DNA of 64,000 nt from an uncultured bacterium (GTDB lineage: Bacteria; Patescibacteriota; JACMRA01). Of this stretch, positions 1 through 64,000 are shown piece after piece; the first letter of the stretch is position 1; each line of letters opens with the position of its first letter. A program made the translations under genes and the position numbers. The stretch is from positions 992,001 through 1,056,000 of the forward strand of contig OY969926.1 in assembly GCA_963704645.1 (NCBI GenBank). The letters run 5' to 3'. The notes beneath the pieces were generated by a model. That model worked only from the letters and a program-made list of their open reading frames with translations, ran no database searches and had not been told where the DNA came from.

Positions 1-3000
1 TGGTACAAGCTTTTAAATCTACTATATACGGGTTTACAGTAGAGCCTGTTCCTGTTCGTACCAAACCTGTGGAAGTTCCAACATTGGTAATTTCGTTTCC
101 AATTACACCGTCGTTTTCAGAACCTACACCACTGTCTGCACCACAATCCCAAGTACTAGCTGTTGTGTTGTATTTCAAAACTTCATTGTTAGCACAGGCT
201 TTAATGTCTACTCTGTACGGGTTAACTGCAGTTCCTGTTCCAGTTCGCAATAAACCAGTAGAAGTTCCAACATTTAATATTTCATTTCCTACAACTCCGT
301 CTGTCTCTGTAAATATAGATGAAACATTTCCCCAAATAGGTGTCAAAGCACTTCCTCTAGAAATTAAAACTTGGTTTGTTGTTCCAGCAGAACCAGCAGG
401 TTTTAAAGCTCCTTGAAAAGTTATATTACCATTTTGTTCTACTACAAACTTTTTGGAATCTTGGGTTCCAAGTTGTACACTATTTGCTATAGAGTTAGAT
501 AGATTTGAACCAAATGTATAAGTATTATTAGTTGTACCAACACTGTTATCATTTCCAATTATAGCTCCACCAACTGCATTACTTATGAAGTTACCATTTC
601 CCAAAACCGAAAGAGCACTAGAAATAAAAATGTTATTAGTAGAACCAAAAATGTTACTATCTGCACTATCTGTATAGTTAGAAGAGCCAAATATGTAGGA
701 ATTAGAACCATCAATTGCATTATCTTTTCCTACAGAATAAGAATTGTCGGTAGTGATAGTACTTCCATCTCCTAAAATATAGGAAGAAACTCCGTCTACT
801 GTAGAGCTTTGCCCAATTACAATAGAGTTATTACCATTCGCAGTTGCACCGTCTCCAATAGCCACGGCATTTAAACCAGAAGCAGTTGGAGCAGTAACTG
901 GAGTACCTGAACTTTCAGCTAAGTATTTTAAGGTTGAAACACATGTAAAAGCAGTTCCATCCCAGAATAGTTTTTGATCTTCAGCACAAGTTGGGGCATT
1001 AATAGCAAATTCAGAGCCAGTTAAAGTAATTCCGTCTCCTGCAGTGTATGCGTTGTTACTGTCTGAACTACAAACCCAATTTGTACCGTTAAATTTAAGA
1101 ATATCACCCACAGAAACACAGTCTGCTAATTTAGCGAAGGATATTCCTGCATTGGCAATATCTGCTGCAACAATTGATCCATCCACTATCTTAGTAGAAT
1201 CTACAGAGTTAGAACCTAAGTCTACCAAAGAGATAGAACCATCTAATATACTGGTTGAGTCTATTGCTCCGGATACAAAGTCTGCTGAAGTGATAGAACC
1301 GTTTACTATTTTGGTTGAATCTACGGAGTTGGAGGCTAGGTCTGAGGAACCTACTGTTCCATCTAATATCTTATCTGAAGTTATTGCGTCTGAGGCAATG
1401 TCTACGTTGGATATACTTCCGTCTACTATCTTAGATGAGTTGATAGAGTTAGAAGCTATCATTAATCCTGTTACTCCACCATTAGAGATACCTAAAGTGT
1501 AAGGATCTAGAGTAGTTCCAGAACCAGAACGTACTAATCCTTGGCTAGTTGTAGCATCTAAGATTTCATTTCCTACTACTCCGTCTGTTTCACTACTTAG
1601 GTAACTTACGTTAGATCCAGAGATTACTCTTCCTTGAGCATCTGTTGTTACATTGTTGTATGTTCCTGCTGTTCCTGTGTTGGATAGGTTGTAGGAGATT
1701 TGTGATCCACTTCTTACAGCTGTAGTTCCTGTTCCATTAGTAAAGTCTATTGTAGAACCTGCTGAAATGTTTTGTGTTGTTCCTCCGTTACTAGAGATGT
1801 TAAAGTTTGTTGTGTCTACGTCTGCAGTACATACGAAGGCTGTTCCTGTCCATTGTAGTTTAGTTACTCCTGAACAAGTTGGTGAGTTAATAGAGAAGGC
1901 TCCTGAAGTTAGAGTTACTCCGTTTCCTGCTGTGTAGGTGTTGTTACTGTCGGTACCACATGTCCAAGATACTCCATTGTACTTTAATATTTCACCAGAG
2001 TTAGTACAAGGTGTAAGTTTAGCTAAAGATACTGAAGCATTAGCTAAGTCTGCTGTGTTTACAGATCCATCCACTATCTTAGTAGAATCTACAGAGTTAG
2101 AACCTAAGTCTACCAAAGAGATAGAACCATCTAATATACTGGTTGAGTCTATTGCTCCGGATACAAAGTCTGCTGAAGTGATAGAACCGTTTACTATTTT
2201 GGTTGAATCTACGGAGTTGGAGGCTAGGTCTGAGGAACCTACTGTTCCATCTAATATCTTATCTGAAGTTATTGCGTCTGAGGCAATGTCTACGTTGGAT
2301 ATACTTCCGTCTACTATCTTAGATGAGTTGATAGAGTTAGAAGCTATCATTAATCCTGTTACTCCACCATTAGAGATACCTAAAGTGTAAGGATCTAGAG
2401 TAGTTCCAGAACCAGAACGTACTAATCCTTGGCTAGTTGTAGCATCTAAGATTTCATTTCCTACTACTCCGTCTGTTTCACTACTTAGGTAACTTACGTT
2501 AGATCCAGAGATTACTCTTCCTTGAGCATCTGTTGTTACATTGTTGTATGTTCCTGCTGTTCCTGTGTTGGATAGGTTGTAGGAGATTTGTGATCCACTT
2601 CTTACAGCTGTAGTTCCTGTTCCATTAGTAAAGTCTATTGTAGAACCTGCTGAAATGTTTTGTGTTGTTCCTCCGTTACTAGAGATGTTAAAGTTTGTTG
2701 TGTCTACGTCTGCAGTACATACGAAGGCTGTTCCTGTCCATTGTAGTTTAGTTACTCCTGAACAAGTTGGTGAGTTAATAGAGAAGGCTCCTGAAGTTAG
2801 AGTTACTCCGTTTCCTGCTGTGTAGGTGTTGTTACTGTCGGTACCACATGTCCAAGATACTCCATTGTACTTTAATATTTCACCAGAGTTAGTACAAGGT
2901 GTAAGTTTAGCTAAAGATACTGAAGCATTAGCTAAGTCTGCTGTGTTTACAGATCCATCCACTATCTTAGTAGAATCTACAGAGTTAGAACCTAAGTCTA

Positions 3001-5995
3001 CCAAAGAGATAGAACCATCTAATATACTGGTTGAGTCTATTGCTCCGGATACAAAGTCTGCTGAAGTGATAGAACCGTTTACTATTTTGGTTGAATCTAC
3101 GGAGTTGGAGGCTAGGTCTGAGGAACCTACTGTTCCATCTAATATCTTATCTGAAGTTATTGCGTCTGAGGCAATGTCTACGTTGGATATACTTCCGTCT
3201 ACTATCTTAGATGAGTTGATAGAGTTAGAAGCTATCATTAATCCTGTTACTCCACCATTAGAGATACCTAAAGTGTAAGGATCTAGAGTAGTTCCAGAAC
3301 CAGAACGTACTAAGCCTTGGCTAGTTGTAGCATCTAAGATTTCATTTCCTACTACTCCGTCTGTTTCACTACTTAGGTAACTTACGTTAGATCCAGAGAT
3401 TACTCTTCCTTGAGCATCTGTTGTTACATTGTTGTATGTTCCTGCTGTTCCTGTGTTGGATAGGTTGTAGGAGATAGTATTTGAAGCAGAATCAACTGAA
3501 GCCTCCAAACCTGTTCCAGCTGTAAAAATTACTGTGTCACCAGGCAAATTAATTACTCTTGAATTGGTTCCATCGGTGATATTAAAACTTGAACCTAAAT
3601 TAAAAGTTTCACCAGTAGTAATTGTTAGTACTCCGGAAGATGCATCAAAACTTGCCACTCTGCTATCAATTGCACAGGCCCATTCAGTACCATTGAATTT
3701 TAAAACTTGGTTATTTAAACAATCATTTCTAATTCCCAATTTATAGGGGTCAGTTGCAGTGCCAGATCCGTCTCTTCTAAGTCCACCACCAAAAATTACG
3801 TCGGTTACCTCATTTCCAATTACAGCGTCAGCTTCAGAAGTTAGGTAAGTAATATTGTTAGCAATAGTTATTCTACCCAAAGAATCTACAGTTAAGTTAT
3901 TATATGTTCCAGCAGTTACACCAGAAGCTTGAATACTAAATTCAGAGCCAACTAACTGTAAACCTGCTCCAGCGGTATAAGTTGTATTGACGTCAGAAGA
4001 ACATTCCCAATTTTGGCTAGTTGCATTCCACTTTAGAACTTGTCCAGATGCACAACCACCCAGCATTCTTAAACCGTTTGGAGTAATTTCCAAGCCCGAA
4101 TTTGAAGAGGTTGTAGAAGTATTAGAAGTATTGCTTAATTTAAGACCAACAGTGTAAGGGTCAATAGAAGTACCAGAACCATCCCTGATTAAACCTGAAT
4201 CATTTTTAACATCTACAATTTCGTTACCAACTATTGCATCAGTTTCAGCAGGTAAAGCTGCACATGTCCATACAGTTCCATTAAATACTAAGTAATCGTT
4301 TGGGTTAGCACAATTGGCTAATTTATTTAAAGTAATTGAACCATCGGCTAAACTTTGTGTAGTTATTGCTCCATTGGCAATTTTAGTAGAAGTAACAGAA
4401 CCGTTAGCTAAATCGGCTGAATTTATAGATCCATCTAATATTTTAGTAGAATCTACCGAGCCATTAGCAAGTTTACTATTGGTAACACCACCATTGGCAA
4501 TACCAACTAAATACGGGCTTAATTCTGTACCAGCTCCAATTCTCTCTAAGCCAGACGAAGTTATAACATTGGCAATTTCATTTCCAACCACAGCGTCGCT
4601 CTCAAAGTTATCTACGCATCCCCATACCACGCCGTTGAAAGAAAGAATTTGATTACTACTGGAACAAGGCGAAATTTTATCAAAACCAACTGAACCATTT
4701 TGAATTGCATTCGAGGTTACAGAGTTAGCTGCAAGCATGGACGAAGTAATTGAACTTCCAGCAATACCCAAAGTATAAGGGTCAGAATCTGTACCACTTC
4801 CAGAACGTACCAAACCACCGCCCACAGTTCCGTTTAAAACTTCATTTCCAATAACTCCATCAACCTCAACTAAACCAGTGGCTAATGTACAATTCCAACC
4901 TGCTATTAATGGACCAGTACCATCTGGATCTGCTGTATAAAACTGAATAAATTGTCCATCCATAGAACAATCTTGCAATTTATTTAGATTAATTGTTTTG
5001 TCAGCAATTTGGTCATTAGTAATGGCATTGTTAGCAATATCTTCGGTTTGGACGCTTTGATCAATAATCTTAGAGGAAGAAACAGAATTGTCTGCTAAAT
5101 CTTGATTTAAAATGCTGCCGTCAGCAATTGCGCCACTTCCTACCAAAAGGTTTAAAGTAGATAAGTCTACACTATTTCCACCTGAAATAAATAACAAATT
5201 ACCGCTTAAACTAAGTTTTTGGTTGTCGAAATCGGTTGAGGGAGCAGTAGTTGTTGGTGAGTTATTAGTACCAGAACCAGTATTTACTACAATATTACCA
5301 TTTTGAATACCTACATTAGCAGCGCCTGCTGGATCGTTTGCAGATCTAACTATAGGATTTTGCACAACTGAAACAGAACTTGCCATTAAATCGTTGTACT
5401 TAGAGTTTAAAGCTTCGTTGTTAAACAAATCGTTTTCATTAACATTTGCTGTAGTACCACTTGAAGTATTAGTATCCAGTTTACCACTAATTGCTGTATA
5501 AACTACAGGATTAATTACCTCGGAACATTTTAAATCAAAATCTAGATTAATTTGTGTAGAAAATAGATCATTATATCTAGCAACTAATCCATTTTCGGTA
5601 TACTCTCTTTGGCACGATGTAGGACTTTGGTTATTATCTGTTGTACAATTTTGCAATGAATCTATTTCATTTTGAACTACACATACTTGAGAATATGCAT
5701 TTAAAGGTCTATCAAACAGGCTTGTTTCATAACTAGTTTCAAATTTATTGCCTAATAAAGCTACATTTTCTAGTTTTTCCTGTTGTAATAAGTTACCACC
5801 AAATGGTTTATCGAAAAAACTTAAAACTAAACTATAATTACCATCTGGCAAAACCTTATCTGGAATAGTACCATTAATTTGGACTGTTGAAGGTTGTAAT
5901 AAAACAGAAACAGCAGACCCAACAAAGAATAGGCCTGAAAACATTAAAAATTTTAATAAATTGCTTTGTATAAAGCTTAAAGCAGCGTTTTTCAT
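1..5995 (-). CDS. Giant repetitive surface/adhesin-like protein (>1998 aa, runs off the left edge)
   Basis: Not in the ORF track. ATG at 5995 gives MKNAALSFIQSNLLKFLMFSGLFFVGSAVSVLL (hydrophobic N-terminus), and the same frame is open at the left edge. Recurrent DGVVGNEI..GLVRSGSGT..DPY motifs, ~10-aa repeats of the DGSVDSTKIV type, paired Cys, and a YadA-head-like stretch (AVAIGDGATANGNNSIVIGQSS) at ~470-900. Confidence 0.85.
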   Translation of the reverse strand, partial: MKNAALSFIQSNLLKFLMFSGLFFVGSAVSVLLQPSTVQINGTIPDKVLPDGNYSLVLSFFDKPFGGNLLQQEKLENVALLGNKFETSYETSLFDRPLNAYSQVCVVQNEIDSLQNCTTDNNQSPTSCQREYTENGLVARYNDLFSTQINLDFDLKCSEVINPVVYTAISGKLDTNTSSGTTANVNENDLFNNEALNSKYNDLMASSVSVVQNPIVRSANDPAGAANVGIQNGNIVVNTGSGTNNSPTTTAPSTDFDNQKLSLSGNLLFISGGNSVDLSTLNLLVGSGAIADGSILNQDLADNSVSSSKIIDQSVQTEDIANNAITNDQIADKTINLNKLQDCSMDGQFIQFYTADPDGTGPLIAGWNCTLATGLVEVDGVIGNEVLNGTVGGGLVRSGSGTDSDPYTLGIAGSSITSSMLAANSVTSNAIQNGSVGFDKISPCSSSNQILSFNGVVWGCVDNFESDAVVGNEIANVITSSGLERIGAGTELSPYLVGIANGGVTNSKLANGSVDSTKILDGSINSADLANGSVTSTKIANGAITTQSLADGSITLNKLANCANPNDYLVFNGTVWTCAALPAETDAIVGNEIVDVKNDSGLIRDGSGTSIDPYTVGLKLSNTSNTSTTSSNSGLEITPNGLRMLGGCASGQVLKWNATSQNWECSSDVNTTYTAGAGLQLVGSEFSIQASGVTAGTYNNLTVDSLGRITIANNITYLTSEADAVIGNEVTDVIFGGGLRRDGSGTATDPYKLGIRNDCLNNQVLKFNGTEWACAIDSRVASFDASSGVLTITTGETFNLGSSFNITDGTNSRVINLPGDTVIFTAGTGLEASVDSASNTISYNLSNTGTAGTYNNVTTDAQGRVISGSNVSYLSSETDGVVGNEILDATTSQGLVRSGSGTTLDPYTLGISNGGVTGLMIASNSINSSKIVDGSISNVDIASDAITSDKILDGTVGSSDLASNSVDSTKIVNGSITSADFVSGAIDSTSILDGSISLVDLGSNSVDSTKIVDGSVNTADLANASVSLAKLTPCTNSGEILKYNGVSWTCGTDSNNTYTAGNGVTLTSGAFSINSPTCSGVTKLQWTGTAFVCTADVDTTNFNISSNGGTTQNISAGSTIDFTNGTGTTAVRSGSQISYNLSNTGTAGTYNNVTTDAQGRVISGSNVSYLSSETDGVVGNEILDATTSQGLVRSGSGTTLDPYTLGISNGGVTGLMIASNSINSSKIVDGSISNVDIASDAITSDKILDGTVGSSDLASNSVDSTKIVNGSITSADFVSGAIDSTSILDGSISLVDLGSNSVDSTKIVDGSVNTADLANASVSLAKLTPCTNSGEILKYNGVSWTCGTDSNNTYTAGNGVTLTSGAFSINSPTCSGVTKLQWTGTAFVCTADVDTTNFNISSNGGTTQNISAGSTIDFTNGTGTTAVRSGSQISYNLSNTGTAGTYNNVTTDAQGRVISGSNVSYLSSETDGVVGNEILDATTSQGLVRSGSGTTLDPYTLGISNGGVTGLMIASNSINSSKIVDGSISNVDIASDAITSDKILDGTVGSSDLASNSVDSTKIVNGSITSADFVSGAIDSTSILDGSISLVDLGSNSVDSTKIVDGSIVAADIANAGISFAKLADCVSVGDILKFNGTNWVCSSDSNNAYTAGDGITLTGSEFAINAPTCAEDQKLFWDGTAFTCVSTLKYLAESSGTPVTAPTASGLNAVAIGDGATANGNNSIVIGQSSTVDGVSSYILGDGSTITTDNSYSVGKDNAIDGSNSYIFGSSNYTDSADSNIFGSTNNIFISSALSVLGNGNFISNAVGGAIIGNDNSVGTTNNTYTFGSNLSNSIANSVQLGTQDSKKFVVEQNGNITFQGALKPAGSAGTTNQVLISRGSALTPIWGNVSSIFTETDGVVGNEILNVGTSTGLLRTGTGTAVNPYRVDIKACANNEVLKYNTTASTWDCGADSGVGSENDGVIGNEITNVGTSTGLVRTGTGSTVNPYIVDLKACT
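1176..3475. repeat. Tandem repeat, 888-bp unit (296 aa), ~2.6 copies
   Basis: GATCCATCCACTATCTTAG recurs at 1176, 2064 and 2952. The copies look identical by eye except for one synonymous change (T1538 vs G3314). Confidence 0.95.
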
Positions 5996-6375
5996 TTTTT
6001 GTTTTTGTTTTTTCCTCCAGCACAAAATCTTAATTGGAATTATTATTACTTGCTTTTACATTATTAACAAGTAATTTTAATAAAATCTACTGGTAAGTAA
6101 TAGATGTGAAGAAAATGACTCACCTCCATTTCGAGCTGATATATTTGAATTAAACTATTATTTGATGATAAATAATTTGTGCTTAATCGAAAAAACTATT
6201 CACCCATTTGCTAAAATTCTAAAATTTGTTGTAAACCAACAAACCCTCTGAAACTTTAATTAACATATAAATGGGGATTTACGCAGGATAGCTTGACAAA
6301 TATTCAACAAAGTATTTGATGAAAGACGATTATTTTCTTCTTACAAGGGGGAAAAAATCTAAACTTCACATTTAT

Positions 6376-6903
6376 ATGAACAATAAAATATTACTATCCT
6401 CAACAGTAGTTGCACTATTAGGTTTATCTTTAACCTCATTTGTAGCTCCAACAACTTATGCAATTGGTAAGGACATCTTCCCATTACCAGAATGCAAAAT
6501 TGTACTTTTACAACCAGATATTGACGCTGATGGAATAGCAGATCCAACAGGAATTTGGAGAGGTGTTTGGGGATATTTAAACAGAAATGCTGAAACAATT
6601 GACAACACAATTCAACCAGGAATTCAAGCAGGAGGAAATAAGAACTACTTTAACGTTGGACACAACAATAGTTCTTACAACCCAGACCAAGCTGTAGCTA
6701 ATCAAGGTCAGCCTTCCGCTTTTGCTCCAGGAAGATTCTACTCTGTATTTTCAACAGATTATCCAGCTGATACAGCATTAGGATGGTATGTAACTTACCC
6801 TAAGCTTAAATCTGCTTGGGTAAATAGCCTAACCAGTGAATGTGGAAGCGACAAAATTCAACTTTTCGTTCCAGAATCTGATTGGTATTTATACGGAATC
6901 TAG
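6376..6903 (+). CDS. Secreted hypothetical protein (175 aa)
   Basis: Signal-peptide-like MNNKILLSSTVVALLGLSLTSF makes ATG 6376 preferable to 6316. Contains a WGYxN...N.F...GQPS.F.PGR pattern. Confidence 0.7.
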   Translation: MNNKILLSSTVVALLGLSLTSFVAPTTYAIGKDIFPLPECKIVLLQPDIDADGIADPTGIWRGVWGYLNRNAETIDNTIQPGIQAGGNKNYFNVGHNNSSYNPDQAVANQGQPSAFAPGRFYSVFSTDYPADTALGWYVTYPKLKSAWVNSLTSECGSDKIQLFVPESDWYLYGI

Positions 6904-6922
6904 TTTTTAAACGAATAAACTA

Positions 6923-6945
6923 GTAGCGGCGAAGCTTGCGAGCCA
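6923..6945 (+). repeat. GTAG-type REP
   Basis: GTAGCGGCGAAGCTTGCGAGCCA, identical to the copy at 16486-16508. Confidence 0.75.
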
Positions 6946-6984
6946 TAAACTATATAAATTCATTCAATTCAAAACTTCAGAGAC

Positions 6985-7009
6985 AGGCCTTCGGGCCTTG
7001 TTTTTGTTT
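6985..7009 (+). terminator. Intrinsic terminator
   Basis: AGGCC-TTCG-GGCCT hairpin followed by a T-rich tract, downstream of 6376..6903. Confidence 0.7.
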
Positions 7010-7022
7010 CCCAAAATTTATT

Positions 7023-7046
7023 GTAGGTGAGATGCTCGCCATCTCC
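7023..7046 (+). repeat. GTAG-type REP
   Basis: GTAG-GTGAGATG-CTCGC-CATCTCC. Confidence 0.7.
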
Positions 7047-7093
7047 TTTTATGAAAACGACTTATATAAACTGGCCTCATAGAATTCAACAAA

Positions 7094-7603
7094 TTATTCA
7101 CACAACTTAACCCCGTACTCAAAAGCTGGCTGGCCTGAAAAAACTTTCTGCTTTCTTAAAAATTCTTGTAAACGGTACAAGCTGCAAATAAACTTTAAGT
7201 TAAAAAGTGTTACAGGCAAAGGTAGTTTAAATAAAGATGTAAACTTAAAACCAGATTCTTTCATTAAATTTAGTACAATTGGGTTACGACTTGTAGTATA
7301 AGCATTTTTCTTTCTATCTAAAATATCTTGCAAAGCCAAATTAAAAAGTTTTTTACCCAAACCCTGCCCTCTAAATTTTTCTAGTACAATTAAAACAGCC
7401 AACTCTTCCCAATGTTTAGAAATTGAAACATTTACAGCCACTGCAGCCAATTCTGAATTAACTTCGGCTACAAAAACCTTGCCAAAATTTTGCCACTCTT
7501 TTTTGGTGTATCCTGTAATATTTGGAGTTTCTTTTACAGCCTTAATTACAATATCAATTTCTTCGGAAGTTAAAGCCCACTGGGTTATTTGGAAGTTGGA
7601 CAT
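7094..7603 (-). CDS. GNAT family N-acetyltransferase
   Basis: Acetyl-CoA-binding motif V..KFRGQGLGKKL. Confidence 0.85.
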   Translation of the reverse strand: MSNFQITQWALTSEEIDIVIKAVKETPNITGYTKKEWQNFGKVFVAEVNSELAAVAVNVSISKHWEELAVLIVLEKFRGQGLGKKLFNLALQDILDRKKNAYTTSRNPIVLNLMKESGFKFTSLFKLPLPVTLFNLKFICSLYRLQEFLRKQKVFSGQPAFEYGVKLCE

Positions 7604-7749
7604 ATTTAGAAATGATAATAAATAGTGTATTAAATTTTTAAACCACCTTGTCTACAAACTTTGACATTTGTCTTCTTTTGTGATTATTTAAAGCTAAATA
7701 CTAAGTAAAATTAGTATAAATATTTGGACTTTAGTAATTTGAGGACAAT

Positions 7750-7905
7750 ATGAATTTATTTGGTAAATGTTTATTGGTTGGTGGAACAGGAGTCAAGGCC
7801 TTCCTTTTGACTCTTTCTGGAAATTTAATTGGTGCAGTGCTACTATTAGTTTACACTGCAGGCATGGGATTGATGGATAATCAAAATAAAGACCTAGAAT
7901 GCTAA
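7750..7905 (+). CDS. Small hydrophobic protein (51 aa), below the ORF-track cutoff
   Basis: GAGGA SD just upstream; TTGACA at 7661. Translation MNLFGKCLLVGGTGVKAFLLTLSGNLIGAVLLLVYTAGMGLMDNQNKDLEC. Confidence 0.45.
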   Translation: MNLFGKCLLVGGTGVKAFLLTLSGNLIGAVLLLVYTAGMGLMDNQNKDLEC

Positions 7906-8132
7906 AATGAAGATTGTTTTTGTAGATGCATCAGATCCAAGAAATTTAAGTCTTGAGCACCAGAAAAGTCTTAAGAATTTTAAATTTGAAAGTATGATAT
8001 AGAAGTTGGTAGCGATGTCAATCATGTTTATGTTGATCCTGATGAGGAGCAAATGTATGTAAAATATTAACGCAAATAACCCCAATATTTCCAACTGGAA
8101 TGCGGGGCTTAATTTATGCCCAAAATTACCCC

Positions 8133-11100
8133 CTACACCACCAAATTAACAATCTTCCCAGGAACGTAAATAAACTTCCTAATTTCCTTGCCTTCAATCC
8201 ATTTTTGAACTGCTGGGTTAGCCATAACTTTGGCTTTTACTTCGGCTTCTCCTTCGTCTATAGAAATTTCCACCTCACCTCTAATTTTTCCGTTAATTTG
8301 AATACCAACTACAACACTATTTTTTACTAAATATTCTGGTTTAACTTCTGGCCAGATTTGCTTATGAACACTATTTTCAGCTTTAAAAGTAGATTGCTGA
8401 TGTAGACTTTGCCACATTTCTTCAGTAATAAAAGGACAGAAAGGTGATAGAATAATTAACAATCTTTCCAATTGGTTTTTTGAAATAACACCGTGCTTTT
8501 CAACCAAATTAACAAATTCCATAAACTTAGCCACCGAAGTATTAAATTTGAAATCGGCAATGTCGGAAGCTACTTTTTCAATTAACTGATTTAGGTTAGT
8601 TTCAATTTCTTTCCAAGCCAATGTGTCTTCATTTAAAGCTAAGTCTGGGCCAACAATTGTTTGCATTTTCCAAATTCTATCTAGAAATCTTTTCACACCT
8701 TTTACCGTGTCTTTGTTCCAAGGTTTTGGCTGTTCAAAGGGTGCCATGAACATTAAATACAAACGCAGAGTATCGGCCCCGAATTCATTTACTACATCGG
8801 TAGGGTTAACTCCATTTCCATAACGCTTCCCCATTTTTCTGTTGTCTTCACCTAAAACTAAACCAGGATGGCGCATGTTCAGAAACGGCTCATCAAAGTT
8901 AATTAAGCCAGCATCAAAAGCAACTTTAGTAAAGAATCTAGCATACAGCAAATGCAAAACAGTGTGTTCGGCTCCAATAACGTAAGTGTCTACAGGTGCC
9001 CAATTGTTCATGTTTTCAGTGGAAGCAAATTGCTGCTTATTAAGAGGATCAGTGAAACGCAAGAAATACCAACTTGAGCAAACAAAGGTGTCTAAAGTAT
9101 CACTTTCTCTTCTAGTTCCCTGCCCGTATTCCATTTCGGCCGAGGCGTGAAAACCTAAATGATCAACTAATGGAGATTTACCTGTTGGCTTAAATTCTAC
9201 GTCATCAGGTAACAAAATTGGGTATTTAGCTTCGTCCACCAATTCTTCTTTTACGGAATATAAGTTAAATATTTCAGGGTTATTTTGATTGTCTAAACCT
9301 AAAGCTATGGCTAATGACACTCCTCGTTTCATACCCTCAACATAATGTAACCTAGTAGTTTCGAGTGTGGAATCTGCTTCAAGCTGGGCAATAATTTCCT
9401 TAGCGTCTCCCCAACTAGTTTCAAAATTTTCATGAGCTTCCCTAGAGCTACTTCCTTCTTCAGAATTTAAAATAATTAGGAAAGGATGAGCCGTAGCAAC
9501 CCGGTTTAAATTTTTACCAGAATGGAAGTAATGAACATGCATTTTTTCGCCCAAAGAATGAATAGATTTTATATCGCTAAGCCCTAATTCTTCAGCTGTT
9601 TCACGAGCCGCTACTTCTGCCAAATCTTCACCTTCATCTGCTCCACCGCCGGCTAAACCAATTTTACTGTCAGCTAAATTTTTGTAATAGGCATATTTTT
9701 GGGTTTTTGGGTTAAAAACCACAGCCAAACTACCATTTCTGAAAACTGCATTTTCAAGGGGCTTACCAAAACTTAATTCTTCTAGAACAGATTCTGACGG
9801 AATAGGCTTGTAAACAATAGGTATAGGCGAACCCCAATATCGCTGTCTAGCAACCGACCAGTCTCGCAAGCGATAAGTTATTTTAGCCTTAGCCCAACCC
9901 TGACTTTCACCATAACTAATAATTGCTGGCTTAGCTTGCTGTGAGTGCATTCCATCAAACTGGCTGGAATTATACAAAATACCTTCTCCAGAATAACATT
10001 CAAATAGACTCTTTACAGCTTCATCATTCCCAAGCGGAGAGGTTAGGCTTGTATTTAGTGGAATGCCATATTTTTTTGCTAGTTCGAAATCCCTTTCATC
10101 ATGAGCATCAGCAAAAACTGCCCCTGTTCCGTAATTTCCTAAAACAAAATCGGAAATCCATATTGGCATTTTAAAACCGTTCGCTGGATTAATTGCAAAA
10201 CTTCCAGTAAAAACCCCTGACTTATCTTTATTTAAATCGGTTCTTTGTAAATCAGATTTTTGTTTAGTTTTTTCTTGGTATGCAGAAACTTCTATAAATT
10301 GTGTAGCAGTTGTTAATTCAGCAATTAGAGGATGTTCTGGAGCTAAAATTAAAAATGTTCCGCTATATATTGTATCAATTCTAGTTGTAAATACAGTTAT
10401 TTTGTGGTTGGAATCTACAACTTTAAAATCTACCTCTGCCCCTACACTTTTGCCAATCCAGTGTCTTTGCATTTGCTTGCTACTTTCCGGCCATTCTACT
10501 TTGTCTAAATCTTCCAAAAGTCTGTCTGCGTAATCTGTAATTTTAAAAAACCACTGTGAAAGTAAACGCTGCTCTACCTTTGCTCCGCTTCGTTCTGCTG
10601 TTCCATCTGGTAAAACTTGTTCGTTAGCTAGCACTGTTTGGTCTACAGGGTCCCAGTTCACTAAAGCTTCTTTTTTATAGGCTAAACCCCGCTTGTACAA
10701 AAAGGCAAACCACCACTGGGTAAACTGATAATATTCGGGAGTATGTGTAGCAATTTCCTTACTCCAATCTGTACTTAAACCTAGCAATTTGCATTGTCTT
10801 CCAAATTCCGCAATTGCCCCTTCAGTGCTAATTTTAGGGTGAACACCATTTTTAATAGCATAACTTTCAGCAGGAAGGCCGAAGGAATCCCATCCAATTG
10901 GATACAAAACTTGATTGCCTTGAAGACGGTTAAATCTGGCCACAATATCTGTAGCAGCATAACCCAATGCATGTCCAACATGCAATCCAGAACCAGAAGG
11001 ATAAGCAAAAGCATCTAGTATATATTTCTTTTTGGAATTAACTTTAGCTTCTTTGGAAGTGTTTTGAGATTCTGGGTTAGATTGGTTTTGTAATGAAGAT

Positions 11101-11198
11101 TTTAAGCTATCTGCCTGCCAATTATATATTCTTTGCTCTTCCCATATTTTTGTATATTTTGGTTCAATTTCTTTTGGGTTATATTTTTCAGCGTACAT
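8133..11198 (-). CDS. leuS: Leucine--tRNA ligase with an inserted Nudix domain
   Basis: YPSGSGLHVGH (HIGH motif), editing domain FTTRIDT/YGTGAV, KMGKR (KMSKS variant), and Nudix box GGADEGEDLAEVAARETAEELGL. Confidence 0.95.
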   Translation of the reverse strand: MYAEKYNPKEIEPKYTKIWEEQRIYNWQADSLKSSLQNQSNPESQNTSKEAKVNSKKKYILDAFAYPSGSGLHVGHALGYAATDIVARFNRLQGNQVLYPIGWDSFGLPAESYAIKNGVHPKISTEGAIAEFGRQCKLLGLSTDWSKEIATHTPEYYQFTQWWFAFLYKRGLAYKKEALVNWDPVDQTVLANEQVLPDGTAERSGAKVEQRLLSQWFFKITDYADRLLEDLDKVEWPESSKQMQRHWIGKSVGAEVDFKVVDSNHKITVFTTRIDTIYSGTFLILAPEHPLIAELTTATQFIEVSAYQEKTKQKSDLQRTDLNKDKSGVFTGSFAINPANGFKMPIWISDFVLGNYGTGAVFADAHDERDFELAKKYGIPLNTSLTSPLGNDEAVKSLFECYSGEGILYNSSQFDGMHSQQAKPAIISYGESQGWAKAKITYRLRDWSVARQRYWGSPIPIVYKPIPSESVLEELSFGKPLENAVFRNGSLAVVFNPKTQKYAYYKNLADSKIGLAGGGADEGEDLAEVAARETAEELGLSDIKSIHSLGEKMHVHYFHSGKNLNRVATAHPFLIILNSEEGSSSREAHENFETSWGDAKEIIAQLEADSTLETTRLHYVEGMKRGVSLAIALGLDNQNNPEIFNLYSVKEELVDEAKYPILLPDDVEFKPTGKSPLVDHLGFHASAEMEYGQGTRRESDTLDTFVCSSWYFLRFTDPLNKQQFASTENMNNWAPVDTYVIGAEHTVLHLLYARFFTKVAFDAGLINFDEPFLNMRHPGLVLGEDNRKMGKRYGNGVNPTDVVNEFGADTLRLYLMFMAPFEQPKPWNKDTVKGVKRFLDRIWKMQTIVGPDLALNEDTLAWKEIETNLNQLIEKVASDIADFKFNTSVAKFMEFVNLVEKHGVISKNQLERLLIILSPFCPFITEEMWQSLHQQSTFKAENSVHKQIWPEVKPEYLVKNSVVVGIQINGKIRGEVEISIDEGEAEVKAKVMANPAVQKWIEGKEIRKFIYVPGKIVNLVV

Positions 11199-11250
11199 AT
11201 AGCAAGTTTTTGTATTCCAAATTAATAAATTATTTAAGGGAAATATGCAA

Positions 11251-11274
11251 GTAGCGGAGACCCCCTGGTCTCCA
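11251..11274 (+). repeat. GTAG-type REP downstream of the RAYT gene
   Basis: GTAG-CGGAGACC-CCCT-GGTCTCCA. Confidence 0.7.
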
Positions 11275-11448
11275 ATGGCATTCTTGGGCTTAGTTCATCA
11301 AACAATTTTCTGATTATCCTTAGAGTTCAACTCGTCCAGCTGCCAATTAGTAGGATTATTAAATATATACTCCCGAATTCTGGAAAGGTCTGCGTCATTC
11401 CGAATAACTCGTTCATAAAAAGATTTCTGCCAAAATGAAGGAAAACTC

Positions 11449-11573
11449 GTAGGGGAACGCTTGCCGTTCCCGTGATACTTAATATTTCGATAGACTTTAT
11501 TCTCATCAACCATGCTAATTTCGTTGCTTGTTAAAATTCTATACTCTTTATGGAACCGCAAGGGTTCCCCTAC
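11449..11573. repeat. REPIN-like inverted REP pair inside the RAYT ORF
   Basis: GTAG-GGGAACG-CTTGC-CGTTCCC (+, 11449-11471) and GTAG-GGGAACC-CTTGC-GGTTCCA (-, 11551-11573). Confidence 0.8.
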
Positions 11574-11784
11574 AAATTGCTTATTTATATGATACCATGA
11601 TATTGATTTAAATTTGGATATTATATCCGATAAATTTGTTTCCTGTGTTGTTATTTTAGAAATTGGTTTATCTAAAAATGTCATGATTCCATGAATATGA
11701 TTGGGCATAATTACAAAATCCTCCATTATTATGTTTTCAAAAATATTAGGAAGGTTCAGCCACTCTTGTTTTACAATTTCACCT

Positions 11785-11807
11785 GTAGGGGAATGCTTGA
11801 CATTTCC
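11785..11807 (+). repeat. REP inside the RAYT ORF
   Basis: GTAG-GGGAATG-CTTGA-CATTTCC; the opposite strand encodes GNVKHSPT. Confidence 0.7.
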
Positions 11808-12013
11808 ATGATGCTTCACATTCTTGGAATCCACCTCCCCAAAAATACATCTTTTGTCTTGAACACATATTGTTATGAAGAAAGAATTATTGTTTGAATA
11901 AATGTTTTTATCTGGCAGTCTAAGTTTTTTACGATTGTTGTTCACCCTTTAAACCCAACTTATTTTTTCAAGAGGGGCAAATAAAGTTTTGGGTTATTGG
12001 TTGGACTGGGTGC

Positions 12014-12802
12014 TTATTTATGGGAAGAATTAAGTTCCGTAAGAGCTTTTTCAACAACTGCTGCATTTTCAATTTTTGCAGCATTTTCAATTTTTTTATC
12101 TAAAATTAAATCAATTGCAAGCTTTATAGATGGATAACACTGTTGGCACTCCTCATCAGTTAATTGGTGCACTCCTTTGCTTAAAATACGATAAAGATTA
12201 TATGGTATGAACTCAGATTTTGGTAAAAACTTATTAATAATGTTGAGCTTTTGCTCCATATTCTTTTTCTTGAACTCTACTAAATTAATATTTAAATCAG
12301 AAATATTTTCACTAAACAATTCAAGAATTAAATTTTCAAAAATTCTTCTTAAGTGAGTAAATGAAGCAATTCCTAAACCAGCTGTAAATGATTTAATCGC
12401 CTTTTTATAGTCTTCTAAACCATTATTCTTTAAGATTTTATAATATTTTTTTTCCAGTTCAGCAAATTGAATATCAGCTAAAGAAGGATATTGCCCTATT
12501 TTCTCAATATCATTTGCATTAACTAAAACATAGAATGTTAAGTATGTCTCGCCATCCCTAACACATTTTAGAAAAATTTGATGAACATGACCTTAAATTC
12601 CACAGCATACCTGTGTACTAAAAATTTGGAAGGTCGTCTCATATTTTTGAACTGGATTGTATCCATCCACTCTTTGAAAAAAGACTTCATGATATAAATC
12701 TGCCTGTCGGCAATCTTGGGTCGTCTGAATTTTCTTATAGAGAGGAGTTTCAAAGAAGAACTGGCGACCATTTATTGGCATTGGCAATTGTATTTCTGAC
12801 AT
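12014..12802 (-). pseudogene. DUF4145/HEPN-like protein interrupted by one in-frame TAA
   Basis: ORFs 12593..12829 and 12014..12319 share a frame. Reading through TAA 12593-12595 gives ...CCGI*GHVHQIFLKCVRDG...KIGQYPSLAD...HLRRIFENL...ILSKGVHQL. The family call is from remembered motifs. Confidence 0.65.
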
Positions 12803-12838
12803 GATAACATAAAAATCGCCACACAACACTTATCTGTC

Positions 12839-12868
12839 AAAACAAACTCCCCTGCGGGAAACAGGGGA
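12839..12868 (-). terminator. rpoB terminator
   Basis: TCCCCTG-N7-CAGGGGA followed by GTTTGTTTT on the minus strand. Confidence 0.7.
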
Positions 12869-12882
12869 AATGAGTTAAACTT

Positions 12883-12906
12883 GTAGAGGAAAGCTCCTGC
12901 TTTCCA
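12883..12906 (+). repeat. GTAG-type REP
   Basis: GTAG-AGGAAAGC-TCCT-GCTTTCCA. Confidence 0.7.
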
Positions 12907-12940
12907 TAACTACATTAACAAGATTATAAGCTACTCAGAC

Positions 12941-15900
12941 CTACAACCCGCCTTCATCTACAGATAAGGCCAATTTTTCATCAATTCTGGCTCTGTCTCC
13001 GTAAATTTCTTCGGCTTCGGTTACTGCGGCGTTTACCTTAATACCTAAAGCTGTAAGCTCGTTTGCAAGTACAATGAATGAACCTGGTAAGTTAGGGCTC
13101 ATAATTGGTTTACCTCTAATAATAGCTTCAAATGCTGCTTCTCTACCTGCTCCGTCATCTGACTTAATTGTTAACATTTCTTGCAAAGCGTAAGCTGCTC
13201 CATAGGCTTCTAAAGCCCAAACTTCCATTTCTCCAAATCTTTGTCCTCCTGCATTAGCACGACCTCCTAATGGTTGTTGTGTAATTAAAGAGTAAGAACC
13301 TGTGGAACGTGTGTGGACCTTATCGTCAACCAAATGATACAGTTTGTTAAAGTAAATGTGTCCAACTACAACAGGTCTGTCATATTTTTCACCAGTTTGA
13401 CCATCCCACAAAGACATTTTTCCATCTTCAGAAAAGCCTGCTTCAACCAATTCATTTTTAATTGTTTCTAAAGGAATTTCGTTCAAAGGCTGGGTTACAG
13501 CATGAATGCCTTTTTCGTGACAAACTAAACCTAAATGAGCTTCCAAAAGTTGACCCAAGTTCATACGAGCAACTACACCCAATGGGTTTAGCACCATATC
13601 CACTGGCTTTCCATCTTCTGTGTAAGGCATGTCTTCAACAGGAAGTACAATTGATACAACTCCCTTGTTTCCGTGTCTACCAGCCATTTTGTCTCCAGGT
13701 TTAATCTTTCTGGTTGTGGCCAACCAAATATGTACACGCTTCAAAACATCGGAAGGAAGTTGGTAACCATCCTCACGACTAAATACACGAATGGAAACAA
13801 CTTTACCTTGTAAACCATGTTCTAAGTACAAAGAGCTATCTTTAACTTCTTTAGAATATTCACCAAACAAAACACGAATTAACTTGTCTTCTGGAGAAAG
13901 ATCAACTTCGCCTTTAGGACTAATTTTTCCAACTAAAATGTCTCCACTTTGAACGTAAGCACCTAAGTGAACAATACCGTTTTTATCTAGTTTCCTTAAT
14001 TTATCAATTTGAACATTAGGAATATCACGAGTAAGTTCTTCGCTTCCCAATCTAGTTTCGTGTAAATCGCAGGTAAGTTCGTAAATATGGGTAGAGCTAA
14101 ATTTATCTTTTTGAATTAATCTTTCAGATAAAATAATAGCATCTTCAAAGTTATATCCTTTGAAAGGCATATACGCAACACGAACGTTCTGACCGATTGC
14201 AAACTCGCCTTCGTGGATACCAAAACCTTCAATTAAGGCATCACCTTTAGTTACTTTTTGACCTGGTTTTACTACAACTCTTTGGTTAATAGCTGTGTGG
14301 TTATTGGATGGAAGATATTTTAAAGCTCTGTATTCAAACAATTCCTTAGTTTTAGCATCTTTAATAGTTACTCCATTTCCATCAGCTTTAACTACTTCTC
14401 CATCACATTCTGCAACAGTTAAGTATCCAGAATCTCTGGCAGCAATAGTTTCAAAACCTGTTCCAACCAAAGGTCTTTCAGGACGAAGCAAAGGCAAAGC
14501 TTGGCCTTGCATGTTTGTACCCATCAACAAACGGTAACCGTCAGTTTGAGACACAAAAGGAATCATACATGTGGACAAACTTAAAATTTGGTTACTTGCT
14601 ACGTCGGTGTATTGAACTTCATCTACAGAGATTTGAACAGGATCACCTTGCTTTCTAGCTGCTACAGTATCAACTAAAATATTGCCCATTTCATCAACTT
14701 GGTTAATGTGTTCAGAAATTACAACTTTCAAATCGGTTTGAGAATCTAACCAAACAACTTCTTTGGAAACATGTCTTTTTACCTTAACTTCAATATTTTT
14801 ATCAGTTTCTACTAGTTCATGAATAATATCGGCTGTTAATAATTGACCAGATTTTACAATACGCTTGCCTTTAACTTCAACATCTTCTAAAGCAACTCTA
14901 GAAATTAAAGAAGGATCTGTAACTTTCAAAGAATCTTTTACCTTCAAATAAGGTGTTTCCATGAAGCCCATTTTGTTAATTCTAGCGTAAATAGCTAAAT
15001 GCACATTCAAACCGAAAGCTGGACCTTCAGGAGTGTTAATTGGACACAATCTTCCGTAATGACTAGGGTGAACGTCACGAATATCAAAACCAGCTCTTTC
15101 ACGGGTTACACCACCTGGACCAGTACAAGTTAAGAACTGTCTGTCATCCATTTCAGATAGAATATTAGTTTGATCTAATAAACGTGATAACTGTGAAGTA
15201 CTGAAGAAATCTTCAATCATAGCTGCTAAAGGCCTCATGTTCACCAATTGAGCTGGTGTGAAGTTAGCATCTTCGTTAGTTGTCATTTTATCTTTAGAAT
15301 TTCTTACAACTCTAGATAAACCTGCCTTAAATGTGTTTTGCAACCATTCTCCAACTGCTCTAATTCTTCTGTTACTTAACGAATCAATGCTATCAGATTG
15401 CTCTCTAGCTACAGCCATTCTAATTAATTCTTTTAATGTAGCTGTAATTTCGGCGTGACCAATATTCTTTTTGTAGTCTGCTCCTTCGCTATTTTTAGCT
15501 TCAAAGGCAAGTCTAGTGTTAAACTTGTATCTTCCAACTTCACCAAAATCGTATTTAGTTAAATCATCGAATAAGGAAATTAAGTACTTTCTACCTTGCT
15601 CAATAGATACAATATCTCCTGGTCTAATTTTTTTGTAAATAGAATTTACAGCGTCTTCTACACCAAAAGCTGAATCTTTTTCTAAAGTAGTTTCTATTAC
15701 GCTAAATCTTTCGTCAGTATCAACATCTTTAAACAAATCTTTAATGTCTTGGTCTTTAGTAATTCCAAATAATTTTAACAACTGTGTGGCTGGGAACTTC
15801 TTCTTTCTATCAATTCTTGTGTAAATAATGTTGTCTGCACCTAAAATAAAGTCAATCCAAATACCTCTAGCTGGAATAATTCTAGCAGTGTAAGTATAAC

Positions 15901-16351
15901 CAGATTTTTCTAATTCACGGCTGAATAATACACCAGGAGATTTTACCAACTGGCCAACTACAATTTTTTGATTAGCATTAACAATAAAATTGCCTTTTTG
16001 AGTCATTAAAGGAACTTTTCCTACAAAAACTCTTTGGCTCTTCTTTTCTTTAGTAACAAGGTTTTCTACAGTTACATTAATGTATAATGAACCAGCAAAA
16101 CTTGTACCCTTTAACAAGGCTTTGTATTCATCTGTTTCTAAGTCTTTTTCCAAAAAATAATCTGGACCTAAAAGTACTTTCCACCTTCCACCAATAGTAT
16201 CTTCAATAGGCGAAAATTCAGCTAAAATCTTGGTTAAATCTTCTTTCCAAAATTGTTGGTAAGATTCAGTTTGTAATAAATTTAAATTTGGAACTGGGAA
16301 TTCGTGTTGGCGAACTCCGAAGCTAGAGCGAGGATTGTGATTAGATGCCAT
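12941..16351 (-). CDS. rpoB: DNA-directed RNA polymerase subunit beta
   Basis: RDVHPSHYGRLCP, GYNFEDAI, GDKMAGRHGNKGVV and GQRFGEMEVWALEAYGAA. Confidence 0.97.
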   Translation of the reverse strand: MASNHNPRSSFGVRQHEFPVPNLNLLQTESYQQFWKEDLTKILAEFSPIEDTIGGRWKVLLGPDYFLEKDLETDEYKALLKGTSFAGSLYINVTVENLVTKEKKSQRVFVGKVPLMTQKGNFIVNANQKIVVGQLVKSPGVLFSRELEKSGYTYTARIIPARGIWIDFILGADNIIYTRIDRKKKFPATQLLKLFGITKDQDIKDLFKDVDTDERFSVIETTLEKDSAFGVEDAVNSIYKKIRPGDIVSIEQGRKYLISLFDDLTKYDFGEVGRYKFNTRLAFEAKNSEGADYKKNIGHAEITATLKELIRMAVAREQSDSIDSLSNRRIRAVGEWLQNTFKAGLSRVVRNSKDKMTTNEDANFTPAQLVNMRPLAAMIEDFFSTSQLSRLLDQTNILSEMDDRQFLTCTGPGGVTRERAGFDIRDVHPSHYGRLCPINTPEGPAFGLNVHLAIYARINKMGFMETPYLKVKDSLKVTDPSLISRVALEDVEVKGKRIVKSGQLLTADIIHELVETDKNIEVKVKRHVSKEVVWLDSQTDLKVVISEHINQVDEMGNILVDTVAARKQGDPVQISVDEVQYTDVASNQILSLSTCMIPFVSQTDGYRLLMGTNMQGQALPLLRPERPLVGTGFETIAARDSGYLTVAECDGEVVKADGNGVTIKDAKTKELFEYRALKYLPSNNHTAINQRVVVKPGQKVTKGDALIEGFGIHEGEFAIGQNVRVAYMPFKGYNFEDAIILSERLIQKDKFSSTHIYELTCDLHETRLGSEELTRDIPNVQIDKLRKLDKNGIVHLGAYVQSGDILVGKISPKGEVDLSPEDKLIRVLFGEYSKEVKDSSLYLEHGLQGKVVSIRVFSREDGYQLPSDVLKRVHIWLATTRKIKPGDKMAGRHGNKGVVSIVLPVEDMPYTEDGKPVDMVLNPLGVVARMNLGQLLEAHLGLVCHEKGIHAVTQPLNEIPLETIKNELVEAGFSEDGKMSLWDGQTGEKYDRPVVVGHIYFNKLYHLVDDKVHTRSTGSYSLITQQPLGGRANAGGQRFGEMEVWALEAYGAAYALQEMLTIKSDDGAGREAAFEAIIRGKPIMSPNLPGSFIVLANELTALGIKVNAAVTEAEEIYGDRARIDEKLALSVDEGGL

Positions 16352-16440
16352 AAAACGTTTTACGTGCTTTTGTAATAATGAACTAAAACATCAGGTATTG
16401 TCAAGAAAAACAAGATAGGTAACATTTTACAACAAATATT

Positions 16441-16508
16441 GTAGAGGTGAGCCTGTCTCGCCATATTAAATTATAAAGCTCACCCGTAGCGGCGAAGCTT
16501 GCGAGCCA
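16441..16508 (+). repeat. Two tandem GTAG-type REPs
   Basis: GTAG-AGGTGAG-CCTGT-CTCGCCA at 16441 and GTAGCGGCGAAGCTTGCGAGCCA at 16486. Confidence 0.75.
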
Positions 16509-16626
16509 CAAATTTCGAAACTAACAGAAACTCTTAAAATTTTAGTGTCTTTTTCTCTCCCAATAATTAAAGCCTTCCGTTAATATTGGAAGACTTGTAA
16601 AATTGTTTTAAGATGGAGCTTATCTG

Positions 16627-16959
16627 TTAAATATTATAATGCGAAATTAAAAATAAACCAGGAAACCCAAGCAATATTTCAATTACCTCATCAAACTTAG
16701 TCAACTCTTTATCCCTATAATCATAATTTTTTATTAAAGAGTTGTATGCAACTACAGCTTCTACAACTGTAATCCCTTTGGTAATTTCTTTCTCTGTTAA
16801 AGTTACATTAGAAGCATAATCTTCTCGGAGAGGATGGTTTACAAAGTTAGTGATTTTTGCAAATTCTTCTGATCGTTTGTAAACAATTGCAGGCCTTTCA
16901 CCAGTGGCTTCAATAACTTTAGCTCTATTTTCACAAAAATAGTATTCCTCAAGATTCAT
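16627..16959 (-). CDS. Hypothetical orphan protein
   Basis: ORF with a GAAGGT SD, an upstream TTGACA-17-TATGAA promoter and a downstream hairpin at ~16570-16597. Confidence 0.65.
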   Translation of the reverse strand: MNLEEYYFCENRAKVIEATGERPAIVYKRSEEFAKITNFVNHPLREDYASNVTLTEKEITKGITVVEAVVAYNSLIKNYDYRDKELTKFDEVIEILLGFPGLFLISHYNI

Positions 16960-17055
16960 CAGTTTTACCTTCTAAATTTATTAACTAACTTACTTTTCAT
17001 ACCACCCAATTTTATAGATGTCAACTGTTGGATAGCAACGCATAGCTTACTTCTT

Positions 17056-17090
17056 TTGACATTCTCCACCTTACAAATCAACTTCAAAAC
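17056..17090 (+). promoter_or_regulatory. Putative leaderless promoter of argS
   Basis: TTGACA at 17056-17061 ends 30 nt before the ATG; no SD. Confidence 0.5.
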
Positions 17091-18974
17091 ATGAACCTTC
17101 TAGAATTAAAATCTTTACTAGACCAATACTTGCCAACCTGGAAATGGACACTTCCGCCAGACCCAAAACTTGGTGTTTTATCTTCGCCTAAAGCTTTTGA
17201 GGATGGAAAAATTCAGAAAACTAATCCTAACATTGTAGCTATAGAATTATTGGAAACACTCAAACAAGTAATTTCAGAAAACAATTTACCAATTACAGCT
17301 GAAGTTACAGGGCCATATTTAAACGTTCAAGCAAACGATAGTTTTTTGGATAACCTAATAAGTAATTTAGAGACGAATTTCACTATTCCCCAAAATATGA
17401 AGAAGGTTTTGCTAGAATATGTTAGCCCAAATATTGCCAAGCCTTTACATGCAGGGCATTTGGTTAACGCCGTAATTGGGGAAACTTTAAAACAGACGCT
17501 AGCTTTAAAATACAGGAATTTGGAGTCTGAAATTTACTGGGGAGATTGGGGAATTCAGTTTGGAATTATTTTGTGGGCTTGGAAAAAAATTGGAAATGAA
17601 ACTGTTGAATTAGAATTAAATGGAGAGATTGTTAAACTAACGTTGGAAGATTACGCACAAAACCCAATTGAGACCTTGGTTAAAGTTTACGTTTGGGGAA
17701 ATCAACAAAAATACACCGTAGAAGGCTTTGACGAACAAATTAGGACACAAGTATTAAACTTAGAAAATAAAGACCCAGAATTGCTTAATTTGTGGCAGAT
17801 GTTCAGCCAAGATTCCAAAAAAGTAATTAGTAAGTCTTTAAAGCAGCTGGGGGTTTCAAATTTTAATCACCAGTTTGGAGAAAGCTATTATCAAAACAGA
17901 ATGATGGAATTAACAAAATTTATGGATAAACATAATTTGTGGGAAGTTGAAGGCAAAGGCAGGTTTATAGATTTAGATAAGTTAAGCCAGTCTTGGGAAG
18001 AGGATAACAATATAATTTTGAGTACAGCTAATGAAGACAACAACTTGGAGACTTTGGATACTGGCGAAATTCCCTTTAATAAAATTTCTACCTATGGACG
18101 TTGCTACTTAATTCAAAGCAAAGACGGTTACACAACCTACCCCTTCCGTGACATTGCTGCCCGTTGGCATTGGGCTGAAGATTTACAAGCAGATTTAATG
18201 ATAACCCTAACCGATCACACCCAAACCCACAATTTCCATCAGGCTTTTAGTATTATTAGCTACTTAGCAAGTAAAAAAGAATTTTTAGAAATAAGTAATG
18301 ACCAAACTGTTAATAAGTTAAATTATAATAATTTGGTTCACATTCCCTACGGTTTTTTAAAACTTCCAGAAGGTAAAATGAGCACTAGAAAAGGAAATTT
18401 TGTTACTGCTGAGGATATTTTAGAACAAATTCAAACCCAAGCAATATCAAATTTGCAAGAACGATATCCAGATTTAGACGAAGAAGAGTTGCAAGAACGT
18501 AGTTTAAAACTTAGCCTGGCCGCAATAAAATGGACAGTTTTAAGTAAAGACATAATTAAAGACACAGTACTGAATATTCCACAAATTCTTACTTTTGAAG
18601 GAAATACAGGTGTTTACCAACTATACACTTTCGCCCGTTTAAATAGTATTTTAACTAAGAACAGCCACACTCTCAATTCGAGTATAAACTTTACGATTGA
18701 AGATTTGAATGATCAGGAAAAGTTAATTTTAAATCAATTAAACCAGCTTCCAATTGTTTTAGAAGAAATTTGCTTAACCTACAAACCTCATACTTTAAGC
18801 ACATATTTGTTTAATTTAAGTACGTTAATAAACAACTGGTACGGTAAAGTTTCGGTTTCTAACGAAGAAGATAAAGCAAGACAGCAATCATTGTTATTCT
18901 TCTGTCAGTATTTAGCCAAGCACCTTCAAAAAACGCTAGGCTTAATGGGTATAGAAACCCTAGAAGTATTGTAA
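17091..18974 (+). CDS. argS: Arginine--tRNA ligase
   Basis: EYVSPNIAKPLHAGH, GDWGIQFG, KMSTRKGN and GNTGVYQLYTFARL. Confidence 0.95.
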   Translation: MNLLELKSLLDQYLPTWKWTLPPDPKLGVLSSPKAFEDGKIQKTNPNIVAIELLETLKQVISENNLPITAEVTGPYLNVQANDSFLDNLISNLETNFTIPQNMKKVLLEYVSPNIAKPLHAGHLVNAVIGETLKQTLALKYRNLESEIYWGDWGIQFGIILWAWKKIGNETVELELNGEIVKLTLEDYAQNPIETLVKVYVWGNQQKYTVEGFDEQIRTQVLNLENKDPELLNLWQMFSQDSKKVISKSLKQLGVSNFNHQFGESYYQNRMMELTKFMDKHNLWEVEGKGRFIDLDKLSQSWEEDNNIILSTANEDNNLETLDTGEIPFNKISTYGRCYLIQSKDGYTTYPFRDIAARWHWAEDLQADLMITLTDHTQTHNFHQAFSIISYLASKKEFLEISNDQTVNKLNYNNLVHIPYGFLKLPEGKMSTRKGNFVTAEDILEQIQTQAISNLQERYPDLDEEELQERSLKLSLAAIKWTVLSKDIIKDTVLNIPQILTFEGNTGVYQLYTFARLNSILTKNSHTLNSSINFTIEDLNDQEKLILNQLNQLPIVLEEICLTYKPHTLSTYLFNLSTLINNWYGKVSVSNEEDKARQQSLLFFCQYLAKHLQKTLGLMGIETLEVL

Positions 18975-18997
18975 TATAAAAACTGCTTTTACCAAAA

Positions 18998-19025
18998 CAA
19001 AAAAAATCCCCAAAAGGGGAAATTT
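18998..19025. terminator. Hairpin between convergent genes
   Basis: A-tract followed by TCCCC-AAAA-GGGGA. Confidence 0.65.
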
Positions 19026-19057
19026 GAAACTCTAAGATATTGTTATGATGAAGTTTT

Positions 19058-20275
19058 TTACATTTCGTAAACTGAAAATCCGTCGTAAGTTCTAATGAAT
19101 CCATCGGTGGATGTAGCACGAGGGCCGTTTACATCTGGGTTAACCCAACCTACCCACTTTGTGTACTTATCATCAATGCTTCCGTAGAAAGTATATACTG
19201 AAAGTACTTTAGTTCCAGCAGCAGAGTTTGTATCACCAGCTAAATCTTGTCCGTATGTTTTTTGGTAGAAAGTGTTGCATGTTGCAGCGTCTACTCCAAA
19301 ATAATCGGCACATTGAGCAGCTGTAGGATATGTGAATTCATATACGAATTGGTAAACAGACAAGTTCTGTTCTTCTACTGCAGTTTTACCACCTCTGGCA
19401 CAAGCTGCACTTGGGTTGGCAGGATCTTTACCGTAGTTAGAAGGGTTAAATGCTGTTCCAGCTCTAGTTTCACGAACAGTGATGTTTCCACCAGAAATAG
19501 AACACCATCCACCTTGATATTCACGGGAACACTTACTGGAATCGAAAACGTTGTTGGTTAAACAAGCAGATAAGTTTTGGGCGACTCTAGTACATTTTGC
19601 ATAGTCGTAGCCACCATTAGTTAAACAGGTACTTAAAGGAACAATTTGTTGTGTTGCAACAGACTTGTTTTGGAAGTAATTATAAGTATCAGGACCTGTA
19701 GAGAAAATTCTTGGCATGTTACTTGTAGAAGCAGAACCTCCAGAAGTAGAGAACAATTCAGAGAATTGGCCCTGTGTGAATACAGAAGATAAACCTGTTC
19801 TTACTGCTCTGTTGGTTGCAGTTTTAGAACCTGCTACGGCACCAGCATTAGTAAAAGTATTAACCATTTGAGCTGGGTAAGTTTTAGCACCTACAGTTGT
19901 TGGGTAAATTCCTAAAACTGGATCTGAAGCAAAAGCAGTTTTTACAGATGCAGCACCAACGTTAAATTGTGAATACTGTGTAACTTTTAAGTCACCTGAA
20001 TCTAATGCTCCGTTGCTATTTTCATCAACTGCAGCAGAAAACTGAGTTAAACAACCTTGGTCAATGTATGGGTTAGAATTTGTTCTACCTGCACGTTGGT
20101 CGGCAATATAAGTTGTCCAATCAAATGTAGCGCGGCAAGCTGTAATATCAATTCCAAATTTTGCGGAAGAAGACGGAAGCGCTGTTGCTGCGGAAGCATT
20201 TATTGGGGATATAGCTAGAATACCTAAGCTGAATACAGAGAAGATTTGTAGCATTGTGGAAGTTAATTTATTCAT
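19058..20275 (-). CDS. Secreted Cys-containing hypothetical protein
   Basis: Signal peptide ending ...NASA; short internal duplication LSTCLTN..D.AKC / LSACLTN..D.SKC. Confidence 0.75.
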   Translation of the reverse strand: MNKLTSTMLQIFSVFSLGILAISPINASAATALPSSSAKFGIDITACRATFDWTTYIADQRAGRTNSNPYIDQGCLTQFSAAVDENSNGALDSGDLKVTQYSQFNVGAASVKTAFASDPVLGIYPTTVGAKTYPAQMVNTFTNAGAVAGSKTATNRAVRTGLSSVFTQGQFSELFSTSGGSASTSNMPRIFSTGPDTYNYFQNKSVATQQIVPLSTCLTNGGYDYAKCTRVAQNLSACLTNNVFDSSKCSREYQGGWCSISGGNITVRETRAGTAFNPSNYGKDPANPSAACARGGKTAVEEQNLSVYQFVYEFTYPTAAQCADYFGVDAATCNTFYQKTYGQDLAGDTNSAAGTKVLSVYTFYGSIDDKYTKWVGWVNPDVNGPRATSTDGFIRTYDGFSVYEM

Positions 20276-20334
20276 ATTTATGATTAATTATAATTGTATT
20301 ATTTCATGTTTTTTTAGTTTGGTCAACTAGGCTT

Positions 20335-23300
20335 TTACAGTGGTTTAAGTACTTCAACTGCTCCAGTTGTAATTTCCCCAGTCAGCTCGCCAGCTGCTTG
20401 GTCTATAACTGTACTTGTACCACCTCCTGTTACGGTCTGGGTTACGGTATCAGCAGAAATAGAACCTGGGTCACCAATTTGTATATTATTAGAATTGCTA
20501 GCGCCTAGATTATTTAGATTATTTGCACCAGCAGTTGCATCTGGGGCAACACTAGTTACGTTATTATTGGCAGCACTAGCATCAACCTGAACATTACCAC
20601 CTGCAGTTGAGGAAGCATCAGGTTTTACAATATTTGTATTTGTAGTTCCGCCATTATTAATTTCTAAGTGTTTTGTAGTTGGGGCAGTAGCATTTGGATC
20701 AGGCTTGTTAATAGCACCATTGGTACCAGATTGAGGATCTGTTGACTTTCCAGGAGCGGTTGATGAAACAGAGTCCTTTTCAACTTTAGCTTCAGCTGTC
20801 ATCTGATCGTCTTTTGGTTCTTCTTTTTTAGGCTGCTCGGGCTCTTGAGGTTTTGGTTTAACTACTACGGCAGCTGTTAATTCTTCATTACCTGTATCAA
20901 CATTTCTTTGAACATTAACATCTGTTTCTGTTTTTCTACTTGTGCTAATTTCACCTGAAGTAGTTAAAGGAATGTTTTGTCCAAAAATAGCATCTATGTT
21001 TGTACATTTAACTTTTTCACCAATTAAAGGAGCTGGCGGTTCCGCTCTTCTTCCAGCATTATATTCTTCTAATTCTGATTTGTATTTTGCTACGTCTTGG
21101 GGATTGGCTCTAACTTCTGTTGTGGTATCTTGATTAGACATTACACTATCTCTATTTCCACCTCTGTATTCACCACTTGAGGCTAAGAAGCCGTTTGGGC
21201 CTAAGCCCATGGCCTGGGCAAGTGATGCGGCGGTGTAACTTGAAGTTAACCTTGCAGATACTTGGTTTCTGTTAGCCTGTGCTTCAACTAACATTTTTCT
21301 AGCTTTGGCCATATTATTATCATAGTTTTCAGCTTCGTTACCAAGATATTGCCTGAATTCTTCAGCTTCTTTAGTACTTAAAGTACTTCCCCCAAGCTCA
21401 ACCGATGCTGTTGGGTTATTTTCAAAAACTTGAACATTAGGATTGCTTGAAGCGTTCTCAGCTTTTTTACCAGTTACTTCTATTGCAGACTGTCTGGCCA
21501 TTTTTGAGAATTTGTTAAGCTCATCAATGTTATTGAATGTTAGTCTGAAGCCATTTCTACCTTCAACATACCACTTTCCAGTTGCTGCATCTGGTTTAGC
21601 ACCTAAAGCCAAAGTTAAAGATTCTTCTGGTGTTCGCTTTTCTGAAATAAATTTAGCATAAGCTTTTGCAAATTCAGGATCTGTGAATTTAATTGCCAAG
21701 GCAGTAACTGTTTCAGCGTTGGCTAAATCTTGCTGTGGCAAGTTATACATGCTTTGTGAATCAGTAATTGTTTGTTCTCTGCTATAAGCAAAAGATATAG
21801 GTAAAAACTGACTTAACACAGACACGGCCAATTTATTTACAAGTGGACCTGTACGAACCCCATCAATTCCTATTCCCATAATATTTGAATAAGCTTTGGT
21901 AGCGACGTTTTTTACTTGCGGGTTCTCTTCATTTGCTTTAAAGAAGTTTTCTGAAGCAGCTTTTGGCAGTATATTTAAATTATACAAATCGAAGTGAGCT
22001 TTTGCTCTGTAGCCTAAACCATCAAGACCAATAGTTGGTTGGTAAGTATCGCTTTTAGAAATTTCTGCTGGTTTCTCACCCATTGCTAATTGTACTACTG
22101 AAATATTGCGCAATGTGTTTGAAATATCTTCTTTTGGAAGAGGACTCCAACCTTGAGGCAATCTACCTTTGCTACCTCGTCTGATATAATCTTCTGCAGC
22201 TTCTACGGCACTAATTGTTTCAGACAAAGTATTGTTTGGGTTACGAACAGCCAACAAAAGCTGAGCTGGAACTGCTACATCGGATCTCTGTAAAACGGAT
22301 ATATTGCTTTCGAAGGCTTTTAGTACATTTTGTTGTACGTTAGCTTCTAGTACTTTTGTTCCGCTAAAGTTAAGACCTGATGCCAGTTTAAACAAATCTT
22401 CATTAGTAATTACATCTTGTTTTAAAATGCCTGGGCTTCTTTGCTCAAACAACCTATTTAAAGTCCATTTAGTCCTTTCCTCATTCCCTGTAGTGTCACT
22501 GGTTAGCTTGGCAATACCATCAGGCCCTAAATATTTACCGTTATATTCTTTAATTCCATTTAAAAATGCTATTTTTTGTTCAGGAGTGGCACTCATTAAA
22601 AATTTAAGCGCAGGACCCAAGATATTGTTATCTCTTGTTTCTGAACTTACGTTATTCGGGTTAATTAAGTCTCCAGCTGCATTAGTTACAACATTAAACA
22701 AACCTCTTGTATCATAAATTGCGGCAAACAAATTTACACTTGTTCCATCTTTGGCTTTAATATTTAAAACTTCTTTAGACGCCGGCTTTGTAGTATCTAT
22801 TGCACCAATTGCATTGGCAACTTCAGGTTTTACAGCAGCTACGCTTCTAAGCAAGTCGGATAGTTTTACTGGTTGTCCACTGTTTAGCTGCTCCATTATT
22901 TTTGGAAACTGTGCTACATCAATTACAGTACTAATGCCATTACCCATATTCAAACTAATTTTACTTAATGGTTTAAAGTCTATTCCTTGCCTTGCAGTAA
23001 TTACACCATTTTCTACTTTTACACCACTGTTTGAAGTTGTGTCTTGGCCGTTATTTGGAAGAGCAATAGTTGGGTCACCACTGGCTGTTGTTACAGAGCT
23101 AACAGTAATTGTTTGAACCAAATTATTCCAACTTCTTTGAGCGTTTACCATTAACCCATTAGGTATAGGCAAAACCATAAAACTTCCCTTTTCATCTTTT
23201 GAAACATTAACTGCTGCATTGGCATTAGAATAAACTCCGTTTAATGCATCTTTTGCTGAACTAGGATTTTGTGTAAATCCTTCATACACAGCTTCTACTT

Positions 23301-26300
23301 TAGCCCCACTACTTAAAGTAAGTCCTTTTAATTCTTCTGGTATTGGCAATTTGTTTTCGGCTAAGTAAGCAAGTCTTTGTACTGTTCCTCTAGATTGCAA
23401 ATCTCCAAGATTAGACTGACTAACAACTTGCTCTATGCTTCGTCTACTTATTCCACTATTATATTCGCCATTACCTAAAGTGGCAGCTAAATCGGAGTTG
23501 TTATAGATATTAAAATTATTGCCAGCATTATTTACATTAATTCTTAACCCCGGGGCTGAATTAGACACCGCACTGTTTTGCTCTAAAGGCTTAGCCTGTG
23601 CAGTTGTAGTTGTTGATTCAACCGCAGGCAAACCGGCACCCTGTCTTAATCTGTCTAAAGCAGATGAAGGTGAAGGATTGGAACTATTAATTTTATTTGG
23701 ATCAATACTAGTAGGCTTATCTCCAATTGCAACACTACCATTCAATAGGCTGTTGGCTATGGAACTATTGGCAAAAGTTGAAGTTGTAGAAGAATTTGTA
23801 GGTGCAGTTGTTTGAGCTTTTGGAGTGTTTTGAGATGTTGCAACTGTAGATTCAGGTTTAGCTGATGCAGTATTGTCTTTAATTTGTAGACCGCTATTTT
23901 TAGCTGCTGCAAAATCTGCTGGTGTCATACTTGCAAACGCTTCAGAAATTTGCTTTGCATTAATGTTTCCATCTCTTCCTTTACCTTCTATAATTATAGG
24001 AACATTTGTTGGCTTTCCATCTACAACAAGCCATCCTGTCCTTACATTTTCAACAATTTTACCTTCAGAATCTCTAATTACTGGGAAAGAGCCGCCTGCG
24101 GAAGATCTAGCTTCTGCAATTGTGTAACCCTGTTTTTTAAGATTTTCCACATCAATTCTTAGTGCTGAAGTTCCTTCTGTAGTACCCAAATATGTTGGTT
24201 TTAAATCAACCTCTTTTCCGTTAGAAATAAATTTGTAATCAACAACCTCTCCTGATTTTCTTCCGCTAAAGTCCATCGCCCCACCTTTAGCCACATTTGC
24301 ACCAGTTTGAGCAATAAGTCCATCTACATTAGAACTTTTAGCTGGTTGAGAGGTGATTTCTGCTGCAACACCTGCTTCTCCTGAAGTAAAAGTATGAACA
24401 ACAGATTTTTTCACAGAATTTAAGTAATCTAAATAGCTACCACCTGCTCTAACAGCAAGATCGCCTATTCTTCCTGGGGCGCCTTTTATGCCTTCAATAG
24501 TAGCATTATAGCCCTTTGAAATATTGTTTCCAAATAAATTATCAACAGATTGTAAACCCGAATTAACTGTTCTCGAAACTGCACCACCAGTAACACGATC
24601 ACCAAAGTTAACAAATGTATCGGCTGTGCCTTTAATAACAGACAATGGATTAGCCCTATTTGCATACATTATAGCTGCATTTTCAAAGTTTTCCTTAGCA
24701 CTTAGACCTTCTTTGTCTATACTTAAATTTCTTGTAAATCCTGTTTCCAATGAACTTTCAGTAAATTGACCAGTTTGACCTCCAAAGGCCATTGCACCAC
24801 CAGTAACTGCCGCCAAGCTAACTGCACCTCCAACGATTGCTGGCCTCATAGCAACAAAACTTACTGCTTGGTCACGTAATTGCTTTAAAAGAACTTTAGC
24901 CACTTTGCCCGCTACAACCAAGCCGTTATCTGGTATTTCGGTCATTATTTTTCTTGTCATTTCAGCCAACGCTACAGTTTCAGGGAGAGAGGTTACTTGG
25001 AAACTTTCCAAATCTTTATACAGCTGCATTGCACCTTCACTTCTTTCTTCAGCTGAAAAGAAACTAGCAAATTCTTTCTTTAGCTTCTCATCCTGAGCAA
25101 TATTATCACTTAATCCACCTTCATCAACTACTCCTCCTGTTAACGAGGCTACTTTACCCAACGCAGTGAATTCCGCTCCGACTTTTTTAAGGAAGCCAAC
25201 AATGCCTTTACCTGTCATTATTCCAGCAATTTTTTCGTTATTCTTAAGTTCTAAGTCTACAACTTCTAAATATTTTTGGTAGCTTTGTTTACCCAATACT
25301 CTTTCATAAATTTGAGTGTATTCCTCTTCAGTAATTTTTTCTTCATTTAAAGACTCTGCAAGTGCTGCCGCTACTTCTTGAAATTCTGGAGTTGTTTCAA
25401 CCTGCTTTTTAATAATTTGCATTCTGTTGTTTTCGCCCAGTTGGCCACCGTATGTTTGAGTTACCAGTTCTACAGCAGTACCTATAGAACCAGTACCAAA
25501 TTGAACAGCTATTTTTTCTATGTTTAAACCTTCCCTTACACCTGCAACTCTACCTTTAATTTGATCTCTAATAGCAACTGACCTGCTGAGTACACTTTGT
25601 TCTAAAGCGTCACCAGCCCCATCAATTTTAGCTTGTTCTAGCCTAGCTTGTAAAATTTGCTCAGCAATTTGACTAATTGCGTAGGTCAAAGTTTCATTCG
25701 GTTGATTTTTGATTGCAAGAAGCACATCGCCAGATGATTTGTTAAAATACGAACTTAAAAATGCAGCTACTTTAGCAGCTTCGCCTTTTAAATACCCAGT
25801 CTTTAGTTCTTTTTCAAACATTTCAACAGTTACTTCACCAGCCAAGATAATATCTTGAATCTTCTTCAGTAATTTAATTTCAATTTGCTCTTTGGTTTTA
25901 AAAACCTTATCATTATTAAAAATTTCTTCGGTTAAATTTACGGCTGCTTCAATATTGTTTGTACCAGCGTGGTCATCTACTGTTTTTGCAATTTTAGATA
26001 CTGCCCTATCAACAATTGAGTTTTCATCAGCAGAATTTATTACTGCTTGTGCGGCTTGGTTTATACCATTACTAGCCATGCTCGCCAAGTTCATATAGCT
26101 TGCTTCAACAGCTTTAGGTAAACCAGCTACCCATCCAACAGATTTTTCCAGAATATTCTTTGGCCTGGCTCCATCTTGAACTTTTTTATTTTCAATGGCC
26201 TGCTTGGCAGAATTAGCACTAGCTTCATTAGTAATTTTACGTAAAGCAACAGTAAGTGTTGTTCTTGGTGAAATTTTAAGTTGATTAAGCTCTTTTTTGC

Positions 26301-26484
26301 CTGCAGAATCTGCTTCTAGCTTCCCGTTATCACCCCAATATGAATTATTTAGACTAGCAAGCGTTCCCTTATCAAGACTATTTTCTTGAAGGTTAAACAT
26401 TTTTTCTAAAGATTCTTGACTAGCTAGAACCTCTCTCTCAATACCACTGGTTTTCATTCTTTCTGGGCTTTGTATTTCTGACAT
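20335..26484 (-). CDS. Giant hypothetical protein (2049 aa)
   Basis: Long uninterrupted ORF with a helical N-terminal region, a hydrophobic Gly/Ala segment (AIVGGAVSLAAVTGGAMAFGG) and S/T/N-rich linkers. Confidence 0.85.
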   Translation of the reverse strand: MSEIQSPERMKTSGIEREVLASQESLEKMFNLQENSLDKGTLASLNNSYWGDNGKLEADSAGKKELNQLKISPRTTLTVALRKITNEASANSAKQAIENKKVQDGARPKNILEKSVGWVAGLPKAVEASYMNLASMASNGINQAAQAVINSADENSIVDRAVSKIAKTVDDHAGTNNIEAAVNLTEEIFNNDKVFKTKEQIEIKLLKKIQDIILAGEVTVEMFEKELKTGYLKGEAAKVAAFLSSYFNKSSGDVLLAIKNQPNETLTYAISQIAEQILQARLEQAKIDGAGDALEQSVLSRSVAIRDQIKGRVAGVREGLNIEKIAVQFGTGSIGTAVELVTQTYGGQLGENNRMQIIKKQVETTPEFQEVAAALAESLNEEKITEEEYTQIYERVLGKQSYQKYLEVVDLELKNNEKIAGIMTGKGIVGFLKKVGAEFTALGKVASLTGGVVDEGGLSDNIAQDEKLKKEFASFFSAEERSEGAMQLYKDLESFQVTSLPETVALAEMTRKIMTEIPDNGLVVAGKVAKVLLKQLRDQAVSFVAMRPAIVGGAVSLAAVTGGAMAFGGQTGQFTESSLETGFTRNLSIDKEGLSAKENFENAAIMYANRANPLSVIKGTADTFVNFGDRVTGGAVSRTVNSGLQSVDNLFGNNISKGYNATIEGIKGAPGRIGDLAVRAGGSYLDYLNSVKKSVVHTFTSGEAGVAAEITSQPAKSSNVDGLIAQTGANVAKGGAMDFSGRKSGEVVDYKFISNGKEVDLKPTYLGTTEGTSALRIDVENLKKQGYTIAEARSSAGGSFPVIRDSEGKIVENVRTGWLVVDGKPTNVPIIIEGKGRDGNINAKQISEAFASMTPADFAAAKNSGLQIKDNTASAKPESTVATSQNTPKAQTTAPTNSSTTSTFANSSIANSLLNGSVAIGDKPTSIDPNKINSSNPSPSSALDRLRQGAGLPAVESTTTTAQAKPLEQNSAVSNSAPGLRINVNNAGNNFNIYNNSDLAATLGNGEYNSGISRRSIEQVVSQSNLGDLQSRGTVQRLAYLAENKLPIPEELKGLTLSSGAKVEAVYEGFTQNPSSAKDALNGVYSNANAAVNVSKDEKGSFMVLPIPNGLMVNAQRSWNNLVQTITVSSVTTASGDPTIALPNNGQDTTSNSGVKVENGVITARQGIDFKPLSKISLNMGNGISTVIDVAQFPKIMEQLNSGQPVKLSDLLRSVAAVKPEVANAIGAIDTTKPASKEVLNIKAKDGTSVNLFAAIYDTRGLFNVVTNAAGDLINPNNVSSETRDNNILGPALKFLMSATPEQKIAFLNGIKEYNGKYLGPDGIAKLTSDTTGNEERTKWTLNRLFEQRSPGILKQDVITNEDLFKLASGLNFSGTKVLEANVQQNVLKAFESNISVLQRSDVAVPAQLLLAVRNPNNTLSETISAVEAAEDYIRRGSKGRLPQGWSPLPKEDISNTLRNISVVQLAMGEKPAEISKSDTYQPTIGLDGLGYRAKAHFDLYNLNILPKAASENFFKANEENPQVKNVATKAYSNIMGIGIDGVRTGPLVNKLAVSVLSQFLPISFAYSREQTITDSQSMYNLPQQDLANAETVTALAIKFTDPEFAKAYAKFISEKRTPEESLTLALGAKPDAATGKWYVEGRNGFRLTFNNIDELNKFSKMARQSAIEVTGKKAENASSNPNVQVFENNPTASVELGGSTLSTKEAEEFRQYLGNEAENYDNNMAKARKMLVEAQANRNQVSARLTSSYTAASLAQAMGLGPNGFLASSGEYRGGNRDSVMSNQDTTTEVRANPQDVAKYKSELEEYNAGRRAEPPAPLIGEKVKCTNIDAIFGQNIPLTTSGEISTSRKTETDVNVQRNVDTGNEELTAAVVVKPKPQEPEQPKKEEPKDDQMTAEAKVEKDSVSSTAPGKSTDPQSGTNGAINKPDPNATAPTTKHLEINNGGTTNTNIVKPDASSTAGGNVQVDASAANNNVTSVAPDATAGANNLNNLGASNSNNIQIGDPGSISADTVTQTVTGGGTSTVIDQAAGELTGEITTGAVEVLKPL

Positions 26485-26488
26485 ATAA

Positions 26489-26983
26489 TTAATTATTTAA
26501 ATAAACTGAGTAAATTGATAAAATTCTTTCGCTTGGCACCATTTTGTATTGTAAACAGTATAAAATATAGGTAGCAATGGTGTAAACTACTAATTTATAG
26601 GCAAATTCTGGAAAACCCTGCACGTAAACCCCAACTTTTAAAATTATTTCTTCAAAACTTTCACTTTCGGTTAGTTCGCCAACTAAATAACGGTCGAAAT
26701 TAGATTGATCTTCAGATGCAAGCACCAAAGCTTGGTTAAAAATTTGAACAGCTAATTTAGATTTAAAAACTTCTAATTCATTTTCAGTTTTAGCTGCAAT
26801 TTCAGAGCTATTTTGCAATGTTTGAGTGTACAAACTTTCTACAATTAAACCCAAAATATCAGGCATTCCATCTTCCTCTTCAGATGGTTTAGATTTTAAG
26901 TTGGTAGCAGATCCAAGTGGTGGCAGACCTTTATTCTCAAGATATTGTTGCAACCTTAGTTTATCTTGTTCTGAAATTGGCAT
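26489..26983 (-). CDS. Hypothetical acidic helical protein
   Basis: ORF ends 4 nt before the start of the 2049-aa gene. Confidence 0.75.
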   Translation of the reverse strand: MPISEQDKLRLQQYLENKGLPPLGSATNLKSKPSEEEDGMPDILGLIVESLYTQTLQNSSEIAAKTENELEVFKSKLAVQIFNQALVLASEDQSNFDRYLVGELTESESFEEIILKVGVYVQGFPEFAYKLVVYTIATYILYCLQYKMVPSERILSIYSVYLNN

Positions 26984-27044
26984 AATTTATTTAAAGTGAT
27001 ATAGGCAGAATTTCCCTATTTATTTAATTATACCATACAAAAAA

Positions 27045-27068
27045 GGAGATGGCAAGCATCTCCCATAT
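27045..27068 (-). repeat. Degenerate REP
   Basis: GGGAGATG-CTTGC-CATCTCC on the minus strand, with the GTAG foot decayed to ATAT. Confidence 0.6.
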
Positions 27069-27081
27069 GGTGTTTGTTAGG

Positions 27082-28017
27082 TTACAAATTAAAGGACCAA
27101 TCTATTAAATCGGCTAGCATTTCTTTTTGCTTTTCTGGGAATATTAAAGATTCCAAATCTTGCGAAATTTTGTTTTTGATTTTTTCTCTAATACCTTGCA
27201 CTATTTCGTTGCAGGCCACACTTTCTTTCACAATTTTATTTTGCTCTTCTTGGCTTAGTTGCCACCATTCAAACTCTTCTTTGTCACTTAAACGGCTTAA
27301 GTAAATAAAAACTTTAAAATCTAAATCCACACTGCTTTGATGAAGAATAGAAATTCCGTGAATAACATCTTCTAGCAAAGTCCACTTTACGCCCTTTGGG
27401 TTAATTGGGTTCTCTTCTTTATTAAAGGAATAAACAAAACCAAGTAAACAAGGTAAGCCAATAGACACAAAGCTTTCTCTCCAGCCCATTGTTTCTAAAT
27501 AAGCAGAAGTTGCTTTATCTTCTTGATACAAAAACTTTTTAGAAGTGTGAATTGATGCCTGAACCTGGTTCCAAACGCTTGTTTGTAAATATTTATGCAA
27601 TTCAGGGTTACTTAATAAAATATCTGTTAGAAGTTGCTTTTGCTTAGTTTGAATTAAGGCAATCTGCTGGGGCAAAATGTTACTTCTAATATCTTCCCTT
27701 AAAATATCGTAAAGCCCTGGTATGCCACGCAAACGCACAGGAACTTTCTTCTTAAAATAATTTTTGTTTTCTTCCAACAATGCTTCTTGATGATGAATTA
27801 AATTAATTGTGAAAGCAGTCCACTGACAGTAAAAGGCCAAATTAGTTTCAGCTCCACAATACTTAGCTAATGAAAAACTTAAAATTTCCTTATCTTTATG
27901 AAGTAAATTCCTAATTGGAGTTAGTAAATCGTATAGCTGATTTCCAAAATCTTCCTGCACCAAAACCAAGTTGGTTTCAGATAAAAAATCTGTAAGATAA
28001 TTATTTTGAACAATCAT
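27082..28017 (-). CDS. Hypothetical protein, possible degenerate polyprenyl-synthetase fold
   Basis: INLIHHQEALLEE...RLRGIPGLY lines up with the ELIH...DDxxD...RRG.P pattern but lacks the aspartates. Confidence 0.55.
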   Translation of the reverse strand: MIVQNNYLTDFLSETNLVLVQEDFGNQLYDLLTPIRNLLHKDKEILSFSLAKYCGAETNLAFYCQWTAFTINLIHHQEALLEENKNYFKKKVPVRLRGIPGLYDILREDIRSNILPQQIALIQTKQKQLLTDILLSNPELHKYLQTSVWNQVQASIHTSKKFLYQEDKATSAYLETMGWRESFVSIGLPCLLGFVYSFNKEENPINPKGVKWTLLEDVIHGISILHQSSVDLDFKVFIYLSRLSDKEEFEWWQLSQEEQNKIVKESVACNEIVQGIREKIKNKISQDLESLIFPEKQKEMLADLIDWSFNL

Positions 28018-28085
28018 ATAACCTTAAATAAATAGATGAACCGAATTTGTGGCCTTAGCATGGTTTTGTCAAAGTAACGTTGTTT

Positions 28086-28136
28086 GCAGAGGAACCCATG
28101 TAGTTCCATTAACGTAGAGGCGAGCCTGTCTCGCCA
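28086..28136 (+). repeat. Two tandem REPs
   Basis: GCAG-AGGAACC-CATGT-AGTTCCA and GTAG-AGGCGAG-CCTGT-CTCGCCA; the second is near-identical to the copy at 16441. Confidence 0.7.
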
Positions 28137-28236
28137 CCAAACCGACGAATCAAAAACAACCAATTCCCAAACACAAAATTCCAAAATATTTTCCCAAAAA
28201 AATTAAGAGTGCCTATTAAGACACCCTTTTATTTAT

Positions 28237-28446
28237 TTAATCTTTTAGAATGATCTGACTAATCCGAAACGAAGCTATGGATACAACTAAGCCAACACCG
28301 ATTGGAATGGCATTTTGTTTCTTTTTAACATCATCTTCAGACGATAAGAGTACGGACATCATTGGTATGATACAGGCAATTACCAAGACACTGAAACCCC
28401 CTATAATTAATCCACCAATTTTATACAAAAAGCGTCCAAAAGTCAT
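28237..28446 (-). CDS. Small two-TM orphan protein
   Basis: AAAGGA SD, TTGACT upstream and two hydrophobic segments. Confidence 0.55.
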   Translation of the reverse strand: MTFGRFLYKIGGLIIGGFSVLVIACIIPMMSVLLSSEDDVKKKQNAIPIGVGLVVSIASFRISQIILKD

Positions 28447-28620
28447 AGATACTATCCTTTACACTAAAATAAACAGCATTCTAATTCCAACCTAAGCAAA
28501 CCGTTTAGTCAACCTTCTTTCTAATTACAATTAACACCCCTATTTTAAGCTTTCACATCAAATTGGCCTCTCTCCCCTATTCCTCTTGACAAACTGCTTC
28601 TAAATAAGGAAATTTAAAGT

Positions 28621-31365
28621 ATGTCCGACGATTCTCTTTTTGGCGATACCAGTTCTAATTTAGAAAATAATGCTTCTAATAAAAATGAAAACAATTTAAA
28701 TAACGATATTGAAAGTTTAATAAAAAAATCTGAGGAAGAATTGGCTAGCGAAAATGTAGCTTCAGATTCAAACAATGTAGTTGATGAGTTAGGTTTTGAC
28801 GAAGTTTCAAGCAGCGAAAATGTTTCTAGTAAGGTAACTTTGGAAGATTCTTTAGTAGAATTTATGGAAGGCAGAGTTCAAACAAAAATTTTAGAAGAAG
28901 AGATGCAATCTTCCTATTTACGCTACGCCATGAGTGTTATTGCTGCCAGAGCTTTGCCAGATGTACGCGATGGATTAAAGCCAGTTCATAGAAGAATTAT
29001 TTATGTAATGGAAAAAATGGGTTTAACACCAGGGGCAAAATACCGAAAATGTGCACAAGTTGTTGGAGAAGTTTTAGGTAAGTACCATCCACACGGCGAC
29101 GTTGCAGTGTATGACTCGCTGGTTAGAATGGCACAGGAATTTTCTTTACGTTACCCTCTTATTGACGGACAAGGAAATTTTGGATCTGTAGACGGAGATT
29201 CAGCAGCTGCCATGAGATACACTGAAAGTAAGATGGATAAAATTACACCATACTTGGTTCAAGATTTGGAAAAAGACACTGTAGATTTTGTAGACAACTA
29301 CGACGGAACCCAGCGTGAACCTAGAGTTTTACCAACCAAAGTTCCAACTTTATTAATTAATGGAAGTTCAGGAATTGCTGTTGGAATGGCAACTAATATT
29401 CCACCACATAATTTAAACGATGTTTGTCAGGCGTTAATGCATTTGTTGCACAACCCAGAAGCAAATGTAGACGAATTGGCCGAATTAGTAAAAGGACCAG
29501 ATTTACCTACTGGAGCTACAATTTATGGAAAAGAAGAAATTTTGCAAGCCTACAGAACAGGAAGGGGGAAATGCACAATGAGAGCAAAATATGAATTGGG
29601 AGAAAGCCACATTTTAATTACCGAAATTCCATATCAAGTTAACAAAGCCGATTTAGTAGCTAAAATTGGTGAATTGGTAAAAGACAAGAAAATTGAAGGA
29701 ATTAGAGACATTCGTGATGAAAGTAACAAAGATGGTATTAGAGTAATGATTGAAACCAAAAGGGATGCCAGCCCTGAAGTTATTTTAAATCAACTTTTCC
29801 AACAAACCGATTTGCAATTAAACTTGCATTTTAACATGTTAGCCCTTGTTGACCAGGGAAGACAGCCAAAGCTTTTGAATTTAAAAGAAATTTTACAAGA
29901 ATTTATTAAGCACAGACAGCAAGTTATTATTAGAAGAACTAAGTTCGACTTAAAGAAAGCTGAAGATGAATTACATATTTTAGACGGTTTAAAAATTGCT
30001 CTAGATTTCATAGACGAAGTTATTAGTTTAATCAGGGGCTCAGCAGACAAAAATGAAGCAGCACAAAAACTTCAGACAAGGTTTAATCTTTCAGACAGAC
30101 AAGTTGAGGCTATTTTACAAATGCGTTTACAAACATTAACCAGTTTAGACAGGAATAAAATTGAAAGCGAAAGACAAATTAAAATTGCTTTAATTGCAGA
30201 GTTAAAATTAATTTTAGAAAGTGATGAAAGACTAAAAACCATTTTAGACGAAGAATTACATGAAGTAAGCGCTAAATTTACTTCCCCAAGAAGAACAGTT
30301 TTAATTAGCCATTCAGTAGATAATTACAGTAAAGAAGATTTTGTGGAACCTGAAGACGTATTAGTTCAACTTACTGCTTCTCAGTACATGAAGGTTTTGC
30401 CGTTAGACACTTTCAGGCAGCAAGGCAGAGGCGGAAGAGGAATTACCAGTTTCAATCCTAAAGACGAAGATTGGGTTAAGAGCAGTTTAATCTGTAACAA
30501 TCACGATTACTTGTATTCATTTACAAATTTAGGTCGTGTGTTTAAAAACCGTGTATTCGACCTACCTAGTGGCAGTAGAACTGGAAGAGGCCAAAGTCTG
30601 GTAAATTATTTAGAATTAAAAGATGGTGAACAAGTAACCAATATTTTAAGTATTACAAAAGACCAAGACATTAGTAAGGAAGGATCTTTGATATTTGCAA
30701 CCAGAAAAGGCTCTGTAAAAAGAACAAACCTGGAAGAATTCGCCAACCTAAGAAAGACAGGAATTATTGCTATAACTTTAAAGGAAGGCGATGAGCTAGT
30801 AAATGTACAACAAAGTTTTAACGAAAACGACAGCATTGTTTTATCCTCCGATAATGGTAAAACTGTAATATTTTCTAGAACTCAACTATCTGCTCTGGGA
30901 AGAACTGCCCAAGGTGTTAGGGGAATGAAGCTTAAAGCCAAAGAGCAAGTAATTAGTTTGCAAGTATCTAACTTTGATTTTCCAGAAGCTGGTGAAGGCG
31001 CAGAAGAAGAAAAAGAAGGCTTAGGCTTAGAAACAGAAGAAGTTGTAGCAAAGGAAAAAGTATTCCCATCTTTGCTAGTTATTACAGAGAAAGGTTTTGG
31101 AAAGCAAACATATTTAGCTGAATACAGAAGAACCAATAGAGCAACTAGCGGAGTTAAAACACTTAATGTAAGTAAGAAAAACGGCAAACCAGTTTTAGTT
31201 ACAATTCTTACTGGAGACGAAGACAGCGTACTTCTTACAACCAAAAAAGGAATTACAATAAGGGTAGCTACCGATGATATTAACCAACTTGGAAGAAACA
31301 CCCAAGGAATTAAAGTTATTAAATTAGAATCTGGAGACGAAGTAAAAACAGGTGGAATTTCTTAA
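28621..31365 (+). CDS. gyrA: DNA gyrase subunit A
   Basis: [32 protein letters not shown] and GyrA-box QGRGGRG; ~80-aa acidic N-terminal extension. Confidence 0.97.
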
Positions 31366-31393
31366 TATATTAATTCTAAAATAAACTGATTAT

Positions 31394-31419
31394 AAAAAAA
31401 GCCCCTTTCCAAAGGGGTT
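31394..31419. terminator. Hairpin between convergent genes
   Basis: AAAAAAA-GCCCCTTT-CC-AAAGGGGT. Confidence 0.65.
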
Positions 31420-31427
31420 ATTGTTGT

Positions 31428-31865
31428 TTACAAAGCCGCATGACGAATCTGGAGCCTCTGAAAATACTTTATACTAAAGGAAAAATCATCCTTATGCCTT
31501 ATTACATTTATACCTGGCTCAACAGAATTAACTAAATTTTCCAAGCAGTCATCTAAATATTGTATAAGATTTTCACTCATGCCAATAGAATACTCGAAAT
31601 CGTAATTATTGTGAGCGTAGGTCATGGGTGATATAATACCCGTGAAATAGTCTACAGAGTCTGACAGCTTTAAAGCATTTTTAATCTCAACGTATAAATG
31701 ATCGTGCGGGTTGAGAAATTTGTGATGCAAAAGTAAAGATTTAACTCCATCAGACCATGCTATTTTTGGAATGATCAAAATGTACTGCCAGAAGTATGTA
31801 CATGTCTTCATCTTCAGCACATGAATAGTTGGAACTCTTTCATCAAAATAAATATCCATCATCAT
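31428..31865 (-). CDS. Hypothetical orphan protein
   Basis: AAAGGA SD and a terminator directly downstream. Confidence 0.6.
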   Translation of the reverse strand: MMMDIYFDERVPTIHVLKMKTCTYFWQYILIIPKIAWSDGVKSLLLHHKFLNPHDHLYVEIKNALKLSDSVDYFTGIISPMTYAHNNYDFEYSIGMSENLIQYLDDCLENLVNSVEPGINVIRHKDDFSFSIKYFQRLQIRHAAL

Positions 31866-31954
31866 AACTAATTCCTTTTTGTTTGAAATTACTACATCTA
31901 TAAAATAGAAAAATATTTTTTGAACTAGTGCAAGTTAAACTTGTTAAAAACAAT

Positions 31955-32152
31955 CTATTTCACCAGCCATTTATGAAAGCCAAGATCTACCAAAATCCAA
32001 TGTCTGTATCTGTTAAAAATTAAGAAGAGCAATAAAGATAATGGAACACTAATAATAAATATAACAAAAATGTCTTGGTTAGACCTACTAATGTTTTCTA
32101 TAAAGTTTGGGCCAAAAACCGTATCAAACCAATTTCTAAAATCATTGCTCAT
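31955..32152 (-). CDS. Small membrane protein
   Basis: One TM segment; TTGACC-17-TAAACT promoter immediately upstream. Confidence 0.6.
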   Translation of the reverse strand: MSNDFRNWFDTVFGPNFIENISRSNQDIFVIFIISVPLSLLLFLIFNRYRHWILVDLGFHKWLVK

Positions 32153-32205
32153 GTTGAACTTAGTTTAGCTTAAGTATTATTAAAGGTCAAAAACTTATTA
32201 ATAAA

Positions 32206-32442
32206 CTACCTTTTAAAAATTTTATTTAAAGCAAAAGATGTTATATCTTCAAACAAATTATAACTTTTTCTGGTTAAAGAATTTAGTTGATTTTCTAAAT
32301 TAGCTGCAATCTCTAATGTTCTTTTTCTAAGAATTAGATTGGTTCTCCATAAAGAGATAGCTAAAATAATTCCTGAAAAGCAGAAAATATTAAAAAATAT
32401 TAGGGCTGAAACTTGTAGCCAGTATAAAAAATCGGGTGACAT
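32206..32442 (-). CDS. Small membrane protein
   Basis: N-terminal TM segment plus a short helical tail. Confidence 0.6.
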   Translation of the reverse strand: MSPDFLYWLQVSALIFFNIFCFSGIILAISLWRTNLILRKRTLEIAANLENQLNSLTRKSYNLFEDITSFALNKIFKR

Positions 32443-32589
32443 AAAAATATATTTCTTTTATACTAACCTAATAAAAATTTTTTGACAATTAATGAAACTA
32501 GACTTAGCTTCATAAAATATACTTATTAAATAAGCAGTTAAACAATTTACTTAAAACAAAAATATACGAAAAATTAAAATTCTTTTAAA

Positions 32590-33456
32590 ATGCAATTGAG
32601 TTTAACCATAGATTCGAACAATTTAGACTTGGCAGCCAGTCAACTATGGAATTTTTTGCACCCAGAATTAAATTATCTTAGCCAAAAAGAATGCAAGTTA
32701 GTACATTTAGCTTTTTCTGAAATGGTTGTTGCTCACAATCTACAAAGACGAAAGAGTGGAGAGTTTTACATAATTCACCCAGTCCAGGCTTGTCACACAT
32801 TAGCTCAAATGAAATTGGACGGAGACACATTATCTGCCTGTTTACTTCATGATGTTCCGGAAGACACACAGGTTAGCTTGGAAGATTTAGGAAAAATATT
32901 TAAACCAGAGATTATCTTTTTAGTTTCAGGAGTAACCAAATTAAGCGCAATTAAATATCAGGAAAATGACATTTACGCAAAGAACCTAAGGCGCTTATTT
33001 TTAGCAATGAGTCAGGATTTAAGAGTAATTTTAATTAAACTAGCAGATAGAATTCACAATTTAACAACGTTATCTGCTCTTCCCCCAGAAAAGTCTAAAC
33101 GTATTGCTTTAGAAAGTTTAAAAATTTACGCACCAATAGCTGAAAAATTTGGAATAAATTGGATGAGCTGTTTAATCCAAGAATACGCCCTACCCTACGC
33201 CTACCCAGATTCAAATTACGTTGAAAAAAATGATAAACAAAATCAGGCTGACCGTGATTTGTACTATAAATATGGAATTGCTTTGCTTTGGTCTAAAAAA
33301 TTAATTAGTAGCAGTCAAAAGAAAGTTATTTCAGAAAAACTATCTAAAACAAGCTTACCTTGGTTAGATAAAATTGTAAGTTTGGGAGATGAAAATCTAA
33401 GTGAAGATATATATTTGGAGAAATTATTGTTAGATTTGAACATAAATTTTGCTTGA
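32590..33456 (+). CDS. RelA/SpoT-derived HD-domain (p)ppGpp hydrolase-like protein lacking the synthetase domain
   Basis: AHNLQRRKSGEFYIIHP, LLHDVPED, IKLADRIHN and YAPIA. Confidence 0.85.
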   Translation: MQLSLTIDSNNLDLAASQLWNFLHPELNYLSQKECKLVHLAFSEMVVAHNLQRRKSGEFYIIHPVQACHTLAQMKLDGDTLSACLLHDVPEDTQVSLEDLGKIFKPEIIFLVSGVTKLSAIKYQENDIYAKNLRRLFLAMSQDLRVILIKLADRIHNLTTLSALPPEKSKRIALESLKIYAPIAEKFGINWMSCLIQEYALPYAYPDSNYVEKNDKQNQADRDLYYKYGIALLWSKKLISSSQKKVISEKLSKTSLPWLDKIVSLGDENLSEDIYLEKLLLDLNINFA

Positions 33457-33491
33457 CATTGCTTTTAAAGTAAGCAATTTTTAAAGCTATT

Positions 33492-34649
33492 ATGACCTTT
33501 TTTACTTTGAATCAAAAAGATATAATTCAGGCTTTTAGCTTAATTAATTTAATCAGCCCAAGAAAAAGTGATGTGGAATTGTTTACATTCACCAAAGTAC
33601 AAATTGATCAAAACGAAACAATTTTAGAATCTTTTAACCCTAACGTTTCTTATCAAATTAAATTACCAGCCGCTAAACCATATAATGTGGTTAATGGAAT
33701 TTCTTTCTTAATTAAAACTGACTTACTAGTTAATTGTGTAGCTTTACTAAATGAAGATCAAATTGGCTTTGAAGTAGACCTAACCAAACAAACTATTGTT
33801 GTTCAAGGTTCTAAGTCTAAACACACTTTAAGAATTGAAACAGCGCTTTTAGACCAATTTAATTTACCAACCGGAAATGGAAATATTATCACTGAAGTTG
33901 AAGTAAAAACTGCGGAATTATTAAGAGGAAATAAAGTTGCCAAAGTGGCAGTAGGTAACCCAAGAACTACTTATCAGAATGAATTTTTAAATATTTGCTA
34001 CACTTTAAAACCAAATTCCAAACTGGCTGTTGTATCTTCAGACAAACTAAGATTGGCAATTTCAGAAATTTCTGCAGAATACAGTAGTGTTTTAGAAGAA
34101 CCAAAAAATATTTTAATTCCAACCAAAGCTGTAGATTTATTAGAAAATATTGCCGCAGATGCTGAAAAAATTAAATTAAAAATTGAAGAGGATTTTATTT
34201 GGGTTGAAAATAACAATCAAAAACTAGGTATCAGACAAGCATCTGGAAGCTATGCACCTTACGAAAGAATTATTCCGCAAAGTTTTGCCTGTAACTTTAA
34301 CTTGAATACTAAAGATTTTGTAACAGCCCTTAAACAAGTTTACTTTTCAGCCAAAGCCAATACAGTAAACAAAACCACACAAATACAAGTTCAACCAAAT
34401 AACAAGAAAATGGTTTTAAGTTCACAAACCAGCGATGGATATTCTAGTGAAACTGTATTGGACATTCTTACTTATGAAGGTACTTTAGAAGACTGGTCAC
34501 AATCTTTTAACGCCGACTTTTTATTAGATTATTTAGTTTTAGTTGAAAGCGACAATCTTGTTTGGGAAAGCAACCCAGGCAAACCAACCATCCTTTCACC
34601 CGAAGGCAAGAAAGACAAAGAATTTTATTTGGTGAGCGGGCTGAGGTAG
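33492..34649 (+). CDS. dnaN: DNA polymerase III beta sliding clamp
   Basis: 385 aa; VSSDKLRLA, ILIPTKAV, GSYAPYERIIP and FNADFLLDYL motifs. Confidence 0.85.
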   Translation: MTFFTLNQKDIIQAFSLINLISPRKSDVELFTFTKVQIDQNETILESFNPNVSYQIKLPAAKPYNVVNGISFLIKTDLLVNCVALLNEDQIGFEVDLTKQTIVVQGSKSKHTLRIETALLDQFNLPTGNGNIITEVEVKTAELLRGNKVAKVAVGNPRTTYQNEFLNICYTLKPNSKLAVVSSDKLRLAISEISAEYSSVLEEPKNILIPTKAVDLLENIAADAEKIKLKIEEDFIWVENNNQKLGIRQASGSYAPYERIIPQSFACNFNLNTKDFVTALKQVYFSAKANTVNKTTQIQVQPNNKKMVLSSQTSDGYSSETVLDILTYEGTLEDWSQSFNADFLLDYLVLVESDNLVWESNPGKPTILSPEGKKDKEFYLVSGLR

Positions 34650-34691
34650 TTGAAATTAAGATACACAATTGTACTGATTTGAGCTGTGGGC

Positions 34692-34716
34692 GTAGGGGAG
34701 ATATTTACTATCTCCC
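34692..34716 (+). repeat. GTAG-type REP
   Basis: GTAG-GGGAGATA-TTTAC-TATCTCCC. Confidence 0.7.
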
Positions 34717-34920
34717 AGGCAAAGTGAAGGGAGGTGAGAAAAGAAATACAACCACAATCCCGCACACCCAAACTACCCCTAAGCCTTACAGCCTGACCCA
34801 TTGCCAGGGGTAATTTCCCCTAGTACTCTACAATAACCTCCCAACTTCTTTTATTGAGAAGGATTATATCTAAGATACTATTTATTTGACCAAAATAACA
34901 TAAAGCTCAACTTATAAACC

Positions 34921-35319
34921 ATGTCCTACAAAATTCAAAAAACCGAAGAAGAATGGAAACAGATATTAACCCCTGAGCAATATCATATTTTACGTGAAAG
35001 AGGAACTGAAGCTGCATTTTGCGGCTTACTTTATAATAACCACAAAGCAGGTAAATATACTTGTGGAGCCTGCCGAACAGCAATTTTTGCCTCAGATAAT
35101 AAGTTTGAGTCTGGAACAGGTTGGCCTAGCTTTTTTCAACCAATTTCTGATGAATTATTAGAATTAAAAGAGGATAGAGCTTATGGAATGCTTCGAACAG
35201 AAGTAAATTGTGGAACTTGCGGTAGTCATTTAGGTCATGTGTTTAATGACGGCCCTGCCCCAACAGGACAACGCTACTGCATTAATTCAGAAGCACTAAT
35301 TTTTGAAGAGAATAAATAG
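34921..35319 (+). CDS. msrB: Peptide-methionine (R)-S-oxide reductase
   Basis: KFESGTGWPSF and HLGHVFNDGPAPTGQRYCINS. Confidence 0.97.
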   Translation: MSYKIQKTEEEWKQILTPEQYHILRERGTEAAFCGLLYNNHKAGKYTCGACRTAIFASDNKFESGTGWPSFFQPISDELLELKEDRAYGMLRTEVNCGTCGSHLGHVFNDGPAPTGQRYCINSEALIFEENK

Positions 35320-35367
35320 CAAATAAAAAAACTGCCAAGAGGAGGCAGAGCAATTGTCTTTTATTAA

Positions 35368-35727
35368 CTAGTTTTGAATTTCTTCAAGTTCAAAGGGCTT
35401 ATCGAACGTAACGCTGTTAACCAAAAGAGTAATGTTATTTTTAAGTAAAATATTCACCAATTTTAAAAAACATATATTATTGGGGTCTGCCATATTAATG
35501 CTTGTTGCATTAAAGGTTAACCAATTTGGAGGTGTTAAAGTGGCATCAAGATTACCATCAACGTAATAACTCCACCCTTGCTCTTCAACCAAGCTCTGGA
35601 TCAAAGCGTTAGTTGTATCATTCAGCAAGCTAGTATCGTGCTTCATGATATAAAACGATAAACAGTTAGGGAAACAAATACTAGCATAAGTATCTGCCTC
35701 AAGTCTAAAGATTGTTTTTCTTTCCAC
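35368..35727 (-). CDS. Hypothetical orphan protein
   Basis: AAGGTG SD, GTG start, TTTACA-17-TATTAA promoter and a hairpin at ~35326-35350. Confidence 0.6.
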   Translation of the reverse strand: MERKTIFRLEADTYASICFPNCLSFYIMKHDTSLLNDTTNALIQSLVEEQGWSYYVDGNLDATLTPPNWLTFNATSINMADPNNICFLKLVNILLKNNITLLVNSVTFDKPFELEEIQN

Positions 35728-35800
35728 ACTACACCTTAAAATTAATCAGTTTTTACTTTCATTTAATAGCACAAACTATGTTGGATGTAAACCCTTAAAA

Positions 35801-37312
35801 TTACTTGTCTAAATAAGCTTGTATTTCGGAGGCTAGACCTTCAATCTTTGTGCAATAATCACCATTTGGGTTGTAAATACGCCATTTTCTACAGTCTGAT
35901 ACTCCCCTATCATTAAAACTTTTGTACCACTTCCCAAAACCTTCAACACCGTCTTCCCAAGTATTATAACCTGAACTAGAACTGCCAGTTAAACCTATTG
36001 AATAAATATTTTTATAAGTATTTGGTCTTGTTGGGTTGCCTGAAGAGGTAAATCTGTCTGTTCCAAACCTTGATTCGTTTCTTGCCAAAGCCAATACATA
36101 TTTTAACGGAGCGTTGTATTTAATTGAAACATCTAAGTATTTGGCTGGATGTACAGGGGAAGTATAATCTCTGTCGTAAACATCGTAAGAACGATACTGA
36201 GCAATATATTTTTCAATTTTTTCAATTGTCTTTATATATTCAACTTTCGTGGAGGACAATTTAGCTTCTTCCTGAACTTTTTCTGCAGTTATAGAACTTA
36301 ATTTGTCATAAGAGCCAACTCCAAAAATTCCCAATAAAGATGAATCTGTAGAGGTTTTTACAGCCGCAGCTGCCCCTAAAGAGCTATTTTCTTGAATATT
36401 TTGTTTGACCTGTTCAATATTTAATACAGAACTAAACTGGGCAAACTCTTCCTCCGACTGTTCGTTAATGGCCAAACAAGTTTTAGGATTGATTAATTCC
36501 GAAAGTAATTGACCATCAGTTTTGTCTTTACTACATGTATTAGCACTAACAGGGTTGGTTTTTAACAAGAATTCCTCGTCGTTACTTAAACCATCGTTGT
36601 CTAAGTCTTCGGTTTTATCTGAACGCACGTTGGCATTATTAAGCTTAATCCATTTAGAATACTCATCATCTTCAACTTCTTTTTGCACTGTTTCTGAAAC
36701 TCCTGCAACTTGGCCAAAAGATGTTACACCTCTTAGTGAGTTAAAGTTTGTAGCTGTAATTACAATTAAACCCAACAAAATAGAAACAACAGCTATTTTG
36801 ATTAAAGAATTTTGTTTAGATTTTAAAAACTTTTTTTTCTTGATGATTGGATGGTTAGGCAAGTCTGAATCATACAATTTGTGCTGAATAGCGTCAAATT
36901 TAAATTCATTTTTTATGGAACTAGTATTTGAATTTAAAGATTCTAACTTAGCTGCTTCTTGAAGCTTTTGCAAGGATTTTGATATTACTTCTAAACTTGG
37001 CTTATCTGAAATAATTTTAACTGGAAGCAGCCTTGATTTAATTTTAACAGGAAGTAAATAAGCAGTATTTTTATTAACAGTAGTAATTGCAACACTTAAC
37101 TTAGACAGATTTTTAAGAGTAGGCTTATTTTCACTTTTAAATTCATACATTCTACCTTTTCCAATGTTTGCCTGTACAAACTTAACAGAGTTGGATTTAG
37201 GGCTAGATTTTAATCCATAATCAATAATACTTACATCATCATCTTGATAATCTAAGCCTGCAGTCCAGCTTGGTTCAGCGGAAGAAAATGTTAGGGAATC
37301 TAAATTTTTCAT
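35801..37312 (-). CDS. Membrane-anchored protein with a TSP3-like Ca-binding repeat and a C-terminal lysozyme/glucosaminidase-like domain
   Basis: TM segment IAVVSILLGLIVI; DLDNDGLSNDEEFLLKTNP; LALARNESRFG...NIYSIG...YNTWEDGV...YNP. Confidence 0.7.
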   Translation of the reverse strand: MKNLDSLTFSSAEPSWTAGLDYQDDDVSIIDYGLKSSPKSNSVKFVQANIGKGRMYEFKSENKPTLKNLSKLSVAITTVNKNTAYLLPVKIKSRLLPVKIISDKPSLEVISKSLQKLQEAAKLESLNSNTSSIKNEFKFDAIQHKLYDSDLPNHPIIKKKKFLKSKQNSLIKIAVVSILLGLIVITATNFNSLRGVTSFGQVAGVSETVQKEVEDDEYSKWIKLNNANVRSDKTEDLDNDGLSNDEEFLLKTNPVSANTCSKDKTDGQLLSELINPKTCLAINEQSEEEFAQFSSVLNIEQVKQNIQENSSLGAAAAVKTSTDSSLLGIFGVGSYDKLSSITAEKVQEEAKLSSTKVEYIKTIEKIEKYIAQYRSYDVYDRDYTSPVHPAKYLDVSIKYNAPLKYVLALARNESRFGTDRFTSSGNPTRPNTYKNIYSIGLTGSSSSGYNTWEDGVEGFGKWYKSFNDRGVSDCRKWRIYNPNGDYCTKIEGLASEIQAYLDK

Positions 37313-37415
37313 TACTTACGGGGTTTACTTTCACAGTGTAACACAGAATTACTATATAATCAACCTTTTTAATGAGTGTGAAAAGCACTGATAACATTTT
37401 ACTACAAATTTTTCA

Positions 37416-37440
37416 AAATAAAACAAGCCCCTTTCGGGGC
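37416..37440 (-). terminator. tuf terminator
   Basis: GCCCC-GAAA-GGGGC followed by TTGTTTTATTTT on the minus strand. Confidence 0.75.
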
Positions 37441-37470
37441 CTATTGGTTAGAATTATTCTAAAAAGTTAA

Positions 37471-38658
37471 TTACTTAACAATTTTGGTTACAATTCCAGC
37501 GCCAATTGTTCTTCCACCTTCACGAATAGAAAATCTCATTCCGTCTTCAATAGCAATTGGTTTTTCTAATACAACTTTTATGGCTACATCTAAATCTCCT
37601 GGCAATACCATTGGTTTTGCTGCATCTACGAATTGTAAAGATCCTGTTACGTCTGTAGTTCTAATGTAGAACTGTGGTTTGTATCCAGGAAGAATAGGAG
37701 TGTGTCTTCCACCTTCTTCTTTAGTTAAAACGTAAAGATTTGCTTCAAATTCTGTGTGTGGAGTAACAGATCCTGGTTTAACAAGAACTTGTCCTCTTTC
37801 AACTTGGTCTTTAGCAATTCCTCTTAGTAATAATCCTGCGTTGTCTCCAGCCATACCTTTGTCTAACTGTTTGTTAAACATTTCAATTCCGGTTACAACT
37901 GTAGTTTGTGTGTCAGTTAAACCTACAAGTTCAACAGTATCATTTAAGTTAATAGTTCCTCTTTCAATTCTACCTGTTACTACAGTACCTCTACCTGTAA
38001 TTGAGAATACATCTTCAATAGCCATTAATGCTGGTTTGTCTGTATCTCTTTGTGGGTTTTCAATATATGTGTCTAAAGTATCTAGTAAATCTTGAATTTT
38101 AGCTTCCCATTTTGCATCACCTTCTAATGCTTTCAAAGCTGAACCTTGAATAATTGGAGTTTCTTCGCCGTTGAAACCGTACTTCGTTAATAGTTCTCTA
38201 ATTTCTTCTTCAACTAACATAATCATTTCTTCATCATCAACCATGTCGCACTTGTTTAAGAATACAACCATCTTAGGTACACCAACTTGTCTAGCCAAAA
38301 GAATATGTTCTCTTGTTTGAGGCATTGGTCCGTCTGTAGCAGCAACTACTAAAATTGCAGCATCCATTTGAGCAGCACCGGTAATCATGTTTTTAACATA
38401 ATCAGCGTGACCTGGACAGTCAACGTGAGCATAGTGCCTTACAGCTGTTTCGTACTCTACGTGAGCAGTATTAATAGTAATACCTCTTGCTTTTTCTTCT
38501 GGGGCGGAGTCAATAGAGGCATAGTCTCTAGCTTTTGAGTGTCCTGTTTTTGCAGCATATGTTGTAATAGCTGCGGTCAATGTAGTCTTCCCGTGATCTA
38601 CGTGACCAATTGTTCCAATGTTAACGTGAACTTTACTTCTGTCGAATACAGCGGCCAT
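37471..38658 (-). CDS. tuf: Elongation factor Tu
   Basis: [26 protein letters not shown] and NKCD; the likely start is ATG 38658 (MAAVFDRSK). Confidence 0.98.
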
Positions 38659-38772
38659 AAAATGATAAATATAATTAATTGTTGAGCGTCTAAAAAAGAT
38701 TTGCGCTAAAGTAATCCAAAGACAATGCTGTGTGTTTGTCAAGAATTTTTTTTTACAGTAGTATTAGTTAAA

Positions 38773-41127
38773 ATGGCGGATACTAATTTAAATCCAAACA
38801 CAAATTCGGCTGGTAACAACGCCCGATTTACTCCACGTCCAGGGGCGGGTTCGTTGCAACCTACTAATTTTGGACAGAATAATCAAAATTTAGGGGCTAG
38901 TATTCAGAATAATACAACGGTTAGAGGTGCATATGGAAATTGGACAGGTCAAAATGTACAAATGCCAATGCAAAACCAAAATGTAAGACCGGCGAATACC
39001 CAATTCCAAGGCTCGCCTATTCGACCAAATTCGGCACCACAGTTTTACCCAAATCAACCAAACAACCCTAACACTCCTAATCAAAACCCAAATCAACAGT
39101 TTAACAGGCCTCAAGCTTATAATAGCCAACCTTTCGCTCCAAATCAGAATCAGAATGGTAGGCCAAACCTTGCACCAAGACAAGTATCACCTTCTCCACA
39201 AGCAATTCCAAATAAACCACCGTCCGGATTTTTTGGAAATTTGTTTGCTCCAGGCCCTGCACCTATAGATTTAAGAAAAGTAGATAGAAACAGCCCCGAC
39301 TTCTTGAAACAACTTTCTCCTGCAGATCTACGTAGAGAAGTAATTCAAACCGAAATTGATATTCAAAAAACCTTAATTGATACAGAAAAAGCTTATCGTG
39401 AAGGGGTTTCTACTATACGTGATTTAATTTCGCCAAGCGCAGTAAAAATTAACACAGGTTATATTGAAATTGGTACTAAAATTTGTAGAAGCTTCTTTAT
39501 TTTAGCTTATCCTAAGGTTATTAACAGCGAATGGCTGGAAGGTGTGGTAAACACTGACATAGCTTTTGATTTATCAATTTTTGTATATCCACGGGACTCT
39601 TCAGAAGTATTAAAAGAATTGAAAGGTAAAGTTGGTAAAATTCAAGCTTCTTTGCAGCTTAACTCAGAAAAAGGTGCTGCTAGAGATCCTGCCCTTGAAA
39701 CTGCTTACCGTGACGTTGAAGGTCTTCGTGACGCAATTCAGCAAGGTGTTGAAAAATTCTTTAGACTAGGAATTTACATTACTATTTACGCTGATAATAC
39801 TGATCAATTAGAAAAATCTAGCCAAGCTTTGGAAGGTTTACTAAGTCAACAAAACATTGTAATGAAAAGAGCTGCCTTGCAAATGGATGACGGCTTTAAT
39901 TCTTCTTTACCTATTTTAAAAGACGATTTGAACGTTATTTACAACATGAATACTAGCCCACTTTCGGCCGCTTTTCCTTTCGTTTCTTCAGAATTAAGTT
40001 CTAATGATGGTATTTTATACGGAATTAATAGACACAACACTTCCTTAATTATTTTTGATAGATTTGGACTAGAAAACGCTAACTCTGTGGTGTTTGCTAC
40101 ATCTGGAGCTGGAAAAAGTTTTGCCGTAAAGCTTGAAATTTTAAGAAGTTTAATGGTTGGTGTAAACGTTATTGTTATTGATCCTGAACAAGAATACAAA
40201 GTTTTAGCCGACACTTTAGGAGGAGCTTATGTGAACATGAGTTTGAACTCTAACAACCGTATTAACCCATTCGATTTGCCAAAAGCTTTACCAGGAGAAA
40301 GTACAGCCGACATTTTAAGAAGCGCTATTATTGATATTATTGGTTTGATGAACTTAATGCTTGGAAAACTAAACCCAAGCGAGCTTTCTATTATGGAAAG
40401 GGCAATTTCAGAAGCCTATGCAAAGCGTGATATTACTGATACCAGCGATTTAAACACTGTTATTCCTCCAACCATGCAAGATTTAGTGGAAATTTTGAAC
40501 GGAATTGTGGGTGGAGAAAGTTTAGCCCAAAGGTTATACCGTTACACCGAAGGTACTTTTGCTGGAATTTTTAACCAACGAACAAATATTAACATTAGTA
40601 ATAATTTTATTGTATTTAACATTCGTGATTTGCAGGAACAATTACGCCCAATTGCTATGTATATTTTGCTGAACTACATTTGGAACGAAGTTAGATCTAG
40701 CTTGCAAAAAAGAATTTTGGCTATTGATGAAGCCTGGATTATGATGCAATATGAAGATTCGGCTAGATTTTTGTATGGGTTGGCAAAACGTGCTAGAAAA
40801 TATTATTTGGGAATTACCACTATCACCCAAGATGTAGGAGATTTCTTAAACTCACCTTTTGGAAAGCCTATTGTTACCAACGCTGCTATGAAAATTTTGT
40901 TGAAGCAGTCTACCGCAGCTATTGATGGTGTGGCTAATGCTTTTGCTTTAACCGAAGGAGAAAAACAAGTTTTACTACAAAGCGAAGTAGGACAAGGAAT
41001 TTTCTTCGCAGGGCCAAGACATGTAGCTATTGAAATTGTAGCTTTCCCAACAGAATATAGAATTATTACTACCAACCCTAAGGATATATTGAAGAGCCAA
41101 GGCTTGGAAGATTCTGGAGTGCAGTAG
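38773..41127 (+). CDS. VirB4/TraC-like ATPase with an N/Q/P-rich N-terminal extension
   Basis: Walker A ATSGAGKS, VIDPEQEY, INPFD, Walker B IDEAW and KRARKY. Confidence 0.85.
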   Translation: MADTNLNPNTNSAGNNARFTPRPGAGSLQPTNFGQNNQNLGASIQNNTTVRGAYGNWTGQNVQMPMQNQNVRPANTQFQGSPIRPNSAPQFYPNQPNNPNTPNQNPNQQFNRPQAYNSQPFAPNQNQNGRPNLAPRQVSPSPQAIPNKPPSGFFGNLFAPGPAPIDLRKVDRNSPDFLKQLSPADLRREVIQTEIDIQKTLIDTEKAYREGVSTIRDLISPSAVKINTGYIEIGTKICRSFFILAYPKVINSEWLEGVVNTDIAFDLSIFVYPRDSSEVLKELKGKVGKIQASLQLNSEKGAARDPALETAYRDVEGLRDAIQQGVEKFFRLGIYITIYADNTDQLEKSSQALEGLLSQQNIVMKRAALQMDDGFNSSLPILKDDLNVIYNMNTSPLSAAFPFVSSELSSNDGILYGINRHNTSLIIFDRFGLENANSVVFATSGAGKSFAVKLEILRSLMVGVNVIVIDPEQEYKVLADTLGGAYVNMSLNSNNRINPFDLPKALPGESTADILRSAIIDIIGLMNLMLGKLNPSELSIMERAISEAYAKRDITDTSDLNTVIPPTMQDLVEILNGIVGGESLAQRLYRYTEGTFAGIFNQRTNINISNNFIVFNIRDLQEQLRPIAMYILLNYIWNEVRSSLQKRILAIDEAWIMMQYEDSARFLYGLAKRARKYYLGITTITQDVGDFLNSPFGKPIVTNAAMKILLKQSTAAIDGVANAFALTEGEKQVLLQSEVGQGIFFAGPRHVAIEIVAFPTEYRIITTNPKDILKSQGLEDSGVQ

Positions 41128-41226
41128 GTTTTTTAAAATTCTGAGTGAGGAGTTGTGGTTTCAAAACTTTTTGGAAAATAAAAAATTCCACCATAGGGGG
41201 CGGAAGAGTATTAGAAGTGAGATATT

Positions 41227-41571
41227 TCAAATATTATTAAGGGGAATTATTCGACTTACAAGTTCGACATTACTAGCTATAGTCCAGATAAAATATTCAG
41301 TAGCAGTACACTCGAATACAGCTGGGTAAATAGTAAGAGGCTTGAATTGCCAATTAGTTTCTGTTAGATTTGTTTCATAAAGCGAAACACGCTGATTTTG
41401 GTTAGCTTCATCCATCATACCATGTATTATTTTACACTTACGAAATGTTGCGCCGTGATAACAACTTCTCATAATTCTATGCCAATCCAAGTGAAGATGG
41501 GAAGAAACTATATCACGAAAATTCCCATCGCCTACTTCATATTTAGTCAGTCCTTCAGTTGAAATTGCCAT
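41227..41571 (-). CDS. Hypothetical orphan protein
   Basis: AGGTG SD 6 nt before ATG 41571; TTGACC promoter upstream; hairpin at ~41181-41208. Confidence 0.6.
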   Translation of the reverse strand: MAISTEGLTKYEVGDGNFRDIVSSHLHLDWHRIMRSCYHGATFRKCKIIHGMMDEANQNQRVSLYETNLTETNWQFKPLTIYPAVFECTATEYFIWTIASNVELVSRIIPLNNI

Positions 41572-41662
41572 TCTATTCACCTAACAAAAATAAATCTAAT
41601 TCTATTCATTTAAAACACACTTTTGTGCCTTGGTCAATGATGAACTACTTGCTTTAAAGTTT

Positions 41663-41689
41663 AGACACTGAAATAAATTCAGGGTGACA
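41663..41689. repeat. Second palindromic repeat family, copy 1
   Basis: AGACACTGAAATAAATTCAGGGTGACA; related copies at 47014-47040 and 44347-44365. Confidence 0.65.
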
Positions 41690-41717
41690 ATTTATCTAAT
41701 TTAGGACGAAAATGAAA

Positions 41718-42731
41718 CTAAAAAGTTACTATTTCTCCTACTTCCATCATATTTCTAAGTTGATGATGTAAACTTAAATCTGTTTGTTTGTCATTTACTG
41801 CGTCAAAGTAACCGCCAATAATTCTGGAAGCTAGAACTGATGGAAATTGTTGATAGAAAAGTGCTTTTTTTTCTGGATTTAACTTTGAAACAGTTAGCTG
41901 TAGAAACTCTTTAGCTAAATCTGGTCTTTCGGCTTGGGTAAAAGTTCTATGGTAGAAATAGGCAATATCGTAAAAATCTGGTTTTAGGGAAGCATGTTCA
42001 CCGTCTATTAAGTAAAGCTGACCTGTAGTAGTTTCCAAAATATGCCAAGGTACAAAATCAGCATGATTAATACAAAATTTCCAGCTGCCAATATTGTCTT
42101 TTATTATATTTAATTGATATTCTAAAGATACTCCAATTAAACTTTCTTGTTGAAGCCAAGATTCAATTTTTGCCAGCAAAATTTCTTGCCCATTACCAAT
42201 AAGTGTTCTATTTTCAGATAATTTATATATTCCCTGCCCTTGTTTAGGTAAAGTTAAGAAGGATGAATTTTGCAATTCTGAACAAAACCTAGCTATTTCG
42301 GGTAGGTATTTTTGTAGGTTGTGAACTTTAGGATTAAGCTTATTTTTATCACATTTTGTAGCCAGAGGCTTACCTTCCACAAACTCTGAAATATAGTAAG
42401 AAAGGTCTTTAAGCTTGCCAGTGTTAATAATTTTTGGGGCTTTCAATTTTAATTCTGGTAGCTTGGAATTAATAAAAGAATTCCAATTGGTTTCATTTTC
42501 CAGTCTCTGACTAATGGCATCTGTGCTGGCCATTTTAAAAAATCTTACTTCGCCTTCATACTCAACCTTTCCAGTAATATTTCGCCATAATTGATTTAAT
42601 TCAATGGGTTTAATACCTATTTCTTGAAGGCTTGATGATACTTTTTGAATGTCCAGTTGCTCTTTTTCCCTGTAATTGCTTCCATCTTCATTAGTAAAAG
42701 CACTAGAATTTTTAGATTGTTCTTGGTTCAT
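41718..42731 (-). CDS. Aminoglycoside phosphotransferase/choline kinase-like protein
   Basis: FFKMA, HADFVPWHI, YLIDGE and YDIAY. Confidence 0.8.
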   Translation of the reverse strand: MNQEQSKNSSAFTNEDGSNYREKEQLDIQKVSSSLQEIGIKPIELNQLWRNITGKVEYEGEVRFFKMASTDAISQRLENETNWNSFINSKLPELKLKAPKIINTGKLKDLSYYISEFVEGKPLATKCDKNKLNPKVHNLQKYLPEIARFCSELQNSSFLTLPKQGQGIYKLSENRTLIGNGQEILLAKIESWLQQESLIGVSLEYQLNIIKDNIGSWKFCINHADFVPWHILETTTGQLYLIDGEHASLKPDFYDIAYFYHRTFTQAERPDLAKEFLQLTVSKLNPEKKALFYQQFPSVLASRIIGGYFDAVNDKQTDLSLHHQLRNMMEVGEIVTF

Positions 42732-42752
42732 AACTTAAAATTTCCTACTAGA

Positions 42753-43529
42753 TTATCCCCTATAAGCGTTATAAGCCACAAAGCTTAAATTTCTTTCGGC
42801 TACAACTCCAGAATTTAACTGGCGAATTGTTCCGCTGGCTGCATTTCTTGGGTTGGCAAAAACTGCTTCTGGGCCGGTACTTCCCATTTTACCAACTTTT
42901 TGGCCAGCACTAATTTCCTTGTTTAATTGATCAAAATCTTGCTTAGACAAAAAAACTTCTCCCCTAACCTCCAGTTTGCCTTTATATTCAATTTGCTTAG
43001 GTACAAATTTAATTTGTTTAACATTTTCGGTTACCAGCTCGCCTATAAAACCATCACCACGCGTAGCCGCTGAAACCAAGATTCCATTTTCGTAGTGTAA
43101 AGAAATTGCTAGACCGTCTAGTTTTGGCTCGCAGACATAGATTTGGTTGTTATATTCGAATAGGTTTTCATTAGAATTTCCTGAGTCTAATTCTTTAGGA
43201 TTTACCGAAGTTTCCCCTTGTTGTTTTTGAAGATAATCTTTCCATCTCTGGTCCCAATCTTTTAATTCCTGCAAATCAAAAATGTCGTTTAAAGATAGCA
43301 TTCTTTTTGTATGAGTAAATTTTTCAAAACCTTTAGAAACTCCTCCACTTATGGTGTAATTTGGGCTATTTGGGGAAATTTTAGTTGGATTATTTACTTC
43401 GTATAAAGTAATTTGGTGTTTTAAGTCATCCAAAACTTCTTCCGAAATTTCTTCTACATTAAACAAATGAACTTGATTTCTTAAACGATTAACCTCGGCT
43501 ACTAAAGCTAAATATTCTGTATGGTTCAT
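42753..43529 (-). CDS. ligA: NAD-dependent DNA ligase, N-terminal part only (258 aa)
   Basis: MLSLND, EPKLDGLAISLHY, ATRGDG, EVRGEV and FANPRNAASG; the ORF stops at LSFVAYNAYRG. Confidence 0.85.
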   Translation of the reverse strand: MNHTEYLALVAEVNRLRNQVHLFNVEEISEEVLDDLKHQITLYEVNNPTKISPNSPNYTISGGVSKGFEKFTHTKRMLSLNDIFDLQELKDWDQRWKDYLQKQQGETSVNPKELDSGNSNENLFEYNNQIYVCEPKLDGLAISLHYENGILVSAATRGDGFIGELVTENVKQIKFVPKQIEYKGKLEVRGEVFLSKQDFDQLNKEISAGQKVGKMGSTGPEAVFANPRNAASGTIRQLNSGVVAERNLSFVAYNAYRG

Positions 43530-43570
43530 ATAATAACGGCTTGACTTTTTTCCCAAAGTGCCAAATTAGT

Positions 43571-44185
43571 ATGATTGTGTCAAGACAAAATACCTTTAAG
43601 TCAAAAATAATTACCTGGCAATTTATGACTAGGTTCATGCTTAGTATAATTACTTTATATGTTGGAATTGCTATTGGTTTTGCAACTTTAGCCCCCTATA
43701 ACTACACAAGGAAAAACCAGAATTTTTTGCTTTCTGGGTCTACAGTGTTAATGCAACCAGCTATGGAAGTTCTAGCTGATGGGAAAGTAACTCATTTTTA
43801 TGATTACAAAAACTTACCTTTAAACGAGGTTCCCGCCATTGAGCCTGCCCAGGTTATTTCTTCTAAAGAACAATTTAGAAATTTTAACGGCGAAGTTCAG
43901 TCTCACTTTATAAATGCTTTAGCAAGCCTTGGCCAAGTAAGAGAATCGGCTATAGTAGAACCAATTAATTATTCTGGGAATTGGTCTTTAGCTTTTTGCC
44001 AAACAGTTTCAAACAGTTCCAATACAGTTTGCCAGGTTTCTAAGATAAAATATTCTGGTCCAGTTAAAATTTTAGTTGATGGAACTAGCTATATTTGGGG
44101 TTTAACTGAAAACGGAGAGTGGATAGAGCTAAAAATTGTTGAATATATAGACAGGTCAGAACGAAGAGATTTGTTGTTTATTTAG
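43571..44185 (+). CDS. Membrane-anchored hypothetical protein
   Basis: N-terminal TM segment; ATG 43571 is preferred over the TTG start, which overlaps a TTGACT promoter hexamer. Confidence 0.65.
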   Translation: MIVSRQNTFKSKIITWQFMTRFMLSIITLYVGIAIGFATLAPYNYTRKNQNFLLSGSTVLMQPAMEVLADGKVTHFYDYKNLPLNEVPAIEPAQVISSKEQFRNFNGEVQSHFINALASLGQVRESAIVEPINYSGNWSLAFCQTVSNSSNTVCQVSKIKYSGPVKILVDGTSYIWGLTENGEWIELKIVEYIDRSERRDLLFI

Positions 44186-44500
44186 AAAAGCTTATTTCCC
44201 TGAGTAAGTTAGGACAAGGTAAAGGTGTAATTAAATAATCATGATAAAACCAAAACCCCCAATAAAGGGAGCTAAGTTTGGTTAGAAGTATAGCACAATT
44301 AGAGTAAACCGTGGCTGAAAGTACCCCTGGTAAGTAAACTGGCGCAGGTTGAACTTGTTTCAACCGACATGTTTGCCCGAAGGGGTCAAGCCAAAGGCTT
44401 GGGGGTAGCGCCGCAAGGTTTGAGGGTAGTTTTGGAATGCGGGATTAAGACTTTATGTATTTGATTTTGTTTTTCTCTATTTCCTTGTCACACCCCAAGT

Positions 44501-44610
44501 GGGAGGCGACAAGCATCTCCCCTACTTGGTGTTGTTGAGTTAAAGTATTCCCATACTAAAGTCCACTCCCCATCCCCTTCCCCCTGGGAGATGACAAGCA
44601 TCTCCCCTAC
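44501..44610 (-). repeat. Two tandem GTAG-type REPs
   Basis: GTAG-GGGAGATG-CTTGT-CGCCTCCC (44501-44525) and GTAG-GGGAGATG-CTTGT-CATCTCCC (44586-44610). Confidence 0.8.
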
Positions 44611-44639
44611 ATAGTGTTGTGGAGTTCAATTATTAACCC

Positions 44640-46358
44640 CTACAACCCACTTCCTCCAATAGAAGTAACTCCAATAGAACCAGCTTTGAAATCATAGTTG
44701 GAATAGATTAGATAGTTCTTTGTAGTGTTTGTAGTTGTATTTGTTGTTATTGCAGTTATTTCAAAGTCTACATTAAATAATAGTTGATTTGCTTTAAGAA
44801 GGTTTCCTGTACATCCTGTAGTATTATTGTATGTAGAGTTTGTTGTTAATGTTCTGTAGCTTGTATCTGTTCTGAATTTGTATTTTATGGAACATGTTGT
44901 AGTAAATCCAGATTGTTCTAATCTTGTATCTTTTAGAGTTAGTATTAGGTTATCTGAGTTTGTAGAACCAGAAGCTCCATATCTTTTGGCTAGGGCTTGG
45001 GTTGGGCTGTAGGTTAGAGCTGTTTCGAATAGGGCACATGGGTCTGTGATGGAACATTCTACTTCTAGAAGTGAAGTGAAGTTAACTGTTAAAGAGCTAG
45101 CTGTTCCTGATGTTTTAGCTCCTGATGCTGTTAGAGTCCCCGTGGTGCCAACCTGTTGTCCGTTGGTAAGTCCACTGGTTGGTGCTTGCATGGAGTAAGA
45201 GATGTAGCCGTGGCCTCTGGTTGTGTCTAGGGTGTCAAAACCTTTAAGACTTCCAGAGTTATTTGCTGGTGTAGAGTTCCAACCAATAGTTGAATCACAC
45301 TCAGCTTGAGTAGTTGCAACACCATTGTTGTTTGTATTTGTATAGCCAACAGGGCTAACAATTATTCCACCTCCAGAACTTAAACATCGATTATAGTCAA
45401 AATATCTTTTACCTAAGGAATCAAAACCTTTTAAACTGCCTGAATCAATGGCTGGTATAGAATTCCAACCAATACTGCCATCACATTGAGCCTGAGTAGT
45501 TGCAGCACCACTATTATCTGTATTGGTGTAATTAAGTAATTGAACAATATTTCCAGTACTTCCTGCATACGTAGCTTGGCATCGTAAAAAGTCGGCATAT
45601 CTTTTACCTACTGTATCTATCCCTTTGTAACTACCACTATTAAGGGAAGGTATGGAACTCCAACCAATGGTTGCGTCACACTCAGCTTGAGTAGTTGCAA
45701 CGCCGTTGTTGTTTGTATTTGTAAAAGGTAATGGGCTAATTGTGTTACCACCACTTCCTGTAAGCAAAGTACATCTAATGAAGTCTAGATACCTCTTCTT
45801 CCCCAACTCCAAATTAGAAGAAGTAAGAGTATTGTCTGCAGCATATCCAAAGTATCCAGCACCTGGTGCTACAGAAAGGTTCTGTCCTGTAAATACATTA
45901 TTGTTTAGTGTTACTGGAGTAGCGTCTACATAACTATTTGTTACTGCTCCTACTCTTGTGAAGTTGGCTGGCATACTATCTGTAATGTTAGCTGCTGTTA
46001 CAGATGCTGTAGTTGTATTATTATAATAGTTTCTTACATTAACTAATTCTCCTGGAGCAATATCTAAACTTCTATATAATTGTCCGTTCTTTTCATACAT
46101 TTTTACAAAACATACTCCTGCTGTATTTGTTCCTCCATTAGATGTATAAGTTGCACAGTCTGAGGGGTTAAAAGCAGTTGCTGCTGTATTTGCTGCTTTG
46201 GCTGTATCAGAATCTTGTTTTAATAGGTTATATGTAAATAATCCTGAGATAAGAAGTACAGAAAGTGCTAATACTGAGACTAAAGAATATTTACCTTTTT
46301 TTGATTGGAAGAAGGAATTTAGATTAGTGTCTTTTTTCAAAGATTTTTTTTGGTTCAT
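44640..46358 (-). CDS. Membrane-anchored T/N/G-rich surface protein with three internal Cys-paired repeats
   Basis: N-terminal TM segment; DUF11-like PGELVNVRNYYNN...ITDSMP; three ~58-63-aa repeats KRY.D..RC...TNT.N.G.ATTQA.CD..IGW.S.P...SGS.KG.D. Confidence 0.8.
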   Translation of the reverse strand: MNQKKSLKKDTNLNSFFQSKKGKYSLVSVLALSVLLISGLFTYNLLKQDSDTAKAANTAATAFNPSDCATYTSNGGTNTAGVCFVKMYEKNGQLYRSLDIAPGELVNVRNYYNNTTTASVTAANITDSMPANFTRVGAVTNSYVDATPVTLNNNVFTGQNLSVAPGAGYFGYAADNTLTSSNLELGKKRYLDFIRCTLLTGSGGNTISPLPFTNTNNNGVATTQAECDATIGWSSIPSLNSGSYKGIDTVGKRYADFLRCQATYAGSTGNIVQLLNYTNTDNSGAATTQAQCDGSIGWNSIPAIDSGSLKGFDSLGKRYFDYNRCLSSGGGIIVSPVGYTNTNNNGVATTQAECDSTIGWNSTPANNSGSLKGFDTLDTTRGHGYISYSMQAPTSGLTNGQQVGTTGTLTASGAKTSGTASSLTVNFTSLLEVECSITDPCALFETALTYSPTQALAKRYGASGSTNSDNLILTLKDTRLEQSGFTTTCSIKYKFRTDTSYRTLTTNSTYNNTTGCTGNLLKANQLLFNVDFEITAITTNTTTNTTKNYLIYSNYDFKAGSIGVTSIGGSGL

Positions 46359-46481
46359 ATTTTGTTTTTGTTTTTTTAAATACACACAGAAGAGTATATT
46401 TTCTGCTTATGCTTGTTAGTGTATTTTGTTTTTTTGTTTTGGGCAAAAAGAACTGGATTACAGGTAAAAATTATTGATACA

Positions 46482-46918
46482 CTATCTAACTTTTGAAGGT
46501 TGCTCTATTCTTTTCTTCCAATAAATATAAAGTGTAGAAACTGCTAAGATCCCACCTAAAAAGTAGATTAATCTTAATGCCCACCAATAATTTGGATCTA
46601 TGTTTTCTCTAAAAACCAGGCCGTATGGGTGCCAATCACGCCCTAAATATTCCTGCGCTAAAAAGTTTTGTGGAATTTGAATTAAGCAGCCACCACTAAA
46701 ACCCTGAGAAGCCAAAACTAATGTAGTTAAAATTACTAAATCAAACTTCAACCAGCTATAAAAGCTATCAAACTTGTTTTGGAAAAATGTCTTAATTGGT
46801 AGAAATATTTCTAACGCAGAAAAAATACCAAGTGCTACTGGAAAAGCCCATATAATTGGTGTGTGTGTACTCTATCAATAAAGTTATTAATTTCTATTAC
46901 TTTGTTAGCATCTAACAT
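46482..46918 (-). pseudogene. Membrane-protein gene frameshifted at a (CA)5 tract
   Basis: ATG at 46918 with TTGACT ~30 nt upstream. Removing one dinucleotide from the (GT)5 run at 46859-46868 fuses it to ORF 46482..46751, giving 144 aa. Confidence 0.7.
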
Positions 46919-47013
46919 AAATTTATGGTAATTTTATTTTACGCTTAAAGTCAACGTTTTTCAAATAGTAATAAGAATCAACGAGCATCTAGTTTTGCAA
47001 TCTCTTAAGGTTT

Positions 47014-47040
47014 AGACCCTGAAACAAGTTCAAGGTGACA
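47014..47040. repeat. Second palindromic repeat family, copy 2
   Basis: AGACCCTGAAACAAGTTCAAGGTGACA. Confidence 0.65.
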
Positions 47041-47136
47041 GGCTTGCAAGGCTCTATGAGATTGTTTTGTAAATTCAGTGAGGCAGTTTATCACCGCATC
47101 TTAGTTTAAGTTCTAATTCAATAGAAAGTATTTACC

Positions 47137-48648
47137 CTAAAAACCTTTCCCAGAAATTAAATTACCTGCGTCGCGGAATGCAATTAAAACACCCAATCCT
47201 AACAATGCCAAGAAAGTTATACTAATTACAGTTCCTTCAAGTTTTTTGTTTCTCTTCCCCAAAATTTTATTCAAAGTAATAATTACCCATCGGCCACCGT
47301 CTAGTGCTGGTAAAGGAAGTAAATTGAAAGCTGCTAAAGCAACCGAAATTACAGCCATAATGTTCAATATTCCACTAATACCTTGAAGGTTAAAAATTTC
47401 AGAGCTAATACTGCTAATGGCTATTGGACCACCAACATAATTTAACGCAGTTTTATCGGCAGAAGTTGGTAGCAAAGCTACAAAAACATCACCTAGAACT
47501 TTAAAATTCAAGACGAAAATATTTTTAGTACTGTTAAAAGCCATGCTAATTGCACCTCCAATATCTTTAGCTTTATATTGAACAACATAACCGAAACCAT
47601 CACTTTGTACCCCAAACCTAGCTTGTCCATCTACAACTGCTAATTCAACTTTTTCAGTTTTAGTTTCGCCGGTTGCTTTTGCACGATACACAACTTCAAC
47701 TGGAGCATCTTTTTTGGATTGAACCAAGTTTCTAAATTCATCAAAAGATTGTAAATTGCTTAAATTTTGTCCTCCGAAGCTAATTAACTCATCACCTGGA
47801 CGAATTCCAGCTTTATAGGCAGGACCAGTTTTATCTAGTCTAAAAATTGTAATGTTTTCAGACTTTGAAGTTATATTAGCACTGTCTTGAATTTCTTTAA
47901 TTGAATCTGGCAATACTGTTGAAGGTGGGGTTGATAAGAACCCAAATAACATGAAAAATATTGTAAAAGCAGTTAATAAGTTAAAAGTTACACCACCTAA
48001 CAAAACTAAAGTTTGTTGCCACCAAGCCTTGTTCATAAAAGCTTCTTTAGAATCTAGTTTAGACTCATATTCCCAACTAGCCAAAGTTTCCACTTGTTTC
48101 AACATTTTTTCATACATTTCTGAAACTTGGTTCTTTTTATCTTCGAAAGATAAATCTGCGTTTAATAGTTCTTCTTTTTTGGTGAAAGCAAAACCAGTGT
48201 TAACAATTGTTTCGGCGGCTAAATCTAGTTTGTCACCTTTGTTTGCTGTAGACTCAAACCATTTCCATTTATCGTCATATTCAATGTTATTATCCTCTAA
48301 GAAAAATTCTAATTCTTGATTAGCTACAACTTCTTGAAATCTATCTTTAATATATTGTTTCTTAGCTTCTTCAGGATTAGTTTTAGAAGTTTCTTTGGCC
48401 TCATCAATTGCATCGTGATCACCGTAAATTCTGGCAAAACCACCCAATAAAACCCAGTTTAAAGACCAAATTATACCTTTCCATTTTCTATGCCAAAGCC
48501 TAGGTGGAATTCCTATTCCGTACTCTACAACTTTAATTCCGTTTAATCTGGCAATAATTAAATGCCCGAATTCGTGAATTGCAACCAACGGTAATAAAAT
48601 AACTACGAACCAAAAAACCAACGACAAAATTTGAATGATAATATCCAT
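47137..48648 (-). CDS. rseP: Site-2 (M50) intramembrane metalloprotease with a PDZ domain
   Basis: HEFGH, GGFARI, GPAYKAGIRPGD (PDZ) and NLLPLPALDGG; large charged insertion. Confidence 0.9.
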   Translation of the reverse strand: MDIIIQILSLVFWFVVILLPLVAIHEFGHLIIARLNGIKVVEYGIGIPPRLWHRKWKGIIWSLNWVLLGGFARIYGDHDAIDEAKETSKTNPEEAKKQYIKDRFQEVVANQELEFFLEDNNIEYDDKWKWFESTANKGDKLDLAAETIVNTGFAFTKKEELLNADLSFEDKKNQVSEMYEKMLKQVETLASWEYESKLDSKEAFMNKAWWQQTLVLLGGVTFNLLTAFTIFFMLFGFLSTPPSTVLPDSIKEIQDSANITSKSENITIFRLDKTGPAYKAGIRPGDELISFGGQNLSNLQSFDEFRNLVQSKKDAPVEVVYRAKATGETKTEKVELAVVDGQARFGVQSDGFGYVVQYKAKDIGGAISMAFNSTKNIFVLNFKVLGDVFVALLPTSADKTALNYVGGPIAISSISSEIFNLQGISGILNIMAVISVALAAFNLLPLPALDGGRWVIITLNKILGKRNKKLEGTVISITFLALLGLGVLIAFRDAGNLISGKGF

Positions 48649-48722
48649 AATACTAATGCATGAAACCCCAGCCAGTACCTATTGTCAAGAAATAGTTTGT
48701 AACTTAAATTGTAATAATTAAC

Positions 48723-49034
48723 ATGTACTTTTCCTGGACAAATTTTTTAATTGGATTAATTGGAGTTGCTGGTGGCATTTCCATAACTATTAACGCCTAT
48801 CATATTAACCATCACATATGGTATTTTACGTGGGCTGAAAGACATTTGGGCGGCGGAATGGGTACAATAGCTTATAAATGGATTGGCGTTGTTTTCAGTA
48901 TTTTTTCTGCTTTGGTAATGTTTGGGCAAATTAATATTTCAGGACAAAGCACAGCCTTAGGAGGAGTTACAACCAATGTTCCCGGTCAAACTACTACAAT
49001 TCCCGGTTCAGGTAGTGTGCAGATTGCACCTTAG
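48723..49034 (+). CDS. Small membrane protein
   Basis: Two TM segments flanking WAERHLGGG. Confidence 0.7.
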   Translation: MYFSWTNFLIGLIGVAGGISITINAYHINHHIWYFTWAERHLGGGMGTIAYKWIGVVFSIFSALVMFGQINISGQSTALGGVTTNVPGQTTTIPGSGSVQIAP

Positions 49035-49156
49035 TTTGAAAGGTGTTAGTTACAAAAAAAATTAACACCGTTTAAATTAGAGGATTCTTATAAAGATATG
49101 TGTAAGAACTATTTAAAATTGAGTGCTATGAACTATTTCAATTAGTGCTTCCAAAA

Positions 49157-49786
49157 TTAACCCTCCTCAATTAAAACCAAATTAGTAAATATTCCCAAAA
49201 CTACCATAAATATCAAAATTCTTTCAGCAACTGGGGCTAAACTTCCGGAAAAAGGATAGGAAACTAAGCATAAAATATACAACACAGCCACACAAATTTT
49301 TATACTTTTATTTATTTGTTTTTTATTATTAAAGAATACAAACAGAGACAAAAATACTGCCGTGGAACTAAATGAAAGATAAGCAAAAATTAGATGTAAA
49401 TAACCAATTATAGAAATATTATCTCCATATTGCGTTGGAAAAACGGCAATTAAAAAGTTGGTTGTAGCTGAAAATAAAATGAAGAACTGTAACCACTTTG
49501 AAATTTTAGAGCTTGAGTTGTTTGGAGCTATTTGCACTAATTTGAATAAAAAGTATTTAGAAACCGACAAACTAGCTAAACACAAAATAAATAATAGGTT
49601 AAAATTGCCCAAAGCAAAGTTACTAACAAACCCAGTTGAGAAAACAACGGAGGGGTCTAAAAAGTGAAGTAAAATTAGTAGAAAAACAAAAATTACCAGA
49701 AATGCGAAAGAGACATTTTTATAATTTTTAAAAGAGATTGCGTTAGCTTGATTCATAAGACTTATTAAACTTACTAAGTAAAACAC
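49157..49786 (-). CDS. Multi-pass membrane protein (DUF998-like)
   Basis: H.LDP...VSNFALG, AVFPT, LHLIFA and ER motifs; the start may be ATG 49756. Confidence 0.65.
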   Translation of the reverse strand: MFYLVSLISLMNQANAISFKNYKNVSFAFLVIFVFLLILLHFLDPSVVFSTGFVSNFALGNFNLLFILCLASLSVSKYFLFKLVQIAPNNSSSKISKWLQFFILFSATTNFLIAVFPTQYGDNISIIGYLHLIFAYLSFSSTAVFLSLFVFFNNKKQINKSIKICVAVLYILCLVSYPFSGSLAPVAERILIFMVVLGIFTNLVLIEEG

Positions 49787-49847
49787 GGCAAGCCAAGGTT
49801 ATTTCAATCAATAAAAAATCTGAGGTCTAGCCTCAGAAGAATTAAAA

Positions 49848-50318
49848 TTAAAATACAATTTCAAGAAATATCAAGAAATAAATTAACCAAACAACACATA
49901 TTATTGGATAAAATGCAATTGCAGGTAAATTATATGTTAGACATATAAATGTAATCAAAGTAAAAGCTATGCCAGCAAGTAACTTTAGTACCTCTTTGAG
50001 AGTTGGCAATTCAGTTAATAACCTAACACATAAAAGTACTATAGAAGTTAATCCGACGATAATTGGGATTACAAAAAACAATATTTTAACTGGGTTTAGA
50101 ATGCACAGAAATGTAAAAAATACCGAAATTCCAAAAAATACTAGAACAAAATTATTTGTTTCATCACCTAGGCCAGAAACCGAGATTACTCCAACAATAA
50201 GGACTGTTGTTAAAATCAGAGAAACTAGCACTACCAATGAAAAATCTTTCAATTCTGCGATAGCATTCCCAATTTTTAGATAAGTATCGAAGTCCATCAC
50301 CGGTGAATAAGGATTCAT
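49848..50318 (-). CDS. Very hydrophobic orphan membrane protein
   Basis: GAGAG SD, TTGACC promoter and hairpin CTGAGG-TCTAG-CCTCAG downstream. Confidence 0.6.
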   Translation of the reverse strand: MNPYSPVMDFDTYLKIGNAIAELKDFSLVVLVSLILTTVLIVGVISVSGLGDETNNFVLVFFGISVFFTFLCILNPVKILFFVIPIIVGLTSIVLLCVRLLTELPTLKEVLKLLAGIAFTLITFICLTYNLPAIAFYPIICVVWLIYFLIFLEIVF

Positions 50319-50436
50319 TACAATTCTCTCAAATTTAATACCTATTTAATAAGAGCACATAATTTTAAGTAGGTCAAAGCTGTTCAGCCATTCTCTACAT
50401 ATCTAATTTCTAAGATTCTTTGAGGGGTGATATACC

Positions 50437-51093
50437 CTATTCTAGCCCTTCTAAAAACTCAATAATTTTTGGGGTAATTGGGTAGTAATTTTTGGCGGCG
50501 AAGATATCTAAAGCTTCTTCTGAGGGAAACTGGGAGTTGGTAATTTCAAGCCCATTGTGAATAAAAAACCAATCGTAAGAACCACCTACTTTGTTTATTA
50601 CTTCTTGGCTGGCTATTCCATAACTAATTTTTTCTTCTGTTTGAAAATTTCCATTTGGCAAAGCAATTGCAAGCCCTTGAATAATCTGGATTCGCCTATT
50701 TTCTTGTCCATCCAATTTAGCCAAAACTGACACAGCCCGATTATAATTCTCTTCTCTTTGTTCTTCCCACATTTGTTTTGTATGAATAACCTTTTCATCG
50801 CCAAACATTACTTCCTTGCTTAAAGTTCCAGGCCAATTTAAAGCTTCAAAAATAAAACCTCTGTCTTGGGAAATAGTTGGTAAATTGTATGCTGCTGCAT
50901 AAGCTTTAGCTTTTAATAAAGCATCCCCACCAAAAGTTCCACTGTCTTCAGCAATATGACCAAGTTCTATTTTTGGAAGATCTTTTAGGGTAACTAAATT
51001 AAATTTTTCAGCAAGTCCAGGTGCCTGCCAAGCCAGTTTAAATAATCTAATTTTACTGCCGTTGGTGGTTGCAAAAAGTATAGTTGGATTCAT
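50437..51093 (-). CDS. Ham1/ITPase-like NTP pyrophosphatase (divergent)
   Basis: ILFATTNGSK, EDSGTF..ALLKA and QDRGF..EAL.WPG; lacks the C-terminal SHR motif. Confidence 0.75.
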   Translation of the reverse strand: MNPTILFATTNGSKIRLFKLAWQAPGLAEKFNLVTLKDLPKIELGHIAEDSGTFGGDALLKAKAYAAAYNLPTISQDRGFIFEALNWPGTLSKEVMFGDEKVIHTKQMWEEQREENYNRAVSVLAKLDGQENRRIQIIQGLAIALPNGNFQTEEKISYGIASQEVINKVGGSYDWFFIHNGLEITNSQFPSEEALDIFAAKNYYPITPKIIEFLEGLE

Positions 51094-51123
51094 ATTTATG
51101 TTGATTGATTGTTTCTAAATAAT

Positions 51124-51672
51124 TTAATTTTGATTATATTTAGCTAATTTTTGTTTATCTAAAACCATTTGGAAAGCACCTATTTCTAAACCATTCGGTT
51201 GAATATACGGTGAAAGTTTTTCTTTTGTTTTTTCAAAACCAAATTTAGTGTAAAAATTTATAGCCTGATTATTATATTCTACAACTTCTAGCTTCACATC
51301 TTGATTGTGCCTGTAAAGATTGTTTAATGTGTATTTTAACAAAATTGAACCAAAACCTTTAGAATGGTATTCTTGCAAAAGGTATATTTCGTCCAGCTCT
51401 ATCCAGTCTGGTTCATAGATAATTAAACTAAAACCTATTACTTTTTTATTAAATTCCAAAACCCAATATTGGTAATTGTTTCTGGATAATGTATCAACAA
51501 GCTTTAACTGTTTGCCTGCCCAATATTCTTCAGGAAAGCTAATTTCACCTATATCAGATGACGGATTTAAAACCACATTTGTATAATGTCTCCCATGTTT
51601 TAGTATTTCAACAATTGAACCAGCATCTTTTTGTATGGCTTTCCTGATAACTAAATTTTTATCTTCAATCAT
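51124..51672 (-). CDS. GNAT family N-acetyltransferase
   Basis: EYHSKGFGSILL and N.QAINFYTKFGF. Confidence 0.9.
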   Translation of the reverse strand: MIEDKNLVIRKAIQKDAGSIVEILKHGRHYTNVVLNPSSDIGEISFPEEYWAGKQLKLVDTLSRNNYQYWVLEFNKKVIGFSLIIYEPDWIELDEIYLLQEYHSKGFGSILLKYTLNNLYRHNQDVKLEVVEYNNQAINFYTKFGFEKTKEKLSPYIQPNGLEIGAFQMVLDKQKLAKYNQN

Positions 51673-51716
51673 TTTTGTAGAATCAATTTCAAGTATATTT
51701 AATATTCCGAATATTT

Positions 51717-52208
51717 TTAAACTTCAACTGCTTTGGTATCAAACAAATAATCTACAATATGCCTTTTACCTTTAGTTGCTAATAAAGGCACAATATACAC
51801 CAAAACAAGAATTGCAACCGCAGGAGCTAAAACCAATTTGGCAATGGTTCTATAAGCCCATCTAGCCGAAGTTAACTCATCACCGTTTGTTCTAACAACT
51901 TTAAGTTTGCTAATTGCATAACCTTTCATTTGTTTATTTTTGGCTATTCTATATACAGGCCAAATTATACCAGTTGCTAACATACCAAATTGAACTGGAG
52001 CATATAGAATAACGTTGGAATTTAAAACCAATCTAAAATATATTGCTGCTAAACCATAAAATATTGCCATACCTGGAACGCAGGCCAAAGCAACTAAGCA
52101 TAGTTCTAAAAAGGTTGCCCCTACCCTAGGGTAATATAAACCATATTTTCTTTTTAAATATCCCTCTTTTTTTACAGGGCTGGAAGTTTGATTATTCTGT
52201 TCATTCAT
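51717..52208 (-). CDS. RDD-family-like membrane protein
   Basis: RVGATFLE, G...KLKVVRTNG...R...K and KRHIVD....TKAV. Confidence 0.7.
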   Translation of the reverse strand: MNEQNNQTSSPVKKEGYLKRKYGLYYPRVGATFLELCLVALACVPGMAIFYGLAAIYFRLVLNSNVILYAPVQFGMLATGIIWPVYRIAKNKQMKGYAISKLKVVRTNGDELTSARWAYRTIAKLVLAPAVAILVLVYIVPLLATKGKRHIVDYLFDTKAVEV

Positions 52209-52427
52209 ATAAATAAATTGTATTTTTAAAGTTATTAAACATCTTTAATTTGTCCACAAAAATTTATGTTCATAGTTTGGACTGTGTGCTTTGGAATGGG
52301 GAAAGGTGGTTGTTTGATGTTTGGGTAATTATGACTTTTTAAGTTTAGCGAAATTGGTTTTAAAATAAAACTAGGCAAAAATTAAAGCCGTTTTAGAACG
52401 GCATTTTGTTATAAATTTATTTGTGGG

Positions 52428-52730
52428 TCAAAAAAGTAATATAGCCCTAACAATCATGTCTCCAACAGTTTCGGAATCCTCAAATTCTAATGCTGCTTCA
52501 AGCAACTCCACCATTGTACTATAATCATTATTGTGTTTCAAATAACTAATTATTGAGGTTGCCAAGCTATCTGGTGTACTGTTCCAATTAACATGTCTTA
52601 CAAGAGTACAAGCATCATTTTTTCTTAATATATCAACGATTTTATGCAAACCATTGTATACATTTACCATGATCTTGGATTCAGCTAAAACCAATTTAGC
52701 AATAATTTCCTTTCTTTCCGTACTTTCCAC
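52428..52730 (-). CDS. Hypothetical helical orphan protein
   Basis: AAGGGA SD, GTG start, TTGATA promoter and hairpin GCCGTT-TTAG-AACGGC downstream. Confidence 0.6.
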   Translation of the reverse strand: MESTERKEIIAKLVLAESKIMVNVYNGLHKIVDILRKNDACTLVRHVNWNSTPDSLATSIISYLKHNNDYSTMVELLEAALEFEDSETVGDMIVRAILLF

Positions 52731-52969
52731 AGTAAAATCCCTTAAACAGTAAATTAACTATTATAATCTTGCACATAAATTATGTTTTATCAAGAGTGTT
52801 AGAGGGATTTTAATTTTGGGGTGGAAATGGCTAATGGTGTTTTAATTAAATTTAAAAGTTGGTGTTCAAAGTATATGGTTTTAAATAAATTTTTTGAAAA
52901 TTAAAAAGCCACCCTACCTTAAACTTTTGAAGTTGTTTGGTAATTTGGGTGACTTATCTTAACAATAAA

Positions 52970-53380
52970 TTATTCCATAGGGGTAATAATTAAGTTTTCA
53001 ATTTCAACATTTGCAGCACAACCCCAGCTGGAAGCACCAGTTTCACCGAAGCTACTAACACTAATTTTTGCAGTTGTTTTACTGGTTAAAGTTATCAACC
53101 CAATTGTGTAGGCTTGCCCATCAACATCATCCAAGTAATGACCACTGTATAGTAAATCAAACCGAGCTTCACCATCGGAAGATATTCTACCATCGTTTGG
53201 TTCAGTGCTGGCTTGTCTAAACCAGTTTTGATAAAGCTTCAACTTGATGGTTTTACTTTTAAATTTTTTTACCTTACCTCTTGCATCAGAAACAAATACT
53301 GTAAGATTAGTTAAAACTAACTTTTTAGCTTCAAACTTTAAATCGAATTCTAAGCAACTTCTTTGAGGAACTGAAATCAT
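52970..53380 (-). CDS. Hypothetical orphan protein
   Basis: AGGAG SD and TTGATA-17-TATCAA promoter. Confidence 0.6.
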   Translation of the reverse strand: MISVPQRSCLEFDLKFEAKKLVLTNLTVFVSDARGKVKKFKSKTIKLKLYQNWFRQASTEPNDGRISSDGEARFDLLYSGHYLDDVDGQAYTIGLITLTSKTTAKISVSSFGETGASSWGCAANVEIENLIITPME

Positions 53381-53468
53381 TATTTTCTTATTCTCCTAGT
53401 AAATTTTTACCGAATTGGTATAATTAGTTGATAGCACAAAAAATGGGTTATATCAAGGGTGTTAGCCA

Positions 53469-53501
53469 GGGTTTGACTTTGGCGTGGGAATGGTGGAGGG
53501 T
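53469..53501 (+). repeat. 33-bp direct repeat, left copy
   Basis: GGGTTTGACTTTGGCGTGGGAATGGTGGAGGGT. Confidence 0.8.
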
Positions 53502-53515
53502 ATTTATATATTAAT

Positions 53516-54579
53516 ATGCCCCAACTTGAAACTAGACTAATATCTACCATAAAAAACTTACTGGATCAGGCAAGAAAGCAAGTATTTCAAACTGTAAATA
53601 CAACTATGGTTAAAACCTATTTTGAAATAGGTAAAACTATTATAGAAGATGAACAAAATGGTGAAAATAGAGCCCAGTATGGAAAGGAAATTTTGAAGAA
53701 TTTAAGTGTGGAATTAACAAAAGAATATGGGAAAGGTTTTTCTGTAGATAATTTAGAAAATATGAGAAGGTTTTATCTTGCTTATGAAAAATCCGAAACA
53801 CTGTCTCGGAAATCTCAAAAAGATCAGATAGTGTCAGGCGAATTCTTAGAACCCGAAACGTCGTCTTCTAAATTTGCAGATTTCAAACTTTCATGGTCAC
53901 ACTATCTTATTTTAACCAGAATGGATAGTCTTGAAAGGGCTTTCTATGAAAAAGAAATTGGTTTAGGAAATTGGTCAGTTCGTGAATTTCAAAGACAAAT
54001 TGATTCGAGTTTATTTGAAAGAGTAACACTTAGTAGAAACAAAACAGCAGTATTGCAAGAAAGTCTGCAAAAATATCATCAGCCAGAAAGTTCAAAAGAC
54101 ATAATAAAAGACCCGATGGTTTCGAGTTTTTGGGGCTAGAAGAAAAAACTGAGTATTCGGAAAATGAACTTGAAACAGCAATAATTAGTAAAATTGAACA
54201 TTTTTTGCTAGAAATTGGAAAAGGTTTTGCCTTTGTAGGCAGACAGCAAAGATTTACTTTTGAAGAGGAGCATTTCTTTGTAGACTTGGTTTTTTATAAT
54301 CGGCTTTTGAAGTGCTTTGTTTTGGTAGATTTGAAAATTGGGAAGCTTAAACACCAAGATTTAGGGCAAATGCAAATGTATGTAAATTATTACAATAAGT
54401 TTGTAAAAACTGAAGACGAAAACCCAACGGTGGGAATTGTGCTTTGCAAAGATAAAAAAGACAGTATGGTAGAAATTACCTTGCCAGAAAACAGCCAAAT
54501 TTTTGCAAGCAAATATATGCTTTATCTACCAAACAAAGAAGAGCTGAAAAGGCAGATTGAGGATAGTAGTTGGCATTAA
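53516..54579 (+). pseudogene. DUF1016/YhcG PD-(D/E)XK nuclease-family gene, frameshifted
   Basis: GKGFS..NL..MRRFY, LSWSHY, FLLEIGKGFAFVGRQ, VDLVFYNRLLKC, DLKIG and GQMQMY. One extra T at 54120-54122 would restore KDPMVFEFLGL. Confidence 0.85.
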
Positions 54580-54855
54580 TAAATTTTCACTTAGATTTTA
54601 GAAAATAGGTTTAACAAGAAAATCTTTTGAACAAAAATTAGCCGAAATCTAGGTTTTGACTTTGGGGTGGTTGTAATATGAATCTCATATAAACTCCTAT
54701 TATATCCTAGAAAATATGTGTTAAATTAAAACCATAGAATTGGCCGCCAAAAAACTTATGAATATGAATAAAATTGCAAGGGTTGGAGAAGGCAGGGAAG
54801 GCAGGCGTGGGGTTGAAAATGTGTAGGTGTAAATTGTATAATTACTTAGCAATTT

Positions 54856-54888
54856 GGGTTTGACTTTGGGGTGGAAATGGTGGAGGGT
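54856..54888 (+). repeat. 33-bp direct repeat, right copy
   Basis: GGGTTTGACTTTGGGGTGGAAATGGTGGAGGGT, 2 mismatches to the left copy. Confidence 0.8.
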
Positions 54889-54901
54889 TTTTTAATTAAA
54901 T

Positions 54902-56758
54902 TTAATCTTGGACTTCGAAACAATTTATGAGACTTAAAAGAATAACAAAAACCGACCAAAACCGATATGTTAATTTGAAGCTTCCAGCACTAAAATATTT
55001 TAGATCATAGCCGTGTGCTAATATATTTCTATATCCGTCATTACTATTAAAAAGATAAGCATTGATAAACTGTATAAATCCTTTTATTTCTAAATCGCCA
55101 ACATAATTATCTGAAAAATCTTTAGCATTTTTTTCTATTTCATTAAGCATATTATCAGTTCCTACAAATTTTGTTTTATTATCTTGAATGTTAAAAAAAC
55201 TATTTTTGGTTGAAACACTAAAAAGTATTCTTATAAGAATTTCAATTTTGCTCATAAGACTTTCAGCAAATACAGAGTTTCTAAATATCAACTTATCAAT
55301 TTCGTTTTTGTTTAAGTTTCCTGCCTCTAAAAAAGAATCTTTCAGAGTATTGAACTCTTCAAATAACATTTTAGAAACTTCTGGTAAATTTATGTATCTC
55401 TCACCAAAATCTTTAAATTTCAAAATATTCTCCAACCTTGATGATATTAATTCATCGAATTCGTCTGGGTTAAGTTTTTGAATAATAAATTCGAATATTA
55501 AATCTAGCGTAAATGAATTATTTGTAAATAAATTCTCATTATAAAAATTATTACCCACATAACTAGTACCCTTATTATCTAAATTTAATTTAGTGAAAAG
55601 GTTTGTAAACGAATTGTGTTCAGACTCAATATTTGAATAATAATTTATTGATATGAAATATCTTGAAGCTATTGTTATTCTTACAAACAATGGGCTGGAT
55701 TTAATTTTTTCAAAGTACTCACGAAATGCTACTACAGTTTTAGTCATATCAACTGAAATAGGCTGCATGGTGCTTCTTGCTATTTTACTATTTTCTTCCT
55801 CCAATGAAACAATTTTTTTATTAAATTCATGTAAGTCTTGCTTAGAATAATTATTATTTTTATTTAACAATAACTTGGATTTACTAATAATCTGGCTGGC
55901 CAGTGCCCAATTAAAATCATCTCTCTTGAAATAGCCTTCCAAACGATTCAAAATAATTTCCATTAGGTCTCTATGCCAATTTAAAAATTCAGGTTTACTA
56001 GGTACATTAGATATCAAATCTAGTAATCTTGAAAAAGATTGATCTTCCAAATATAACTTTGAAGCTAGGTTGCATATTTTTGAATATACCAATTCTAGTT
56101 CGATTGTTTCAATCCATTTATATTTTTTTATTAAAAATTCTGATATTATCAGACTGAAAAGATTGACAGATTCAAATGGTGTTTTATATAATTCAAAAAT
56201 TAAATTCTTTGTCGAATTATAATCAATTTTATTTTTAACTACATCTTCAAGGAAATAATCCAAAATAATCCAAAACTTTTTTAAATTGGGAGCATTACCT
56301 ACCATTAATTCACTCCAGAATACATTATATTTTTCTAAAATATTTTCTTTAAAGTCTTTATATTCCTTCCCCAATCCTTCTTTTCCACTTTTTTTTCCAT
56401 GATTTTTAATTATATAAATTTCATTTAACAAGTTTAAATACTCAATTTGAAAAGCAATTGGCAAGTTATATACTTGGCTTAAGTTTTCATTTAAAAAAGT
56501 ATATGTATCTTCAAAACTTAAAAAGTTATCTGCATTGTTGTTTTGAGTTTCAAAATAAGTTCTTAAACCACCATTCCAATATCCACTAATATTAATTAAT
56601 TTAAGAAATATTTCCACATCTTTTCTATTATTTTCTTCTTGCAGTTGTACTTTATCTAAATGAAAAATTGCCATTCTAAAATCATTGTCTACAGGATCAT
56701 ATTCATTTCCATAGTTTTTCAGTATAAATTCTATAAATTTTTTATCTTTTAAAAACAT
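54902..56758 (-). CDS. Large helical protein with a C-terminal HEPN-like (DUF4209-like) domain
   Basis: KIEILIR...RNILAHG (RxxxxH); very AT-rich. Confidence 0.65.
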   Translation of the reverse strand: MFLKDKKFIEFILKNYGNEYDPVDNDFRMAIFHLDKVQLQEENNRKDVEIFLKLINISGYWNGGLRTYFETQNNNADNFLSFEDTYTFLNENLSQVYNLPIAFQIEYLNLLNEIYIIKNHGKKSGKEGLGKEYKDFKENILEKYNVFWSELMVGNAPNLKKFWIILDYFLEDVVKNKIDYNSTKNLIFELYKTPFESVNLFSLIISEFLIKKYKWIETIELELVYSKICNLASKLYLEDQSFSRLLDLISNVPSKPEFLNWHRDLMEIILNRLEGYFKRDDFNWALASQIISKSKLLLNKNNNYSKQDLHEFNKKIVSLEEENSKIARSTMQPISVDMTKTVVAFREYFEKIKSSPLFVRITIASRYFISINYYSNIESEHNSFTNLFTKLNLDNKGTSYVGNNFYNENLFTNNSFTLDLIFEFIIQKLNPDEFDELISSRLENILKFKDFGERYINLPEVSKMLFEEFNTLKDSFLEAGNLNKNEIDKLIFRNSVFAESLMSKIEILIRILFSVSTKNSFFNIQDNKTKFVGTDNMLNEIEKNAKDFSDNYVGDLEIKGFIQFINAYLFNSNDGYRNILAHGYDLKYFSAGSFKLTYRFWSVFVILLSLINCFEVQD

Positions 56759-56760
56759 AA

Positions 56761-57111
56761 TTATTTTGCTTGGTTTTTTATTATTTCACTAAATATTTCA
56801 TTAGGTGGATTTTTTCCAACAATGGGAAATAGGTTTGCAACAATTACATCACCTCGTATAATGGTTTTTGTGACATTTACAGGACCTGTACCGTTATGTA
56901 CAACATTACCCTTACCGATATTATTTTGCTCAGTTTTTGAATTAAAAATGATTAATGAGTCTATTTTGTTAACAATATTACTTTCACTTGCCTTAATACT
57001 TTTTTTATTTAAATACCAAGTAAAAAATATTGAAATAAGATTAAGCATGCCAACTATAAAGACAGGAACTGTAGCAATAACAAGTGGTTGATTTAAAAAA
57101 TTTGTTATCAT
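56761..57111 (-). CDS. Small single-TM protein
   Basis: N-terminal hydrophobic helix; its stop lies 2 nt before the start of the HEPN-like gene. Confidence 0.6.
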   Translation of the reverse strand: MITNFLNQPLVIATVPVFIVGMLNLISIFFTWYLNKKSIKASESNIVNKIDSLIIFNSKTEQNNIGKGNVVHNGTGPVNVTKTIIRGDVIVANLFPIVGKNPPNEIFSEIIKNQAK

Positions 57112-57223
57112 CTCTTTTATATAAATACTTTATAGACTAGTAGTATTTTAGACCAATATTTTGTCAAAGATAATTTTAGCAATCATAACGGGTTTTGTTC
57201 TATATGTCTTAATCCTTTTTCAA

Positions 57224-57541
57224 TTAAACTAAATCTAATAAATTGATGATTTCTTCTAAACTATTCTGATCTAATTCTTTAATAGATAAAATTGATTCCA
57301 GCGATTCAAATATCCAAGCAAATTTTAGAGGATTGTTTGTTTCCATAAATTTAACAATTGATACTTTATCAACTGTATTAATTCCAAGAGTGGTTTTAAT
57401 TTTCTCTATAAAATCAATATAGTTTTCTACTTTATCAGGCCAATCATTTATAGCTTGATCAATGTTTTTTCTTATTTTTTCAATTTCAGTTTGAGTTAAT
57501 TTTGTAAGCATATTTATAGACTTATAAATTCCATTTATCAA
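57224..57541 (-). CDS. Orphan immunity-like hypothetical protein
   Basis: Small AT-rich ORF in the tight array after the toxin; the start may be ATG ~57511. Confidence 0.55.
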   Translation of the reverse strand: MINGIYKSINMLTKLTQTEIEKIRKNIDQAINDWPDKVENYIDFIEKIKTTLGINTVDKVSIVKFMETNNPLKFAWIFESLESILSIKELDQNSLEEIINLLDLV

Positions 57542-57548
57542 TAAACTA

Positions 57549-57824
57549 TTATAAATCTTTAAACATTTCTTTACTCAAAAAAACAATTTCGTACTTAAAT
57601 TCTTCTTTATTTTTGTAGTTATTTAATATTTTCAATAGCTCAGACTTACTCTCCTCAACTAATTTATTCCACACTTTAACTCTTATGATTAATGTTGAAA
57701 GATCAATTATATCAATATTTTCTACTCTTCCATCAGTAATGGAAAATATATCTACACCTAATATAGGTTCACTGGATTGTTTTATTGAATTGTATAATTC
57801 TTGGTAATTTAATCTCCATTCCAA
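57549..57824 (-). CDS. Orphan immunity-like protein (weakly Imm40-like), possibly 5'-truncated
   Basis: PILGVDIF...S...L...NY...YEIV pattern; TTG start with an in-frame TGA just upstream. Confidence 0.45.
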   Translation of the reverse strand: MEWRLNYQELYNSIKQSSEPILGVDIFSITDGRVENIDIIDLSTLIIRVKVWNKLVEESKSELLKILNNYKNKEEFKYEIVFLSKEMFKDL

Positions 57825-57851
57825 AAAATTATTTATTCATGCATTTTTAAG

Positions 57852-58199
57852 CTAATTTATATAACTTATTTTATTAATTATAATACTTTCACTATTTGTA
57901 AATGAAATAACAATCTCATCCTCAGCAAATGACCTTATTGTTAAGAAATTATCAGAGATATCTAAACTTGAAATTGTAAAATGAAATCTTGGATCTGTTT
58001 CTTTATTAAAACTATTTTTAAAAGATTCAATCTTATACGGGGCTTTAATAATTATTTCGTAATCTATGTTTTCATCCCAGTAGAATAATATTCCTATTTT
58101 GATTTCAGATAAAAAATGCTCTGTATTCAATTTTTCTATCCTACTCTCAGTAAAGTTTATTTTAGATAGTTCTTCTTTTTTTATTGTGGTTATGTTCAT
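57852..58199 (-). CDS. Orphan immunity-like hypothetical protein
   Basis: Overlaps the previous gene by 4 nt (ATGA coupling). Confidence 0.6.
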   Translation of the reverse strand: MNITTIKKEELSKINFTESRIEKLNTEHFLSEIKIGILFYWDENIDYEIIIKAPYKIESFKNSFNKETDPRFHFTISSLDISDNFLTIRSFAEDEIVISFTNSESIIINKISYIN

Positions 58200-58483
58200 T
58201 TTATTGCATTATAAACATTATTATCAATATCAATTTTCTCGAGGTTTTTTATTTGTTCATTAGCTTTCCAAATAGCTGGTATTCTTTCTTTCTTTTTAAA
58301 AATCATACCATTATTTATCCAAGCTTTTCTAAGTGAAATAATTTTTTGCATGTCAGAATTTAATAAATGGTATCCAAATTCTGTACCGCAGCAAGGACAT
58401 ATTTCAAAAGATCCACATGAAAATTTATCAAAGGGTGGTTCAAATAATTTATCAAAACCGCAAATTGGGCAAATGTAATTCAT
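58196..58483 (-). CDS. Cognate immunity protein, CPCC Cys-rich type
   Basis: CPICG...SFEICPCCGTEFG...LRKAWINNG; starts 2 nt after the toxin stop codon. Confidence 0.8.
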   Translation of the reverse strand: MNYICPICGFDKLFEPPFDKFSCGSFEICPCCGTEFGYHLLNSDMQKIISLRKAWINNGMIFKKKERIPAIWKANEQIKNLEKIDIDNNVYNAIK

Positions 58484-58485
58484 AG

Positions 58486-61400
58486 TTATTGTTTGTTGTA
58501 GTAATCTAAGTTAGTTGGCTCTCCATGAATTGCAGGATTTGGCTTATAGTATGTTCTTATTATTCCACTACTAGTCACCACACCAAATTCATTAGTTGAT
58601 GGATTAAACTTTACTATGTCGCCATTAATTCTAGTTTTCGAAAGTATGCTTGAATTGTCACTATTCATAAACGATTTTGCCAAAGCTTGGTATTGGGATG
58701 AGGATTTTGCACCAAAGTCTGCACCATGATCATTGTAGTGAGATTCTAGTGTGTTTTCATTAGCAAATCCCGTTGCACAATCTACATCCGCCCTAACCGA
58801 CACAACCCCAAACACAAATCCAAGAATAAGATCAGCAGCCGAAGCCTTCCCCAACAAACAACCACCCTTAGGTTCCTCAGAGTTTTTAGGTTTTGTTTTA
58901 GTGTCGTCAACCCCGTTCTTAACATTATCCAAATCATCCATTGCTTTGTTAAGTGCATTGGCCGCATCGTCCATGTTTGGCAAGGTTGGGTTTTTGTTTA
59001 AGTTGTCTGTGGCTTTACTTAAGTCATCTACAATTTTAGAAATGTCGTCTGTTACTTTGGCTAGGTCGTCTACTGTGCCAGCTACTTTAGAAACATCATC
59101 TAATACAGAACTAGATTTAGATATGGACGATGCTCCTTTAGATATTGCCCCTACACCAGCTGCTAAGGCTTCCCCTGTAAGAACTTGTCCTGCAAAGTAG
59201 CCTATACAAGTGGCAGGGTTTGGATCTGTTGTTCCACAAAAGTTTTGAGCTAGGTTTTGGTTAAACTTATCAGGGTCAAAGCTTAGTGATGGTGGGTTAA
59301 AGGAAATATTAGTTGCACTAACTGCAGCCGAAACCGTGTTAATTGTGGCTCCAATTATTGCTCCTGTAATAATAGTTGTGGCTATTGCTCCTGCTGTTCC
59401 ACCAATACCTACAACAGCAAGGCCTGCCCCTACTGCACCTGCTACAAAAGGTGCTGCTACAATGGTTAGAGCTACTACACCTACTACTAGGGCAATTTTA
59501 CCAATTCCACTTAAATAGTCTCCGTTTTTAAAGTCATCTATTATACCTGTGGTAAAGTCTGCTATACCTGTTACCACGCTTGCAGCTCCGTTAATTACAC
59601 CTTTAGTAAAACAATTGTCTCCGCTGAATATGTTAAAGTCGTTGTTGTATTTATTCTTTTCTGCTTCGGCGGTTGCTTTTGCTTGTTGGGCTTCTATCTC
59701 GGCTTTTTGTTTTTCATAGTCAGCTACGGCTTGTTTGTAATTATCTATACTATCTTGGTATGCTGTTTTAATATTAGCTATTTCGTCATTGGTTAAAAGA
59801 GAAGTATCGCAAGTTTTGTTGGCTGGAGTTGGACCTACAAAATTAGTTTCTTTTCTTAGTCTGTTAAGTTCGTTTGCTTGAACACAACTACTAGCTTCAC
59901 TTTTAGCTTTGGCCTGTGTTTGAAGTTCATCATTAACTTGAGATTGAATTAAGTTTGGTTCGTATACATTACAAGATTTACTAAAGCCTAAGTCTGGCAA
60001 TGGGGAATTTGGATCTGTAAGGTTTTTAACATAATCTTTTATGGTAGATTTTTGAGAATCACTTAAATTACACTCCCCGCTTCTTGGTGGACGAACAGGG
60101 GTGGTAATAGATTTACAAGTATTACCAGAAGTATTTGTTGCCCTGTCTGCTAAATTAGAACAGAAGGTGAAGGTGTTTTCCCAGTCGGAATCGTTATGAA
60201 CACTAAGGGTTTTTACTGTGGAAGTTTTGTTTCCCTGCTTTCCAATATTTCCAACCAAATTAGAAGTTGTGTAACTTTCCCCCGATACATTTCCAGAAAT
60301 TGTGTATGGCTCTTGTTTGTAAACAAAGTTTAAAGAGAGGTTTAGATTTGGATTATTTGGAGTTAAGGTGTCTCTTTCAATTTGGAAACATTTTAAACCA
60401 ATTTCATTGTCTGCAGAATCTGCAGAGTTGTAACATATTTGGTATATTCCGTCTTCCGCAAGGCCTGCCGCTCCGTCTTTGTCTGCAGTTTTGCTGCCTA
60501 AAGTAAAAGATACAGTATGCTTTTGGTTAGTGGCATTAATGAAAGTTTTAGATTGGTTAGAAACCAAATTTCCTACATTATCTAACAAGAAATATTCCAC
60601 ATCTGCTTGTTGCTCGGTAATACCTTCCAAAGTTAAATCTAGTTGATTTGTAACTACTGGAAGATTACCTCGGCCATCGGCGTAAAACTTTGGTGCTCCG
60701 TCGGTTTGGAAGTCTATTAAAGGATTAAATTTATTGGAGAGAGCGTTCTGAATAGAAAAGAATTGAGGAACAGTTTTGTCGTATTCCAACAAATATTGGC
60801 GAGTGTGTTCGCTTCTGTTGCCAGATTTATCTTCGTTACGCCACTGGACCAAATAGACACCTTCAGCTTTAGAGCTTGCCCCTGGCTTAGTACCTTGGGT
60901 AGAAGTATTCAAGGTTCCTGCTTTTAACAAAGTTTGATAAAGTTCTTCAAATTTAACTTGAATAGCAAACAAACAATGGGTTTTATTTTGAACTACAGTT
61001 CCGTCTGCGGCTATAGTTTCTTGGTTTTCTACCAAATTTCCATTAACCTTAGATTGTTCGGAACACCCGTTATTAACAACTTCAACAGCTACAATGTCGG
61101 TGTTATTTATACTTAGAATTGGATGAGTATCTTTTTCGGCAAACCCATAGAAAAATACAGAATCATCTTTTAAAACATAGTTTTTCTGGTTGTCTATTTG
61201 AAGAAGTCTATTGTTAGCAGGTCTAAAATATGAAGGTTCAATGTAGGCAGGTTGAGCAAAAATTCTTCTTTCAAAACCAGTTAAATTTCCCCATAAAGAA
61301 AAGTCTTGGGTTGGGGCATTAGGACCAACATTGTCTATAATATAGTCTTTGGTAGTTTGGGTAATATTTCCAGCAAGGTCGGCAATTTCAACTTCAACTT

Positions 61401-64000
61401 GGTAATTCCCTTGGGCTGCGTAACCTTCTATTTGGAACAAACCACCAGCTGCAAAATATGGAGTGTAATTTGAAGGGCGGCTTCCAGAGTTTGCCACAGG
61501 ACTTAATTCATACCTAAACTTTTCGTTTTGATTAGTAATCTTTCCATACTCTAACACTTCGTCAGCTTCCAATTCAACCTCTACTGTATCGCCGCTTTGC
61601 CTGTTAAAACCGTTTGGCATTCCAGCTCCGTTATTACAGTAAACTCCGTTTGGGGTAGCTCCTAAAATAATGGAAGGGCTGGCTGGTAAATTGGTAATTG
61701 TTAAATTATCTTTGGTACACAAATGTTTGTTTACAGCATCGCTGTTATTATTGTTTAAATTTCTATAAGCTACCAAACTTGGGGCAATTGTGTCTACAAC
61801 AAGTGCAGTATTTTCTAAACTTTCTACAGTTTTTACTCCTTTAGTTGCCACTACTTTTAGACTGTAATTAGTGTTGGTATTAGAGGTTGAGGTACTTAAT
61901 GTACAAGAAAAAATGCTAATTTCTGAAGTAACAGTTTGGCAGACTGTGTTTCCAGATATAATATCAATAATTGCGATGTTGGTGGAAGGATCGGCGAACC
62001 CTTTAATTTCGTTGGCTAAAGAATTAGAGTAATATTTTCCATTATACAACCTCGTGTTTTCAGAGGTGGAGGGAGCAACAATTTTGTTAATATCGTAAAT
62101 AGTTGGAGTAGTTAAAATGTTAGCATCAAGCCAAACTCCAGCCGACAAAGTTTGTTCTATACTTCCTTTTCTTCCTGTAAAATTAACTTCATAAAGTCCT
62201 CCGTTAAAACTTGGCACAGGGTAAACAACATCCCAAGTACATTCGGTTGATGAGCAAGGTGTTGTAAGCGGGTCACCAGCGGAGTTGTAAGTTACATCAC
62301 CTAAAATATTCTTGGTGTAATCAAAAGGTGAATTATCTATCCATCCAATTTTTTGTTTAACTTCATTCCCAGAAAGCTCGCTTAAATTAGTTAAATTAGA
62401 ATAGCTAAGTTTAACGTATTGGGTATCGGCCGTAACAGTTGAGCGTAATATTAGCTTTTTAGCAGAATTAATTTCAGTTTCAAGTTGAGTCTTAATATTG
62501 TCTTTTTCGGTTTGGGAAGAAGCGGCCAGCCACTGGTTTTGTAAATCTTCAATTTTAGCAATTTGAGCTACACTATTTATTCCAGAAAAAGTAGGAATTG
62601 ATTGAACCGAGATGAATGGATCTACAGGATTATTTCTTACAAAAACTTGATTAGAAGGAAGCCCTTCGTTTCCAAATTTATCTACAATTGTAGCCTGAAT
62701 TATATGATTAGTTATGCCTGGGTTTGCAGGGTCTGAGGTAATTTTTGGTAAAGCAACTATAACCGAGAAATAGCCATCAGCGCTAACCGAAGCCATCTGT
62801 TCAAAATCGCAACTTCCATTTAAACCAAGTGTATCAACACAAATTCTAACACTTACATCTTCAGGGTTTAAACCTGCAAATAAATTAGCCTGACCTTGCA
62901 CTTCGGTAACGCCAGAAGAAGTTATGAACGGTGTATTGCTAGAAGCCCCAGACGGATAAGTAATGAAAACTCCTGGTGTGTTTTTGGTAATATTTTGGAA
63001 AGCCCCAGAAATGTTAGGTAGGTTAGAATTATCTACAGAATTTAAATCTAAATTCCATGTATAGTTTCCATCTTCTAACCAATTTCCAGAGTCATCTTTT
63101 CCATCAAAAATTAAACTTGGTGGAAGCGAGTTGGAACCACTAATTGTTTTTACAACATCTCCATTGGAATTTTTTAAAGTCCAGCTCCAAGTATCAACTA
63201 GAATAGGATCGGCGGCATTATTTGGGTTTGAAATTGCCCCTTCAAAATAAATTCCATCTTGCTTGCCGTTGCCATCTGTAGAAATAAAAGTGGTTCCGTA
63301 TTGTTTGCCAGCATTATTGGAAGCAGCAAAACTTAGATTCACCGAAAATAAATTAACTTTAATAGTTTTAGTTAAGCTTTGGGTATTTCCAGCCAAATCG
63401 GCGATTGTAATTATATTATCATTAAGAATTTCTGGATTAGGGTTTGCAGCATCGTTACTTGAAGACTGTGGTAAATCTACACTGTAGCTACAAATTGGAT
63501 TTGTTGTTAAAGCCGAATTATCAAAATCTTGATCTTCGTTACAGGTTATAGTGAACGGACCTTGAACATAGCTTGCAGGAGTAATGTTACCAAGATTGAC
63601 GGACGGATTTGAACCAACAATTTGGCCTAAACTTCCATTACTAGTTTCATCTAAAACAATTTGTGTGGAGTATGTTTCGACTCCTAAATTAGCTAACGGC
63701 GCAGCAGACTTTAACTGAGAATTTTCTAATTTTAAAGTTGCCCCCTTCTCGCCTTTACCTTCAAAACGGACTATCTTTCTGGCGTAAACCGAGTTAGCTG
63801 ACGGACTAGAATTTTCTACAAAAGTGAAAGAATCTAAATTCAATTTTGCTTTGTCATAACTAAACAAATTTCCAGCTTTATCCTTCCCCGAAAGTACAAA
63901 TGTATACTGGCCATCAGGTTGAATTTCATTGGCAAAATTGTAACCGACGTCACAGGATGTTTGACCAGTAACAAAGTCTCCAGCTGGCACAATTTGGTCT
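58486..64000 (-). CDS. Polymorphic toxin: Ig-like/FlgD-like stalk, coiled coil, hydrophobic translocation region and C-terminal probable RNase tip (5'-partial)
   Basis: The frame is open to the window edge. Repeated D.AGN Ig motifs; FDGKDDSGNWLEDGNY (FlgD-like); Gly/Ala hydrophobic helices; tip LESHYNDHGADFG...NGDIVKFNPSTNEFGV...IRTYYKP. Confidence 0.85.
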   Translation of the reverse strand, partial: DQIVPAGDFVTGQTSCDVGYNFANEIQPDGQYTFVLSGKDKAGNLFSYDKAKLNLDSFTFVENSSPSANSVYARKIVRFEGKGEKGATLKLENSQLKSAAPLANLGVETYSTQIVLDETSNGSLGQIVGSNPSVNLGNITPASYVQGPFTITCNEDQDFDNSALTTNPICSYSVDLPQSSSNDAANPNPEILNDNIITIADLAGNTQSLTKTIKVNLFSVNLSFAASNNAGKQYGTTFISTDGNGKQDGIYFEGAISNPNNAADPILVDTWSWTLKNSNGDVVKTISGSNSLPPSLIFDGKDDSGNWLEDGNYTWNLDLNSVDNSNLPNISGAFQNITKNTPGVFITYPSGASSNTPFITSSGVTEVQGQANLFAGLNPEDVSVRICVDTLGLNGSCDFEQMASVSADGYFSVIVALPKITSDPANPGITNHIIQATIVDKFGNEGLPSNQVFVRNNPVDPFISVQSIPTFSGINSVAQIAKIEDLQNQWLAASSQTEKDNIKTQLETEINSAKKLILRSTVTADTQYVKLSYSNLTNLSELSGNEVKQKIGWIDNSPFDYTKNILGDVTYNSAGDPLTTPCSSTECTWDVVYPVPSFNGGLYEVNFTGRKGSIEQTLSAGVWLDANILTTPTIYDINKIVAPSTSENTRLYNGKYYSNSLANEIKGFADPSTNIAIIDIISGNTVCQTVTSEISIFSCTLSTSTSNTNTNYSLKVVATKGVKTVESLENTALVVDTIAPSLVAYRNLNNNNSDAVNKHLCTKDNLTITNLPASPSIILGATPNGVYCNNGAGMPNGFNRQSGDTVEVELEADEVLEYGKITNQNEKFRYELSPVANSGSRPSNYTPYFAAGGLFQIEGYAAQGNYQVEVEIADLAGNITQTTKDYIIDNVGPNAPTQDFSLWGNLTGFERRIFAQPAYIEPSYFRPANNRLLQIDNQKNYVLKDDSVFFYGFAEKDTHPILSINNTDIVAVEVVNNGCSEQSKVNGNLVENQETIAADGTVVQNKTHCLFAIQVKFEELYQTLLKAGTLNTSTQGTKPGASSKAEGVYLVQWRNEDKSGNRSEHTRQYLLEYDKTVPQFFSIQNALSNKFNPLIDFQTDGAPKFYADGRGNLPVVTNQLDLTLEGITEQQADVEYFLLDNVGNLVSNQSKTFINATNQKHTVSFTLGSKTADKDGAAGLAEDGIYQICYNSADSADNEIGLKCFQIERDTLTPNNPNLNLSLNFVYKQEPYTISGNVSGESYTTSNLVGNIGKQGNKTSTVKTLSVHNDSDWENTFTFCSNLADRATNTSGNTCKSITTPVRPPRSGECNLSDSQKSTIKDYVKNLTDPNSPLPDLGFSKSCNVYEPNLIQSQVNDELQTQAKAKSEASSCVQANELNRLRKETNFVGPTPANKTCDTSLLTNDEIANIKTAYQDSIDNYKQAVADYEKQKAEIEAQQAKATAEAEKNKYNNDFNIFSGDNCFTKGVINGAASVVTGIADFTTGIIDDFKNGDYLSGIGKIALVVGVVALTIVAAPFVAGAVGAGLAVVGIGGTAGAIATTIITGAIIGATINTVSAAVSATNISFNPPSLSFDPDKFNQNLAQNFCGTTDPNPATCIGYFAGQVLTGEALAAGVGAISKGASSISKSSSVLDDVSKVAGTVDDLAKVTDDISKIVDDLSKATDNLNKNPTLPNMDDAANALNKAMDDLDNVKNGVDDTKTKPKNSEEPKGGCLLGKASAADLILGFVFGVVSVRADVDCATGFANENTLESHYNDHGADFGAKSSSQYQALAKSFMNSDNSSILSKTRINGDIVKFNPSTNEFGVVTSSGIIRTYYKPNPAIHGEPTNLDYYNKQ

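Follow-up and report, generated by a model that had tools for sequence, protein, structure and literature searches.

A cysteine-bracketed hydrophobic loop directly before the predicted tRNase tip of a giant polymorphic toxin in an uncultured Patescibacteriota bacterium

The window is a stretch of 64,000 nucleotides (contig OY969926.1, positions 992,001 to 1,056,000 of the forward strand) from an uncultured bacterium of the Patescibacteriota. It ends within a polymorphic toxin gene. The full ORF (G000:C1 1050489-1058513) encodes 2671 aa counted from the first ATG. The N-terminus resembles a Sec-type signal peptide, with a hydropathy of 2.19 over residues 37-65 on reading of the sequence, and appears to end in A-V-K-A before Q at a predicted cleavage site. 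The long stalk is Ig-like, with a Pfam FlgD_ig match at the cut-off and a weak Big_13 match. Polymorphic toxins in the sense of Zhang et al. 2012 (PMC3482391) have a secretion signal and a long stalk, and in relatives their constant carrier end is joined to unrelated C-terminal tips; all of these were found here. By these features the protein is a giant secreted antibacterial polymorphic toxin, predicted to be exported by Sec. The features of its last part are given in Table 1.

Table 1. Features of the toxin gene and the adjoining gene (positions are those of the window)
Feature	Positions	Strand	Residues	Description
Candidate immunity gene	58196..58483	-		95 aa; starts 3 bases past the toxin stop
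Polymorphic toxin gene, 3' 5.5 kb	58486..63999	-		ORF extends past the window end
Toxin tip	58489..58776	-		96 aa, no Cys; predicted colicin D / CdiA-CT(O32:H37)-type tRNase (BECR) fold
Cys-bracketed hydrophobic loop	58777-58860	-	2548-2575	28 residues, C2548...C2575
Helical acidic linker	58861..59106	-	2466-2547	'DD-x-x-K' repeats, ending KPKNSEEPKGG
Pretoxin module	59155..59238	-	2422-2449	C-x9-C-IGYFAGQVLTG...
Glycine-zipper stretch	59314..59496	-	2336-2396	61 residues, uncharged, Gly/Ala/Val/Ile-rich

The glycine zipper is the most hydrophobic segment in the toxin, with a hydropathy of up to 2.68. AF2 was run on two constructs, one of residues 2396-2671 and one of residues 2290-2671. The zipper came out as a pair of low-pLDDT helices (2329-2363 and 2370-2396), and on this model it is probably a two-helix membrane hairpin. 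A homologous zipper is present in three paralogues from a sister genus (G009). The pretoxin module is also common to these paralogues, including its Cys pair (2422/2432), GQ and LTG, and was present in only two of the 401 genomes of the phylum sample, the genome of the toxin (G000) counted. The linker was modelled as long helices with a pLDDT of 65-82. The mature toxin has 35 Cys, which fall into 17 close pairs; this number was reached in none of 20,000 random placements. One sequencing run yielded only one contig, of 276 bases (59059-59334); it lies upstream of the loop and does not reach the junction.

The toxin tip matched PDB 8ey4_A with an E-value of 3.5e-10. Its AF2 model had a pLDDT of 96-98, and Foldseek aligned it to 8ey4_A over 90 columns (TMt 0.86, rmsd 1.2) and to the colicin D chains 5znm, 1tfo and 1v74 with E-values of 1.5e-3 to 7.7e-3. 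A search of 1.84 billion representatives returned 2364 relatives at E<=0.001, and in the alignment the tip holds the near-invariant family columns H, H, F, G, Y, R and others. By sequence and modelled fold the tip belongs to the colicin D / CdiA-CT(O32:H37) tRNase group and is a predicted tRNase. The 95-aa ORF downstream has a zinc-ribbon-like N-terminus (CxxC...CPCC) and no match in Pfam, NCBIfam or PDB, the best being Cys_rich_CPCC under the cut-off (E 1.5). Polymorphic toxin systems have their cognate immunity gene directly downstream of the toxin, and the ORF is a candidate for one by its position only.

The loop translates exactly to CLLGKASAADLILGFVFGVVSVRADVDC, a C-x26-C, as the sequence-only reading of this DNA had described. 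It is preceded by GG, and ATGF comes next after the second Cys. The core, LILGFVFGVVSV, consists of 12 uncharged residues between D2557 and R2571 and contains one GxxxG. A 19-residue window peaks at a Kyte-Doolittle hydropathy of 1.78. V-R-A-D follows the core, also as described, the full tail being R-A-D-V-D-C. C2548 and C2575 are the only Cys within the last 239 residues of the toxin. The placing of the loop directly before the toxin domain was borne out by the tip family. Among the 150 matches listed 131 start somewhere in query positions 295-316, with the second Cys at 304. Only three Cys-bracketed hydrophobic loops were found genome-wide (1176 ORFs, 365,760 residues), and C2548-C2575 is the only one that sits in a large exported protein. 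The junction DNA, the loop and the tip each occur only once in the same genome. [AV]xA comes next after 21 of the 275 internal hydrophobic stretches of the proteome, and the loose -3/-1 rule is satisfied after 165 of them; V-x-A after the core is by itself weak evidence of a signal peptidase site.

AF2 gave the loop a pLDDT of 37-60 in both constructs, with a weak helix at 2555-2564. The loop was packed neither on the tip nor on the glycine zipper, and its pLDDT was no higher when the zipper was included. At this level neither a conformation nor a Cys-Cys contact is readable from the model. In the ESM Atlas the best score for the loop region was 0.80, below the meaningful level of 0.9; the neighbours were toxin-type clusters and serve as a lead only.

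The only loop-bearing relative is a metagenomic fragment (P0056). Its loop is identical at 20 of 28 residues and keeps both Cys, the core and VRAD, as well as K/R2552 and R2571. The 38 residues preceding the loop are linker, of which 29 are identical, and conservation of the loop thus does not exceed that of the linker. Both proteins have the identical 9-residue core ILGFVFGVV, which is weak evidence since the chance of this is about 0.07 at 74% identity. An unrelated tip starts in P0056 at the residue right after the second Cys, and this tip had no match in Pfam, NCBIfam or PDB. The same linker and loop are therefore combined with two different tips, and the loop stands at a genuine site of tip swapping, as had been proposed. 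The three sister-genus paralogues have the same carrier end with three different tip regions and lack the loop. Two of them share another adapter of about 45 aa in the same position before different tips. One loop with two tips and this other adapter in the same place indicate a slot that takes exchangeable adapters.

The sequence-only reading had made conservation of the motif and its Cys pair in homologues of the carrier its test, and the three paralogues go against it. The loop was also absent from all 124 other tip-family proteins, and is therefore dispensable for carrier and tip alike. The searches for it covered sets of 5.8 and 1.84 billion proteins, 401 genomes and three contig collections; in the 1.84 billion set the tip dominated the matches, and those listed were 150 of the 2364. 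P0056 was the sole loop-bearing match in the homologue search at near lengths, and the search at longer lengths gave none among 3153 candidates. A region search with an 1837-aa protein returned only itself. Loop scans of metagenome contigs (two), genome contigs (two) and viral contigs found none. A loop and linker profile run against the 401 genomes of the phylum found the loop only in the genome of the toxin; a second genome (G049) gave a chance-level match to the linker only (E 1.1e-3, query 8-37). The conservation evidence is one sequence at 71-76% identity and so has no evolutionary depth.

Base composition had been put forward as a further sign of a tip-swapping junction, G-rich codons giving way to AT-rich ones after the loop. 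The shift is real and reflects amino-acid composition, not foreign origin. The loop has a GC content of 0.476 and a GC1 of 0.607, owing to its Gly, Ala, Val and Asp codons. Tip and carrier are nearly equal in GC (0.358 vs 0.367) and GC3 (0.271 vs 0.262). The composition of the tip matches that of the carrier and does not mark a junction. The genuine drop comes with the next gene, which has a GC of 0.270 and a GC3 of 0.179.

The preferred reading, with a probability of about 0.4, is drawn by analogy with known entry modules. The loop would be a disulfide-closed, lineage-restricted pretoxin module that acts as a membrane-active adapter. Its two flanking Cys would close the 28 residues by a disulfide outside the cell. 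Its place would be after the helical linker of a Sec-exported carrier that a membrane hairpin tethers, and before an exchangeable colicin-D-type tip. As a stapled hydrophobic hairpin, or as a short helix, the loop with its one GxxxG would dip into the cytoplasmic membrane of the target, alone or jointly with the upstream glycine zipper. This insertion would help the nuclease tip to cross, in the manner of CdiA-CT entry domains and of the Tde1 GxxxG segment. The C2548-C2575 disulfide is plausible from the close pairing of Cys across the toxin and from the absence of other Cys nearby. The genome has a DsbA-like Thioredoxin_4 gene, in favour of the disulfide; against it, a search for VKOR in this genome, rated 87% complete, found none. 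A core of 12 uncharged residues is too short for a stable span and so fits a loop with both ends on one side. If the glycine zipper is two helices, as modelled by AF2 with low confidence, everything downstream would be left outside. The tip has the fold of a cytoplasm-acting tRNase and would therefore have to cross a membrane. Against the adapter stand the two closely related sequences (71-76% identical) to which the loop is confined, its size of 28 residues, far below that of known entry domains, its low AF2 confidence without packing, and the paralogues and 124 tip-family proteins that do without it.

SPase I acts on an N-in/C-out membrane-spanning h-region. The loop had been read as an internal signal-peptide mimic, cut after V-R-A(2572) by SPase I, whether the producer's or the target's, with a C2548-C2575 disulfide tethering the ~11-kDa tip until its reduction in the target cytoplasm. 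This model is very unlikely. SPase I signals have an h-region of about 7-15 residues and small residues at -3 and -1. The h-region of the loop is 12 residues long, position -3 is V, -1 is A and +1 is D, and P0056 keeps all of these. The apparent A-V-K-A end of the toxin's own signal peptide and the two SPase I genes of the genome also favour such a cut. Colicin D, with the same tip fold, requires LepB, a requirement described as non-catalytic (PMC4026351). SPase I signals further have a basic n-region and lie N-in/C-out at the N-terminus, whereas the loop is internal, after about 2500 exported residues. It has no basic n-region, the 12 preceding residues having a net charge of 0, and D2557 abuts the core. 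[AV]xA also follows internal hydrophobic stretches by chance, and the paralogues lack the loop altogether. The orientation would also be wrong, as the Cys pair 2422/2432 and the modelled two-helix zipper suggest that the N side of the loop is outside. In an N-in/C-out h-region C2548 would be at the cytoplasmic face, away from C2575, and the proposed disulfide could not form. The cut and the tether as stated would conflict, making the model topologically awkward. A HINT-free release in which a disulfide-held signal-peptide mimic is met by SPase I at the outer face of the target or producer membrane and cut after VRA, leaving the tip tethered by the disulfide alone until reduction, is highly improbable. 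If true, it would be a catalytic version of the colicin D-LepB link in an ultra-small-genome bacterium.

AB toxins (diphtheria toxin, exotoxin A, Shiga toxin and clostridial neurotoxins) have nicked disulfide loops which are polar and carry basic protease sites. It is quite unlikely that the toxin loop is nicked in this way by some protease that is not SPase I, such as a trypsin-like enzyme cutting after R2571 or K2552, with a disulfide joining the chains until reduction. The geometry is the same, two Cys flanking a short segment, here of 26 residues, exactly at the boundary of the delivery and catalytic parts, and both basic residues are kept in P0056. Proteolytic processing has been proposed to take place at pre-toxin domains (PMC3482391). 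The loop is hydrophobic, unlike the polar, basic-rich nicking loops, and its cleavage and disulfide are putative. AF2 gave no exposed ordered loop, no dedicated protease gene was found beside the toxin and only two sequences carry the loop. A stop-transfer or anchor function, with the core spanning the producer membrane and the tip held at or inside the producer, immunity-bound, until delivery, is similarly improbable to a cut by SPase I. The peak hydropathy and the short helix at 2555-2564 agree with an anchor, and on reading of the sequence the GxxxG could pack with the glycine-zipper helices; the pLDDT did not rise with the zipper in the model. The 12 uncharged residues are few for crossing a bilayer. 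As the Cys elsewhere in the toxin pair closely, two flanking Cys parted by a membrane would serve no purpose, and the paralogues have no such segment. Finally, the loop may have no dedicated function and be a hitch-hiking linker piece or recombination scar in two closely related genes. This is unlikely, and would agree with its finding in only two proteins across all the sets searched, its conservation equal to that of the adjoining linker, its dispensability in the paralogues and its low AF2 confidence. The Cys pair agrees with the disulfide pattern of the whole protein and argues against a hitch-hiker, as does, weakly, the identical core. An exposed 12-residue hydrophobic stretch would also be costly in a secreted protein unless it were used.

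The release of polymorphic-toxin nuclease tips and their crossing of the cytoplasmic membrane are poorly understood, least of all in small-genome bacteria with sortases. The toxin is a compact case, in which a Sec-exported carrier, a probable zipper hairpin, a rare pretoxin module and a putatively Cys-stapled element used with two tips occur together. If the loop serves membrane entry or cleavage, it would be among the smallest such modules known and easily tested as a peptide. Its support comes from two related sequences, making it a lead and not a discovery. In the sequence-only reading the junction and the HINT slot held, while conservation of the motif across carriers and the composition argument did not.

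The HINT slot was compared with the loop in the tip family. Self-cleaving PT-HINT domains of about 130-150 aa lie directly before the same tip family in 11 of 152 proteins (the 150 matches listed and the toxin twice), as marked by [VIL]HN-x(0-4)-C just before the tip. Their +1 Cys is about the same distance from the first conserved tip His as C2575. PT-HINT starts with a Cys and ends in HN, whereas the 28-residue loop has R-A there; HN is absent and the loop had no Pfam match. The proposal that the loop replaces HINT is upheld as to the slot, and no similarity to the HINT C-terminal block was found. With an HMM built on the closing 24 residues of the 11 HINT domains, the loop reached -1.7 bits and P0056 -1.3. 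Of 2000 shuffled sequences, 1598 scored at least as well as the loop, so a HINT relic was rejected. A sortase sorting signal was also rejected. The genome has two sortases, and its signals read L-[VP]-R-[TS]-G-G followed by a hydrophobic stretch and a basic tail; such signals have a span of about 20 hydrophobic residues and lie at the C-terminus. The loop has E-P-K-G-G without T/S, a 12-residue core, the tail R-A-D-V-D and 96 residues after it. The lipobox motif does not occur in the loop.

Colicin D specifically needs LepB for processing and toxicity, and also FtsH; LepB binds its central domain (PMC4026351). Colicin D is thus an earlier case in which a signal peptidase is involved in releasing a tip of this tRNase fold. 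Its context is a Gram-negative envelope, and the available part of that account describes no Cys-bracketed signal-like loop. Tde1, a T6SS nuclease, is like the toxin in joining a short hydrophobic GxxxG segment to a nuclease, and its GxxxG motif is required for membrane permeabilisation and delivery (PMC10240207). The Tde1 segment is described as N-terminal with repeated GxxxG and no Cys bracket. In contrast, the loop of the toxin has a single GxxxG, and the 61-residue glycine zipper is a distinct segment 150 residues upstream.

The CdiA-CT entry domain of EC3006 is PtsG-dependent, and a disulfide between its Cys pair stabilises the domain and promotes translocation (PMC9424206). Like the loop, CdiA-CT entry domains lie between a carrier and a BECR tRNase tip, occur with varied tips and have a Cys pair. 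They are described as about nine helices after VENN in Gram-negative two-partner-secretion effectors, none of the helices being hydrophobic enough for a membrane span (PMC9424206). The loop is a hydrophobic segment of 28 residues without VENN, and its carrier, predicted to be Sec-exported, belongs to an organism whose surface proteins are of the sortase type. A sequence similarity between the loop and CdiA-CT entry domains was not found. Position, modularity and Cys pair agree with membership of that group, and size, VENN and helical architecture do not, so membership was rejected. The likeness is best taken as a functional analogy. The loop is real and very rare, a small variation within an established polymorphic-toxin kind of system.

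The giant toxin is encoded in a genome of 1.27 Mb on one contig with a GC content of 33.4%, and the organism, judged by this genome size, is probably small-genomed and candidate phyla radiation-like. Traced in the whole genome from its first ATG, the toxin ORF comprises 2671 aa. Residues 37-65, near the N-terminus, are hydrophobic (hydropathy 2.19) and resemble a signal peptide, and Ig-like domain signals were found in the ORF. The layout of the C-terminal 340 residues is listed below with related features. In the linker an acidic DD-x-x-K motif recurs each 7-11 residues and long helices were predicted. In Pfam the linker matched PMEI, a helical-bundle family of plants, below threshold (E 2.7e-4, 21.5 bits, cut-off 29).

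Coordinates of the toxin, its C-terminal parts and related ORFs (G000:C1, contig of the source genome; G009, another genome of the phylum sample)
Feature	Location	Remarks
Toxin ORF	window 58486 to past 63999, minus strand	extends beyond window end
Glycine-zipper stretch	residues 2336-2396	uncharged; AF2: two helices, low confidence
Pretoxin module	residues 2422-2449	C-x9-C-IGYFAGQVLTG
Helical acidic repeat linker	residues 2466-2547 (window 58861-59106, minus strand)	C-terminal end KPKNSEEPKGG
Cys loop	residues 2548-2575 (window 58777-58860, minus strand)	
Toxin tip	residues 2576-2671	96 residues
Six-ORF run downstream of toxin	window 54902-58483, minus strand	95, 115, 91, 105, 116, 618 aa
Giant proteins with L-[VP]-R-[TS]-G-G end, examples	G000:C1 1206038-1223776, 270627-278606, 684202-691170, 964736-967252, 1173052-1175784	
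ORFs ending ...SIGGSGL, examples	G000:C1 1125274-1131141, 754148-760009, 971960-977164, 798786-803183, 476179-480414, 633908-637999, 484469-486943	
G009 carrier-related ORFs	L011 5656-6897; L011 14079-15797; L012 6632-7840	loci on contigs C68 and C64

Several giant proteins of the contig have a C-terminus made up, in this order, of L-[VP]-R-[TS]-G-G, a hydrophobic span and a basic tail. Such an ending is a variant of the sortase sorting signal, and the genome has two sortase genes. A C-terminal region of ~130 residues is near-identical in at least seven long ORFs of 825-1956 aa, which form a putative paralogous family: the C-terminal domain is conserved and the N-terminal parts vary.

The 28 residues from C2548 to C2575 quoted in the sequence-only reading are an exact translation of the DNA. 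The loop core, LILGFVFGVVSV, has a single GxxxG among its 12 uncharged residues, which are bounded by D2557 and R2571; R-A-D-V-D-C comes directly after the core. The V-x-A taken as a signal peptidase pattern is a weak feature: of 275 internal hydrophobic stretches in the proteome, 21 are followed by it. The Cys-bracketed hydrophobic pattern occurred three times in the 1176 ORFs of the genome. The 35 Cys of the mature toxin form 17 close pairs, a number reached by none of 20,000 random placements, and the loop pair is in keeping with an extracellular protein rich in disulfides. The genome (rated 87% complete) has a DsbA-like gene, and no VKOR was found in it. AF2 pLDDT of the loop was 37-60 in two constructs.

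The tip matched no family in Pfam or NCBIfam. In the PDB it matched 8ey4_A (E 3.5e-10), which is the CdiA-CT from an E. coli O32:H37 complex for contact-dependent inhibition, and colicin D weakly. The AF2 model of the tip (pLDDT 96-98) superposed on 8ey4_A (TMt 0.86, rmsd 1.2 Å) and also on tRNase chains of colicin D. With 2364 representatives at E <= 0.001, the tip family is very large. Among the 150 matches listed, 131 start at query 295-316. C2575 is query 304, so the tip domain starts right after the second Cys and the loop does stand directly before it, as had been claimed.

A 95-aa ORF with a zinc-ribbon-like N-terminus (CxxC...CPCC) begins 3 bases past the toxin stop. It had no family match and is an immunity candidate by position. 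The six-ORF run, of which it is the first, is markedly AT-rich (GC 0.23-0.27, GC3 0.15-0.22, genome GC 0.334), gave no family matches and may be an immunity or orphan-immunity island.

P0056, a 168-aa fragment from a 957-base contig, is identical to the toxin at 29 of 38 linker and 20 of 28 loop residues. Among those shared in the loop are V-R-A-D, both Cys and a core of nine residues, ILGFVFGVV. Alignment is lost past the second Cys, where the P0056 tip belongs to no known family. As linker and loop are kept and the tip is unalignable, the proposed tip-swapping junction is confirmed at C2575. The shift in GC and codons offered as its sign was not borne out: tip GC and GC3 are the same as in the carrier, the high GC of the loop at first codon positions comes from its many Gly, Ala, Val and Asp codons, and the actual GC drop lies at the genes downstream of the toxin. 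Conservation of the loop beside a varying tip holds for this one relative only. No other loop carriers were found in word-index protein searches or in scans of metagenome, genome and viral contig collections. A profile search of 401 phylum genomes found the loop in the source genome only; one other match was linker-only and at chance level.

Of 27 genomes of the class, 2 carried the pretoxin module, as did 2 of the 401 in the phylum sample; both counts include the source genome. The second genome, G009, is of the same family and a different genus. Its three carrier-related ORFs (394-572 aa from the first start codon, one interrupted by a contig end) share with the toxin the stalk end, glycine zipper, Cys-pair/LTG module and a short DDLKK linker. 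None has a Cys-bracketed hydrophobic loop; the linker runs straight into three different tip regions, and two of the ORFs share another segment of ~45 residues before divergent tips. The loop-less ORFs and this different segment indicate that the slot between linker and tip holds exchangeable adapters. Each ORF is limited to the final part of the carrier and a tip that differs from the others, and small ORFs come after it; the three resemble orphan toxin cassettes, or else short stand-alone toxins, belonging to this family.

Among the matches listed, 124 other tip-family proteins extended 40 residues or more beyond the tip motif on its upstream side, and none had two Cys around a hydrophobic stretch there. 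Eleven of the listed proteins carried a HINT domain ending ...VHN-x(0-4)-C upstream of the tip. In HINT-bearing toxins of this tip family (P0025, P0063, P0069, P0080, P0117, P0146 and others) the +1 Cys after HN precedes the tip's first conserved His by 9-14 residues; for C2575 the distance is 12. In unrelated carriers, a Cys and the boundary of the tip cassette seem to fall together. Two short proteins of the tip family, P0087 and P0116, carry upstream of the tip a C-x(4-5)-C motif and, after it, a hydrophobic stretch rich in Gly, Ala and Val. This arrangement resembles the C-x9-C/LTG module, whose distribution may therefore be broader than genome searches suggest.

The best explanation, at a probability of roughly 0.4, is that the loop is a membrane-active adapter. 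The two Cys would staple it by a disulfide, and the stapled loop would act on the membrane and aid the nuclease tip in reaching or crossing the target's cytoplasmic membrane. The main weaknesses of this reading are that the sample comprises just two sequences, related to each other, that paralogues lack the loop and that AF2 confidence is low. It is unlikely that the loop is simply a hitch-hiking piece of linker, and very unlikely that it is a stop-transfer anchor.

Cleavage by signal peptidase I after V-R-A, with a disulfide holding the tip until reduced, had been proposed, and two SPase I genes are present in the source genome. The h-region of an SPase I substrate spans the membrane N-in/C-out. 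C2548 would then be at the cytoplasmic face and so unable to bond C2575, an internal conflict. The orientation also looks wrong, since the two-helix zipper model, together with the conserved Cys pair 2422/2432, suggests that all downstream of the zipper, the N side of the loop included, would lie outside. No basic n-region adjoins the core. Colicin D, of the same tip fold, is a striking precedent in its specific need for the signal peptidase LepB; that need is described as non-catalytic (PMC4026351). The mechanism was neither supported nor excluded and, given topology, orientation and the missing n-region, was rated very unlikely. A nick inside the disulfide loop by some protease is a more general reading and also an unlikely one.

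The adapter reading has counterparts in function, not in descent. In the CdiA-CT modular cytoplasm-entry domains a conserved disulfide promotes translocation (PMC9424206). The loop likewise resembles the GxxxG segment of Tde1 (PMC10240207); its resemblance to the IMT domain of pyocin G (PMC9040868) is looser. It belongs to none of these families. The loop is a rare, small variant among the known pretoxin and entry modules of polymorphic toxins.
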